DNA from: Selaginella moellendorffii
Lineage: Eukaryota; Plantae; Lycopodiophyta
Direction: 5' to 3'
DNA: 64,000 nucleotides
Assembly (NCBI RefSeq): GCF_000143415.4
Contig: NW_003314262.1
Coordinates: 4,040,021 to 4,104,020, forward strand
The position numbers were made by a program, and so were the translations under genes. The notes under the pieces are model-generated. The model was given only the letters and a program-made list of their open reading frames with translations, had not been told where the DNA came from and searched no databases. Shown here in pieces: positions 1 to 64,000 of the stretch; within the stretch, counting starts at the first letter, position 1; each line of letters opens with the position of its first letter.

Positions 1-2
1 GC

Positions 3-131
3 TTTGGAAGTCTCTCTGATTATGCAAAAGCCATGGCTCAACATATGCAAGGTGAATCTTCCCCACAATACCAATATAGGAGGAAGTATAAAAGAAATCA
101 TTATGTTGATGATGAGGCAAAAAAAAGTTAA
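3..131 (+). CDS. 3' end of an ORF entering from the left edge (…YQYRRKYKRNHYVDDEAKKS*), function unknown
   Basis: Frame 3 is open from the window edge to TAA at 129-131; the start lies outside the window. Confidence 0.3.
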   Translation, partial: FGSLSDYAKAMAQHMQGESSPQYQYRRKYKRNHYVDDEAKKS

Positions 132-440
132 TTGCATCCTTACATAAAATGGAAAGCTTGTTATATGTTAGATGTTAGTGAAAGTGTCAAATATCAGTAA
201 AATTGTCAAGTGTCAGTGTCAGTGTCAGATACCATAATTGCAGATTATCATTCTCACCTGTCACCATCACTTTGTAGCGCTTGTGTGTTGCCATTTCTTC
301 CTTCAACATTTTGTAAATAATTGTATATGATATGATAGCACCTTCTAGAACAAGGTATGTTACCTACAACTAATATCATTTTATTATATTTTTTCTTTTA
401 ATAGTGATAATACTATAGTATAGTAAAGTAATTCTAGATC

Positions 441-1022
441 TTACATTCCACTATAGAGTGGCCTAAAAACCCCATATTTTGCACTAGCCAATACAGTGTT
501 TCCTAAGGGGATGTTGTTCCTCATCATGAAGCGATAGTGGGTATGTGTCCGTAACTCATTTTTTAATCTATTGTACATCCACACATGCATCTTTTCCAGA
601 CCCGCTGTTAGGCAATTCCTACAGTGCTCAAGAAAAGTTTGTAAACCCATAGAGCCATTTGTCTTGTCCAACAAAAAGTCGCATATTGGACACCGAATGT
701 AATAGTGTTCTGTACTTTCAAATAGTCTTGCCATGTCAAGAGCAAGATCTTGCAAAAACATGTGGCATTGCTCTTGAAGCACTAGAGGCAATCCCTCTTT
801 AATAACAAGATCCGAAATTTCACATATAGGGAGCTCTAGTTCAACTTCACTAGAGCCCTCAACAGAAAAAGGATTGTTATATGGAGGTGAAGGTGGAATG
901 TTGGTAGAACTTGGGGATGGAGGTGGAGATTGATATGAAATGCTGGGGGGCCAAGTACGATTAGCAATGAGTCTCCTTTGAGCCATTTCAATATAAACTT
1001 CTAAGGAGCTCAAGGAGAACAA
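441..1022 (-). CDS. Intronless orphan ORF with Pro/Ser-rich N-terminus and a possible Zn-binding CxxC…HxxxC motif
   Basis: 193-codon open frame in AT-rich DNA; RCPICDF…LEHCRNC; no family recognised. Confidence 0.45.
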   Translation of the reverse strand: MFSLSSLEVYIEMAQRRLIANRTWPPSISYQSPPPSPSSTNIPPSPPYNNPFSVEGSSEVELELPICEISDLVIKEGLPLVLQEQCHMFLQDLALDMARLFESTEHYYIRCPICDFLLDKTNGSMGLQTFLEHCRNCLTAGLEKMHVWMYNRLKNELRTHTHYRFMMRNNIPLGNTVLASAKYGVFRPLYSGM

Positions 1023-1596
1023 AAAACCTACAATGACTATACCTTTTCTAGATAGTTTATATACTAAGTTTTAGTCTTGGGAATGAGGTTTATTTATTAT
1101 GACACTGACAATACTCAGATTCTTTAAATGGCAGTCTTGGAAATGGGGCTTCATAATCATAGCTTTCTTGCAAACATAAGAGCTTCTAGAATTTTAGATT
1201 ATCGTGTATACATATGCTAGGTTGTTTGTTCAGGAGGGTTGTAACTTCTCTTTTTATATCATTTGTAGATAGGGGCATATTATCTTTTATAAGCTAGGTG
1301 ACAAGGCCGATGTGAAGGAGAGCTCGCTCTTGGCCGAGGATCACCAAGCAAGTGAAGCACTACACTGGGAGGCCTCGAAAGATGAAAAGTTGATTCTTTG
1401 ATGTGATATTACTTTTGAGTCTTTCGAAAGATTTTGATTTCTTTTATCATTATTTACAAACAATTCCCAAAAACTTTTAATGAGGATTCACTGCAAAATA
1501 TACCTTGGTCTTATCATATGAGAGGATTGCGATATAGGCAACCAATAGAGTTTTTAATATGAATTAATATGTAAATTACAAATGTCATGGAAAGTG

Positions 1597-1860
1597 TTAT
1601 GGAGTAGATTTCTTGGTGCTTTCCGTTGTGTTATTCATTTCTTCATTTCTCTTGTTCTGGACTATTGTTTCAGAAGTAACAGGAGCATTTTTATCAATCG
1701 TGATAGTAGTCTCCACATTCCCAAATGGGTAATAAGGACCAGGAGTGTAATATGGAGATTGTGGTAGTGAAACAAAATTAACATTCTCACATTCCTTTGC
1801 ACTACAACTCTTACTCACAGATTTTATATTTTCCTTGCTTCCCATCTTCTCAAGAACCAT
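1597..1860 (-). CDS. Short orphan ORF (87 aa)
   Basis: Open frame only, with PQSPYYTPGPYYPF low-complexity segment. Confidence 0.25.
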   Translation of the reverse strand: MVLEKMGSKENIKSVSKSCSAKECENVNFVSLPQSPYYTPGPYYPFGNVETTITIDKNAPVTSETIVQNKRNEEMNNTTESTKKSTP

Positions 1861-2852
1861 AAAAAATCTTTTGAATGAAGGAATAGTATCTACAGTTGTA
1901 AAAGTATTTAAAATATTAAATAGTCAAATCAAATATGACAGCTGTAACAGTTGTCATAATAAAATAATATAATTTTATAAAAGATAGGTTCTCATGAATT
2001 CTCATAAAATTTTAATATTTTAAAGTTTGTTAGAACCTTCATTTATTCAATTTAGATCTCCTTTGTAATATTTCTTATTGACTATGTTGACTTGAGTTGA
2101 CTTGTGTTGAATTGAGCTCAACTCAACTTTGGACCATCTCTCTATAATCCACTATTACCGTTGGATCTGATGGAGAAAAAAAGGAGGAGAAAGAGATAAT
2201 AGCACTTTAAACTCCCGTGCTCAAGTGCCATAGTAAGATTAATTATGAGCTTGTCAAATAGCAATAATACTCTTCCATACCACCCATAATCAGGGTTGCC
2301 TATGAAGGTGAATTGCCTAGCTTGAGTGACTTCATGGCAAGAAATGATGTTTTCTTTATAATTTGATATAAAGATTCAAATACCCTTACTTTAGTGGCTA
2401 TTTTATACTTATATATTCCTTTTACTCCCAAATATCACCTTATCTAATCCCAAAATCACATAATCCCCTTTAATTTCCATATTATAGCCCGTTGTAATAT
2501 ACTATATTTTAAATAGCCACCAATTAATAGGAATTGAACTCATGTCATTTACTTTGATAATACATGTAATGCAACTTATCTTTCTCCATTTAAAACAATT
2601 AAAAATGGGCCACTCCTTAATAAAAATCCTTCAATATTTATTTTATCCCAATTTATTCATAAAGATTCCCAATGATAATGTATCTAAATCTTATTATATG
2701 TATATGCTACAGTGTATCAGTATGAATAGTAGAATAATAAAAATTTATTTGTCATTTTAATTTTTTAAATAAATCTTGATATTAAAATATATAAAATATA
2801 AATTTATGGTACTTTAAAAACTTCAAAATTATATCTAGCAATAGAAATAGTA

Positions 2853-3674
2853 ATGAATTTGCTTTATATTATATTGTGTTTTCTTCCAATATATGTTATA
2901 GCTAAACCAAAATTTGGAAGATTTGGAATTTTAAATCCTCAAGATATAGCTAAGATAGCTACAATATTTGGAAAATTAATATCTAAATTAAATGAAAAAG
3001 ATCAATACTCTGCTGAATTTTCAGATGGTGAGCTAATTAATACTTCTGCAGGAATAATAGATTTCAGAATCAAAATAATATATGAATGTACAAAAGAAGA
3101 AACTTTTAGAGGTAGTAGTTTAATAGCTGGTTTTGAAAGGCTTTTCTATCAAAATATTAATGAATTACAAATTAATTGTCCTGCATCCTTTGAAAATGAA
3201 AATATAGGATATTCTATACAATATAACTTAATTCAAGAATGGTTATTTCCTAATAGTTTAAAAAAAAATTATAATTATACTCTCAATTCGGTATGTTTTC
3301 TTAAGCAGCATACACTATATAATCCACAAAAACTTTATCAAGATGAATATTTAATTTCTCCTAATGGAAAAGTTATTTTAATGGTTACATCAAATTGTCA
3401 AGTTGTTCTTTTCTTCAAAAATCAAAAAATATGGGAAACAGAAAGTCCTATGAAATATAATTATATTTGTGTATTAAAACTTCAAAATGATGGTAACCTT
3501 GTTTTGTATAGTAATAAAAGAGTATTATGGGCAACTAATAAATATTGTTTAAATAAACCTAATTGTATTATTCCTTCATATTTAACAATTAAAAATGATT
3601 GTAGTATAGTGATTTTCTTGGCACATTATCCAAACATTATTTGGTGGATATTACACAGTAAGTATTTATGTTAA
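2853..3674 (+). CDS. Secreted protein with C-terminal bulb-type (GNA/B-lectin) mannose-binding domain
   Basis: Hydrophobic signal peptide MNLLYIILCFLPIYVIA; YLISPNG…IWET…LKLQNDGNLVLYSNKRVLWATN contains the QxDxNxVxY motif; intronless and very AT-rich. Confidence 0.75.
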   Translation: MNLLYIILCFLPIYVIAKPKFGRFGILNPQDIAKIATIFGKLISKLNEKDQYSAEFSDGELINTSAGIIDFRIKIIYECTKEETFRGSSLIAGFERLFYQNINELQINCPASFENENIGYSIQYNLIQEWLFPNSLKKNYNYTLNSVCFLKQHTLYNPQKLYQDEYLISPNGKVILMVTSNCQVVLFFKNQKIWETESPMKYNYICVLKLQNDGNLVLYSNKRVLWATNKYCLNKPNCIIPSYLTIKNDCSIVIFLAHYPNIIWWILHSKYLC

Positions 3675-5337
3675 TATTTTAGCCATCTTACATTAATACA
3701 CTTACGGTATTATTTCTGATATATTTTTCAAAAACTTTAGAGTTTTCCCATTTACAATTTAAATATAATTTTAAAACAAAATCAGTATTGTTTGCTAGAA
3801 ATTTATGCTATTTATATTGAAAGTATATAACTAAACACTTCTAGAATATTATAATCAGATATCAAATAAATTTTACCATCAGTGAGAGTGTGTGTGTATG
3901 TGTGTCTAAAAATTAATAATATTTGAATAGTGGTTAATAAAATTTGAAGAGCTTCATCAATCCAAAAATCCTAATTATCATAAGTGGAAGGTGTTTTTTG
4001 TTGTAAATCAACATACCATGAAGTTAGGCATTAATGCTACTATAATCATGGAGTCGTCCATATCGTAAAACTAATCCTCCACCACCTTATAGTGATTCAC
4101 TCCCTTGAAGACTGATGGGGGCTTTGGTTTGTACTTGGGAACTGCTTGAGGGAGTGATTCCACTTTGGTTTGTTCGACCTTGTTTGGTTTTGCCAGTCCC
4201 TACCGAAGGGTCCCACCTTCTGAGTTGCTGGCATCCGTAGTCTTTCGCTTTTTCTTTCGCTTCTCATCACGCTTTAGCTTGCATACAAGAGTCTCTAGCA
4301 GGGCATTGGTCTATGCTAATTGTCCTTCTAAAACATCCAATCGAGCCTTGGATGACCGAACCTCGCCACCGGACTCCTGTTTGGAAGTTTCCTCACTAGA
4401 GTCCTCCTCATGCAAGGATTCCTCATCCATAGCTTCTTGTTTGACCAGAGGCTCTAGCTCTGGCAGAGGTTCTGTCTCTGCTTTGGTTTGTTTACGCCCA
4501 TCTCTCAGCAATCTACCTCTATCCTTTGCTAAAACTAAGGAAAAGGCTCCGATACCAAATTGTAAGCCACAAAATTTTCCTTTCCAATTTGCCAACTTAC
4601 CTCGTCTATCCGACTAACACTGCCTTGGCTTTTGCTAAGTTCCCTTGCCAAGGTTCCCACCTATTGTATCAGCTCCTACTTGGTCCTACTTGGTTTTAAC
4701 TACTCACTATATGAGCAACGAAGCGTTAACCATCCATCCATGGATTCCCAAATCTCTCCCAATCCCCCTCCCCAAGTTAGACTTGACTTAAGGTTCGGCT
4801 ACACTCCCTACAAGCATAAGCAACCAAGCACACCAAGCCTCCAGGTTCTTAACATCCCTTGGTACAACAAGACTTGATCATAGGACCTTCTAAATCCCAA
4901 GCCTTGGGGGCAACACTTACTTCAGGACACCGAGGCAAAACATTGTAGCCTAACGGCCTGGTATGGGTACCTTTACCCCCCCCCCCCCCACTTCCATCCC
5001 GAAGGGGAGGTCCAAGCCCCTAGGAAGGGCGAGGACCAATGAGCCACAAGGTACTCAAGTGGGGCACCACTTCACATGAGCCGAGAGCACTGCAGTCGGT
5101 TTCCCTTTTGGGAGTGGGAGCTGTTTTTGAGCACTTCCTTGGGTGGTCCCTCCGGCACCACCTGAGTCCATGCTCACTCCCACCCAACGCCCCTCGGCCC
5201 CAATCTCAACCTCAAGTTAGTTTGGAGAGTTCCTTCAAGATTGATTCCTGGACCTCACTATCCTTACTATACTTCTAGAAACACCCCCCCCTCGGGAGAC
5301 GCGCGCTTTGGGCTTTCACCCTTTGACTTGTATTAGT

Positions 5338-5592
5338 ATTCGGACTCGGTCTCAGACTCGATCTCGAACCCCACTTCGGACTCGGTCTTGGACTCAATCT
5401 CGAACCCGATCTCGGACTCGACTTTGGACTCGATCTCAGACTTGGTCTTGGACTTGATTCAGATCTCGGACTCTGTCTCAAACTCAGTCTTGAACTCAGT
5501 CTCAAACTTGGTCTCCGATTCGGCTTGATCTTAGACTCTATCTCGAACTCGGTCTCAGAGTCGGTCTTGGACTCAATCTCAAACTTGGTCCC
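5338..5592. repeat. Degenerate 12-bp/24-bp tandem repeat (consensus ~ggactcg[g/a]tctc)
   Basis: Periodicity is directly visible and explains the SPRS/EIESK repeats in ORF 5275..5622. Confidence 0.85.
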
Positions 5593-5675
5593 ATCCGATG
5601 AACTCTTTGTTATTTTAGTCATGCTTTCGGGGATCCTTTAGCCTACGACACCTCAAGGAGTTGGTTCCTTACAAG

Positions 5676-5744
5676 TAGGAGTGGGAGTAGGAGTAGGAGT
5701 GGGAGCAGGAGTAGGAGCGGGAGTGGGAGTAGGAGTAGGAGTAG
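5676..5744. repeat. Hexamer repeat (gtagga/gtggga)n
   Basis: Directly visible. Confidence 0.9.
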
Positions 5745-7920
5745 ATGGCTATAGTTGCAACATTAATAATCACTTTTAATATATCATAAAAAACCTTGTC
5801 CATCATCTATTAAAAATTTGTTAGGGCATTGTTCAAACTAAATGGCATCATAAAGAACTTGTACAAACTAAATGATGTATAAAAAATAGTTTTAAGAAAT
5901 ATCCTCCTCATCCATTGGCATTTATTACTATCCAAAAGTAAAATCTAACTTGGTAAACTAACTATAAGCTACAAATTTTCATTTTCTAATTTGCCAACTT
6001 ACTTCATCTATCCGACCATCTTTGTTTTGGCTTCAATTAAATTTCCTCACCAATGTTCCCATCTATTATATCAACTCTTACTTGGACTTATTTGGATTCA
6101 ACTATTCATTACGTATGTAAGTCATCCATCTACGGATTCCTAAATTCTATCTCAATCCCCCTCCTTGGGTTAGATTGGATATAAAGTTCAACTACACTCC
6201 CTACAAGCATAAGTAATCAAGCATACTAATCTTTTAAATTCCTAATATTCTTTAGTACAACAAAATTTAAGCAACAAAAAAGAACGACTCGAGAAATGAT
6301 CTATAAGGGTTTAAATATAGAGGGAAAGAGCCTATGAACAAAAGCACACCCTGTTTTTAATCAGTTAAACATCCTTGGGTTTAAATAATATTAGGTTGGG
6401 CAACCTTTTGAGAAGTCCAAATTTAAGAGTTTACATTTGGTATTAGAGAGATCTTGAGTCCAACTCTATTGGTTGGCTTAAGGGAATCACACCACATGTT
6501 GATTAACATCTGTTAGGTCTAATATACTTCAACTGAACTCAACTCGAGGGGTAGGATGGTAAGAGAGTGAGGTTTTCAGAGGGTTGTAGCTCTTAACTTT
6601 TGTTCAGAAGGGTGTGAATTTGCAGGGAAGCATGGTGGATTGTAAACAACCAAAGAGAATCACTTAAGAGACAATCTATAAGAGTTAAAATATAAAAGGA
6701 AAATGCCCATCAACAAAAATACACCCCCTTTTCTAATTGGTTAAGGGTTTTAGGATACTTGGGGTTAAGCATTCTTAGGTTTGAATAATAATTGATTAGG
6801 TGGCCTCCTTAGAAGTCTAAATTTAAGAGTTTTCATTAATTATAAACTATATATTTATTTTTCCAATTTGCTAGTTTACCTCGTTTATCTGACCACCACT
6901 GTCTTAACCTTAGTTAAATTCTCTAGCCAAGGTTCCTACCTATTGTACCAACTTCTACTTGGTCCTACTTAGTTTCAACTACTTATTGCATGAACAACAA
7001 AGTGTTAGCCATCCATCCACAGATTCCTAAATTCTTTCTACATCCCTTTCCCTAGATTAAACTAAATTTAAGGTTTGGTTAACTCCCCACAAGTACAAAC
7101 AGCCAAACACACCAAGCCTCTAGATTCCTAACATCCCTTGGTGCAACAAAACTTAATTATGGATTAAATCCCAAGCCTTTAGTGCATCACTTGTTTCAAG
7201 ACCCCAAAGGGAAACACCGTGGCCTAATAACCCAATATGGGTATCTCTACTCCCTCACTTCCATCCCAAAGGGAAAGCCCAAGCCCTTAAGAAGGAGTGA
7301 GGACTAATGAACCGCAAAGTACTTAAGTACGGCACCATTCTATATGAGTCAAGAGCACTACAATTAATTAGAGTGAGTTACTTTTAAGAACTTTTTTGGG
7401 TAGCCTCTTTAACACCACCCGAGTCCATGCTCACTCCTATCAAAGCCCCTAACCCCCAATCTCAACCTCAAGTCAGTTTGGAAGCATTATGAGAGAGTTC
7501 CTTCAAAATTGGCTCATAAACTTCACTATCCTTATTATACTTTTTGGAGCTTATACTTTCCATAAATAATCAATGGGACTGAAATAGGACTAACACAAGT
7601 TGCATAATAGCAAGAGTATTTGGCAAATACAGTAAGCTATCATTTGGTGATATTGAGGGACAGACAAAACCCCTAAGTATGCTTAGCTAATAGTATATAG
7701 GAATTTCATCCTTATGCTAGTTTAGTCTAAGTACACTCAAAATCCCAATTAATTCTACTACCACAAAAGGGACTGATAAAGATTCTAACAATATTGATTG
7801 CTTACCGTTGTAGCAATAAAGAAAGAATATTTAAAAGGACTAGCCAATAGGTAATTTTTGATACCCGCAATCACACTCGCGACAATACACCTAAGGATTT
7901 TGAGATTTTCAAATATCACA

Positions 7921-9303
7921 TGTAATGCATGTGATCATTGGATGAGATTTGGATACACTGTCACTATGGATTTTTAGAACTTTAGGGGATAAATAGAAAT
8001 AAAATAACCATTAAGGGCTCTCTTATCAAGTAATTACCCTTTTTCCAGTTAGCTTAAGGGGAGAGAGATAAGGTGCTATATATGTGATATCGGAGCAAAT
8101 GACACAGGTTCAATTTCCATTAATTAGTGGCTACTTTAAAAAAATTTAATATATCCTTGAGCAAGGTATATTCCTATCCCTAAATTTGAAATCGTATGTA
8201 ATAGGCATCCATGCGTATGTCTTTCCTCTTGGTGGAGCATCCACGGACAAAGATATCCACTGTAAGACTGTAGTATGGGTAGATGACAAGTTGCTTTATA
8301 TGAAATACTTGGTTTACACAATAGAAGAATTGGTAGATTCAGTGTAGAAATGGAGGTGTTTATTCCCCTTGTCTTAGTAAAGGTTGTTAGTCAATAATCA
8401 ATAAGGACATTGACATCTCTGAAAGGGGGGTGAATGGAAGGATTGGTATAGTTAGTCTACACAATAAAAGAATTGATAGATTCAATGTGGAAATGGAAGT
8501 GTTAATTCCCCTTGACTCAATAAAGGTTGTTAGTCAATAATCAATGAAGACATTGACATCTTTAAAAGGGGGGTGAATATAGCGTATGTGATCATGGGAT
8601 GAGATTTAGATATACTATCACCGTGGATCTTTAGAACCTTGGCTAGAAATAGCCATTAAAGGCTCTCTCATCAAGCAATTATCCTTTTTCCAATTGGCTT
8701 AAGGGGAGAGAGATAAAGTGTGTTACATGTGGTATCAGAGCAAATGGCATAGGTTCGATTCTCATTAATTAGTGGCTACTTAAAAAAATATAATATACCC
8801 TTGAGTAAGATATATTTCTACCCCTAAATTTGAAATCGTGTGTATTGGGCATCCATACATACGTCCTTCTTCTTGGTGGAGCATCCACGGACGAAAGTAT
8901 CCACCATAGGACTATAGTACAGGTAGATGACTAGTTATATCACATGGAATAATTTGTCTATACAATGGAAGAACAATAGTCCATAAAAGACATTGACATC
9001 TCTAAAGGGGGGGTGAGTGTAGCACATGTGATCATGGGATGAGATTTAAATATACTATCACCGTGGATCTTTAGAATCTTGGGGGATAAATAAGAATAAA
9101 ATAGCCATTAAAGACATTGACATCTCTAAAGGGGGGGTGAGTGTAGCACATGTGATCATTGGATGAGATTTAAATATACTATCACCGTGGATCTTTAGAA
9201 TCTTGGGGGATAAATAAGAATAAAATAGCCATTAAAGGCTCTCTCATCAAACAATTGCCCCTTTTCCAGTTGGCTTAAGGAGAGAGAGATAAAGTGTCCT
9301 ACA
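7921..9303 (+). mobile_element. Tandem array of TRIM-like miniature LTR retroelements
   Basis: ~150-160 bp repeats at 7921-8080, 8578-8727, 9018-9110 (partial) and 9142-9303, with TG…CA-like ends. PBS-Met TGGTATCAGAGC at 8730-8741, degenerate copy at ~8083-8096. Polypurine tracts aaaggggggg precede repeats 2-4. No coding capacity. Confidence 0.8.
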
Positions 9304-9792
9304 ACACCTTTCTCCAACATCTTTTTGATATTTGTGTATAAAATTTTGATTTCCTTTGATGATTGATACCAAATAGGAACCTTGATTAAATGAGTATCTT
9401 TAGTTAAAATAGAATGACACATTGCAATTTTAGCCCTAAATAATAGATTGAAATTAAAGAGATAAAAAACCTCCTTTTTGAGCCAATCAATTACAAAGGC
9501 CGTTTGAGGGATCTAGAGAAGAATAGAAACACAAGAAGGAAACACAATAAAAAGTAATAGAGAGATAAAAGTGATGGAAATAGAAGTAAAAATAAAAGGA
9601 CAAAATGAAATAAAAGTGAAAGGAATGGAAGAATGATGAAATAAAGGGTTAAAGCTTTAAAGTTACTCTCAGCATAATTGCACTATAAATAATCTATACT
9701 AAGGATGACACTAAAAGCTTGATTTAGCACCACTTGTAATAATTGAAGCTTAAAATTGAGAACACCTATATGCACAACTAAGTTTGCTTCAT

Positions 9793-9795
<3 letters not shown>

Positions 9796-9878
<83 letters not shown>
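9796..9878. repeat. (TA)n(TG)n compound microsatellite
   Basis: Directly visible. Confidence 0.98.
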
Positions 9879-11514
9879 AACAGGCATTGTTATAAAGAAT
9901 GAAAATTAGTTCTACTACATAACATAACTATAAATGGCAATATGTGGCAATAAACTGAATGATAGAAGATAAACTCAAACCCATATCAACCAATATAAAG
10001 AGGATAATATAGGACTTTTTATTATAAAAACAAGTTTTATAAGTAAACATTGAATGAATTGGTGCTAAGTGAACCCTTTAATAGTACTTTTAAAAGATGA
10101 ATAGAAGAGTCATTAACTTATTTGTGCAAAAACCCTCCACTACTTATATAACTCTTTATTTCCTAAAAGAATTTTTATATTAAAACCTTTCCACCCAGCA
10201 TTGTTCTAACCAGTGCGAAACAGAAGAAAGAGTTAGATCGACAATGAATAAAACTCTAGCCACACCAACAAAACATTATTGATGCCAAGGCCTTCACTTA
10301 GGAAATAGAGGATGTTAATCCAGAAAACATCAACAATGCTGATATATATGGCTAACTTCATTACACATTTAGTAATGAATATTATGGCCACAACTATGTC
10401 CTCACCCCACAAGCAATAATAACATCAACTTTCATTAGAACAGGATCATCTCATACATAAATTAAAGATAAAGAACGTGCAATGACAAGTGGGAGAAGTG
10501 ATATCTCATAATATTGTGTTAAGTGAAGAGTATTATCAAGGGTGGTTAGGGCAAATGCATACAGAAGTCCTACAAGATTTTGATAAATCACTAACTACAA
10601 TATTCTTAATTTGATTTTCTCTAATATATTTGGCTTTATATGGAGTAAAAAGCTTTAGAAACAAATACCAAATTGTATAACTAATTCAGACAACTCTTGA
10701 TAAAGATGATACAATTGCTAAAAGACATCATTATAATTTTCAATATGTTCAAATGCATGCTTGAAGACATCTGGAAGAACGCTTCAATCCATATGAGTGC
10801 ATACACTCAAATTATTGTACTATTGCAATGCTATCCCTTGGAGATATATAGGAAACTTGCATAGATGCAGACATCATCCCAAGGATAATAAGTGGTAATC
10901 ACCGTAAAGTGATCAAATTAATGGTATACATCATCCCTAAGATTCCACAAAAGAACTCTAGTTAAACATAAGGATTGGCAACAAGAGTAAATTAAATTGC
11001 ACCACATGTCTTGAATTCTACTATCAATTGAGTTTGATTGTTTCGCTACAACCACATAACATTAAGCAATTGTATTTAAAGTCAAAGGAGGAGGAGGCTA
11101 TTACTCTATCATGAAGTCAAAATAAACCCTAAACAAAAATGAAAAACACATAAAAAAGAAATGGAAAAAGTTATAAAAATAAGAGAGACTTAGATAATGC
11201 AAAAATTAAATATAAACTAAAAGTACAAATCTAAGCATTCCTTAAGCACAATTATTATTACATCTACACCAATGTGAGTGCATTGAATTTAGAAATATGT
11301 ATATTCAATTAGGCCAAAAACTCTAGTTTATATATAGGAGCAAATGGTCCAAAATGAAGTTAATATAATAACTACCAAAAGAAGCTTTTGAAATAGATTG
11401 GTCATGTTTTGAGTGGTGAGGAACCTTAAAGAAGTGTAGCATAGTCTACCTTTTTTATTTTTAGTGCTGGATTATAGAAAATTTCCTAATACTTATATAT
11501 TGTATTTTATATTT

Positions 11515-11517
<3 letters not shown>

Positions 11518-11568
<51 letters not shown>

Positions 11569-11588
11569 ATATATATATATATATATAT
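11518..11588. repeat. (TC)n(TA)n compound microsatellite
   Basis: Directly visible. Confidence 0.98.
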
Positions 11589-11883
11589 TGGTATTATTAG
11601 TCTAGTATATATAAATATCTTTTAGAATTTGAAGAAGGTACATTTTTTCAAGCATTATTTATCTTGAAAAAAAAAATTCGAGAGTCAGGATGGCTAGACC
11701 AAGGCGAAACATGTTGCCTGATTAAAAACTCATTGGACATCGACAAAGCCGTGCACAGCAGGAGCAATACACAGGAGATGGACGAGCAGCACAAATCCAC
11801 TATGGCATGCTTCGTACGTGAACATCCACTTATCCACATACGAAGGTAGTAGCTTCTCATCCTCTGCAATCAATTGAAATAAA

Positions 11884-12799
11884 TCAAGTAAAGCTTGCCC
11901 GGACTAGTGGCTTACCTCTCGGTTTATGAAACGCGTAGACATGCACGAAGTTGTGACCAGCCACGACACCAAAGGCCAGTTGCCTGCGGGGCTGGGACGA
12001 GAACATCTCCCTCACACCAAGAATCATCCTTCCCACTGCCCAGCCATAGTGAATCTCCTCGCTCGAAACTTGCAGCATCCACACCACCTTGGACCAATCC
12101 AGGGTGTCGTCACTAACGTCGACGAGAGAAGAACCTTGCACGAAGTAGAAGCTCCCAGTGAAGCAGTTGCTGGAGATCATATGGTACACGACGGGTGCTT
12201 CCCGGATGATTGTGTCGAGCAGGGCGCGGAACCCATACATGACTGCCACTTCCTCCTGCTTGAACAGATCGGTGACGAGCGCTTCCTCTTCTGGATCCTC
12301 AAAGCCTCCCAACGCCAAGTGCCACCAAGAATCCCAGCTCGCCATCGCAGCCTGCAGCTTTAGCTGCAGCTCAGTGCTAACACCCCGAGAGGTGGAAAAC
12401 AGTCCGTCCTCCTCAAATTTTGCATCCTCGATGTTCAAGTCCAAGGCTGCACAATCCAGCGCTGCCTCGCGCACCTCCTTTGGCATACCTGTGCCAGGAA
12501 GATCATATCATCACAAGGAAGATCATAATAGAACGCTTACTTGGATCGACTACACCCTTGCCCACAAGGCCCTTGGCAATCCATTGTGGCACACCCCAAT
12601 CAACAAGACGCCCAGTGTAGACCCTTTGATCTCTAAAGTCCGCTGCTTTGCAAATGCCCTTGCTCACCAGCAAATCCGCCACCCTCTCCTTGTCCGAGCT
12701 AGGTAGCGATGGAAACACTCTTTCTAAAAGTTGGCGCACCGGTGTGACCTTTGGAATGCGTTTGCGCTGGAGAGCCTCCCACATCTCCCTCGTCGCCAT
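11884..12799 (-). CDS. Two-exon protein with SAM-like N-terminal header and degenerate REase-fold domain (Crinkler/CR-effector-like)
   Basis: A GT-AG intron at 12489-12540 joins ORFs 12503..12799 and 11884..12486 in frame (…VDPS-MPKE…). LVDWGVPQWIAKGL resembles a SAM helix-hairpin. GVREMFSSQPRRQLAFGVV resembles the QPxRxF motif of FunK1-associated REase domains. Confidence 0.6.
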
Positions 12800-12914
12800 A
12801 AGCCAGCTTAGCCAAAAGCTAACCTAGGATTGAACCCAAGACCTCTCCACAGAGTTATATCGTTTGTACGGCCATTTCTCCGTACCCCACAGTCTTTGTG
12901 CAAGGTTTTGCGGG

Positions 12915-15900
12915 ATGGAGGCGCTCCAAGGCGCAGCGATCGGGAATGCGTCGCCTCTCGGCGATCCTCCACTCTCCGAAATCCAGGTACTGGATCGCCT
13001 TAGGTTTCTCTTTGCCCTGTGCTCAGCTTGGATCCGACCGCTAGAAAATGGAGAGCGAGAGGAGATTGTGCGGCATTTGCGACGCCATTGTCGTGGAAAG
13101 GGGTTTGCTCGACTGCTGCGACCATATGTGAGTGCCGGTTTCTAAGCTTGCGACTTTAACTCTTCTGCTTCTTCGTCTTCTTCTTCCAGGTTTTGTTTCT
13201 CGTGTATCGAGGACTGGGCTACCGTGACGAATCTATGTCCAATGTGCAAGGCACAGTTCAAGTTCTTGACGTTCTTGGCGACTGTAAGTCTTGTTTTTTT
13301 TTCTTCTTGCTTTTCTCGCCGCAGCTATCTAACTAGAGCTCATGCTTAGAAATGTCAAGAATGACGAAGCGATTCAAGGAAGGAATGAGAATTCTTTCGT
13401 TGAAACAAGGTACTGGATCGATCGACCTCGCATACTGTGTGTGCTGCTCCTGATCATCGTGCTGTAGGGTGGCCGAAGAAGCCTTCTCTTATTTTATTGA
13501 TGAGGAGGTACCTTGTTCTTGGGTTTGGAGTGTTAAGATTGACACGGCTGATTCTTCCAGGCTATCGCGTGCCTTGATGGCGATGACTGCAAGCTCCGCA
13601 TGCAAGCACTTCAAACAGCGTTCGTGGATACATCCGTGGCTTGTGATAAATGCGATCGCTGGTATGAAAGTCTCTGTTACTACCTAGCTGCTTTAATAAT
13701 CTCGCTCGTGAAATCTTCAGGTACCATGCTTGCTGTGTTGGCTTTGATCCTGGGAAACCAAACGAGCGAACCTGGCTCTGTCCAAGGTACAATATCTGGG
13801 TTTGGACTGGTTGCTGATTGCGTCGCCAGGTGTGCTCTCCCTAACGAAGCCGTGGCTGACGAGCAAAAGGAAACTGTTACGGAGAAAAGTGCTAAACATG
13901 AAGAGGTTGCTGCGTCGATGAGCTTCGCTTTCATGGAAACAGGAGAGTCTGCTATTGTGATATCCATGGTTGGCGGGAAGGAAGGCAATGCGCAAGCGGA
14001 GCCTAGTAGTTTACCACCTTCGTCATCGCTTCCAGAGCCCCAGGAACACACAAGCCTTGACAAGCTTCTTGAAGATTTGGGCAAGCAAAATGCATCTGTT
14101 CATAACGACGAAGAGGGGCAAGAGCTTGAGGAGTTCGAAGAGGAACAAGAGTTTAAGCACGACGAGAAAGATGTAGAAGAGGAGTTTGGAAACTTCGGAG
14201 AGGAACAGCAGCTGGAAGATTTCGGTTTTGAAGATGCTGAGGAAGAACAAGAGCTGGAATTTGTGGAAGAGCAACAACAGGGACAGGAGGTAGAAGATTC
14301 TGAACAGAGAGACGAAGAACCTTGTCAAGATTTTCAGGTGGAGCCTCAGGTTTCGATTGACAGAGAAGACGTCGGACAGGAGTTGGCTGGGCCAGCCACG
14401 GACTTTGTTCCATCCGAGACTCTTCAAAACGTGACATCAGAAGCCGACGTCGAGATGAAAATCGAAGAACTCGTCAGTGATGATGACTCCGACGTTAAAC
14501 TCAGGTAAGAACTATTTTTTCATTCACAAACTTTGACACTGAAGGACGTACAGGCATCAGGTTGTCAAAGGTCGCGCTGTAGCGGAGGATTCTTCAGAAA
14601 AGCAAAACCAGACAGATGGGAAAGGCGTGAGAACCAGAATTATAATGAGGAGGGATGTAGACGACCAATCTCTTGCTGAAAAAATTCGCCGGCAAGTTGT
14701 AGAAGCGGCTGGTGGCGATGGAGCACAAGTATCCAACGAAAATCTATTGGCTGCTTACAAGGCAGCAATCGTCAAACGGGATGGACCAAAGCAGAAAAAG
14801 GCGGTCGACACTGCCAGGAAAAACTTGAAGAGAAAGCTATATGGTGGTATACGTGGTCGCCAGGTTTATGATAGGGACTGGGACGTCGCATTTTGGAGGG
14901 ACAAGGTCCTGGGTGACAAACGAAGAAAACCGGAACAAGAAGAGGCAGAGAATACCGAGTCTACTCCTCAGCAAGCTGATTCGATACTTGACAGGCTCTG
15001 CTTTGCCGACTGCTCATTGCTTCCTAAGAAGGAGGGCTTCCGGCCTCCGCCAGTGACCGAAGACAAGCCAAGGCCGAAGCCGACCTTACACCAAGCTTCC
15101 AAAACGTTGGAAGTGAAAACTGAGGTGCCGGTCGATGGAAATGCTGAGAAGGACAAGAAACAATGGGCGCTTGAGCTTTTGGCGAGGAAGAACAAGCAGC
15201 AAGTCCGGTCCACTCATGATACATTGAAGGGGAACTTCGTGCATCTGGTAAAAAAATCTAAATGAGACTCTGAGATGTTCTAACGTGTGTTCTCTGGCAG
15301 CCAAAACTTCCTATCGATATGAGACCATCTATAGAGCCTAATCCTCGAAGTAAAATTCCGAGTGCTGTTAGACAGGTGAGGTCCCCTACTCTTCTTTTCT
15401 CTAAAACATTTTCCCGTTATTTTCAGATTCAGCTGAACCGGTTAACGGACCACTACTTGAAGAAGGTCAAGATTGGAAGAAATCAAGCTTCCGAGGATGC
15501 AGTGAACGCTGCGCTTTCAAAGGAAGCTGAGATCTTTTTAAGATCGAACAGTAAAGGCGTCTATGTCAATCTCTGTGCAAGGGCTTTGGCTCAAGGAGAC
15601 GCTCCACCAGCTAAGGCCAACGTCGAGACGAACAAGGATGTTGTTGCTGAAGCCTTGGTGGCGGCCGGTTTGGTTTCAGATTCTCCTCCCGGAAGTCCTC
15701 TCCCTCAAGAAGAAGCGGCTGCTCAACCGGGTGCTCAACCGGCTGCTGATGTTATTGAAGCTCCAGAGGCACAAGAACCATCTCGGGGTACCGAGGTTTT
15801 AACGAATCCAGGGTCGGGGAAGCAGGGAATAACTGCGTTACTCGAGCATCTCAGGAAAGAAGAGGAACCAGAATTACCGGGACTGGAACCAGTTTGTACT

Positions 15901-16925
15901 CCTTCAGGTAAACTCTTGGCTCGAAGTTGTGCAATTTGCTCAAGCATGATTCGCAGAATCCAAACAAGAAAAAGCGGATGTCAAAAGCGAAAGCTTACAC
16001 GTTCCGGAAGGTGGCTCAAATGCAGCTGACGCTCCGGAAAGTGACTCAAATGCAACGGATGCTACTGTGTCTGCGAAACAGGAAGATACTACAGCTCTGA
16101 CAAACGAAGAAACAGTAAAAGAAAAGGAGGAGGAGAAACAGAACCCGTGCAAAGTTGCAGGTAATCGTGTTGAATCGTATGCTTTCTTTAATACCTCGTC
16201 AACATTGCAGATAGCGAAAAAGATATTGAGAAGAGTCCTGTTGATCACAAGGAAGGTGTCAAGAACCAAGAAAATGCGAAAGTCGAGGCCATAAAACCCG
16301 AGCAAGACGCTACAGCCACCAAAGCTCACGCGGACAAGCGCGCGGACAGAAGCTCGAGAAAACACCCGAGGGATCCCGCCAGGCCGGACAGGCATGCGGC
16401 GAGGAAGAAGGAGAAAGTCGGCCCCGAGGACCCGATGAGCGACGAAAAATTCTCGGAGCTGGACAGCCGCATCGACCGAGTCAGGAGCAGCATCGCGCAG
16501 CAGTTCGGCGAGAACAGCGACATTGCCCAACAGATACGAGAGAGCTCCGGGAGCCAAGCTCCAAAGCCGCGTAAGCCAGCGCCGGATCATCCTCGAAAGC
16601 ACCAGAGATCGTCTCCATCCGTGCAAGAACAGGTTTTTTCGTGCATTTTTCTTTGGTTTTTCGTGCTTGTGTTTTGATCGTTTGTTGGCGTGATCATCAG
16701 GTGGAAATGTATGTCAAGGAACACATAAGACCACTGTACAAGAGTGGTGTGATCATGGCCGAGCAATACCAGTGGACTGTGAGCAAGACTACTGCCAAAG
16801 TTATGCAGCATCACAAGGACGCTCCCTCGGCGGAATTTCTCATAAGCGAAGGCGGAAGAGTGAAAAAATTGGCCGAGCAATACTTGCAAAGGTTTGCGCA
16901 AGAGAAGAAGGAATCAAAGAAATAA
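12915..16925 (+). CDS. Multi-exon RING + PHD finger protein with C-terminal SRI-like domain (At4g10930-like)
   Basis: Spliced [19 protein letters not shown]…[20 protein letters not shown] (RING); [18 protein letters not shown]…WLCPR (PHD); terminal [13 protein letters not shown]…KTTAKVM…VKKLAEQY. Confidence 0.85.
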
Positions 16926-17128
16926 TAAAAAGTATCATCTTTTTGGCCACGTTGAAGATACTTTCCTCGTGACAATATACACGTGGCAGGATCGACTTGC
17001 ATAGGTTAGGGTTTATCTTTGTTTGGAGGGGAAGAATCGATCGATCGATAGCGGAGACTTGCGAAGGTAATTTCTTGCATCGCGCTTCGCGATTTGTGAG
17101 TGATCGGTGCTCTCCCTCTCGCAGCAGC

Positions 17129-17704
17129 ATGGCGGCGTCTTTGATTGCATGTGTTCCAGCGACGATCCCACGGCAATGTAGCGGATTTGGCAGCAGCTCC
17201 TCCTCCCTGGCGGCGGCGCCGCGCATTTGCAGCGTGAGATGTCGCGCTTCCTCGGAGAATGGATCCCACTTCGCCCAATTTCTCAACCTAGATGCTTTCG
17301 ACAACGCTCTCCAGGTAAGATTTTGGGCTTTGCTTTGCTTTGCTGGGATGTTCTTAGCTGTTCTTCTGTGGTTTCCAAGGTTTTCCGCGATGAATCGAAG
17401 GGAATAGTTTGCTACCGGACCCCGACTGGAGAGATCACTTGCGAAGGCATCGACGAGGGTCCTCACTTCGAGCCTGCTGCCGAGAATCAAAAGGGGTAAG
17501 AAAGGATCCTTTTTCTTTTCTTCCTTTCGTGTTCTTGGGATAGTTTTCATGGTTTTTCTCTTTGTTTCCGCAGACTTTTCCTTTCGCAGCTACTGTTTGT
17601 CAAAGGCGCTGAAGAACCACTCGTGAATGTACGATTTTTCTTGATTTTATGTTGCTGTGATGAATCGAATCTAACACTTTGGATGATAGGGAGCTGGAAT
17701 TTAA
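17129..17704 (+). CDS. Small conserved plant protein with transit-peptide-like N-terminus (GIVCY…GEITCEGIDEGP motif)
   Basis: Four exons splice in frame with GT-AG introns; Ser/Ala/Arg-rich N-terminus. Confidence 0.7.
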
Positions 17705-18288
17705 GTAAAGGACTATAGCGATGATATTGTTTCGTTAAAGTATGACTAAAGGATCACACCGCGTGTATGTTTCAAACCAAAGCCTAAATGTGACGGGGAA
17801 CCATGTAAATTCTCATACTCTATCAATCTTTGTCGATATCAGTCGATTATTAAATTACTGGAAAGATCCAACGGCCTGGATCGCGACTCGTTTGTGCGGT
17901 CCAGATCGTTTAGTATTTTAGCCGGCTTGGCCACGTGAAGGCAGTCAGTTAGTTACTAGCGCCATCGCTCAAGAACCCTACCGCGCCCTCTCAGCGAAGC
18001 TGATGAAGTCATGCCGCCGTGAGGGCGCCAAAGGAGCAATCGATCGGCATCGATCCATTGCGGTAATCAGCATTTGGCATCGCAATGCCGGATCCAAGGA
18101 AGCTGCCTTGATGATCTTCCCCTAGGGTTCTACGCATCGCGGGGGATGAGAATGACGATCTCGGTAAGCAAAATGTGGATTTCTTTTGTTCTTCGTCGAT
18201 TCTCATCGAAGCCTTCGCTCCAGAGCGAAGAGATGAGGTGTGGAGCGTGAGATTTCGACTTGGCATTGGGACAAATTCTTCATAGATC

Positions 18289-20564
18289 ATGGGAAGGTAT
18301 CAGAGTCCGCTAGTGAAACACGATCTTTCCCGGCTGGAGGACCCCGAGAGCCGGCACATCGCTCTCACGTCGCTCAAGAACTGCGTCAAGCAACTGGAAG
18401 CCGAGTGCCTCCCATTCTTCCTCGACCAGATCAGCGAAGCTCATCACGATATCTCTCGCCCCTACGTTATCTCCCTCTACGAGGACATAGCACGGACACA
18501 CCAAACGCTGCTGGTACCTTACATTCCTCGAATCATGGAGGCACTGATCACTGCTCTCTCTGAAAGTGGCAGCTCGCTCCACGTCCACCGCGCGTGTGCC
18601 AAGGTGGTGGCCGCGCTCGCAAAGTTTTGCATCGATCTGGAGAGGTTGACGCATCAGGCCAAGGAGGTTCTACGCTTGCTCTGCGAGCCACTGCTGTGCG
18701 TGCTCGTCGGGAAGTTCGAGCCAGTCTCCGCCGGTGCCGCGGTGAGCCTCCAAGCTCTGGTGGAGTCCGAGAACTGGATCCACGCTCCAAAAGAGCTTGT
18801 CAACGAGGTGTGCTTCAGGGTGACGGCAGCTATGTCCGGGAAGTCGGCTCCGACGGTGGCTCACTTGCATCTGGCCTGCGCGGTTGCGAAGGTGAACAGG
18901 GAAGTTTTCGAGAGCTATGGACTGGAGCTCATGAATGCGGCAAAGTACATACTCCAAACAGCTGGTTCTTGGACTTTGAGAGTGGCCGCCGCAGAGCTCT
19001 TGAATCTGGTGCTGAGCATGGTGGACGGGATAGTTTTGTCGACAGAGATAGCATCTGTGATCGACGTTCTAGAGAGGTACCGGCTGGACAGGATGCCAAA
19101 GGTGAGGTCTGCGGTGGCCGAAGCGTTAAGGACGGCTAAGTCATGCTACTACAACGGCGGACGAGCGACGACGAAAATGATATTCTCTGTTGGAGTTGAG
19201 ACAAAAAGGCGGCAAGAACTTCACGACGCGGGGATTCGATCGATACTGCTCCCTTCTTTTCACAACGAGTTTGGGAAGCGGGATGCTGGATTGAGAAGGG
19301 CTGTGGCTCCAAAGTTTGATCGCGGGGGTGGCGGCGGTGAGGAGGTTGGAGGATACGACTTTGTGATCGTGGAAGACTACGGGGAACCGTGCCAGCAGTA
19401 TGGAAGACGCAGCGGGAAGGGAGCTGGAAGACGTTTTGGAAACAGAGCTGGGAAAGTTAAGAGCGAGCCCCGGGTGAGACACACAGTTTCAGCAGAACCA
19501 GGAGGATATGTTATACAGGAATGGATCAAGGTCGATGATCATGAACGGTTCCCTCATCCTCATTGTGGAGTGCTGGCTGGCATTGAAGAAGGGGAGGAGT
19601 ACGAGGAGGAGCCGACTTACGTGAGAGAATCCATGTACAACAAGCAGTTCTATTCGCCGTCGAGCGAGAGGCATGTCGTGATCTTTGACGAAGATCAAGT
19701 GGTTACGGACACATGCAAGCGTCTGATCGAGGTTTGTGCGTTTTCTTTTGTTTTTGTTTCTTCTCAATCGCGTTTGCTTTCCAGAATTCTGAGGCACCGT
19801 CAACTTTCACTGGTCTCTCAGCTCCAGAACCCGTGCCGTCCACTTCGGAGCCAGGCAGTATTGAGCATCCAAGTAGCAGTAACTTGATCCAAGATCCTGA
19901 GCAGGAAGAATGGAGCGTGCGAGACAATCCTATCGCCGCGAAATCCGACGAAGGTAGAAGTCCCTACGAGAGATCTATCACACCTCCAGCGAGGCTGGAC
20001 GCTGCTCGTTCTCCAAAGGCACAGGAAGTTATCATAAGCAATGCTGTGGTAGAAGAAATTTTCGAGCCAACACCTTTGCGTTGCGATGAAGAACAAATCC
20101 TCCAGCAAGAAGTAGCAGCGTTGGCTGGCATCAGTGACACGCGCAACAAGGAAAACAGGGACTCATCTGAACTAAACGACTGCAGCTTGAATTCTCCGGA
20201 ACAGACAGAGCTCAAAGGCGAGAACGTCACCGAAGAAATGGTGGACACATTCCGGCGGTCATGGGAAGTTCTCGAGACGAATGACAAGCATGAAGTTAGC
20301 ATGGGGGTTGTGGAGGACGACCAGGTGGTGACGAAAGTTTACTCTAGCAGGAAGCAGCAGCTGGTGAATGCTCTCACCGCATCGTTCACAGGCCGACTTT
20401 GGCAAGAACACCACCAAAGAGAAGGCTGGCACAAAAAGCTCCAGAGTGGAGTGGAGAGATTGCTCGGGGGGTCCGTCTGTGCGGCACTGGCGATCCCAGC
20501 AGCTATGGCTTTGATCAAGTGCTTGGAACCAAACTTTGGAGGCCGAGAGATGGTGCCAACGTGA
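18289..20564 (+). CDS. SINE1: SINE1/SINE2-like ARM-repeat KASH protein of the outer nuclear envelope
   Basis: N-terminal PLVKHDLSRLEDPESRHIALTSLKNCVKQL ARM region; one intron at ~19732-19784; C-terminal hydrophobic segment followed by plant KASH-type tail …MVPT*. Confidence 0.85.
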
Positions 20565-20798
20565 AACTCGACCAAGATCAAGAGTTCGCTACGATCGAGC
20601 TAGAATCGGTCGGACTAAACGATCGAGAAGAGAAGCGATTTAAGTTTCGCTGTGGCGAAACGCTGGTGCCACTTGATCGAGACGAGGAGGTAATTTACTT
20701 TTTTTTTTCTCTTCCACCGCCATCGCCATCGCCATCGCAATCCTGTGTAAGCTCGCGCAACTAAAAAACCCCGCCCAGTGTGTGGAATATGCCCTGGC

Positions 20799-20810
20799 CG
20801 CCACGTGGCG
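20799..20810. promoter_or_regulatory. Perfect palindromic G-box (cgccacgtggcg) upstream of RAD23
   Basis: Directly visible, followed by a TATA-like tattata; telo-box ttagggttt at ~20936. Confidence 0.55.
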
Positions 20811-20964
20811 TCCTATTATATTCCCCTTGTAAATTAAAAGCAATCACTTGGGACGCAAAAAAGCGGAAGGAGGAGGGTAGTGATCTTTTTGTGGTGATAC
20901 AGATCTCCTTTGTTAGGGCATAGATCGCCGAGGCTTTAGGGTTTGAGCGGCAAGGGCGAGGGAG

Positions 20965-22741
20965 ATGAAGATTTCCGTCAAGACGCTCAAGGGCAACCAC
21001 TTCGATCTCGATGTGCAGCCGGCGGACACGGTAAGCGCGCTCACGAATTCGCTGCTCTGCCCGGCGCTTTCTCGCTTTTCGCCCCCTCGCGCAGCTGGGG
21101 TTCTTGGATTGCTCGAAACTTAGGGTTTTTGGCACAGGTGATTGCCGTGAAGAAACAGATTGAGGACCTCCAAGGCAAAGAGAGCTTCCCGTGCGCGCAA
21201 CAGCTCCTGATTCACCAGGGCAAGGTTCTCAAGGATGAGACCACCATGGACGAGAACAAAGTCTCGGAGAACGGTTTCCTGGTAGTTATGCTCACCAAGG
21301 TATGTGCTGCGTGGTTTGTTGCTGTGATGGAGCTGTATCTAAGGTTTTGTTTGGTTTCCTCAGAGTAAAACCGCTGCCCCTACGTCGTCTGGTGCCACTC
21401 CAAGTAGCACACCGCAAGCTGCTCCAGCGACCGTGACGACCACGCCATCTCCGGCACCCCCGGCTCCAGCTCCGAGTCCCGCAGCTCCGGCATCGCCCGC
21501 TGCTCCAGCTCCAGTTCCAGCTCCAGCTCCAGCTCCAGCACCAGCTCCAGCTCCGGCTCCGGCTGTTACGCAGTAAGTAAATTGTATTTGCTTCATCTCT
21601 TCTGGTGCTCATTGTCACTGGTTTTTCTTCGCAGGCCTCCAGCAGCAACTAGCGATGTCTATGGACAGGCTGCCTCGAATCTCGTTGCCGGCACTGGGCT
21701 CGAGCAAACTATCCAACAGCTGGTAGACATGGGTGGTGGAAGCTGGGACAGGGATAGCTGCGCCCGCGCTCTTCGTGCTGCTTACAACAATCCCGAGAGA
21801 GCTGTGGAGTACTTGTACTCGGTAAGCTGCCTGGGATTTGAGTAGCTTACTTTGTTCTCTCGCTATAGGGGATTCCAGACGTGGCTGATGCTCCTCCCGT
21901 TGCACGGGCCCCTCCTGCTGCTCCTGCGGCTGCCACTGCTCCCCCGTCGGCAGCACCGACCGGTGGAGTGCCTGCTCCTGCGGCGACTGGTGGTCCTAAC
22001 GCAGTTCCGTTGGATCTCTTTCCACAAGTACGTACTCGTTTGGTACTTTTGACATTTTCTTATTGTTTCCAACACCCTAGGGGATGCCTGGGCTAGCTCC
22101 GGCGGGTGGAGGCGGAAATGGGGCACTGGATTTTCTACGGAACAATGCACAGGTGAAGACGATGAGTTTTTTGGACTCTTATGAAGTTCCCTTTGTGTGC
22201 AGTTCCAAGCTTTGAGAACCATGGTGCAACAAAATCCCCAGCTGTTGCAGGTAAATTCTCGTGCCTCCCATGCCCGCTCTAACGGTGAGCTGTGCAGCCC
22301 ATGCTCCAAGAACTGGGCAGACAAAACCCCCAGCTACTGCGCCTCATCAATGAAAACCACGTTGAGTTTCTTCGCCTGATAAGCGAAGCTGGGGGAGAGA
22401 ACCCCGAAGCTGGGTACGTTTATCTTTTCGCCATGGATTGCTTTGCTTCAACTTTCTGGTGTGATGAATCCAGTGATTTGCTTGGACAACTAGCGGGAGC
22501 CATGCCGCAGTCGATCAGCGTCACGCCGGAAGAGAGAGAAGCGATTGAAAGGGTACGGAAGAAAACTCTTCGTGACTTTGGCGATGTAATGACTGTGGGT
22601 TTTGCTCGTTCTTCTTCCGTGCAGTTAGAAGCGATGGGCTTTGATCGGGCGTCTGTAATTGAAGCGTTCTTGGCTTGCGACAAAAACGAGCAATTGGCCG
22701 CCAACTATCTACTGGAGCATTCAGGGGACTATGAGGATTAG
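20965..22741 (+). CDS. RAD23: Ubiquitin receptor RAD23 (UBL-UBA-STI1-UBA)
   Basis: [10 protein letters not shown]; [10 protein letters not shown]; [18 protein letters not shown]; [11 protein letters not shown]; [17 protein letters not shown]; multi-exon. Confidence 0.97.
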
Positions 22742-22914
22742 AAGTGAAACAAATTCTTTGCTGTGCATGAACGAAGGACGGTTTATTGAAAAAGGAATGT
22801 GCGTTTTTATGGAGAGAGAAGCATAACTAAGTTGGGTTTTTCTTTTTCTTTTGCTGCATCTAATATGTTAATACTGCAAAGCGATAATCTTTGATCTCGA
22901 CAATTTTTAGCATT

Positions 22915-23170
22915 CTTTTTAGCATGGATTATCTTAGATCTTAAACTTCTAGCCTGGAAGTTTATCTTAGACCTCGAGCAAAATTTTTCTAGCATGATCC
23001 CGAGACAAGTTCTCTAAACATTTCTAGCGTGGATTATCGAGCAAAGGTTTTCTAGCATGGGTTATCTTCCTGAGACAGTTCTCCAAACATGTCTAGCGTG
23101 GATTATCAAAATCCAAAAGTTTCTAGCATGCATTATCTTAGATCTCGAGCAAAGTTCTTTCTAGCATGGA
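22915..23170. repeat. Degenerate minisatellite with core ttctagc[a/g]tggattatc between convergent RAD23 and PII
   Basis: About 7-8 imperfect cores with variable, mutually related linkers. Confidence 0.8.
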
Positions 23171-23176
23171 AGAGCC

Positions 23177-24145
23177 TTAGGTGGTGGAAGAAAGGATGTC
23201 TGCGCGACCTCCCACCATTCTCTCGGCTTGGAGTCCGCGCTCGCCGGTTCTAACACGGATCACATCCGCGACTGGGATCACTGCAAGCACACGCGGTTCT
23301 TGTTGGATTCCAAGTCCAGAGATTCTCGTCTTGCTTACCAAAAATCTTGCCGTCCCCGATCTCTCCAGTTCTCGCTTCTTCCAGAACCGTGTCGATCACA
23401 AGCTCCACCTGGATTTCCATGCAGAGATGAAACAAAAGTTTGTAAAGCAGCGAAGAAACCGACCTGATCCGCAGACACCACAACCTCCATTTTGATCTTT
23501 GTCACGAACTTGTCTTCCGAGAACTCGGAGCCTGTCAAGCCTCTCACGAGTTACAATCCTGGAAGCTTTTGTTCTTCAGAGGGAGAAAGGAAAGAAAACA
23601 CACCGGCATGTCGTTCGAGAGCTCCACCTTGAGCGCCTAAACCACGAACATCGCTCACAGTTACTCCCCGAATTCCAGCTCTCAGCAATGCCTGATTGAA
23701 AGATCACAAAGCTTGAATCAAAAAAACCTTGCATCCCTGAGAGTTCTTACCCCTGATACTTGGGATAGTCTCCACGGTCTAGAAAAAAAAAGAGACAAGC
23801 AAAGAAATTCAAACCAAACACACAAATGCCATACCTTACAATAGCCTCTACCTTGTAAAAGTCGGCTCTAGGGCGATACTCTGCGAGAGAGAGGAAGAGA
23901 AAAGATTTCGAGCTCTAGACTGATCCAGAGCAGCAAATCGAAGAAGAATCTCCAGTCTTACCAGGTGTGCCATCGCTACTCATGGCTCGAACACCTACAT
24001 TTGATCGTCGGATCCACAGCTCAGCCCCAGACGAAGAGGATCGCAACGCCAAGCGCGATCGCGGCGATGCTAAACGGGAGTGACATAGCTGCTGGCGATG
24101 CAAGGGATGGATCGAGGGGGCGCAGGCAACAGCGGCCACTTCCAT
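23177..24145 (-). CDS. GLB1: Chloroplast nitrogen regulatory protein PII
   Basis: Transit peptide; FYKVEAI; GSEFSEDKFV; ARTGEIGDGKIF; VIRVRTGERG…ERMVGGRAD; multi-exon. Confidence 0.96.
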
Positions 24146-24272
24146 TCCTCGTCAAGGGCGAAAAGGCTTCGAACCAGGGACCTTTTGGTAATCTCTTAGA
24201 ATATTCTACTTACAGCTAGGGCAGCCTATAAAGGGAGACCTCTTAGCGAAGGTTTAGGGTTTATCGATTGGT

Positions 24273-25479
24273 ATGGGGCGACGCTACATCACCGAGGGGG
24301 CGAGGAGAGCGAGCTCGCACTGCGATAGTGGCGAGCGACGAATAAAGAAAAGGAGCAGGGAATCAAGCGTGGATGAGAAGAAAGCCCTAAGAAAGGTACC
24401 AGAGATCACTGCTCTTTGTTTTAGTTCTTTTCCTTCCAGGTAATCAATCTGTGCTTTCAGGTAGCTAAGAAGATGAAAGCAGTCTCGGGCTACAGCAATC
24501 CTTTCGACTTGACTGAATTGTGAGTAGTTTTTTCTGCGTTCTTGGCAAGGTTTCTAGGTAGAGCTAATCCTCGTTTTCCAGGTTTGTTTGGAGGAAGAAG
24601 ATCAAACGCAACTTTGCGAAGAAAACACTGAAGCTGAAAGATATCCGCGTGGAAGCTGAGAGGCAGCGACAGGAGGAAGCCGAGATGGAAACCGAGAAAT
24701 GGGAAGAACGAGCTATGGAGAAAGAAGAGGAAGAGGAAGAGAAAGCAAGGGAGCGAGAGAACGACCGGGAGGACGAGGTATGATATACATGGGTTTTTGA
24801 GTATCCTTTTGCAAACTCTAACGCGTGAACGCAATGCAGCGTCTCTACATGAAAGTCACGACGACTGATCTTCTATCCAGACTCGTCGGCCTGAGGATGG
24901 CCGAGCCTTCTCACATCTTCAAGGGCCTTGGCGTGAAAGCAATGGAGGAGCTACTTGTCAAATTTCGCTTGCATTTGGAGGCGAACAAGAAAAATACCGA
25001 GCTCTGGGAGGCTATGACGGTTGTCTGCGACTCAGAGCTAGCAGAAGCACGAAAGAGAGAGGCTGGAGCTCGCGGTGGAGAGGACCATTTGGTGCTTGAC
25101 GATGCTGGACTCCATACTAGCAACGTGAACACTTCCCTCATAAACATGAGCTCTTGTCAACTCCAGGAAGAGAAAGAAAATATTGAAGAAAAACTAAGAT
25201 CTGGATCAGCCAAGAACGTCGAGTTCTGGAAGAGAGTGCGCGTCTTCAAAGCCAAGGTAAGCAAAAACGTCTTGTGCTTTGTTTCACGATTTAAGTTCTG
25301 ACATAGATGCAAACTTACAGGCACGGCTCCGAGAAATAGCCATGGATCTTCTAGCGCAGCAGCACCACGAGATTTCAAGCGAGGAGGTTATAGAGGAAGC
25401 GATGGCTCCTCGCTCTCCTGAGCCGATTCCTCGTCAAGCGGTTCGAGGAGTGTCCGGCGCCAGCAGAGGGAAAGTCTAG
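24273..25479 (+). pseudogene. Truncated, frameshifted tandem copy of cactin
   Basis: Collinear with 26367-27730 but has internal deletions and lacks the C-terminal cactin domain. Confidence 0.85.
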
Positions 25480-25639
25480 AGCATTCAATCGATTGAAACG
25501 GCTCAAGCAAGAGAATCAATTTTTCTATATGTAAAATGATCTTAGTCAAAACAAACGAAATCGGCCGTGAGATTGTACAAGTTTATGTAGAGATAAAAGT
25601 GCCTTGGCCACCGATGTTCGATTACATCCCTTTCTACAA

Positions 25640-26080
25640 AGATCTCTCTTCAAGCTTTGGTTGTGTGGGAAACGCCTCTTGTTCCTCTGGACGAAAAGCT
25701 GGATCATCAGGATCCTACTTGGGTAGAAGTCCAAGCATTTCTAAAGGGATGAGATATAGAAAACTCCGCCACGGCGTCCTCTTGCTCCTCATCAAGGCTG
25801 TCGTTCTCATCAGGGCAGGAATTCAACAGCCGGAAGTCCAAAACTTGGAATTTCTCAGCTCGTGGTGTTTGTCTGTCCTGATCATGAATGCCTGCCCAAA
25901 AAAAATGAGGAACAAACAAGTAAAATGCAAAGCTTGCTCAGATTCGTGCTAAGCTCTTGGATGCTGGGAAAGTGCATAAAAAACTCCATGATCCAGAAGG
26001 ACTCTTGGCCATCATTCCTTGGAACACTTGGAAAAAACTTTAAACATTCCAACTGTGGCATCTCTTTAAAGAAAAACTAT
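25640..26080 (-). pseudogene. Inverted fragment of an LRR/FBD-like gene family
   Basis: The reverse complement matches 31300-31740 and 44430-44830 (…EFF…FPSIQELSTNL…LDFRLLN…). Confidence 0.65.
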
Positions 26081-26366
26081 GAATATAACATGAATAAAAA
26101 AAGTTTGAGTATTTTGTTCAAAACTTTTATAAACTTAAAATAATTACCACATATCATTTTTGGGATGATAATTAGTATTTGAATAAGTTTCCACGTGGTA
26201 CAATAGTTTAAACACAGCCACTTGTGCAAATTAGAGAATTCTCCTGAATATATTTAAATGTGCATTTAGACCAAATAAATTTTATTGATAGAAATATTTT
26301 ACTTACAACCTTTTGGCAACCTCCTATAAAAATGAGGTCGCAAAGATTTAGGGTTTATCGATTGAT

Positions 26367-28276
26367 ATGGGAGGCTGCGTTGATCTTGACGAGCGACGTA
26401 GAAGGAAGAGAGGCAGGGTGAGTCAATACACCGAGGAGGAGATTCACGATTATCTTGTGAAGAAAGCCCAAAGAAAGGTACCTAGAGATCACTGTTTTTT
26501 GTTTTAGTTCTTCGTTACTAAATCCTGTGTTTTCAGGCAGCCAAGGTAGCTAAGAAGCTGAAACCACAGTTGGTCTCGGGCTATTCAGACGACAGCAATC
26601 CTTTCGGAGACTCCAACTTGACTGAGAAGTGAGTAGTTTCTTGTGCGGTTTTGGCGAGGTTTCTAGAGCTAATCCTCGGTTTCTAGGTTTGTGTGGAGGA
26701 AGAAGATCGAACGCGACATTGCAAATAAGGCACTGAACTTGAAAGATATCTCCGTGAAAGCTGAAAGGGTGCGCCAGGAGGAACAGATGGTAAGTTAGAA
26801 TCTCTTCTTTAGATCGCTTGTTTGTTGCTCGGTTTTGCTCATGTTCTTGTGTTTCCAGAAGGAAATCGAGAAGGTTAAGAAGAAACGGGAAGAGAGAGCC
26901 ATGGAGAAAGCAAAGAACGAGGAAGAGAAAGCCATGCTAGCAAGAGAGCGAGCAAGGGCAGAGTTCCAAGACTGGGAGAAAAAGGAAGAAGAGGTATGAT
27001 ATAAATGTTTTTTTGCGTATCCTTTTGCAAGTTCTAATTACGCGTGAATGCACTGCAGTTTCTTTTCCACCAACGGGAAGTCCGTGCCGAGATACGCATC
27101 AAGGAGGGCCGAGCCACGAAGATTGATCTTCTATCCAAGCTCGACGACTTGAGGATGGCCGAGCCTTACCTCATCTTCAAGGGCCTTAGCGTGAAAGAAA
27201 TGGAGAAGCTACGTGAAGAACTTCGCTTGCATTTGGAGCTGGACAGGAAAAATACCGAGTTCTGGGAGGCCATGACGGTTGTCTGCGACTCAGAGCTAGC
27301 AGAAGGACGAAAGAGAGAAGCTGGAGCTTGCGGTGGAGAGGATAATTTGGTGCTCGACGATGCTGGACTCCATACCAGCATTGATCTAGACGTAAACACT
27401 CTCCTCCAAAACATGACCTCGCGTCGACTCCAGGAAGAGCAAGCAAAGATAGAAGAAAAGTTGAGATCTGGATCAGCCAAGAACGTCGAGTTCTGGGAGT
27501 CCGTCCTGAAGAGAGTGCACGTCTTCAAAGCCAAGGTAAGCAAAACGTCTTGTGCTCTGTTTCACGATTTAAGTTCTGACATATAGATGCAAACTTACAG
27601 GCACAGCTCCGAGAAATAGCCATGGATCTAGCGCAGCAGCACCACGAGATTTCAAGCGAGAAAGTTATAGAGGAAGCGATGGCTCCTCGCTCTCCTGAGC
27701 CGATTCCTCGTCAAGCGGTTCGAGGAGATGGGATTCCAGGGTTTGCGAGAGCAGAGCTGGGAAAAGTAGAAGACGCCGATGCTGAGTTTGGCTCCGGGGC
27801 GGAAGTCAGTGTGGAATCTGATCACGTAAACCTGTGGCGTGACAAGTACAGTCCACGAAAGCCCAAGTACTTGAACAGGGTCCATACGGGATACGAGTGG
27901 AACAAGTACAATCAAACGCACTACGATCACGATTCTCCGCCACCAAAAACTGTCCAGGGATACAAGTTCAACATCTTCTACCCCGATTTGATCGACTGGA
28001 CGAAGGCACCAACGTTTGCGATCGAGAGAGACGGGATCAGTGGCGATACTGCCATCATCAGATTCACTGCGGGTGCTCCATACGAAGATATTGTAAGTGT
28101 TTGATGGTTTCTCTTCGTTGTGCTCGTTGTTTTCCATTCTAACTTGTGTGCTACAGGCGTTTCGCATCGTCAACAAGGAGTGGGAGCGCTCCCCCAAGAA
28201 CGGATTCAAGTGTACATTTGAGCGAGGTATCCTCTGCGTTTACTTCAATTTCAAGCGATATCGCTACAGGAGATGA
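26367..28276 (+). CDS. Cactin (spliceosome-associated)
   Basis: GYSDDSNPFGDSNLTEKFVWRKKIE; PRKPKYLNRVHTGYEWNKYNQTHYDHD…VQGYKFNIFYPDL; terminal FNFKRYRYRR*. Confidence 0.93.
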
Positions 28277-28457
28277 TGGAAGGCTGATTTTGTAAAAAGT
28301 GTCCAGCGCTACCAAATTTGTGTAACGAAATCAAACCATGAAGTCCTGTCCTCCCTGTATGATCCTTGTCAAGTCCTTTTTTGGACTTTATATTGACTGG
28401 CATTGACTTTACATGAGCTCAATGAAGCATAACTTAGACCATCACGGCTAAAACGAA

Positions 28458-29561
28458 TCAATCCTCGAAGTATGATCCTTGTTGGCTCCACTCCGGCGAC
28501 GAATCCGACCAGCAGCGAGGAGCGTAACCCCAGTTGGAGTAAATCCATCTCTCCGCCAGCCTCAGCACCCCGCTCGAATCCAGCACCCGGTTCCAAACCC
28601 CCGACACGATGCAGTAGTTCCCATCGAAAGGCTCCCGGTGGTGCTTGCCGTGCATTCTCGTCGACACGAGCACCCCAAGATCCTGGAGCGCCCTCACAAC
28701 TCCTGGAAGTTGGCTGCGCCGGGTGTGAGCCCACGAGTGGAACTGCTGGCTGAAGACCACGCATCCCAGGAAAACTCCCAGGAACGCATCCACGGGGCCA
28801 CTGCCGGGAGTCGCCACCAAAACCGGGACGAGAAAGATCGTTGCCGGACGAGCCAACGAGTGGATGTTGTTGGAGAAGTCGCGCTTGGTGATCGTCCAGG
28901 GACGCTTGTGGTGCCCCTGGAACGCGTCGATCTGGGGGCCGAAGAGTGGAGTCTTGTCGTCGCCGTAGTTGTCGATCCCCCAGTGGTAGATGCCGGTGGC
29001 CAAGTCGGCTAGAACGTAGGCGGACAGGATGGCGAGTGTTGAGAGACCTGCGTCGGAGCTTGTCTCGATGCCAGCCGCGGACTTTGCTAGCATTCCCAGC
29101 AGCGAGGAGCATCCGGCAAACACCCATAGCCTGTGCTCCATCGTCGAGCTCAAACTGGTATCATTGCTTCCCATGTCTTTGATCCTCGCAGCATTCTCCT
29201 TGTCCCAGGAAATGGCCTCGTCGCAGAGAACTTGGAGCACTGGAGGAGGAGCATCTCCCAAAGCTTCTTCACTAGCTTGTGGAACTCTGGATGATCCCTG
29301 GAGCCTCGCAAGTTCTTCACGAGTGACTTTGAGTGATCCCTCAGTGTCGGTGTCCTTGACACAGATCTGGCAAGTCACCGCCTGCTGCCTGTAAAATCCC
29401 GATCGTCCCAAAGAGTAGTACCTTGTTGCAAGCTTTCCAGAGTAAGATGTGCTTCTCCATCCAGTGAGAACTTCCATATCTCTTGCACTGCGTCCCAAAG
29501 TTCTCTGGTTCTTCGCAGCTCTCCCTTTTGTATCGTCATACTTGTGTATCAAATTCGTCAT
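28458..29561 (-). CDS. FAD4: Plastid fatty acid desaturase 4 (TMEM189/Kua family); true start may be the Met at 29477
   Basis: LADLATGIYHWGIDNYG, FQGHHKRPW, HSWAH and HGKHH His motifs; NYCIVSGVWN. Confidence 0.92.
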   Translation of the reverse strand: MTNLIHKYDDTKGRAAKNQRTLGRSARDMEVLTGWRSTSYSGKLATRYYSLGRSGFYRQQAVTCQICVKDTDTEGSLKVTREELARLQGSSRVPQASEEALGDAPPPVLQVLCDEAISWDKENAARIKDMGSNDTSLSSTMEHRLWVFAGCSSLLGMLAKSAAGIETSSDAGLSTLAILSAYVLADLATGIYHWGIDNYGDDKTPLFGPQIDAFQGHHKRPWTITKRDFSNNIHSLARPATIFLVPVLVATPGSGPVDAFLGVFLGCVVFSQQFHSWAHTRRSQLPGVVRALQDLGVLVSTRMHGKHHREPFDGNYCIVSGVWNRVLDSSGVLRLAERWIYSNWGYAPRCWSDSSPEWSQQGSYFED

Positions 29562-29676
29562 CGCAGTGGCGCTTTTTCCACCTCAAAAGCTCATGGCCGA
29601 CGGTGGCGCTCGCTCCACGCTAGAATGTTCGCATACTCTTTATCCCCGGATATCCTCGCTGGCTTTGGACCACGTA

Positions 29677-30775
29677 TTAGTCGCGGAGTTTAGCTGTAAA
29701 CACCGAGAAGCTTTCCTCCTCGGACCTGGAAACTTTGGCCGTTTTAGAAGCATAATTCGCTGGCTTCGACCGTGCCTTCTCGCATCTTCCCTGCGGAGCT
29801 TGCGGGTTCCTGTTTTCTTTCATCTGGCCCTTGCGGATATCGGTGGTCGCGTCCACTTTTACTTGCCTGTTCTTCTCGCCAAGAACAGGCCTGCTCGCAG
29901 TAGCTTGTTTCTTCGATGGAGCATTCCTGTCTGGAGCCTTGGTGGATCTTAAGCTTTTCGCCCAGTCGAAAGTTTTCCCCCAGAAGCGTGGTGACAGTCG
30001 CAAAGTTTTTAGTTGCTCTTCCAGGCGCACAGGTTTTTCCGCTTCTACGAATTGCGTTTTAGTCACACCTTCCTTTTGTCTCGACTTAGTTGGGCCTTTC
30101 TTCTCAGTATTGTCACTCGACTTCACGAGCTTTTTCTCCCTCGGGACGTTGTCTCTGGATTTTTCCGGATTGGAGCGTGCCAATCGCGTCCCTCCTACGT
30201 TCTCCTTTTGCAAGATCCTGACTCGTTGCTGAAAGTTCTTTTCGTTGGATGGCTTCTTACGGGAGACATTCTCTGCTGCGAAGCTTTTCTTCGACAAAGG
30301 GTCGCTTAGTGCCATCTTTTTCTCTTCACGCTCGCATTGTAAGTCGGCCAGCTTCTTTGACAGCGCCGCGATCCCACTTTGCAGCTCTTCCTCGAGCCTA
30401 CGATCGTTCTCATCTTCCAGCTCCGCCTGGACGATCGTTTCTAGCAGCTCTCCTTCAATGTTACGATCCGGACCATGAATCCAGCATTCATCGAAACTTC
30501 TTTCCACACCACGTTGCAATGTAGCTGGCGTGGCCAAAGAACAAGCCTCTCTAAAAGCTGGATCATCGCTGAGAACTTTCCTCGTGGAAGTTAAGGACCC
30601 GAAAGACACAGCACCGATCACGCCAACATTGACAGCGAACTTCCCAGCGGACGAGAAATTCTTCGCTGTGGAGCTCCATGATCCCTTCAATCCAGGCCGC
30701 CGCTCGCTGGAGCTAGAGCTACTGCCAATGGTCTCGGATCGATAGGCCGCATTGCTCCAAACCACAGCACACTCG
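29677..30775 (-). CDS. Basic coiled-coil protein with WxNAA motif (plant-specific, possibly microtubule-associated); 5' end unresolved
   Basis: 362-codon frame; VWSNAAY followed by coiled coil LEEELQSGIAALSKKLADLQ and a Lys/Arg-rich tail. Confidence 0.55.
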
Positions 30776-31117
30776 CTGTGGAGGGCCGTGGTGGAAGAAG
30801 AATCATCAGGGCGCTGAGAAGCCGACGAAGAGGGATCGCCTGCCAGGCCAAGGCACCACTAAGTCTTTCCGCTCGCTCAATCGAAGATTACCTGAGGGAA
30901 AGTCCTTGCGCTGCAATGGCGGCGTCGATCTGGCCGCCCTGCGATTGCAGGAGTGCTTGGATTCGACCGCTCGCTTCTTCGTCTCCCTCGCCCGCCCGGA
31001 GCTCCACATTTACTACGCTGCCTAGAACCCTAACGAGATTTTAGCCGATCAAATAAACCCTAAAATCTCATTATTTCGTTACATTTTAGGATCCCAGCAC
31101 GATCGAGCGTCTTCCGA

Positions 31118-31790
31118 TGGCTTCATCTTCCGCGATTCGAGCGTCTTCCAATGGCTTGCAGAAGGTAAGATCCTTGAGAGGTTGCACATCAGATCCTTGT
31201 CCAAGCTCGAGCTAGTTTCTCCATTTAGTATCTTATGCACTCTTGAAGTATGGGGCGATTGTTTTACTGTTGGAGAGTTGGAGTCATATCATAGTCTTTT
31301 CTTGGGAAAATGCCACAATTGGAGTGTCTAAAGCTTTTTCCAAGCTTTTCAGGAGACAAAAGCCAAAAGTCACTATGCATCGTGGAATTTTTCAAGTGCT
31401 TTCCCAGCATCCAAGAGCTGAGGACGAACCTAAACATGTTGTGCATAAGCTTTACACTTTCCTTGATTGCGCATGCCTCACTGGATGGATCTGTTTGTTG
31501 GTGACCAGGTATTCAGGAGCAACGAATACAAGAAGCTCAACCTTGAGAAGCTTGAAGTTTTGGATGTTCGCCTGCTGAATCTCAGCCCTGATGAGAACGA
31601 CGAGTGTGACGATGAGAAAGAAGAAGCTGTCAAGGAGGCAACAAAAGTTTTTCTGGCTGCGGCACCCAACGCGGACTTTCGCTTGACTGTCCCAGGTATT
31701 CCAGTTTTGCATTTTATCATCCCTTTAGAAATGCTCGAACTTGTAACACTCTTGACATTTCTTGCCATCCGAGCACGTTGCTGTTAACTC
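31118..31790 (+). pseudogene. Degenerate LRR/FBD-like gene
   Basis: FFKCFPSIQELRTNL and LEKLEVLDVRL…VFLAAAPNA lie in different frames; paralogous to 43774-44830 and 25640-26080. Confidence 0.6.
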
Positions 31791-31881
31791 GTATCATCCG
31801 GCTCAGATTCAGGAAAGAAAGTGACAGACAAGTTCAACATGCAAGATTGCAAGCAATGGATCCAGGTCTTGTGCTGTCTAA

Positions 31882-34410
31882 GACGAAATCGAACATGAGG
31901 GGCCATGGGATGTATATAGCCAGCCTGGAGTCTAATCCAAGGTGGCAAGAGATTCATGTGGACGCTAAAATGAGTGGGCACAAGATTTGTATATATTTAC
32001 ATGGAGAAAATGACAAAGTGGTAGTTAGGGTATCGGAGTAAACGATGATCTCATGGGCAAAACAAGACCACGCAGCGAGCAGCAAGGCTACACAGACTCT
32101 AGATCGCGTGACTGCTTGACTGCAGCAGAAGAAGAGGAAGGGAAAAATCCGTGTTGTAGAAAAATTCATTCAAGATCAGGGTTGGAGCGTGCTGGAAATT
32201 GTAGAAGAAATGACCAGGAAAAATCCGTGCTGTAGAAAAATTCATTCAAGATCAGGGTTGTAGCGTGTTGGAAATTGTAAAAGAAATGACCACAACTAAG
32301 GCAATACCAATCCCTCTCTTTACAGGCACAGATTTTGAGAGATTTCGTTCTTCTTTCTCCGGGACTGTCCAGGGATAGACCTTAAGTCAGCGGAAGACGA
32401 ATGGCAGGTCAGAGGCAACTTGCACCACCACCACCTGGATATCACGAAGACCATAAAAGAGAATTGGTTGAAGAATGTATTCAGAACCAAGCCAGCCCAG
32501 AGATTTCAAAAGTTGAGTTAAAGTCTAAACTTTTTCACTTAAAAATGGCAGCAAACGAGACTCCAACAGCTTTTTTAGGAAGGCTGAAGTCAGTGCTCTC
32601 CCAGCTGTCAAAGTCTAGGTGAAGTCACCGAGAATGATAAGTGAGCATCTTTGGTTCGCCCAGAATTGAAATCATTGAAGACTATGCTCAAGAACTCGAT
32701 GAAAACCTTCATTGAAATGCAAGTAGTTCTTATCAATGAAGAAGGACCAGCTGAATACCAAACACCCATAGATACAACCACAACCACAGCTTTGTTTGTC
32801 AACTCAAAGCAAATAAAGAATTCTTCGGCAGCACTAGCAGTTTCAAGGCTAGTGTGAGCAACACTGCGAGCAGTTTCAAGGTTAGCAATGTTGGAGATAG
32901 CAACTCACGTGAGTGTAAAGGTGAGTGCAATTATTGTAAGTGGGTTGGACACTACACCAGAGAATGCTGAGACAGGTTAGCCGGGTGTCCTCAAGGATTG
33001 GGGAAAAAGAATATACAAACCAGTCAAAAGCTCTCATGGTAAGAGCTATTCCAGAACCAGTGTTTGTTCAGCAGCAAGATCAAGACGTAATCTCATTGGA
33101 CACAGCAGCAAATATGCACATGACTTGTATAGCATGAGTAGTCATCAATGCAAAGCTTCTCACCTGCTAGTTATGTGCATATTTGATGCTGTGTCCAGCG
33201 AGATTACGTCTTGATCCTGCTGCTGAACAAACACAGGTTCTAGAATAGCTCTTACCATGAGAACTCTTGACTCCTTTGTATATTCTTTCTCCCCAATCCT
33301 CAAGGATGCCCTACTAACCTGTCTCGGCATTCTCAAGCATAGTGTCCAACCCACTTACAATAATTGCACTCACCTTTACGCTCGCATGAGTTGTTGTCTC
33401 CAACATTGCTAGCCTTGAAACTGCTCACAGTGTTGCTCACACCAGCCTGCTGCCAGAAAATTCTTTGTTTGCTTTGAGTTGACAAACAAAGTTGTGGTTG
33501 TGGTTGTATCTGTGGGTGTTTGGTCTTCAGCTGGTTCTTCTTCATTGATAAGAGCTGCTTGCATTTCAATGAAGGTTTTCATTGAGTTCTTGAGCATAGT
33601 CTTCAATGATTTGAATTCTGGGCGAACCAAAGCATTGAGAAGAATTGCTCGCTTATCATTCTTGGTGACTGTTTCACCTAGACTTGACAGCTGGGAGAGC
33701 ACCAACTTCAGCCTTCCTAAAAAAGCTGCTGGAGTCTTGTCCGCTACCATTTTTAAGCCAAAAAGTTTAGACTTTAACTCAACCTTTGAAATCTCTAGGC
33801 TGGCTTGGTTCTAAATACATTCTTCAAGGCTGTCCAATTCTCTTTTGCGGTCTTTGTGATATCCAGGTGGTGGTGGTGCAATTTGCTCAAGCCAATCCCC
33901 ATGGTGGAGACTGCCTTATCATTTCTGACCTGCCATTCGTCTTCATCGCTTGCTGCTACTTAATCTCTGTCCCCTGGACAGCTCGGAGACAGTTGTCCCG
34001 GAGAAAGAGGAATGAAATCTCTTTCACCCAATTCTCAAAATCCATGCCTGTAAAGAAAGGGATTGCTATTGCCTTAGTTGTGGTCATTTCTTCTACAATT
34101 CCAGCACGCTCTAACCCTGATCTTGACTGAATTTTTCTACAGCACGGATTTTTCCATTCCTCTTCTTCTGCTGCAGTCAAGCAGTCATGCGATCTAGAGT
34201 CGTGTAGCCTTGCTGCTCGCTGCGTGGTCTTATTTTGCCCATGAGATCATCGTTTGCTCCAATACCATTACCACTTTATCATTTTCTCCATGTAAATATA
34301 TACAAGTCTTGTGTCCGCTCATTTCAGCGTCCACATGAATCTCTTGCCACCTTGGATTAGACTCCAGGCTGGCTATCTACATCCCATGGCCCCTCATGTT
34401 CGACTTTGTC
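31882..34410. mobile_element. Fold-back inverted repeat of a Ty1/copia gag-protease 5' fragment (arms 31882-33127 and 33167-34410, ~39-nt loop)
   Basis: The arms are reverse complements. They encode IPFFTGMDFENW, KVELKSKLF…FLGRLK…LSQL (gag), CNYCKWVGHY…EC (CCHC knuckle) and ISLDTAANMHMT (protease-like) at the apex. Both arms contain stops. Confidence 0.92.
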
Positions 34411-34653
34411 CCTGGGTACAAAGATCTCCGAATGACAGCTCCGGATTTGTTCGAGATTAAAGAGGTTTCAACTTGAAGAAGTGAAACGTATTTCTCTTCT
34501 ATTTCTCGCTTGATTCCTCAGCTTTCATTGTTGTAGCATAAACATCGATGTCATTTTCTTAACGCTTTGGTGATGGTGACTATAGCGGGGAGGCCCAGCA
34601 GAGCGGCAGAGAGAGCGGCCGAACGAAAGGGGAGGGTTTCGCGCTAAATCCGG

Positions 34654-36021
34654 TTGGCCAGCAAAAGGTCAGATACTTTTGGTTTCTGTGACGATCAAAT
34701 TTGTTATCGTATGGCCAAGGACCTCTTACAGCTCGCTCAGCCACTGCTTGATGTCCAGCCAGGATCATGCAGTGAAAAGTTTGGCGGTGATTCAAAGAGA
34801 ATCAGTAAGGACGTCGCCATGTTTTTGCTCAAGAGGATGGCTTTCCAGATGGAGGTGTCGGGGAATGCCTTCTCTAGCAGGGACGATCCGGCGTGGACAG
34901 AGTTGGGATACAGGCCGATAGTCAGTCACTTCCTCGGGGCATTCACGTCTCTGGCTCTAAAGTTTGGGGAGCGCCTCGAAGAAGAAGAGGAAGAGGAAGA
35001 GCGCTACAATGATCCGCGTGTTGATTCGTTCCAGGATGACAAGAGTGTCGGAGAGTTTGCGAAGTGGTTATCGCTGGAGCTGGCTAACCGGGCTGAAGAG
35101 CAAGGGAACGACGAGGAAGAAGAAGGAGAAAACGAAGTAGAAGACGAGGAAGAAAAGGATGGCGATGGTGGCGAGGGTGACAAAGACGATGAAGAAGATG
35201 AAGATGGTGAAGCTCACAGTGGCCGTGACTTGTCCGAGTACTTTCCTCTAGATGAGCAAGCCAAGAGTTTCACGAACGAAGCAGTCCTCCTCCGGATGTA
35301 TGGACGTGACCACGCCATCAACCAGCACATCACTCTGGGAGTTTTGGGTGGAAGAGGCGCGGATGAATGGCCGGACGATGCCTTCGAGATGTTCTACTAC
35401 GGGTGCGCCGCCGCGATGCGCAACATACGAGCAGGAAGGATGGACAAGATCCCGTGCATAGCCGTTGGACTCAAATGGTGGGCTTCGGGAGAGATCGATC
35501 CGGTGGGCTTCGTCCGGGTCACCGCCAAGTACAAGATCACGAGCTCAAGCGCCGCAGCGTTCAAGTCCCACGTCGAACAGAAGTGCGAGTGTCTGGAGCT
35601 GCGAGGCCAAGGCCGCAGAGCCCGCAAGCTTAGGCGAAAGTATCTCCAAAAGAGCGATGGAGCGCTCATCGCTGCTCTCGAGGCGCGAGTTCGCGCAAGA
35701 ACAGCCGAGGCCGCCATGAATCTCGACGAGAAATCTTTCCAAGAGGTGGAGCATCGCTACAAGTCCAGTGCATTCGCAGCCAAGCCATGCAATCTCCTCG
35801 TGGGAGAGGCCACATATCCGCCCCAATCCTCCACGATGCTGCGGTTTCCACTGGATAGAAACGCAAGGTCTGGCGATGGTGACAAAGACCTGGTGTCGGG
35901 GATGGCAAGGACGCTCTTTGGAGACCGTGTTCTTCGCTGGAGCTTGAGAAGCGTGGGGAAGCTTTCGCGGGAACGCGATCAAGTCACAAGGTTCTTTGCG
36001 AGCTCTCTTGTAGCATCCTAA
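34654..36021 (+). CDS. Intronless lineage-specific protein with acidic insert; distant paralog of the 39035-40718 gene with a degenerate REase-like fold
   Basis: 455-codon frame (first ATG 34711). YGCAAAMRNIRAGRMDKI…WASGEIDPVGFVRV and RTLFGDRVL…FFASSL align with the 39-kb gene. Confidence 0.65.
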   Translation: MASKRSDTFGFCDDQICYRMAKDLLQLAQPLLDVQPGSCSEKFGGDSKRISKDVAMFLLKRMAFQMEVSGNAFSSRDDPAWTELGYRPIVSHFLGAFTSLALKFGERLEEEEEEEERYNDPRVDSFQDDKSVGEFAKWLSLELANRAEEQGNDEEEEGENEVEDEEEKDGDGGEGDKDDEEDEDGEAHSGRDLSEYFPLDEQAKSFTNEAVLLRMYGRDHAINQHITLGVLGGRGADEWPDDAFEMFYYGCAAAMRNIRAGRMDKIPCIAVGLKWWASGEIDPVGFVRVTAKYKITSSSAAAFKSHVEQKCECLELRGQGRRARKLRRKYLQKSDGALIAALEARVRARTAEAAMNLDEKSFQEVEHRYKSSAFAAKPCNLLVGEATYPPQSSTMLRFPLDRNARSGDGDKDLVSGMARTLFGDRVLRWSLRSVGKLSRERDQVTRFFASSLVAS

Positions 36022-36864
36022 AGAACTTCTTCCATCACTTTCTTCGTTTCAAGAGCTCATCTTCCTCCAATCTAAAATACTCGGGTATTTTTCCAGATGC
36101 CCGCACTGGGCATTTTCTTGAAGCGTTTTCGTACGAATATAGACGACGGCGGGAAAAAAACATAAATTCGTGTTCTTGTGGGAAGCTAATCCAAGTGTTT
36201 GCGCAGAGGAGAAGACGAGAAGCTCAATCCCAGTGATTCCAGAGTGCTCGAGCGAGGTTTTCCATGCGAGCGGCCACAACCTGGGTGGAAAAGCTGGAAG
36301 ATCACTATGATCTGAGCTCTTATCGGGGTCCTACAAATGCTCGATCACGTTCTTGTCTCGCTCGCGTCGATCCTCAGAGCTTGCGAAGAAAAACTCAAAT
36401 CCGGAAGAATGCGCGTGTCGTGGGAAGAAAAGTCCTCTATCTGCAAGCGCTTAAGGAAAATTTGAGACTATGATCGATCGTCCTTGGAGCCTCTCGGCGG
36501 AGAAGGTATTCCCATTCCCGCCGCAAGCCATTGTGTGGGTGTATTCTCTTTACCAGTGCATCCCGGCGCACGCAGCATGGATTCAGAGGATTCTTCTTTG
36601 TTGTGGCATTGGCAGTGTTCGCCGGGAATGCTTCCTCCTGGAGGAGAGGAATAAAAACAGGCAGTTTGCTTGGATTTGCTTGGGTGACAAAGATATGTCA
36701 CTTGGGCTTCATTCATGGTGGCAAAGGATAGAGAAGAATGATGCGGAAGTATCGAGCGAGGACTACATGGCGTCTTTCAGCATTTTTAATACAATGCTCT
36801 TGCCGTTACCTTCGGTCTTAGCAAGTAGTGGATATTATGTAAGGATGCTGGCCTGCATTTACCT

Positions 36865-38720
36865 CCATGTTTTTGCTCAAGAGGATGGCTTTACAGATGG
36901 AGGTGTCAGGTAATGTCTTGAGGATCCGGCGCGGACAGTGGGATACCGGCCGATTGTCGGTCACTTGCTTACGGCATTCAGGCTCCAAAGTTTGGGGACC
37001 GCCTCGAAGAAAAAGAAGGAAGAGGAAGAGTTCTACGATTATCCGCGTGTTGATTCGTTCAAGGATGACAAGAGCGTTGGAAAGTTTGCAAAGTGGTTAT
37101 CGGTGGAGCTGGATGATCGAAGTGAAGAGCAAGGAAAGGAGAAGTTTGCAAGAATGTCCAGTGAGAAAACGAAGAAGCAGATGATGAAGAGAAGGATGGT
37201 GATGCTGGCGAGGGTGATTCATGGTTAGTTTTGACCGTTCCAAACACCGACTGGCCGACTGCTTGACTATGGTTATCAACCGGTTGTGAAAATGCCGAAT
37301 GGCTGAACGGTTCGCAAATTTTTTTTGATAAAAAAATTAAATTTTTTTAGTAAAACCACAAACCAAAGCATTAAAACCAAACCAAACCAAAGCATTAGAT
37401 TAAACCAAACTAACTACTACTCATCTTTTTCAACATTTTCAGTAAGTTTTTCGACATTTCTAGCATCTTCCCCAACAATCACATTTTTATTTGAAAGATC
37501 TTCTTCAGCTAAATCTTCTATACCAAGAGATTCAAACCTAACTTGCATTGCTATGAATTGCTAGAATCAAATCTCTGAAATCACTCGAATCGTAATTTCC
37601 ATTTTAGGGCAAAAATTTCAAGCGTCACGGACTGGGTGATTTGATTTGCGAGGCCTCAGTGAGCTGCTCTGCGCTCAATCGAAAGCAGAGGCTGGAGAGT
37701 GTCGCCTTGTAGAGCTTGGTACGCACGCAGCTCCTATAGGCTATAGCCCTCTTCATCAGATTCTATTTAGGCTAGCTAGGCTGGGCATTCGTGGATGGAA
37801 TCCGATGGATGGATCTCTTCATAGCAGCAGGAGAATAGCAAAGCAGTGGAGATGCAGTGGCGATGGCGATAGCCGCAGCAGCATCAAAAATCTAGCGCGA
37901 TCACCATTTTTTTTCCCAAACGGAATCACCGAACGGAACTGTCCAACCGTGTTCGGCTGACCTTGTTCGGCTGACCGCGTTCGGCAGCGGTCGGGATTTC
38001 GGCCGAACGCGGTCAGGTTGGTGACTAAGAAGATGGTGAAGCTCAGTGGCCGTGACTTGTCCGAGTAAGAGTTTCACGAACGAGGGAGTCCTCCTCTGGA
38101 GCAGATCACGAGATCAAGCGCATCAGCGTTCAAGTCCCACGTCGAAAGGAAGTGTGAGTGGCTGGAGATGCAAGGCCAAGGTCGCAGAGCCCGCAAGCTT
38201 CGGCGAGATCTCCAAAAGAGCGATAGAGCGCTCCTGGTGTCGAGGCGCGAGTACGCGCAAGAACAGCCGAGGCCGCCTCTCCCACGACGAGATTGCATGG
38301 CTTCGCTGCAAATGTGCTAGACTTCTACCTCTTGAAAAGATTTCTCGTCAAAATTCATGGCCTCGTACCCACCTCAATCCTCCACGATGCTGCGGGTTTC
38401 CACTGGACATTAACGCGAGGTCTGGCGATGGTGACAAAGTCCTTGTGTCCGGGATGGCAAGGACGCTCTTTGGAGACCGTGTTCTTCGAGAAGCGTGTAT
38501 CTTAAAGAACTTCCATCCTCGTTTCAAAAAGGCATTTAGCCAGGGGCATTTGAAGCGTTTCCGTATACGGCCGGTAATAAGCTCGAGAATCCTGCAGCTC
38601 TCGAAACACCTTGAAGAGCGAATAAAGTGGTCGAGAAACGATGAAGTGTTTTAGCTGGAGCGTGTTTCTGTGTGGAATGCAAGGAAAAGATGGAAGATCA
38701 CTATGATCTGAACTCTATCG
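36865..38720 (+). pseudogene. Decayed tandem copy of the 34654 gene, split by an insertion
   Basis: 36865-37217 matches ~34818-35180; 38029-38720 matches ~35195-36330 with deletions and frameshifts. Confidence 0.88.
37218..38028. mobile_element. ~0.8-kb insertion with clustered ccgaac/gttcgg subterminal repeats (non-autonomous DNA transposon-like, possibly hAT)
   Basis: Absent from the intact paralog at 35180; dense gttcggc repeats at 37930-38020; no clean TIR or TSD seen. Confidence 0.55.
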
Positions 38721-39034
38721 CTGTTCTACAAGCTAAAACAAAGAAAGTGGAAAAGCCCTTAATCGGGGGAGCTGGAATAAAGAATACTCTTGCACACTGA
38801 GCATTAGAGTATTTTGAAGGATCTATATGTTACAAAAATTTGGCGTTTACATGAAGAACGAGCTTTTCCCGCTCTGCCTATATAGACTGCCCAACATATA
38901 TTCTTCAAACTTCGACTTTGCAAAACTACAAGCATCATCCGAGAATTTGTGAAAAGATCACTAAAAAGGAAAACAGGCGTTCCAGAGCATCAAATTTACC
39001 AAGCCATCTGATGCTGAGCGAGCTTTAGAAGTAC

Positions 39035-40718
39035 TCACGCCTGACTCAGAGACCCAGACGTGGACTCAGACCTCTCCTTCTTTACTGTAATCTATATTTC
39101 AGCCTTCAATTAAAAACCAGAAACTAGAATCATACCTGTTGATGGCATCCTGGAATACGTTGCTGACAAAGAAGACGAAAAGTAATCAATAGTCTGCTTA
39201 ATGGAGGCTTCCCGCTTCGCATGATTGTCTTCGATGTCGGCTGATGTTAATGTAAGTGCCCGGTCTCCAATAAACGTGCGGATCAAAGAAGTGAAGAACA
39301 GCAAGCCACCTTCATCGATAGGTTTGTCTGGATTTACAGGAAGGGTCATCTCCTGAAAACATAAACATACATGCATAAACAAGTAGAGCAATTGAAATAC
39401 ATGCTAACCGTGGCACAGAAGTCTAAACTTCCAAGCACATATTCATCGTCTGGAAATTGATTAAGACGGAAATACTGTTCAGAGAGAATCCGTGTGAAAT
39501 CTCTCAACCTGGACTCCAAATCTTCCAAAGATGCCTTCCTCTTGTCTGTAAATCAAATCTGTCAAAATAAATGTAATTTGATTAGTCTAACCTTGAATTG
39601 CCGTGTGAACGTTCAAGATCGTTCCATCTTTAACCGTCACGATACCTTTTGGTCTTAGTACCCCGTAACGCCATCCTATGAAACACAAAACTTAGTTTGT
39701 GTAACCTGAAAGCTCCTCCTTTACCTCCTTTATACCAATGGTGGACGTAAATGGGTCCATATCGCCCCTTTTTCATGTTCAATTTGGCTGCTCGGATAGC
39801 ATAACCAGCACCTTGATCAAGCTTCGTAGGGGTTCCTTTCCAGTCGCACTCGATAATAATCACAGTAACCAGATTGTTTGCTGGATCGAGCAACGTATCG
39901 CGAACCTTTCCCTGAAACAAACCAAAATCAGCACATACTAAGGCTACCAATGTTTTTCTTCCTTGCCTTAAGATCATATCTGTCGAGGCCAACAAAATCA
40001 TTTGGGTCAACCACACGCTCCTGGCCTTCATCCCCTTCGTGTCCAATTTCATCGCTTTCTTGTTCAATAAATTGCACTGCAGAAGTTTCTTCGAAGTCAA
40101 AAGAACAAAACAAAACCAAAAATAACTTACGGTCTTTCAACTGAAGCTGCTCCTTTCCTCCAATAACCACCTGGGAGTCTGTTTCAGAAGATGGCGTCGT
40201 AAGAAGCTTTATATTTTGCAGAATACTGGCGTGTACAATTTGTGTGCCAAGTTCGGTCCTGAACCGCCGGCTAGTTACTGCAACGGGCTCTAGAAGAATA
40301 TCAACCGCTGCCTTGAATGCTGCTTCATCCATCAGCTTTCCATCAGAAACATTATCTGGTGGCATAAACCTCAGCTCCGGAACTTCCCTGATGTCCACAA
40401 ACGGATTGTTTATTTCCAGTAAACGCCTATCATAGCTGCTTTTCTGTAAAAGAACTCTCAAAAACATCTTAGCATGGAAATCGAAACACTCACCTCTGCC
40501 TGAAAAGGGTTGCCGAGATACTTGGCCCGTTTATTTGGTAGATCGTCCCAATCCTCATCTCCCACCTTTCTCTTGGACAGATTCGAAAGCTCTGCTTCCT
40601 TTCGAAGCACACGCTCCCGTAGACTTTCCAGCTCGCGAGATATCTTTTCTGCCTTTCGCTCCTCTGCTTCTTTCTTCCTTGTCTTTGGTACCACGGCCTT
40701 CCTAGCAGCCGCTCGCAT
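39035..40718 (-). CDS. Eight-exon ~440-aa protein with N-terminal coiled coil and PD-(D/E)xK-like nuclease-fold domain
   Basis: Exons 40718-40494, 40443-40131, 40076-39967, 39911-39725, 39675-39592, 39545-39409, 39352-39136 and 39084-39035 splice in frame (one GC-AG intron). Motifs: DEAAFKAAVDILL…LKGKVRDTLL…VIIIECD…DQGAGYAIRAAKLN…GPIY…GGWRYGVL. Confidence 0.7.
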
Positions 40719-41581
40719 CGTGCTACACTTGAGATGAGCAGCAGAAACCAATCGATAACCGGGCCGGTCCAGCCCTCAGAGCAATTGATGATTCTCGAGA
40801 CGCAAAACTACAAACCACCAAAACCCTAATGAGATTTTAGGGTTTAGCTAAACCTCCTTTTCTCAACGCTCTAGGGTCTAATCAAAAGGAAAACATAAGC
40901 AAAATATTCTATTTGTCAATCTGCAGTATAATCCAGATTATAATTAGCATTATTATAATTAGATTATCCAGAGATCAGCAAGGCCTTCGGGTCGGTTTTC
41001 CAAATGATGTCAAAGCCTTCCTTCAGCTTCTTTCCCGTTCGTAAAAATTGTTTCGAAAGTATCTTTGATAATCAAGTGGCAGCCTCACCTGATGGACACA
41101 CATCCATCTCATGACAAGCAAATATTTTCAAGGCAGCAGTATTGCCACAGTGGCTCACACATCTTGTATGCAGATGGGTTCTTCATTTCCCTCTTCTCTT
41201 GTCATGATACAGTCAAGTTTACATTACACTTCTGCTCGTTTGCCAATTTTTTGCGCGAGTATGAAGACTTCATACCTTAACGCGATTAGATTAAGTTAAT
41301 GTTTTAGACAAAAGAGCATCCCCGTGTACGAATTCGATTGCAAAACGAAACGAAAGTTCTAAAGTATTATACACCTTGCATTTTCTCGAGGAGAAGTTTT
41401 ACCTTCGGCCTCTTTCACCGCACAAGGCATGCGACACATACAGTGGACACGAGCCGAGCCGGGAACTAGTTTTTGCCACGTACGGGCCTTATACAGTATA
41501 AATATCTGCCATCTCAAATGTAAAGAAAGTAGTTCATTTGCACAGTTTATTTTTTCCTAGCTAGCTCGCAGCTCAAAAACA

Positions 41582-42314
41582 ATGGCACTCGTCTCAGGCA
41601 GCAGCATCGCAACTCTCTCTTCTTCCTCTCTCATCTCCAACAAGCTCCACCTCCAATCCCAATTGCCCACGAGCTCCAGCTCGCGAAATCTAGTAGTGAG
41701 AGCGTCCTCGAACAAATCCAGGGATGGTGGCGATGGCGGGATCAGTGGCATCCTCGACGACACCAAGAAGGAGGTCACCCGCGAGGAAGTTCTCAAGAAC
41801 CAGGCCGAGAACGAGTCGGAGAAGCGCTCAGTGTTTGGCGCCGTGCCATCGTCCGGATCGCTCTATCCCAGGCCAGAGGTTGAGAGGCGACCAGAGACTG
41901 GCGATCGATCATTCCCCAGCTTGATGGCGTTCGATGGAGCCGGCCCAGAAACGATTAATGGAAGACTGGTAAGAGATTCTTCGCGTTTTTGCAAGCAACT
42001 AACGTGAACTTGACAAGCAGGCAATGATTGGATTGGTGTGGGCATTCGCGGTGGAGCGAATGACGGGACAAACGGTGGCGGAGCAGCTCTACTCGCCGGG
42101 GAGCACTGGTCTTTTCCATTTCTTGGCAGTGGCACAGCTATTCGCGTACGCGTCGCTGGTGCCCATGTTTAAGGGCGAGAGCCCCGACAGTAGATCAATT
42201 GGGCCGTTTAGAGCCATGGCGGAGCGCTGGAACGGGCGAACAGCGATGCTTGGATTCCTTGCTTTGGTGATCACCGAGTTTTTCACCAAGACTCCAGTGT
42301 TCCACATGATGTAA
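41582..42314 (+). CDS. ELIP: Early light-induced protein (ELIP, LHC-like)
   Basis: Transit peptide; AFDGAGPETINGRL-AMIG; AERWNGRTAMLGF; one intron. Confidence 0.9.
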
Positions 42315-43364
42315 ATTTCCCCTCAAAACGTAATTGCCATTCTTTAGCAACTTAAAGCATGTAGTAAAGCCCCCCATGGTTGGACCATGTAAACGTCCGC
42401 CAATGAGAGCAGTAGATCTCAGTTTCAGACTGTCTTCTTGACAATGTAAAAACCAATTATAGTAATCACCAAGACTCCTGATGTCAATTTGTTAATATAG
42501 TGTTGTGTTTAAATCATTCCTGGTCCCAAAACCTTCTCGCACAATTGCTGCTCTTCATGTGGCCAAACTGGTGGCTGCCCCTTGAAAAGAGTAAAGATTC
42601 CATTCTTTTCACCCTGCATCCTCTTCCATTTAGCCTTGGCAAGCTTCTTACCTTCATTTACCTGTGTTATTAGCAAAAGTAAAACCATCATCAGTCCTTA
42701 GAATTCAATTTGGACTAGAGATTCTTTAATGTACTTTGTCAATTCTTATATTTGTGGCTTGGGATTTGCCACTGGTGCCTTCTTGTTGTCATTCGGCTTT
42801 TTCTGCTGCTCCTTCATGTATACTGCAAACAGCATAACATCTTCCTTTTCCTCTGCTCAAGAATCTTTCCCCACAAATTTTTGCTGATCTTGCTCTTCCT
42901 TTGCTGACTCTTCAGCAACTACCAAATGATTCATTGATCCTTTCTAAAGCAATGGGCAATTCTTGGCTCAGTGATCATCAACTACACAACTACAGCATTT
43001 TTCAGATTTTTGGCATAAAACAAATTTTCTATTTCCATAACTTTTTACCAAAAAATTACTCAAATATCCTCACCTGATTGAGAGCTTCTCTTAACTCATA
43101 TCGTCCAGCTTGGAACAAGAGACGTTTCCCATGGCTTCCGAAGTTCGAATGCATCCCTGAGTACGAAGATCTGCCAACGTACAGTAAATGGTGACCTTAT
43201 GGCAGATGTGCTTGTAGCTCTAGATCAATATGGGATTGCTCATCGTCTACATGATCATCATAGGTAAAGTCACTTTTTCTCTCACATCTACTCTCCTTTG
43301 GAACCATTCTTTTTTTGTTCTCGAGCATGTGTTTCACCTTTGTTCCGTCCCCGTGCCTTCCAGG

Positions 43365-44990
43365 TGGTGCCATGCGATCTCATAGTGGGAGAGGCTATAT
43401 ATCTGCCTCAATGCTCCGGTTTTCCACTGGATAGAAACGCAAGGTTCGGCGATGGCGGCAAAGAGGATGGCAAGACCATATTGTGTTGGAGGCCGTGTTC
43501 TTCGCTGGAGCTGAGAAGCGTGGAAAAGCTCTCGCGTGGCCATGGTGAAGCGACAAGAATCTTTGTGAGCTCTCACTTATTTTCTTCGTTTCAAGCTTCG
43601 TGGAAGTTAGGACCCAAAAGACGCATCACCGACATCCCACCTTCCCGGCAGTCCCTAGTGAACGAGAAATATTTCGTTGTGGAGCTCCATGATCTCTTCA
43701 ATCCAGGCCGCCGCTCGCTGGAGCTAAAGCTACCGATAGGCCGCATTGCTCCACAAAGTCTAGGGTTCTTTTGATGGCTCCATCTTCCAGCGCTTATATA
43801 CTCACTCGTAGCAATTCCAGTGGTTTGCAAGCTATGGATATTTCTTGCTTCGAAGAGCCAGAGGTCAGCTCTACCCGGAGTTGAAGCCCCGGTGCGCATG
43901 CTTCCATCTCCTTGAATCATTCTGCAGCCTAGAAGATCTTTCGCTTGGTCAAGGCAGTAATGCGCAACGGCAGCCATCTCTTCATGCCGAGGTAACAAAG
44001 TCTTGATCATGTGGGTCGAGTTTCCAGAAGTACTTCTAGCGCTAGATCTCTGCTTCCTCTCCTTGGAATCTCCACACCTTGAGGTGTTCTCCATCGGCTC
44101 ATTCTTGGCTATTCAATGCAAGGCCCTCCCACGCTTGACGAGGCTCCCGTGATGCAGTTTAGGCTTTCGAATCGACAGGGGCAACGCTTCTGGAGTACTT
44201 GAGATTGCAAATGGTGGACGTCAACCTAGAGTTACACAACCCCAACGTGAACTACTTGGAGCTCCTGAGTTGCAGAGGCCCATGGCACTGATAAATGTGA
44301 GTGGATGACTGGTCACACAGGGTAAGATCCTTGAGAGGGTGCACCTCAATGGCTTGTTCTAGCTAGAGGTGGTTTCTTCTCCGCTTAATTTCTTATGTAA
44401 TCTGGAAGTTCTTTCCTTGGAGAGATGCACGTTTGGAGTGTTTAAAGCTTTCTCCAAGGTTTCAAGAGAATAAAGGCCAGGACTCATTGTGCATTTTGGA
44501 GTTTTTCATGCGCTTACCCAGCATCCGAGAGCTGAGGACGAACCTGAGCATGTAGCGAGTAAGCTTTGCATTGTACTTGATTGATTATTTGATTCATCGG
44601 TGCCTCACTGGATTTTTGTTGGTGATCAGGGATTCAGGAGTGACAAACACAGAAAGCTCAACCTCGAGAAGCTCCAAGTTTTGGACGTCTGGCTGCCATT
44701 TTCCAGCCCAGGCGAGAACAACAAAGAGCAAGAGATGGCAACCAAAGTTCTGCTGGCAGCGGCACCCAACGCGGACTTTCAATTGACTGTCGAGATTTCT
44801 ATAGATCATTCCTTTCGAAACGCTTGAACTTGTATTTCACCGTTCAAGGTGGCCCCGAATGTTCAACGACAAAATCTGCCAACAACAGCTCCGGAAGAGG
44901 TTGAAACGTCAAAAGGTATTTCTCTTCTATCAGGATTCTTCAAAGATATGCTGTTTACTTTTCTTCGTTTCAAGAGCTCATCTCCCAGCT
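43365..44990 (+). pseudogene. Patchwork segmental duplicate of 30.6-36.1 kb (REase-like 3' end, coiled-coil gene fragment, LRR/FBD-like pseudogene)
   Basis: 43365-43590 ≈ 35785-36050; 43600-43752 ≈ 30584-30758; 44322-44833 ≈ 31165-31745; 44885-44930 ≈ 34435-34502; 44957-44983 ≈ 36037-36063. Confidence 0.85.
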
Positions 44991-45087
44991 TAAGATCAAA
45001 GGCTTTGCATTAAGATCGAGAGTTTTACATTTCCAACCGGCTGGAAGGCCTGGCGCTCTACACACAGATACGTACAGTGAATGATCT

Positions 45088-46820
45088 CTAGGACCAAGTC
45101 CGCGTACCATTACTGACGCCTGGTTTGTCTTTCTTGGATCCCGGACTGATCATCCCGTACACGTTTGTTGTGATTGCCGTGACGCTAGAAACCACTGCCA
45201 GGATCACCATGATCCACGCTATCGTTTTGTCATATCCCGTGGCGATGCCGTGCTTATCCCTGCGTGACGAGAGCCGGGTGGTGAGCGCGCACGGTACTCT
45301 AGGCGGTAAAACTTTGATGCTTACCTCAGAGCGATGATCCCCGGGAAGACAAAGCCGATGCACACCGCCGCTGTGGCTCCCGTGAACTGGAACGCCGTCC
45401 AGATGTTTGGGACGAGCGTGGAGCCGAAAAAAATCACGAGGATGAGGACGGCGGTGATGCACGCGAACCGCCGGTTGTCCTCGGAGATTGGAGCGGACTT
45501 TGGGAAGAGCAGGGAGTCGAGGTTGATCCGGAGGGAAAAATGGATTAGTGGGAAGACTAGCATGAGATGGACGGCGTAGCCAACTCGGACAATCCCGGCC
45601 AGGACTTTGCCGTATGGGATCCGGAGGTCGGCGTCAAAATTGGCGAGTACGTCGTCCATGGTGCTGGCGCCGAAGAGAAGGTAGCCAAACAGAGCTGTCG
45701 CAATATACACGAAGGTGCAGATGGTGATGGAGACGCGGCAGATCTTCTGCATGGAGGCAGGATCGTCGAGCTCGTTGGCGATGGGATGAACTGCAGCAAA
45801 AGGATTGTCATGAGCCAAAGAAAGCGATGGACGACTTACGGTTGTGGTGACAAATATACGCAGTCACAATGACTGGCACGGCCGTGAACAGCTTCCAGAA
45901 CGAGAACTGATCGTGGACGTCGGGCAGCCATCTTGGCGAAGGGATCTCCTTGTACACCAGCTTCGTGGCAGTAATCACCCCAGTGACCACGACGAAAACA
46001 ACAGCCAGAGCAATGGACAGAGCTGACGAAAACCTTAGCGAATCTGCAAGAGCATGGCAGCTTTTAGACATTAATATCGAAGAACCAAAACAAAAACAAA
46101 AGAGAAAAGAGAAAAGGAAGATTGGCTCACCGACACGCTTGAAAGACACCAACGGGACCAAGACCAGCACTGTTGTCAGTAGGAGTATAAAAAATCTCCC
46201 ATTCCACCAGAAGGAGCCGCCACCCCACTCTTCCAAAACTCCGGAGTGATGAGCAGCGCCCTGACCAGAACCCGACAACACATCACCTGGAGAGATTTCC
46301 CACACGAGGACGAAACAAAGGTGAAACACATGCTCAAGAACAAAAAAATATGGTCCACGGAAGGAGTAAATGCGAGAGAAAAGGTCACTTTACCTATGAT
46401 GATCATGTAGACGATGAGCAATCCCACATTATTGACGATGATCGAGAGCTGCAAGAGCGTCCGCCCAGTGATCCCAAATGCGTCCGCCATGAGCGAGCTG
46501 TAGCTCAGCGAATTCGCGGCCTTGGAGAAGCGCAGGAGAATCTCCAGCGACGCGTCCGTGAGAATGCCGACGAGCACGATCGTGATCATCCCCAGGAAGA
46601 TCCCCAGCTCCTTTTGCGTCGCCGGCAATGCCATAATCCCGGCCCCAACGATCGTGGTGAGGAGATTGAAGACCGCGCTGGGAGCCGAGGCGCCGGAGAT
46701 TCCCACCTCGAAGCCTTCCTCCTCCTCCTCCTCCTCATCCCGCCGCTTCGGCAGCAATGGCGAGCGCTCCGTGGCCGGATTATCGGTGATCGCCACGGCC
46801 GTGTGACCTGACGACGCCAT
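45088..46820 (-). CDS. AVT6: Amino acid transporter, AVT6/Aa_trans family
   Basis: AVFNLLTTIVGAGIMALPA; DSLRFSSALS; TAYICHH; FQFTGAT; multi-exon. Confidence 0.93.
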
Positions 46821-47167
46821 GGAGGACCTCTGCGATCCAATCAAGACACGCAATCTGCCGCAACTTGCACAGCGAATCGAATCGAAATTCTCGGGAAATC
46901 TCTACCTGGAACAGCGCCGTCGCGGCGAGGAGCGAGGATTTTGCGCGAATCACAGCAAAGAAAGACGAGAAGAGAGGAGCGCCTTCCTCGGCGTCAAGAA
47001 TCAAGGAAGAACCCCAATAGAATCTATTGCACGGTGGAACTCTATATGGGCAAGAACGGACGGCCAGGATCTTCCCGGCACGCGTTCCCGAATATTCGTG
47101 TTCTTTATTCCCACCCCACTAAAGAAAAATTAAAGAATGGTCCGTGCTACAAAAATACGAAGAACTT

Positions 47168-48985
47168 TCACTTGGTAACTTCGTGGATCGCGTTCGCGAG
47201 ATACTCCACATTTCCAGTGGTAACGCCGGCCATGCTACAATAGAGAATTCCATGGAATCAATGAAAACCAAATGGAAGCTACACGGTTTACCTTATGCGA
47301 CCGTTGCGAGTCATGTAGATGTGAAACTCTTTGGTCAGACGATCGACTTGATCTTCCGTGAGACCGCTGTAGCAAAACATTCCAATCTGCGTAGAGAAAC
47401 CAGCGGTAAGCGAGACGAATGAATCAAATCTCAATCTCAATCCACCTGTTCTGTGATGTGCTTCCACGGTAGCGATGAGCCGAGCTTCTCCAAGTTTGAT
47501 TTCAAAGCCTCACGCATTCCTATGATCCTGTCCGCCATCACCTGAAAGGAGAGGACTTTAAGAACTGGGACGCGTGAAGCTCGTGTAGTACCTTGACTTC
47601 CTTGTACCATTGCTCCTTTAGTTCCGGATCGCTCAAGACGGTAGTCACGATTTGAGCTCCGTGAAGCGGGGGATTGCTGTACATGGGACGAGCTATTTGC
47701 TGCAGCTGACTCTTGACGTTCACAGCCTGCTGCGAGTTGTCACAGACGACACTGAAACGCAATGTTAGGAAACGAAGGAGAAAGATGTAGAATAAATGGC
47801 ACCTCAAACATCCGACCCTCTGGCCATACAAGCCCATGTTCTTGGCAAACGACTGTGCGCACGCCAACTGGTGGCCATCTTCCATAAATATGCGAATTGC
47901 CTGCGCATCTCTGACCGTGTCACCGCTTGCGAATCCTTGATAAGCCATATCAAAGAATGGAAAGAGTCTATTACTCTGGAATAAACAGGTTTTTCAGTTG
48001 GAACAAAACCATCGAAGGCCCTGTACCTTAAAGAGCTGAGACATCTCTTTCCACTGGTCAGCAGTAGGATCAACTCCAGTTGGATTATGAGCACACGCAT
48101 GCAGCAAGACGAAAGATCCCTCGGGTGCTTTCTGGCCATTTACAAGTTCGATTTTCAGAAAGGAAGAACGAAAAATTAGATCTTACTTTCAAATCCTCCA
48201 TCAACCCTTCAAAGTCCAATCCACGCGTGCTGGGCTTGTAGTAGCGGAATGTGTGAGCCTCGACTCGAGCATCCCTCCAAATGTTATGATGACTGTAAGT
48301 AACGCACACCAAAAGGAGGCAATTTTTTTAGTATAAGAAAACCATTGCTGCGTTTGCTTACTTGGCCCAGGTAGGAACGGGGATGTAGATACGTGAATCA
48401 GGCTTGAATCGCTTCTGGAAATCAGCGAAGAGCCTGCAAGCACCAGTGCCGGAGAGCGTTTGAACGGCGGCAACGCGTTTCTCCTCGAGAACTGGGGCAG
48501 TATCGCCATAGGCGAGCTTCACCGAGAGATCGTTAAACTTGACAAGGCCCCCCATTGGAAGATACTCCCTGCGATTTAAAGACATAGTTTGATACCACTC
48601 GAGAACACAAATTTTCCACTCACATATTTTGCTTCCCGGCTATAATTTGCTCGGCCTTGCGGACGCATTCCAGAACGACTGGCTTGCCTTCGTCGTTTCT
48701 GTAAGCGCCCTGAAAAGAGAAATTCACACAGATCATCCGAAATTTCGACCGATCTCGATTGGAAATGCTAGATCGCAGCTAGGAAAACACTTACCACTCC
48801 AACATTGACCTTCTTCGGATCCGAATCCGCGAGAAAAGCCTCAGTGACGCCGAGGATCGGATCCCGCGCCGCCGGCTGCACAGCTTCCCACCAACCGGAG
48901 CGAGCTCCAGCAGGAACAGACGACGCTGGCGCCGCCGCCGTCGACATCAAACGCTGGCGCCGTTCCTCACAAGCCCGCTCGCCAT
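47168..48985 (-). CDS. ASP1: Mitochondrial-type aspartate aminotransferase; presequence out of frame by 1 nt
   Basis: [10 protein letters not shown]; [10 protein letters not shown]; HACAHNPTG; [15 protein letters not shown] (PLP Lys); IGMFCYSGL; NGRISMAG. Confidence 0.95.
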
Positions 48986-49193
48986 GGCTCCCCAAGAACT
49001 TCTACAAAGAGGAGCTACTAGAGAATGGTAAAGCCCTACCTTGGTTAATCAACCACCATCCTCGGCCCACATTTTGCCACGTGGCCCCCACATTTGTCCC
49101 AACACTGTATTTAGCAAAATCCCGAAGAAAAAGAAGCATATTCGCTCCTCTCTGCCCGGATAAGTCTCGGGGCACATTCGCTCCTCTTTGGCG

Positions 49194-49655
49194 ATGGCGA
49201 AGTGGAATGGTACAGCTCGGGGACGACTCGCCGCTCCGATCGAGAAGGTCTGGAAAATTACGTCCAATTTCGGGGGGCTGATGGAGTGGTCTCGTATTGG
49301 CGCCATGAGATCGTGCGAGATCTCGGAGGGAGAGAATGGGATTCCCGGCTGCGTGAGGAAGATCACGGCCGAATTGCCCGACAGTGGAGGCAGCGCAGAG
49401 ATTCACGAGACGCTGCTGGAGCTGGACGACGAGAATCACGTCCTGAGGTACACGATCCAAGCCCCAGCGGTGGCCCTCTTTGATGGTCTCCGTCCCACTC
49501 TCAAGCTTTTGGATCGCGATGGAAGCACGGAGATCGAATGGGGCTACGAAGTCGATGCCGATCCCGCGGATCCGGCCAAGGAGCAGCGAATTGCCGCCGC
49601 TGTTCTTGGATTCTACAGTGCGGGCATTGAAAATCTCAAGAAGATCGTCGAATGA
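49194..49655 (+). CDS. SRPBCC/polyketide-cyclase-like protein (lachrymatory-factor-synthase-like), copy 1
   Basis: APIEKVW…FGGLMEW…EGENGIPGCVR…ETLLELD…LRYTI; intronless. Confidence 0.88.
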   Translation: MAKWNGTARGRLAAPIEKVWKITSNFGGLMEWSRIGAMRSCEISEGENGIPGCVRKITAELPDSGGSAEIHETLLELDDENHVLRYTIQAPAVALFDGLRPTLKLLDRDGSTEIEWGYEVDADPADPAKEQRIAAAVLGFYSAGIENLKKIVE

Positions 49656-49799
49656 GAGAATCCTAGTATTATTTTTAATAATTTAACGATGACTTTTAAG
49701 TTGGCCTGACGCTTCGATAGGAAGTTTTCTTTGCTAGCTTTGAATTTTTCTTCGTTACATTTGTGATCTTGGTCATTAAGAAATTTACTCTGCTTTGCA

Positions 49800-49862
49800 T
49801 TGACTTTCATTGACTTTGTAAAGATTTTGACTTTCATTGACTTTGTAAAGATTTTGACTTTT
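49800..49862. repeat. 27-bp tandem repeat, ~2.3 copies
   Basis: tgactttcattgactttgtaaagattt repeated. Confidence 0.9.
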
Positions 49863-50254
49863 GGGGCCGAGCTCCTCAGGCCGAGGCAAAGAGCATCGCC
49901 ACGATCGTACACTGGAGATCATGGCGCGCCGAAGCATAAGGAAGAACAGATTCCTCCACTTGGAATCAAGGTCACACACATCACCGCAACTTCAGACTGG
50001 ACCTCCACGGCCTGATGAATGAATTTGAGGAAGAGATCGAGCAATGCTCTGGCCGTGTGGATCCACCACAGAGAGAAACTCACAATGTACCACATATTGC
50101 CAAGAACAAACCCGCCTAGACCAAATGGCTACCTGGAATCGTCACGCGATCGCAAAGTACCCGGGCATGGGAAGTCACCAATTACTGATAGATAGATCGT
50201 GAGGCCAAAGCCCGGATAGGTCTCAGGCTCGATTCCGTACAAAGGATTCGCGCG

Positions 50255-50707
50255 ATGGCGAAGTGGAATGCAACAGCTCGTGGACAGATCGCCGCTCCGA
50301 TCGACAAGGTCTGGAAAATCACGTCCGATTTCGGGGGTCTGATGGAGTGGTGCGACACTGGCGCCATGAAATCCTGCGAGATCGCGGAGGGCGAGAATGG
50401 GATTCCCGGCTGCGTGAGGAAGATCACGGCCGCATTGCCCGACAATGGAGGCAGCGCGGAGATTCTCGAGACGCTGCTGGAGCTGGACGACGCGAATCAC
50501 GTCCTGAGGTACAAGATCCAGGCCCCGGAGATGCCCCTCCTCCATGCCACTCTCAAGCTTTTGGATCGCGATGGGAGCACGGAGATCGAATGGGGCTACG
50601 AGGTCGATGCCGATCCCGCGGATCCGGCCAAGGAGCAGCAAATCGCCGACGCTGTTCTTGGGATCTACAATGGGGACATTGAAAATCTCAAGAAGATCGT
50701 CGAATGA
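50255..50707 (+). CDS. SRPBCC/polyketide-cyclase-like protein, copy 2 (tandem paralog)
   Basis: Highly similar to 49194-49655 with a 3-aa deletion. Confidence 0.88.
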   Translation: MAKWNATARGQIAAPIDKVWKITSDFGGLMEWCDTGAMKSCEIAEGENGIPGCVRKITAALPDNGGSAEILETLLELDDANHVLRYKIQAPEMPLLHATLKLLDRDGSTEIEWGYEVDADPADPAKEQQIADAVLGIYNGDIENLKKIVE

Positions 50708-50859
50708 GAGAATCAAGGCATTATTATAAAATTCTAGCGTTGCTTTTTTAGGGCTCTTCCCGGTTCCAGCCAGGGTTGGATCGATCGATCGGTTGCTTGG
50801 GCTAGCGAATTGGAGGGGCGATCTCACTGCCGCAGGCTCGATTTTTCCGGCGCTGCAAG

Positions 50860-51457
50860 ATGGGGCTCGATATGAGGTTTGTTTTGCTAGCTGAGAAAAT
50901 GAAGAGAATTTTTCCCTTCGAAATTTTCTTCTTTGTTCTTCAGTAAGTTCCAGAGTCTTAGCGATCACGGCAACGTTCTCGTGATGAATTCAAGGCAAGA
51001 ATGGCTGGCAAAGCTGGACGAGGCAAAGCGAAGTGGAAAAGTGGTAAATTTCTTCATCGTTTTCCTTTTCGTTTCTTTGAAAGAAAGCAAAGAAACTGTG
51101 ATGCTTTGCGTGTAGATCGTCGTGGACTTTACAGCGACATGGTGTGGCCCTTGCAAGGCGATGGCTCCCATTTTCGTGGATCTCTCAAAACAGTTTGAGC
51201 AGCTCATCTTTGTCAAGGTCGACGTCGATGCGCTCAAGGCAAGTTTTTTCTTTTCTTTCTTTGTGCTTGTACACAGCGATCGATCGATCCATTGAAACTC
51301 TCTGCTTGGTTCTCCTCAGGACGTCGCTCAAGACTGGTCCATCCAAGCAATGCCGACCTTCATCTTCATCAAAGACGGCAAGCTCCTGGACAAGATCGTT
51401 GGCGCAAACAAATCCGAGCTCCAGCGCAAGGCGGCAATGTACGCGACCGGAGGATAA
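50860..51457 (+). CDS. Thioredoxin h with putative N-myristoylation site (MGLDMSK)
   Basis: [17 protein letters not shown]; FVKVDVD; AMPTFIF; four exons, third intron GC-AG (donor 51239). Confidence 0.92.
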
Positions 51458-51948
51458 TTGCCAAGCTCCCAATCGATCACCAAGCTCCCGAGCTCTCACA
51501 TAAAACTCTCTATTCCAGATTATACATGACAATGCATGCACTACACTTTTGAGAAAGTTGCAATGCTAAGAAGATGCTTCCTTTGCCCCAAAGAGAAGTC
51601 ACAATCTATAGCTATAGATTTATCGATTATATTCTTTTAGCATCGCAAGAGATGCTACCACCAGCTTGAGCTATGATTGATCCAATGATAGAAACACTAT
51701 AGGGGTTTAGAACACCTAAAATTCCTTGGTTGTTCGTGGTTCGTAGTAGCCAGTTGGCAAAGGCACAGGCATTAATGTCTGCGCAATGTCCATCACATTT
51801 ATCTCGCATGCGGTGAGTGAGAGAGGGATGTAAGAATTCATGGCAGACCGGGCATCACGAACTCCATAGTACTGTACTCCTCCTCCTCTTCTCCTACTAG
51901 ATTGGAGCAGCGCGGAGCTTCTCTCGATCGATCGATAGCTCTACTGCA

Positions 51949-52322
51949 ATGGGCTCGTCCGGGGGATTGATCTTCATCGCCGCCGCGGTCATGGCGGCGT
52001 CCGCGGCCACGATGATCCACTCCAAGAATGTGGATTGCACCGAGCAGATCGAGAAGATGCAGCCGTGCCTGGCGTTCGTGGAGAACCAGGTGAGCATCCC
52101 CGGATCCGACTGCTGCAAGGCGCTGCTGTCCGTGCACTTGAACAGCCCGGTGTGCCTCTGCAAGCTCCTCTCCAGCTCCAGCTCCATGTCCTCTCCCGCC
52201 GGCGTTAACGTCTCCAGCGCGATGCTCCTCCCCAGCATCTGCGATGTCCACACCAATGCCTCGCGATGCCCCGGTAAGCAATGCTAGCTCCTCGCGTCGC
52301 CCGGATCGCTTGCGCGAGATTG

Positions 52323-52357
<35 letters not shown>

Positions 52358-52902
52358 TTGGTTCCACGATCTCATAGTTTCATCTGCGATTGGGTCCACG
52401 ATCTCATCGTTTCATCTTGTTTTGTTTTGCTCGATTGGGTTCTACGATCTCATCGTTTCATCTTGCTTTGAGCGATTGGGTTCCAGGATCTCATCGCTTC
52501 ATCTTGCTTTGAGCGATTGGGTTCCACGATCCCATCGTTTCATCTTGTTTTGATCGATTGGGTGCCATCGTTTCATGTTTTGATCGATTGGGTTCTACGA
52601 TCTCATCGTTTCATTTGTTTTGATCGCAGGACTTCTCGCTGGAGCGCCGGAGCCGTCTGATGGTAAGTTCTAGCTAGCATCATCCAGAAAAACCATATGC
52701 TTACAAGCTCTGGCCCTTTGCAGGGAATCGCAAAGCTTCGTCCGGTGAGTAGTCGAGCTCTCTCTCAGGACAAAGAGAAGATATCGTTTTTTTTTGTGTG
52801 ATTGTTCTTCCAGAGGATCTAGCTTCCGGGAGCCAAAGGCTGGTCTGGAGCTGGATGTGGAGCACTGTCGCGGCGGTCCAGATCCTTTTTTCCATGCTTT
52901 AG
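51949..52902 (+). CDS. GPI-anchored non-specific lipid transfer protein (LTPG)
   Basis: Signal peptide; 8-Cys motif C…C…CC…CLC…C…C; two micro-exons, then hydrophobic tail VWSWMWSTVAAVQILFSML*. Confidence 0.85.
52326..52626. repeat. Intronic (CT)n followed by ~39-bp minisatellite (cgattgggttccacgatctcatcgtttcatcttg…), ~7-8 copies
   Basis: Directly visible. Confidence 0.92.
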
Positions 52903-53000
52903 AAAAGATAGAATCCACACAACAGTGTAATAGATAGTTCTAATACATCACTTACGCTTGCTCTAGGTAGGTTTAGGGTTTATCCCTCCTCTTCTATGCG

Positions 53001-56000
53001 ATGGACTCGAGCGCGATGAAATCCGCGCTGCAGGAGCTCTTCGATCTGTATCTCGGGGTAGGATTTCTCACGGTCTAGGTGTAGCGTTGCCGATTTGCGC
53101 CGTTTCCAGCTCAATGCGCTCCTGTAGCGCCTCTAGTGCGATTCTAGTGTAGTGATTTGCTGCATTCCAGTTTCTAGCATGGATTAGAGCTCACAGGAGA
53201 GGATCTCCGCATGTTTATGTCGCTCACATCGATTTTTTTTCCAGAGGAACTCTAGCGTCAAAGGCGAAGGAGCCGGAGGGAGAGAGAATGCGTTAGCGAT
53301 CTAGTAGCTAGTCGTGGCTCTACCGTAACTTTGTTTCCCTTTTTCTTCGCTCTTGCAGGACTAAGCAACGAAAGAAAGCTTCCACTAAACCGCATCCTCC
53401 TAACGAGCAGTTCCAGTCCGACTATCTTCTTCTACAAAACCAGTTCATGGTAGGCTTGTTTTTTTCTTGTTTCTCTATACGACGATTCTTCTTGCAGGAT
53501 CACAATCAGCTTCAAGCGATAACAGAGTCACTCGTTGCCATGTTGTTCATACAATGTGGAAGTCACGCTCCCCAAGCCGACTTCTTACTCTTTGCTCTCC
53601 GGACGCTTGCTAGAGCCGGGTTGCTGCGCTCGGATATGTTTCTACTCGCCTTCTTCCGGGCCGTGGCTATGGTGGAGTCGAATCCTGTCGCTGTGACGCA
53701 AGCTCAGTCTTCTCCTTTAGTCTCAACGTCTGGGGAACCATCGACTAATATCTTGGTGACACCGTCTTCGGCCAAGAGAGCATCGGTTTGGCTGCGTCCG
53801 CTGGTTTGCAACGTCATGGGCGCTGCTCTGGAGGCCGAGTTGAGGCCAGTAGCGTCTTTCGACATGCTTTACCTCACCGTGCAGTGGATCAACGACGTTG
53901 CTAGCGGAAGCGAGGGATCGCTCAAAGACGTAACTTGGCTAGACAATTGTCTCGAAGTTTTGCGGATGCTGATAGACGAGAGGAAATGCCGAGTGCCATT
54001 CTACGCTCTTCTGCACGACCAGACGTTGCTCCAAGCGGACTATTGGCCTGAGAATGAAGCGCTCCTGGGACTCTTTCTCGATCTGCATCGGAGGCGTGAC
54101 AGGATTGCTTTACACATGCTCATGTTTGATCATCACTTGCAGTGTCCAACCTTTTCAACACTGAGATCCACAGCGTTGACTTATGCAGGGGCGATGGGAG
54201 AAGCTCTGTATGGAGAGGTACTTCGTGTTTATTTTTCTATGTTTTTTCATTTCATTTGCGTGCGTGAATTGATCTTATGCTTCACATGCATATAGATAAA
54301 TAGATAGAACTTCTTTATTGAAAGTTGTTACGTTGTATGTGCAGGAAGTTGCTGCTTCCGTTCAGCGTGACAGCCTAGATTATGAGAAGGCATTGCGGTG
54401 TCTTAAACACGGCCTACGAACAAATCCATCCGCCGACATTTGGAGGCGTGTTTTGTTATGTGCTCCACGGCACCGGCAGCAGCAGCAGCCTGTCCCTCCC
54501 AGACCGGGGCCTAACACTTCGTGGACACAGCCGGGGCTAGTTTTTAACTCGGAAATGACTTGCGAGGCTGTAGTGGAAAGAATTATGGATCTTATGCAGC
54601 CTATTTCTACGGGTAGGGGATTTTATCATATTTTCTCATTGTGAATGATATCTTGTCTAGATGGTTCCAGGGAGCCCTGCCTTCAGCGCGACATCCACAA
54701 CAGAGTCGGGGAGATGGCAGGAATGGCTCAACTTTGCTGACTTGTTCTACTATTTTATGCGGAGAGGCTACCTGGATTTTCTTGAGTTTATTGAAAAGCT
54801 GGCCGGGGCTTTTGCAAGTGGAGAGCAGAGTATACAACGGAGCAATCATGTCACCTGGTTGCTTGCACAAGTATTTCGCCTCGAAACCGTCACACAGGCT
54901 CTGAGTGAGGACGAGGACTCGAGAAAGGTAGCCTCGTTTTCGTTTTCTCTTTTCCCTTCTTACAACTTGTATGTTCCAGGTGGAGACTGCTCAAAAGATA
55001 CTGTCGTTTCACATGGCCGACCGCTCCGTGGATCATAGCAATGCTGTATCTCCTCAGGCGAAGCTTTTGGATTACGTGGGAAGCAGTCAGATTTTACGAC
55101 TCTGGGCATTGAATCGAACTGTGATGGAGCATTTGGTGGGAAATCGAATGCCAGAGCACATTCAGAAAGGGAAAACAATTGATGAATGGTGGAAGAAAGT
55201 TTTGAAAGGTATTTCCTTGTTAGTGTAGTAAACTTCATCTTATTTTGTGTTTCTTTTGTCTATCTTTTTCTTCCAGGAGAACGCTTTCTAGACTATGCTA
55301 ACCTGGATGACAACTCCATGGGAATGGTGTGGGTTTTATCACACACCATGACGCAACCCGTGGCTGACGCTGTGATGAATTGGATGCGGTCCAACGGTGT
55401 GGGGGAGGTTCTTGTTGGAAATGAAAGAATAGCGGTGGTTCACGAGACAAGCCCGCTTCCGATTGCCATGCTGTCTGGGTTATCTCTTCATCTTTGCATG
55501 CGGCTTATACAACAAATTGAGGAACAAATATTTGCTGGTCAGGTACGGCGCTTTTTTGCTTTTTTATGTTTTGTTGTCTAATACCTTCTGCCAGATGGTA
55601 CCAAGCATAGCAATGCTGGAAACGTACGTGCGCTTGCTTCTTGTCGCACCACAGACATTATTCCAGCATCACCTGAACGTAAGTTGCTGAACGAGATAGA
55701 CATGAGCTGAACATATTGAATTAACAGGGAATGATGCAAAAGTACCAAAGCGGTGCAGCAAAAGCAGGAATTTCGCTTATTCTTCTTGAGCTTCTCAACT
55801 ATCGTTTGATGCCCTTGTACAGGTAAGTCTTCTTTCGTCTTTGTTTAGTTTAGCAAGTACTATGTATGTACAGGTTCCATGGAAAACTGAAGCAGCTAGT
55901 GTTTGATATGGCTAAGATTATAATTCCAATGAAGGCCAAACGTGGAGACCACCGACTCTTCCGTCTTGCAGAAAACCTTGGAATTAACCTTGTTCTTTCA

Positions 56001-58864
56001 ATGAAAGAAGTTTTGCTTATAAAGAAGGAGAAGGTAAAATGCATCTCTGTCGCTGCAATTGTTATACTCTGCTTCTGATATTTCCAGGGTGCCACGACGG
56101 AATTCACGGAAACTTTGAACCGAATTATGGTAGTAAGTCTCGCTATTACTATCAAGACCCGGGGCATTGCAGAATTCGAGCAGCTACTTGTTCTACAAAC
56201 TGCGTTAGAGCAAATACTTGCGAATAGTAAACATACATGGTCAGAGAAGACAATGCGGCACTTCCCGCAGACGCTTCGTGAAGTTCTCGCTTTAAGATCT
56301 GATGGAAGACTGCTAACTCTTCAAACTTGGCAGCAGGTTGGCTGACATATCATTTGTCGTAATTTTAACGTTCAAGTTTTACAGGTTGAGACTACTGTTT
56401 TGCACCAGTGTCAACAGCTTCTTGCAGGTGACCCAGCATTTGCCATGTCGTTTGTAAATCACAGTTTTCCTCCACACCGTCCGTTCCTCTGTGCCGCCGC
56501 CTGGGTTTTGATGGATTGCCGTCCTGAGAATTTCAACTGTGGAAATCTTGTACGTGATAGTGATGTTTTCGCAGCTGCTAACTTGTACATTTGTTTCAGG
56601 GTAAGGCGTTGAAAGAGCTGTCACCTGAAGACGTAACCTCGAATATCTACACGCTTGTTGATATCCTACTTCATCATATGCACCTCCAGCTACAGCACGG
56701 ACACTCGCAGCAGGTAAATTCTTGATAATTTTTTTCCACTTTTGTGACAAGTTTGGGTTCTGCAGGATCTTCTGTTGAGGGCCAGTGCTACGTTAACTTA
56801 TCTCGTATGGTCCCAGGAAATATTACCATTTGACATACTGCTTTTGGCGCTGCTAGACCGTGACGATGACATTCATGCGCTACGACTAGTGGTATGCTCA
56901 TTTGTGGTTTCTCCTCTCACCATATCATGCTGATTACAGGTTAGTTTGCTCCTTGATCGCAAGGAGTTTCAGCAGCTTAGAGTTCAGAATTACTGTCGGC
57001 AGCATGGTCAGCAGGAGCACTGGCTGCATCCGGGGCCTTTCCAACGTGTAGAGCCGCCACAGGCCCTTGGAAATCACTTGGCTGGAAAGGAGAGGTATGA
57101 TTGAGTATGGCTACTTGGTCACGTTGGTTCACTGTTTATTCTTAATGATGATTCAGGTACCCTGTATTCTTCGATGACATGGCTTTGCGCGCCTTGCCTG
57201 TCATCCACCTTGTTGTCTACCGCCTGATAGAAAACGACGCCACGGACACCGCAGAACATGTTTTGACTGCATACTCTCCTTTGCTACGTTACCATCCTAC
57301 TCGTTTCACATTTGTGCGTGATACTCTTGCCTACTTCTATGGTCATCTGCCGAACAAGCTTATCTTGAGACTGCTGAGCAGCCTAGACATTGCGAAGGTA
57401 ACAAGTTTCTATTGACTTTCCAGATGCATTATGAATCCGAGGTGCTTTTAACCAGATGCCGGTGTCGGAGGCGTTTATTCGGATACTCAACACTGGAACG
57501 CCTCCATATGACTACTACGTAACAATGCTCTTGAATCTGGTAAACAACGTAATCCCCTCGTTCACTAACAAGCCAAGAACGTCATCCCCGACAATGGAAA
57601 GTTTTAGCACGACGCGATCAACTACGCCTGGCAAGAGCCCGGCATCATCTACCAATTCGACTGACAATCACAAGGCGTTTTATCACCACCAGGATCCTGG
57701 AAGCTACTGCCAACTTGTCCTGGAAACCTGTGTCATCGAGCTACTATCTTTGCCAACACCTCCAGCGCAGGCAGTAGCAATGCTCGTCCAGATAGCAGTT
57801 CGTGTTCCAACACCTCCTTCTCAGGCTTACGCCTCAGCTTCACAGTCAGCAGCTCCACGGAGTCCCCTGTTGCCAACGTCTCCTCCATCAGCATGCACGG
57901 CAGAAAGCTCCACTCCGTCTTCTACCTCCGTCTCAACCGGCCAAACGATCTCGCCTTTCATATCTCCGCAAGTGATCCAAGCTTGCGGCCTTCTTTTGGC
58001 TCAGCTACCCAGACAATTCCACGATGTGTTCTACAAGGAAGTGGCACGTATACTCAAGGACTGTTGGTGGCTCAAAGATCCAAAGAAAAGTCCCAAGGAG
58101 ATGGATGCTGCTTTCGGCTATTCGGTATGGGACCCCTCTTGGGCGGTTCAAGACGGGACGTCAAGTGTGATAGGTACAGAAACGATCTTTTTGCTTCTTA
58201 TTCCTTTTTTTGTTTTTTTTTTTGTGCTAATATCTTCTGTACAACTTTGTCAGGGAATGCGGCCGCTTTGTTCCATGCATTCACGGCCAACATATCTTTC
58301 GAGTGGCTTGAAAACACGCACGACGTCGTCAATTTGCAAAGGCCGATGACCACAGTCGCGCAGCTGCGGCTCGCGTTTCGGATGTTGGGACCGTTAGTGC
58401 CGCGCTTCGTGATCTCACGACCTCTGTTCGCAAAGGTGATACTTTTATATCGCATTCTAAAATCCTCTTTTTAACTTGTTTTCGCTACAGACTTTAGCAT
58501 TGCTATTCACAATGCTCGCAGAGGTGTTTGGCCGAAACGCCCAAGTTCACGACGTCACCGAAATCACCGATCTAGTAGATTTCATGTAAGTTCTACTCTC
58601 CTCTTTTGCTTTGATCATATAAAAAACCAAACTTGATGTTTGTGTGTGTCCAGGCACCATGTTGTAATGCTGGAAGCACAGCAGGCCGGTGGAAAACCAA
58701 GGCCCGACACTCTCGGCCTCTGCAACAAAGCGGTGGAGCGCTTACATCCCGACGTACAACACTTGTTCCAGCATCTTACGGTAGATCCCCAGCGATCGAT
58801 TTACGCTGCCACTCATCCCAAGATCGCTCAAAGGCCACTCTCATGCTTCGCTACAACGACGTAA
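53001..58864 (+). CDS. MED23: Mediator subunit 23
   Basis: LDLHRRRDRIALHMLMFDHHL; SNHVTWLLAQ; KRGDHRLFRLAENL; YPVFFDDMA; LVLETCVIELLSLP; SIYAATHPK; many short introns. Confidence 0.93.
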
Positions 58865-58985
58865 AACACACACACAAACACACACACACACAGAGTACTA
58901 CTATCAATTCAGGTACTTCTAACCTTCTAAAAATCTTTTTTGATTTTTTTTTTCGGCGCTCAAAGTAACACTTCTTTCTTTCGCT

Positions 58986-60624
58986 CTAGACTTTGAAAAA
59001 CCGCCCGCCTTTCTGTCCAACTCCCGTCCCAGCGAGGCTGGCAGCGAGGAGAGATCTCGTATCAGGCCGCCACTTAAACTCCTTCAGCGAAGCAAAGCAA
59101 TTCGCGAGAGCTGGGCTCACCTCCGAGTCCCGGATGTTGTCGCAGAACGTCACTCGCAGCCGCTGGAGATCTTTCCAAGCCATCACCGCCGCCTCCAACC
59201 CGCTGGTGGTCAGAAGCGAGCATCCCTCGAGCGAGAGAAGCCGAGTCCTCCTGGCGCAGAGAAAGACAACGTTAATCACAAGCTCGCCATAAAAGCTCTA
59301 AAGGCTCTTACCTGCATTTGCTCGCCATGCTAAAGGTCTCGTCTTCCAGCCCCCAGCAATCGTTAAACTCGAGCTCCCTCACGTTTCTACACACGCTCAG
59401 CAGCGCCGCGAAGCCCAGCCGATCGCGAAGATCACACTTTGCGAGCTTGAGACAGTCCAGCGCCGAGCAGTGGCCGAGGTACTCCGGAGGCCCCGGGTCT
59501 ACGTCGATGTTCCGGCAACTCACCAGGCATAGCTTCTTCAAACACGAACATTTCGACAAGGCAGCGATCCAGCCTCTCTGGAATCCTTTGGTGGACAGCG
59601 TCAGCTCCTCGAGCATGAAGCAGCACTGGCCGATGGCAGCGATGCCGTGGTAGCTCGCCTCGCAGCCCATGAGCTCGAGCTTGACAATTCGGCTAAACCG
59701 GTTGGCTAGAACAGTGAGGCCGATGTCCGTGAAAGTGCCCAAGTAGTGCTCCGTGACGAGGCCGACAAGTCTCACTATCTGGAGGTGGCGGCACGCGGAC
59801 ATGGCCGTGAGGGCCTCGTCTGTGCACTGGAGGAGCTCCAGCTCTTGCAGCATCGGGCAGCTCCGCGCGACGTACGCAAGCCCGGCCTCGATCTCCGCCA
59901 CCATTTTGGACGATGGTGCTCTCTCGGACGAGAGCGGCACCACCTTTGACGAGGCGCGATCCGACGAGAGAGTCACCACAGCAATTGGCTGCTGCTTCTT
60001 CTCCTCCACCGCCGCCCGGGAATCGTCGAAGACGCGAAGAAGACCCTTGATGGATCGCTCCCTGTAGACGTCCTTGAGGGACAATCGCTGCAAACCTGAG
60101 AAGCTATCGCCGAGGATCTTGAGACCGCTGTCCAGGGCGGCGGGGGAGAGCTCGTGCTCTTGGATGCATCGCTCCACCGGGAAGATGTCCACCACGTCGG
60201 GCGTGAGGGGCAGCGTGTAGGAGCCGTGCGTGAGAAGCACCGCGGAGCAATTCCTGGGGACGAGCACGCTGGCCTGCGTCAAATCCAAGTCGGTGAGATT
60301 GGGAAACCTTGCCTTCAGTCGCCCGCTCTCGAGGTAGCTCCACTCGTGGAGCTTGAGGGATCGGCGCAGGAGGCCGTGGAGCCGGAGCCAGCGCTTGCAG
60401 ACGAGCGAGCAGGGATACGGCGACGATCCTCCGGGCAGCCGGGCGAGGATGCTGAGGAGAATTTCGTCGGTGAGGAGGGCGGTGAGATCCGTCCCGGCCA
60501 GGAATTTCGCGGGATCGATCTTGTTGCCCAGGCCCTTTCCCCTGATCTGGTGATGATGCTGCTGCATCGCCAGATCGATCTGCGAAGATTGGGATCCCTC
60601 TCCAGGCGCGCCTTTTTGACACAT
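58986..60624 (-). CDS. F-box/LRR-repeat protein (At5g07670-like); start at 60624 or 60567
   Basis: F-box DLTALLTDEILLSILARL…SLVCKRWLRL; Cys-containing LRRs; terminal LSLEGCSLLTT…KWRPD…KGGRFF; one intron. Confidence 0.9.
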
Positions 60625-61262
60625 GAAAGGAAACTCTCCGGTGCGCGCTCTCCCTCCGCCAATGCGGCCTACAATCGCATCGATCGATCGAATTCCACGG
60701 CCGTGGCGTGGGAAATCCCCGCGCTAGAACCCTAGCGCCATAGCCCGGGCGGCCCCTTTCCCTCTTTGCTTGCTCTTTCAAACCCTGGGACGCGTGACAA
60801 GCCGCCCAGCGGAAAAAACAAATGCCACATCACTGTAGAGAGAAAAAAGAAGAGAGATGCAATGCTTCGCTTCGTGGATGCGCTCAAACCCGACGGCCCA
60901 GATGCGTCCAAATCCGACCGTCCGGCATGGCGTACGCACGACCGTCAATTCCGAGATTTGTACAAGCTAGATTGGACGAATATCCTCGCAAAGCTGGAAG
61001 GAATATTTTACGCTTTTCTAGCTTAACCGGTAATGGTTTAAAACGGACTCTCTTCCGAAATCCACCTCCTTGAAAGCTCCACTCAACTAAACGGATCAAG
61101 GCTTGTCTATCGGATGGACTGTCGCTACTCCAAAACTTAGCGATCGATCGATTGATCTGCGAGAATGGAAATATCAAAGTAGCTAAGCGATCGAAACGAG
61201 CTGCCTACCACTATAAATCCCTGAAAGAAGAGTTTTTTTTCCTCTTTTTTGTGCTCGACCAC

Positions 61263-62302
61263 TCACTCCTCGTCCATCTCAGATCTTACAGTCTCCACGA
61301 GCTCATTGATGGCAAGCACGGCCTCTTGCAGGGATGTCACAGCTTCTTTATGAGCGGCCAGGTACTCGGCCTCGGCTTGACACTCCTCCAGGCCGGAGAT
61401 GGCACCATCCAGCTCTGCCGGGGTGCAACACAAGTTACACGCCTCAGGTGGAGCGACTCGCCTTTGATCGGTGGCTTGACGCTCGCTGGGGTGGCCTGCT
61501 CGTTTCAAGATCTGGAGAGTCGCAGTCTGCAAGAGCAAAGCATTAATTCACCCGAAAGAAAAGTGTAGAAAGCTTTTAAGAGAACAAAACTAAAACCTGG
61601 GAGAATGGAAACAAAGGAAGGATTTGTAGCGAGGAACTTTTAAAGCATTCAAAGAAAGTTCGAAAGAAAAACAGAAAAGATAAAAACGAAGCTTTTAAGA
61701 GACCAAAACTTAAGCCTGGAAGTGGAATGGAAACAAAGCTCGGGAGGGATTTCTGGCGAGGCATGCAGAAACAAAAACTTGAAAGCAATCAAAACTGTGA
61801 AACAAAAAGAAAGCTCTTTGTCTACTTTACCATCTGGAGCTTTTTCTTCTCGTGAGACTGCACGGCCTGCAATAACACCGCGAGGTCCTCCCTAGAGCAC
61901 GCAGGATCTCGCAACGCAGCTTCGATTTCAAGCACCTAAGGATTTTGGCAGCATGGCACATGACAAGAACACAAAAATTAAGAATTTCCAAGGAAGAGGA
62001 AAAAAGGAACTTTGTGGATGGAGGGATTGATTGCCTGTCTGGAACACTCATTAAATTCCACTGTCACTCTGCCGCAAAGCTCCTTGTAAGCGAGCTCCGC
62101 ATTAGAACGAAGATAATCTGCAAAACCCCTGGCCAGTAGCTAGAGTGTCACTGCTCGGACGAAATCGCAAGAATTTCCACCGATCAACTACGATCGAGAC
62201 GGCGCAAGCAAAGATATAGCATTACCTCTGGAGCTCCGTGTAGATCGTTGCTCGCCGCTCCTGGAACTCGAGAAACCGGCGAAGGAGCTCCTTCTCCGCC
62301 AT
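61263..62302 (-). CDS. REX1-B (required for excision 1-B) domain protein
   Basis: Four exons: LRRFLEFQERRATIY / GFADYL…YKELCGRVTVEFNECS / LLQAVQSHEKKKLQM / TATLQIL…LQEAVLAINELVETVR; second intron GC-AG. Confidence 0.85.
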
Positions 62303-62374
62303 AGCCAATCGCGCTAGGGTTTATACTTGCGAGGGTTTTTTCTAATTTTCGCGCCAAAACGATTAGGGCAAGCT

Positions 62375-64000
62375 ATGGCGGAGGAGAGCTCCGCTCCATC
62401 TCCGGCGGCGAGACAACACAGGTTTGGAGTCTACCAGAATGCGGCGATCGCCTCGGCGCTGGATGCGCAAGGATCGAGGAGGAGCTCGCCGCCAGCGATT
62501 ATCGCGCTTGTTTTCCTCGTTTCCACTTGGGGATTGCTCTCGATTTCTTACCGGTGAGTGGGCTCTAGGGTTCCTGGCTGGGTTCTAATGCTCACACTGT
62601 TAGGAAGGAGACGATCAAAGACACAATGCGGCTTGTTGGGCTCACGTATCTCTTCGCAAGTAAGATCTTTCTATCTTTTCTATCTCCTTGGTACTGATGG
62701 AACAAAAAACTAACGTAGAAACTACCGTGAGACTTTGCCAAGTCGTTCTTACGCTCGTCTTCCTCGGTGCATTGTCCGCGTTCTTGAAGGCCATTTTTTC
62801 TTCCGAGGAAGGCTACTTCGTTTTCAAGTCATCTTCCCAGATTTCATCGCCACTGACACCACGGCAAGAGATGCTACTTGGAAGGCGAAGCTCAAGAACA
62901 GCACTGCCGCCGCCAAAGACTGCCAAATCTCCGACCGCGGTTTCTCCAAGCACGATGTTCCCGATCCATCCTCCGCTGTTCAAAGGCGGAGTGAAAGGAA
63001 GTGGCCAAGCTCTCGGGGCTGCGTCTCCAGCAACACCAGTGCAAGTGAGTACATTTCCATACACACCATCGGTGGCTTCTTCTCCAGACTCGAGTTTTCT
63101 TCCGTGGACGCTCAAGTACAGGAACGATGAGATTCGGACTGAGGAGGAGCTTGAGAGTTTTCTCTCGGACGTGGGAACTAGAATGGTCGAGTCTTCAGGG
63201 AGAGCAGGCAGCACTCCACAGGGTGGTCCAGTTACGCCATCGCCAATACGAGTTCTAGGTGCCGGCTCCGGTCCAAACGTGATGAGCACTACACCTCGCT
63301 CTCCAGCAACTGCAGGGACACCGGTACGAGCCGTAAGGGTCTCGCCAAGTTCTCAAAAGTCGGGTGTTTCGCCAAAGAAGGCAGAAGGTGATCTTCCTGC
63401 TCCTTTCACAATCGAGCAGGCAACAGATGGCTTTAAAAAGCTGGGTTTGTGGCCTGATATCGAGCAGTGGAGAGACGGTCTCAGACAATGGATTTCGGAC
63501 GTTCTGCTTGCGCCACTGCTCTACAAGATCGACAGGAGCCATCTACAGGTAGCGAGCAGTATTGGTTTTCATGGCATGACAATGCTTTTATGACGTTACA
63601 GGTTATGGAGACAGCGGCGACACTTAGTTTTTCCTTGGCAATCAGTCCGATCGAGGGTAAACGCAATAGCAACAGCAGTCCTGGAATGGATGGGAGTGCA
63701 CAGGAATGGCTCACGACATTTGCTCCAGACGAGGACGCGCTTATTCATCAGTTTCGTGCATATCTGCTAAACGCTAAAAGCTCCACGCCGAGTAAGTTTT
63801 TGAGTTGACGAAGGCTGAACGTCTCTCTAACAATGCTCGTGTCACGCAGCACCATCTATTTTCGGGTTGAAGGTTCCGAACGAACAGGATGTGAATCCTT
63901 TACTGCAAGCGTGCCTCGATGCCGTCACTGAGCATCAACGATTGCGTGCTCTTGTAAAAGGCGAATGGGTGAAAGGACTTCTCCCCCAGAGCAGTGTGAG
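62375..64000 (+). CDS. TMEM209/PNET1-like nuclear pore membrane protein (runs off the window)
   Basis: FGVYQNAAIASAL; two TM segments; LTPRQEMLLG; IEQWRDGLRQWISDVLLAPL; LVKGEWVKGLLPQSS. Confidence 0.85.

What the first reader, a model, noticed from the sequence alone, without database searches (positions are those of the whole stretch)
31882..34410. 2.5-kb fold-back palindrome made of Copia gag, directly upstream of the REase-like gene
Seen in sequence: two ~1.25-kb inverted arms with a ~39-nt loop, whose apex falls at the protease-like motif. The arms differ by many substitutions and indels (e.g. a ~77-bp duplication at ~32140-32293 in the left arm only), so a read fold-back artefact is unlikely. 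Retrotransposition does not normally create such structures. Inference: read-through from the upstream pseudogene promoter (~31.05 kb, telo-box) would give long hairpin RNA, a Pol IV-independent siRNA source. It could silence this Copia family in trans and methylate the adjacent gene in cis.
Basis: partly seen in the sequence, partly recalled or inferred. Interest (0 to 1): 0.75.

Follow-up and report, generated by a model that had tools for sequence, protein, structure and literature searches.

The report
Fold-back Copia relic splitting F-box gene
A dead Copia jumping gene that had landed in an exon of a spikemoss F-box gene later had its front half, together with 29 letters of the host exon, copied backwards onto itself; the resulting 2.5-kb palindrome is real and could fold into hairpin RNA, but nothing here shows that it does.

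Summary
The palindrome is real. Its arms are 31882-33125 and 33169-34410, 92% identical, with about 20 indels and a 43-nt single-copy centre. The genome is Selaginella moellendorffii.

Each arm holds a short LTR (about 115 bp), an initiator-Met-type primer site, a leader, and Copia gag up to the protease motif.

New here: the outer 29 bp of both arms are not Copia. They are coding sequence of an F-box-family gene. On the right this piece lies in gene orientation and runs straight on into the rest of the exon. On the left it is an inverted copy.

So the right arm is the original insertion into an exon. The left arm is a later DNA-level inverted copy made by fold-back or template-switch repair. 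It is not a reverse-transcription error and not an assembly artefact.

"REase-like" found no support.

RNA from either strand would fold into a long hairpin. Transcription, small RNAs, trans-silencing and cis-methylation remain untested, and the flanks carry no locus-specific CpG-decay footprint.

The scan has already reported similar fold-back Copia loci elsewhere in this genome. This is a new member of a known kind (Mu killer-like).

The parts
31055..31062 (+). Telo-box AAACCCTA in the promoter region of the split gene
   Evidence: 11 matches in the window against 1.5 expected from shuffles
31118..31825 (+). Upstream half of the split F-box-family gene: degenerate F-box start, the LRR-like exon 'A' and the exon piece 'X'. 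It is a pseudogene.
   Evidence: tblastn with SELMODRAFT_403694 (P0005) and P0004: residues 211-274 match 31503-31694 and residues 284-303 match 31769 onward. P0005 has an F-box, PF12937. DNA paralogues lie at 44321-44834 and 25771-26082. Read directly from the sequence, the F-box start is out of frame relative to P0005.
31826..31881 (.). Left junction: about 56 bp of unassigned sequence (possible filler DNA)
   Evidence: No significant match to the LTR, the arms, exon piece M in either orientation, or the paralogues
31882..31910 (-). Inverted copy of 29 bp of host exon (piece M); outermost part of the left arm
   Evidence: 27 of 29 identical to the reverse complement of 34382-34410. That piece is host coding sequence.
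31911..32026 (+). Left-arm LTR, about 116 bp, starting TGTA
   Evidence: The boundary is set by the end of host homology. A primer-site-like 12-mer follows it.
32027..32039 (+). Left-arm primer-binding site, initiator-Met type, degraded
   Evidence: aligned to the right-arm site found
32127..32278 (+). 76-77-bp tandem duplication in the leader, left arm only
32286..33125 (+). Left-arm gag remnant, running to just past the protease motif. It is heavily deleted and gives no Pfam hit.
33126..33168 (.). Single-copy centre of 43 nt
   Evidence: Taken alone it has no more self-complementarity than shuffles (z = -0.05).
33169..34087 (-). Right-arm gag remnant (the original copy): PF14223 domain in two reading frames, a CCHC knuckle and the protease motif
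   Evidence: 33798-33959 covers profile positions 29-76 (27.5 bits) and 33412-33810 covers 78-169 (30.3 bits)
34256..34267 (-). Right-arm primer-binding site, two mismatches from the canonical initiator-Met 12-mer
34268..34381 (-). Right-arm LTR, about 114 bp, starting TGTA on the minus strand
34382..34467 (+). Host exon piece M in gene orientation. The first 29 bp are also the outer end of the right arm.
   Evidence: tblastn: P0005 residues 304-332 match 34381-34467 (52% identity, E = 7e-7) and P0004 residues 250-276 match (E = 4e-6). DNA paralogues without Copia lie at 43127-43184, 25602-25646 and 44848-44930.
34654..36021 (+). Downstream half of the split gene ('B'): an open 455-codon frame with no recognisable domain
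   Evidence: 94% identical to SELMODRAFT_406126. No hit in Pfam, PDB or the Atlas.

Best explanation
A Ty1/copia element inserted, on the minus strand, into a coding exon of an F-box-family gene of Selaginella moellendorffii. It decayed there and acquired at least three frameshifts. Later a DNA-level repair or replication accident turned back inside the protease region. This was either fold-back priming at a break or a two-step template switch. It re-copied the element's own 5' part (gag, leader, primer site, LTR) and ran 29 bp out into the host exon before rejoining the chromosome on the left. The pol genes and the 3' LTR were lost. The result is the palindrome: the right arm is the original and the left arm is the inverted copy. 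Since then both arms have decayed like methylated, unselected DNA. RNA of either strand would form a hairpin of about 1.2 kb, so the locus has the anatomy of a Mu killer-type silencer. That activity is inferred, not shown.

Shown: the structure, its composition, host DNA inside both arms, and which arm is the original. Inferred: the repair pathway, the loss of pol in the same event, and any RNA or silencing role.
For: Arms, spacer and divergence.

Copia identity: PF14223 above the curated cut-off in two frames, a CCHC knuckle and protease motif, and a primer site.

Host DNA in the arms. 34382-34438 is one uninterrupted match to paralogous 'empty' sites p43 and p25 (local alignment scores 38 and 35 against shuffle maxima of 25-26). 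p44 also spans the site. The sequence left of 34382 has no match in those paralogues. Paralogous proteins read straight across the site. The left arm ends with the same 29 bp inverted, 27 of 29 identical. Beyond that, the two flanks are unrelated (z = -0.2).

Both arms share the frame changes at PF14223 profile position 76/78, before the knuckle, and after the knuckle. So the source was already dead when it was copied.

All 8 indels whose direction can be judged lie in the left arm. This fits the left arm being the product of low-fidelity repair synthesis.

Transitions between the arms hit CG sites about 4 times, and CHG sites about 2 times, as often per site as CHH sites. CpG o/e is 0.39-0.47 in the arms.

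Hairpin potential.

Fold-back and template-switch routes to inverted duplications with short spacers are documented (PMC7467729, PMC3907307, PMC11724301, PMC2621351).
Against: No full-length family member was available, so LTR length, the target-site duplication and the polarity of the spacer rest on this locus alone. No microhomology is evident at the left junction, and 56 bp there are unexplained. The spacer shows no significant inverted microhomology. Paralogue p25 carries the same exon piece inverted, with a breakpoint within a few bp of the Copia insertion site. This could mean that a short inverted host repeat existed before the event and seeded it. That would still be a DNA-level event. 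There are no data on transcription or small RNAs.
Confidence: 0.75

Rival explanations
1. Working hairpin-siRNA 'Copia killer' locus. The palindrome is transcribed, either from the split gene's promoter or from its own inward-facing LTRs. The hairpin is diced into siRNAs that silence the family in trans and methylate neighbours in cis.
For: Either strand folds into a hairpin with about 1100 cross-arm pairs and 19 helices of 21 bp or more. The palindrome lies inside an old transcription unit downstream of a telo-box promoter. Its architecture mirrors Mu killer, which has two copies of the element's 5' end joined head to head about 1.3 kb in (PMC3440606). CG- and CHG-biased transitions between the arms suggest the arms were methylated after they formed.
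Against: No expression or small-RNA data. The host gene's 5' half is a pseudogene. The arms decay freely (8% substitutions, about 20 indels), with no sign that pairing is maintained. No other family copy is in the window, and no protein close to its gag turned up among 1.8 billion cluster representatives. No locus-specific CpG-decay footprint in the flanks. Any transposon relic would be methylated.
Confidence: 0.12
2. Reverse-transcription snap-back before integration: a palindromic cDNA was made in the particle and then integrated. Earlier follow-ups proposed this for sister loci in this genome.
For: The scan noted several fold-back Copia elements in this genome. Self-priming by reverse transcriptase is a known error (general knowledge).
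Against: Both arms carry 29 bp of host exon beyond the LTR end. A cDNA cannot contain this. No target-site duplication flanks the palindrome. The shared frameshifts fit an old resident copy.
Confidence: 0.04
3. Two independent head-to-head insertions of the same family, or a much larger inverted segmental duplication later trimmed by deletion.
For: The exon piece M is also found inverted in paralogue p25, so inverted host copies can arise in this gene family.
Against: Two insertions at the identical nucleotide, both truncated at the same protease position, are very unlikely. Homology stops sharply after 29 bp on the left. The 'larger palindrome trimmed later' version cannot be excluded, but it is the same kind of DNA-level event.
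Confidence: 0.06
4. Assembly or cloning artefact (chimeric fold-back read).
For: Palindromes are a known artefact class (general knowledge).
Against: The arms differ by about 90 substitutions and 20 indels, including a 77-bp duplication in one arm only. An artefact would give identical arms.
Confidence: 0.02

Closest known systems
Mu killer of maize (a natural inverted duplication of MuDR)
   Same: Two copies of the element's 5' end (terminal repeat plus the first roughly 1.3 kb of coding sequence) joined head to head. The rest of the element is missing. It sits next to or inside a host gene whose transcription could read through. A long hairpin RNA is predicted (PMC3440606).
   Different: Mu killer derives from a DNA transposon and has genetically proven dominant, heritable silencing activity. 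Here the element is an LTR retrotransposon, the arms are already 8% diverged, and no activity is shown.
Fold-back inversions and inverted duplications from hairpin-primed or template-switch repair (yeast, human)
   Same: An inverted duplication with a short single-copy spacer, loss of adjacent sequence, and a second junction without homology (PMC7467729, PMC3907307, PMC11724301, PMC2621351).
   Different: The described cases are mostly large terminal duplications, or insertions of 5-34 bp. This one is a small interstitial example of 1.27 kb, fixed in a plant germ line and old enough to have decayed.
Other fold-back Copia loci flagged by this scan in the same genome (s1-432117, s1-421085, s1-341505)
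   Same: Dead Copia elements carrying an inverted copy of part of themselves, in S. moellendorffii. All were judged real, with silencing unproven.
   Different: Those follow-ups favoured a reverse-transcription error before integration. At this locus, host exon DNA inside both arms points to a post-integration event.
Rearranged endogenous pararetroviruses proposed as heritable RNA-based immunity
   Same: Inverted rearrangements of integrated retro-elements, proposed as hairpin-RNA sources (PMC9868043, abstract only).
   Different: A different element class. I did not read beyond the abstract.

Membership tests
Ty1/copia LTR retrotransposon (fragment) | Copia-type gag domain (Pfam PF14223) | tested here: met
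   Right-arm pieces score 27.5 and 30.3 bits against a cut-off of 27 and together cover profile positions 29-169. Left-arm pieces give no hit.
Ty1/copia LTR retrotransposon (fragment) | CCHC zinc knuckle after gag and an aspartic-protease D-(S/T)-G motif | tested here: inconclusive
   The knuckle is present in both arms. The protease motif reads D-T-A in both arms, i.e. mutated. No Pfam protease hit.
Ty1/copia LTR retrotransposon (fragment) | Primer-binding site complementary to initiator tRNA-Met next to the 5' LTR | tested here: met
   34256-34267 (-) has 2 mismatches to the canonical 12-mer. The left-arm copy is more degraded. The canonical 12-mer is recalled from general knowledge.
Ty1/copia LTR retrotransposon (fragment) | Two LTRs in direct orientation, TG..CA ends, 5-bp target-site duplication, pol order integrase before reverse transcriptase | tested here: not met
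   Only the 5' LTR survives, twice and inverted. It starts TGTA, but its 3' end is not a clear CA. There is no 3' LTR, no pol and no duplication. This fits a truncated relic, not an intact member.
Mu killer-type transposon inverted duplication acting as a silencer | Head-to-head duplication of the element's 5' end giving a long self-complementary transcript | tested here: met
   Structure. Predicted fold.
Mu killer-type transposon inverted duplication acting as a silencer | Transcription across the repeat, siRNAs from it, and heritable trans-silencing of active copies | not testable with these tools
   No RNA, small-RNA, methylation or genetic data were available.
Fold-back / template-switch inverted duplication (DNA repair product) | The inverted copy includes sequence from outside the mobile element, with only one copy contiguous with its native context | tested here: met
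   The 29-bp exon piece is native on the right and inverted on the left.
Fold-back / template-switch inverted duplication (DNA repair product) | Short single-copy spacer with inverted microhomology at the turn | tested here: inconclusive
   The 43-nt spacer is present. Its self-complementarity is no better than shuffles. Eight per cent decay may have erased any microhomology.
Mobile fold-back (palindromic) transposon family | Target-site duplication and multiple copies with both arms | tested here: not met
   No direct repeat flanks the palindrome and no other copy is in the window. The rest of the genome could not be searched.

The most novel reading that the evidence does not exclude
S. moellendorffii repeatedly turns resident Copia elements into hairpin genes by fold-back repair (the scan has flagged several such loci). 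At least some of them, including this one inside a still-promoted F-box pseudogene, would then be transcribed and diced into siRNAs that hold their families down. [quoted passage not shown] A second strand: the one-sided excess of indels in the copied arm would be a natural fossil record of error-prone break-induced synthesis.
Probability: 0.1. Interest if true: 0.7.

Novelty: new member of a known kind. Interest (0 to 1): 0.35.

Why it matters
Natural hairpin loci derived from transposons are thought to start transposon silencing, but few have been dissected base by base, and Mu killer itself was never fully sequenced through its centre. This locus is readable end to end. It shows from sequence alone that the palindrome arose in chromosomal DNA after integration, because host exon DNA was caught in the copy. 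It also shows which arm is the original. That matters for the sister loci in this genome, where a reverse-transcription origin was assumed: the same test (is there host DNA in the arms?) can be applied to them. Whether the locus silences anything is open, and public small-RNA data could test it directly.

Tried and rejected
1. Finding other family members. The scan's sequence index returned nothing. So there is no outgroup, no full LTR and no other haplotype.

2. The idea that the LTR-like region also belongs to the host repeat unit. Rejected: there is no significant similarity upstream of piece M in p43, p25 or p44.

3. The idea that arm homology continues past 31882/34410, or that the left filler is a degenerate direct or inverted copy of M. 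Rejected.

4. The left filler as a remnant of the lost 3' LTR. The best local match had z = 2.2, which is not convincing.

5. A small hairpin in exon piece M as the stop point of the copy. It is not more stable than shuffles.

6. Inverted microhomology within the spacer. Not above chance.

7. CpG decay spreading into the upstream half-gene. Rejected: paralogues far from any palindrome are just as CpG-poor.

8. The 'REase-like' label for ORF B. No Pfam, PDB-sequence or Atlas hit, and the AlphaFold model was unusable (mean pLDDT 35), so no fold search was run.

9. An Rfam scan of 30500-36500 found no known RNA family.

The calculation was redone from window coordinates only.

The exons of the split gene were compared separately.

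Full report
**Observation**

The inverted repeat is real and far beyond chance. The repeat finder chains nine collinear inverted segments from 31882 to 34410, with 43 nt between the innermost arms. blastn of one arm against the window recovers the other arm at E = 0 and 1e-142, and nothing else. A global alignment gives 92% identity over about 1150 aligned positions, 88-92 substitutions with a 3.5:1 transition bias, and about 20 indels. The 76-77-bp tandem duplication at 32127-32278 is in the left arm only. Such divergence rules out a chimeric-read artefact.

**Organism and setting**

The ORF at 34654-36021 is 94% identical to SELMODRAFT_406126 of Selaginella moellendorffii. The window is gene-rich: it holds a lipid desaturase, a TORTIFOLIA1-like gene, an amino-acid transporter and a cytochrome b561-N protein.

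**What the arms are made of**

Read from the outside inwards, each arm holds:
- 29 bp discussed below;
- an LTR-like stretch of about 115 bp starting TGTA;
- a 12-mer close to the initiator-tRNA-Met primer site (34256-34267; the left-arm copy is more degraded);
- a leader;
- an ATG (32286 on +, 34087 on -);
- Copia gag.

Two right-arm pieces hit Pfam PF14223 above its curated cut-off and together cover profile positions 29-169, but in two different reading frames. A CCHC knuckle follows. The arms end about 40 nt past a protease-type motif that reads D-T-A in both arms.

Both arms share the frame change at profile position 76/78, a second before the knuckle and a third after it. So the copied template was already a dead element.

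**The key result: the outer 29 bp are host, not Copia**

The stretch 34382-34438 straddles the right end of the palindrome. It aligns without a break to three other places in the window:
- p43, 43127-43184;
- p25, 25602-25646;
- p44, 44848-44930.

The identity is about 70-76%, the level typical of the surrounding paralogous gene copies. Local alignment scores are 38 and 35, against shuffle maxima of 25-26.

Left of 34382 those places have no similarity to the LTR. In p43 the neighbouring sequence is instead the exon piece X, which in our locus lies left of the palindrome (31781-31803; z = 4.9).

Proteins of two annotated paralogues read straight across the site. P0005 (SELMODRAFT_403694) has an F-box domain, PF12937. 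Its residues map as follows:
- 211-274 to 31503-31694;
- 284-303 to 31769 onward;
- 304-332 to 34381-34467 (52% identity, E = 7e-7);
- 339 onward to 34717 onward.

So the element sits in a coding exon of an F-box-family gene.

The 29 bp at 34382-34410 are in gene orientation and contiguous with the rest of the exon. The 29 bp at 31882-31910 are their reverse complement, 27 of 29 identical. Immediately outside those 29 bp the two flanks are unrelated.

A cDNA cannot contain host exon sequence, and two independent insertions at the same nucleotide are very unlikely. The right arm is therefore the original insertion. The left arm is a later inverted copy of chromosomal DNA that ran 29 bp past the LTR into the host.

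**Mechanism (inferred)**

The anatomy is:
- an inverted duplication with a short single-copy centre;
- loss of the adjoining pol and 3' LTR;
- a second junction without homology, next to about 56 bp of unassignable sequence.

This matches fold-back or template-switch repair as described in yeast and human (PMC7467729, PMC3907307, PMC11724301, PMC2621351). I could not find significant microhomology at either turn.

One observation fits low-fidelity synthesis of the copy. All eight indels of 3 nt or more whose direction can be judged lie in the left arm. They are deletions of 13, 14, 36, 6, 3 and 12 nt and duplications of 77 and 13 nt. The right arm meanwhile still matches the Pfam profile almost without gaps (two-sided binomial 0.008). 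The polarity of the 13- and 14-nt deletions rests on the usual gag N-terminal pattern recalled from general knowledge. Chance or unequal decay cannot be excluded.

**Age and epigenetic footprint**

The Kimura distance between the arms is 0.082. That gives roughly 3-8 million years at substitution rates of 1.3e-8 to 5e-9 per site per year. These rates are borrowed from other plants. The age would be less if part of the divergence arose during the copying itself.

Per site, transitions between the arms hit CG cytosines about four times, and CHG cytosines about twice, as often as CHH cytosines. CpG o/e is 0.39-0.47 in the arms against about 1.0 in the downstream half-gene. This is the usual mark of a methylated transposon.

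The upstream half-gene is also CpG-poor, but its paralogues at 44.4 kb and 25.8 kb are equally so. So there is no evidence that methylation spread from the palindrome.

**Hairpin potential**

RNA of either strand folds to about -1945 kcal/mol, against -703 for shuffles. It forms about 1100 cross-arm pairs and 19 uninterrupted helices of 21 bp or more.

The palindrome lies inside an old transcription unit behind a telo-box promoter. Both LTRs face inward, so read-through is not the only possible source of a hairpin transcript. A transcript from the left LTR would also continue into ORF B.

None of this could be tested. No small-RNA, RNA-seq or methylation data were at hand. No known RNA family maps here. 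No second family member is in the window.

**Comparison with what is known**

The architecture is that of Mu killer: two copies of the element's 5' end joined head to head about 1.3 kb in, beside a host gene (PMC3440606). Here, however, the source is an LTR retrotransposon and no activity has been demonstrated.

The scan has already reported fold-back Copia loci elsewhere in this genome. Those follow-ups favoured a reverse-transcription snap-back. At this locus that origin is contradicted.

**Limits**

- The gag search of 1.8 billion representatives gave only two weak hits.
- ORF B could not be characterised: no Pfam, PDB or Atlas hits, and a model of pLDDT 35. "REase-like" is therefore unsupported rather than refuted.
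Exons and frame pieces were searched separately.

**Verdict**

This is a real, old, post-integration fold-back of a dead Copia inside a split F-box gene. It is a new member of a known kind. It has a clear origin readable from sequence and an untested silencing potential.

Noticed in passing
window 25602-25668 and 25724-26082: In paralogue p25 the same exon piece M lies inverted relative to its upstream exon. The breakpoint falls within a few bp of the place where Copia inserted in the studied locus, at a CCATGG. No LTR similarity lies beside it. This could be a micro-inversion or a fragile site in this gene family.
   Followed up: partly
window 25.6-26.1 kb (-), 31.1-36.0 kb, 36.9-38.5 kb, 43.1-45.0 kb: A cluster of diverged, partly scrambled copies of an F-box gene family whose C-terminal half (ORF B type) has no recognisable domain. 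Annotated relatives are SELMODRAFT_403694, 406142 and 406126.
   Followed up: partly
window 34654-36021: ORF B has stayed open for 455 codons, while the neighbouring Copia arms picked up about 20 indels in 1.2 kb. It may still be under selection as a stand-alone gene after being cut off from its F-box half.
   Followed up: no
whole window: The telo-box AAACCCTA occurs 11 times against 1.5 expected from shuffles, mostly near gene starts.
   Followed up: no
window 24374-25450 and 26456-27727: Direct repeats of about 1.1 kb at 75-79% identity flank the p25 gene fragment. This may be an old LTR pair or a tandem duplication.
   Followed up: no
window 4546-4557 (-), 8730-8741 (+), 7928-9303: Initiator-Met-type primer-site matches and a block of short direct repeats suggest other small LTR or TRIM-like elements in the first 10 kb.
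   Followed up: no
window 31826-31881: About 56 bp at the left junction of the palindrome match nothing tested. This may be filler DNA from the repair event.
   Followed up: yes

Follow-up and report, generated by a model that had tools for sequence, protein, structure and literature searches.

Two convergent genes of Selaginella moellendorffii that probably share a divergent, lineage-specific protein module

The locus and its genes

The window, by which we mean the whole 64,000-nucleotide stretch of DNA analysed here, is 100% identical to Selaginella moellendorffii scaffold GL377566.1. Two real, weakly expressed and lineage-restricted protein genes converge in it, ORF1 on the + strand and gene 2 on the - strand, accompanied by the following relics:

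31467..31787, + strand: F-box/LRR-like fragment upstream of ORF1 (tblastn, ORF listing), with a last piece at 34384-34467
34711..36021, + strand: ORF1 (SELMODRAFT_403678), a CDS without introns that encodes 436 aa plus stop
36865..38490, + strand: degraded tandem copy of ORF1 (pseudogene), broken in frame and carrying an internal insertion; partly transcribed
39035..39084, - strand: gene 2 exon 8, including the stop codon (RNA joint 39084/39136)
39136..39352, - strand: gene 2 exon 7, with RTFIGDRAL and YFSSSL, both matching ORF1 (RNA, hhalign)
39409..39545, - strand: gene 2 exon 6, helical (RNA, translation)
39592..39675, - strand: gene 2 exon 5, WRYGVLRPKGIVTV strands (RNA, translation, dN/dS)
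39725..39911, - strand: gene 2 exon 4, encoding the core (RD...IIIECDWK...QGAGY), where constraint is strongest
39967..40076, - strand: gene 2 exon 3, acidic loop and conserved VDPxxxVxLDRYDLK; ends at a GC-AG intron
40131..40443, - strand: gene 2 exon 2, TELG helix matching ORF1 (RNA joints, hhalign match of the N-terminal half)
40494..40718, - strand: gene 2 exon 1, encoding a basic coiled coil and the bipartite, NLS-like KRK...KRAK (RNA joint 40443/40494)
43298..43774, + strand: degenerate C-terminal fragment of the ORF1 family (tblastn 46%, ORF listing)
43796..44791, + strand: F-box/LRR-like fragment with homology to the N-terminal region of P0002 and P0003 (tblastn)

The original prediction, which described a pair of restriction-endonuclease-fold genes as a candidate nuclease/decoy system, overlooked the tandem copy, the 43298-43774 fragment and the F-box/LRR fragments.

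ORF1 corresponds to SELMODRAFT_403678/406126 and is 94-97% identical to P0001. The reading frame proposed at 34654-36021 is real and intronless, but position 34654 is a TTG, and the true CDS starts at the ATG at 34711. It is transcribed in sense, as seen in RNA contigs covering 34711-36135 and in stranded reads. In this haplotype it is the sole intact member of its family, and it carries neither an F-box domain (Pfam) nor an N-terminal coiled coil. Compared with its haplotype counterpart it has 5 synonymous and 15 non-synonymous changes (dN/dS 0.85), and it looks nearly unconstrained between haplotypes. Against older copies, dN/dS is 0.36-0.60, which indicates some past constraint, so that a function of its own is possible.

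The model proposed for gene 2 (40718-39035, 8 exons, 440 aa) is borne out by RNA: 7 of 7 introns appear in spliced contigs, raw reads also back 5 of them, and transcription is in sense, with a 3' UTR that extends to about 38941 (contig 38941-39084). Intron 3 is of the GC-AG type, its joint (39910/39966) being present in one contig and 5 raw reads. The GenBank models SELMODRAFT_403679 and 406128, which omit this intron and extend into the antisense strand of a pseudogene, are corrected here. There are only two gene-2 loci, the second of which (L001, paralogue P0005) is unlinked. Gene 2 has a dN/dS of 0.50 against the other haplotype (dS 0.10) and of 0.26 against P0005, falling to about 0.15 in the core exons; in exon 4, pN is 0.09 and pS 0.52, and the VDPxxxVxLDRYDLK segment of exon 3 is also conserved at L001. 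These values are best read as those of a constrained, lineage-specific gene. Word-indexed homologue searches and an exhaustive HMMER search found no relatives of either family outside S. moellendorffii, nor did a scan of the core alignment over viral and metagenome contigs.

A module probably common to two divergent families

Are the two genes related? BLASTP of ORF1 against the gene 2 exon ORFs and the database proteins P0005 and P0006 gave no significant match, with pairwise E-values of about 1 between ORF1 and gene 2. Single-sequence BLASTP and Smith-Waterman comparisons reach p of only about 0.01-0.07 per segment, and homology thus rests on thin profiles (Neff about 1.2). Profile-profile alignment with hhalign scored 36.6 over 156 columns (P 4e-4, probability 27-36%), a score attained by 0 of 354 column shuffles (maximum 32.3), although this null is lenient and the profiles are very shallow. 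The N-terminal halves, matched separately, scored 22.8, which none of 150 shuffles reached. When all 120 long ORFs of the window were compared with the gene-2 profile, ORF1 was the top non-self match (39.0), a 9-sd outlier from the decoy ORFs (mean 13.5, sd 2.7, maximum 24.1), and its own pseudogene copy ranked joint next.

The low BLASTP similarity, the modest hhalign probability and the ORF1 features in the language-model Atlas, which match nothing (residues 170-436, 0.76, noise), would all suit two unrelated orphan genes that are neighbours by accident. Such a chance resemblance is nonetheless unlikely, given that there are matches in two distinct regions, in corresponding order and each above all shuffles, that ORF1 and its pseudogene stand out among the window ORFs, and that MAFFT on its own produces the same collinear alignment of both families, at 23-25% identity. 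ORF1 and gene 2 are therefore very probably distant paralogues, judging from these alignments, as originally proposed, with a module of about 300 residues in common. The ordered motifs cited for this relationship do occur in both proteins and are jointly beyond chance, but TELGYRPIVSHFL of ORF1 pairs with TELGTQIVHASIL in gene 2 exon 2, not with DEAAFKAAVDILL. The acidic insert, also cited, drops out as a shared ancestral feature, since the ORF1 sisters P0002 and P0003 do not have it. Two families of "hypothetical proteins" would thus be joined as one very divergent module.

The core of gene 2 and the nuclease/decoy proposal

Proteins of the PD-(D/E)xK superfamily have an alpha-beta-beta-beta-alpha-beta core, in which strand 2 begins with an Asp and strand 3 contains (D/E)xK; variants, and residues that have migrated, are known (PMC3424549). 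In the RecB family and HSDR_N, as in EcoR124I, QxxxY is located in the helix that directly follows motif III (PMC2475608). The core of gene 2 carries RD, E-x-D-x-K and QxxxY in the PD-(D/E)xK/RecB-like order: E-C-D-W-K follows 16 residues after RD, and in exon 4 QGAGY starts 12 residues beyond the Glu. Across the gene-2 family QGAGY differs in a single haplotype copy only (QGACY); QxxxY is a four-position motif that is weak alone. In 4 of 4 database proteins of the family, the canonical Lys is an Asp, with a Lys two residues further on; the ExD noted earlier in place of ExK is present in all gene-2 copies. ORF1 has G-G/A-D-E-W-P at the aligned position, without the E/K, and EMFYY in place of QGAGY, in line with its predicted lack of catalytic positions.

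The fold itself, the centre of the original prediction, was not confirmed. Pfam (E up to 10) found no domain in either protein, and PADLOC and PDB sequence and profile searches gave no match. The best named family for gene 2 in the Atlas search was HSDR_N, at a sub-threshold 0.87, a weak lead. Against a 47-sequence profile of EcoKI-type HsdR N-termini, hhalign scored 15-19, which is noise next to shuffles at 12.1 +/- 2.7, in a comparison of low power because the profile is confined to a single subfamily (55% identity or more). AF2 reached a pLDDT of 39.7 with the family alignment and 37.0 with the merged two-family alignment, the database proteins in these alignments lacking 15 residues of exon 3, and the exon 1 coiled coil was its lone confident helix. 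The modelled order around the motif, strand-helix-strand-strand-strand, is compatible with a restriction-endonuclease (REase) core but unreliable at pLDDT 37-40. Foldseek/VIA-align matches of the second model were to thioredoxins and single helices and were disregarded. A PD-(D/E)xK fold in gene 2 is a tentative assignment, at somewhat less than even odds. The protein runs from the basic coiled coil and its NLS-like motif through an alpha/beta core to a helical tail, and would act in the nucleus by binding or cutting nucleic acid; as no fold was obtained, this mechanism is weakly grounded. Were the REase-like reading confirmed, the result would be a nuclease-fold family specific to a plant lineage, its active site being non-canonical.

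Could gene 2 then be an active nuclease whose dead paralogue, ORF1, serves as its decoy or antidote, the two forming a linked system of conflict or defence? Both haplotypes have them side by side and converging, gene 2 is the peak of haplotype divergence, ORF1 lacks the E/K positions, and the motif series and best named Atlas family of gene 2 are HsdR/RecB-like. They are paired at this one locus only, however: no ORF1-like sequence lies within 10 kb of P0005 at L001, and no gene-2-like sequence lies beside the ORF1-like copies at L004 and L005. With ORF1 nearly neutral between haplotypes, the REase fold unconfirmed by sequence, profile or structure, and the canonical Lys replaced in every gene-2 copy, the proposed system is very unlikely. 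A longer shot still is that gene 2 founds a spikemoss branch of HsdR/RecB-like nucleases with an E-x-D-x-K site, the stripped ORF1 lineage having been kept as a modulator or shield. If true, that lineage might act, for example, through heterodimerisation or, in the fused copies, F-box-mediated turnover, and the locus would hold a plant-encoded nuclease/regulator conflict module.

Origin of ORF1 and comparison with known systems

How did ORF1 come to lie beside gene 2? It belongs to a local group of copies that are decaying and are associated with an F-box/LRR gene. The pseudogene at 36865..38490 is seen as direct repeats (D2-D7, 85-93% identity) and broken tblastn pieces, and is transcribed in part (RNA contig 37837-38424). 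In P0002 and P0003 the module is fused to F-box/LRR sequence and the tail is frameshifted, and the pieces upstream of ORF1 match P0003 residues 211-274 and 305-332 (tblastn). The several frameshifted or truncated copies support birth and death in the ORF1 lineage, as had been proposed.

Neither ORF1 nor any of its collinear copies has an intron, whereas gene 2 has seven, RNA-verified, and ORF1 is probably an intronless, retroposed, derived copy. ORF1 shows neither a poly(A) relic nor a target-site duplication, only a 7-A run near the transcript end (36152-36165); such relics are not expected, the event being too old. Retroposition is something we infer, as are nuclear location and any nucleic-acid activity. 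On the preferred reading, to which we give a probability of roughly 0.6 as a whole, the two genes share a module, gene 2 is its constrained form, and ORF1 is a highly diverged derivative that has lost the coiled coil and the acidic and lysine positions. The retrocopy would have landed behind the F-box/LRR gene and been duplicated locally together with it; most copies are by now frameshifted, the one in the window still being open and transcribed. The convergent arrangement would then be an outcome of local duplication, not a two-gene system.

The direction may also be reversed, the module having begun at the C-terminus of an F-box/LRR protein, as its substrate-binding domain, with ORF1 its decapitated remnant and gene 2 a derived form that gained introns and a coiled-coil/NLS head. 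An F-box-like domain (E 8e-8 in P0003) and LRR-like regions do lie directly upstream of the module in P0003 and P0002, and collinear F-box/LRR relics lie upstream of ORF1, separated from it by a Copia gag palindrome. This is quite unlikely, since introns are absent from all F-box-linked copies of the module while gene 2 has seven of them, it is the fused copies that carry the frameshifts, selective constraint is seen in the gene 2 lineage, which also occupies a second, unlinked locus, and no splice from the ORF1 transcript to upstream exons occurs in RNA contigs or reads. Transposable-element cargo was ruled out: the locus is syntenic in both haplotypes, among ordinary genes, and there are only two gene-2 loci.

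Gene 2 invites comparison with the HsdR N-terminal/RecB group (HSDR_N, PF04313), with which it shares, in this order, a helix bearing an acidic residue, RD, a hydrophobic strand that runs into E-x-D-x-K at its end, and QxxxY in a predicted helix followed by a strand hairpin. It differs in having no Pfam, PDB or profile match, no helicase or partner domain, and an Asp for the Lys of (D/E)xK. In the Spok meiotic-drive proteins of Podospora, an N-terminal coiled coil precedes an HsdR-like PD-(D/E)xK domain with QxxxY, and a kinase domain in the same protein gives resistance (PMC6660238). Gene 2 resembles these eukaryotic proteins in its coiled coil followed by HsdR-like motifs, but no sequence relation to them was detected, nor any evidence of drive at this locus. 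Crinkler/CR-type REase effectors are reported in land plants too, according to the passage of PMC5289972 that cites Zhang et al. 2016. Common ground lies in REase-type motifs, a nuclear targeting signal and a family that is specific to one lineage and evolves fast; unlike those effectors, ORF1 and gene 2 have no Ubl/LxLFLAK header and no NTPase/kinase partner (no Pfam hit in either), and gene 2 has a coiled-coil N-terminus, low copy number and a syntenic position.

Retrogene-derived chimeric genes and local birth-and-death families offer another parallel. ORF1 departs from them in its lack of a preserved poly(A) or target-site duplication and in its extreme divergence from the parent type (about 25% identity). 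As in such families, however, an intronless copy lies beside an intron-rich parent type, is joined to or lies next to an F-box/LRR gene unrelated to it, and has tandem and dispersed decaying copies within about 100 kb. What is documented is the attachment of an intronless copy to an F-box/LRR gene within a small birth-and-death cluster, on present evidence an ordinary case of lineage-specific gene turnover.

Gene models and transcription

Gene 2, on the minus strand, has eight exons. Spliced RNA contigs show all seven joints, and five are seen in raw reads as well.

Exons of gene 2 (from RNA joints)
40718-40494, minus strand, exon 1
40443-40131, minus strand, exon 2
40076-39967, minus strand, exon 3
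39911-39725, minus strand, exon 4
39675-39592, minus strand, exon 5
39545-39409, minus strand, exon 6
39352-39136, minus strand, exon 7
39084-39035, minus strand, exon 8

The reading frame is kept through all exons and yields 440 aa. Intron 3 (39966-39912) is a GC-AG intron, and is mis-spliced in all GenBank models of the family: P0006 (this locus), P0004 (the other haplotype) and P0005/P0007 (the paralogue). Because they miss it, 15 residues that the paralogous locus conserves are lost from all four proteins. In addition, exons 5 and 6 are wrongly joined in P0006, and both P0006 and P0004 extend into an ORF1 pseudogene, of which they translate the antisense strand; these faults lie within 38100-40718, minus strand. 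Given the RNA joints and these errors, the eight-exon model of the original prediction is correct and improves on the deposited one. In the analyses of gene 2, its separate exons and the database proteins stood in for the spliced protein. A small gene next to gene 2 and divergent from it in orientation (41582-42314, plus strand) is annotated in the database with a faint Pfam mark for chlorophyll a/b-binding (ELIP-like) proteins.

The intronless plus-strand gene, ORF1, was listed as 455 codons from 34654, where the first codon is TTG; from the first ATG, at 34711, the protein is 436 aa long and matches the database proteins P0001, P0008 and P0009 save for allelic or annotation differences. SELMODRAFT_406126, also from S. 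moellendorffii, is 94% identical to it. ORF1 is covered by RNA contigs from two studies (34711-36135 and 34648-35656) and, thinly, by stranded raw reads in the sense orientation; no splicing to upstream exons was seen. At a 32-base GA-rich piece in the acidic-insert region (35181-35212), RNA reads flanked left and right by foreign sequence pile up (contig depth ~120); they come from another transcript having the same repeat and do not represent expression of ORF1.

Relationship between the two genes

BLASTP by itself detects no relation between the two genes. Aligning the profile of the gene-2 family (A3) with that of the ORF1 family (A2) matches 156 columns of the C-terminal halves with a score of 36.6 (P 4e-4); all of 354 controls with shuffled columns stay below this (mean 15.7, sd 2.7, maximum 32.3). 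The N-terminal halves, tested separately, align at the TELG helix (score 22.8, reached by 0/150 shuffles). MAFFT alone renders both families collinear across ~300 positions at 23-25% identity, and Smith-Waterman alignment of three separate segments gives p ~0.01, 0.02 and 0.07 against shuffles. As a control for multiple comparisons, every stop-to-stop ORF in the window with 110 aa or more (120 in total) was scored with the gene-2 profile: ORF1 is the top non-self match (39.0), the next place is tied by an ORF of the ORF1 pseudogene copy, and 110 decoys have a mean of 13.5 (sd 2.7, maximum 24.1). The distant paralogy originally predicted is thus likely, with a probability of about 0.85 on these sequence comparisons. 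The motif pairing behind it needs correction, as the partner of TELGYRPIVSHFL is TELGTQIVHASIL, not the DEAA helix. Nor is the acidic insert an ancestral feature common to both genes: that of ORF1 is a later low-complexity expansion, since it is absent from the F-box/LRR fusions P0002 and P0003.

Origin of ORF1 and the question of a two-gene system

A degraded tandem copy of ORF1, 85-93% identical in blocks, lies between the two genes (36865-38490); it has an insertion and frame breaks, and is partly transcribed. This copy and the following pieces had gone unmentioned.

Further fragments in the window
43298-43774, ORF1-family C-terminal fragment
31467-31787, F-box/LRR-like fragment
34384-34467, F-box/LRR-like fragment
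43796-44791, F-box/LRR-like fragment

Some 45 kb off, P0003 (allele P0002) combines an F-box-like domain (E 8e-8), an LRR-like region and an ORF1-like module; in these annotated fusion genes (L005 8001-10583; L004 8001-10400), the module tails are frameshifted. From the copies, the fragments and this arrangement, it follows that ORF1 alone is intact within a local cluster of F-box/LRR-plus-module units. Its most likely history is retroposition, F-box/LRR attachment and local duplication. The mRNA of a gene-2-like ancestor would have been retroposed, which would explain why gene 2 has seven introns and ORF1 none. Having ended up behind an F-box/LRR gene, the retrocopy would have evolved rapidly, losing its acidic/lysine positions and coiled-coil/NLS head, and been duplicated locally; most copies are decaying today.

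The assembly contains two haplotypes: GL377566.1 equals window 33000-42000 at 100% identity, and the same gene order is found on GL377570.1 (L003), the other haplotype. Between haplotypes, gene 2 has dS 0.10, dN 0.05 and dN/dS 0.50, with 8 synonymous and 4 non-synonymous changes in exons 4-5. Against the paralogue locus (L001), dS is 0.61 and dN/dS 0.26, with pN 0.09-0.12 and pS 0.5-0.6 in the core exons. Polarised by the paralogue, the alleles carry 7 synonymous/8 non-synonymous and 10 synonymous/16 non-synonymous changes; both look constrained. Of the changes that separate ORF1 from its L003 counterpart, 5 are synonymous and 15 non-synonymous (dN/dS 0.85). Its dN/dS of 0.36-0.60 against older, partly broken copies implies former constraint, perhaps recently relaxed.

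Haplotype divergence (window 38900-45000 against L003 5967-11827) is highest over gene 2 (92.3% DNA identity, introns 88.8%, dS 0.10); its flanks are 97-98% identical, and dS for ORF1 is 0.0175. Old alleles or a different local history may lie behind this peak. In this haplotype a Copia gag fold-back palindrome is on the 5' side of ORF1 (31061-34410); in L003 (14684-16236) it is on the 3' side, between ORF1 and gene 2, and the tandem pseudogene copy is mostly absent from L003. The positions of the two ORF1 "alleles" may thus not correspond.

The two genes had been proposed to act as a nuclease and an inactive decoy or antidote. They are paired only at this locus, in both haplotypes. No ORF1-like sequence occurs within 10 kb of the constrained gene-2 paralogue, which sits among ordinary genes, and nothing like gene 2 neighbours the ORF1-like copies that are linked to F-box sequence. 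These unpaired loci, and the fact that ORF1 has lately evolved almost neutrally, argue against an obligate nuclease/antidote pair.

The proposed restriction-endonuclease fold

The fold ascribed to both proteins is unproven, and we consider it possible but rather doubtful. What stands is the motif order of gene 2 (RD, a hydrophobic strand ending E-C-D-W-K, QGAGY 12 residues later and a strand hairpin), along with an Atlas feature search whose best named cluster is HSDR_N at 0.87, graded by the tool as a lead only. Pfam, PADLOC and PDB profile searches gave no match, hhalign scores with an EcoKI-type HsdR N-terminal profile built from 47 sequences were at noise level, and the Atlas features of ORF1 match nothing. 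Two AF2 runs reached pLDDT 39.7 and 37.0, and fold searches on the second model are meaningless. Active-site variants are well known in the PD-(D/E)xK superfamily (PMC3424549). QxxxY after motif III is a mark of the RecB family, described for EcoR124I HsdR (PMC2475608), and it is this arrangement that the QGAGY following E-C-D-W-K in gene 2 resembles.
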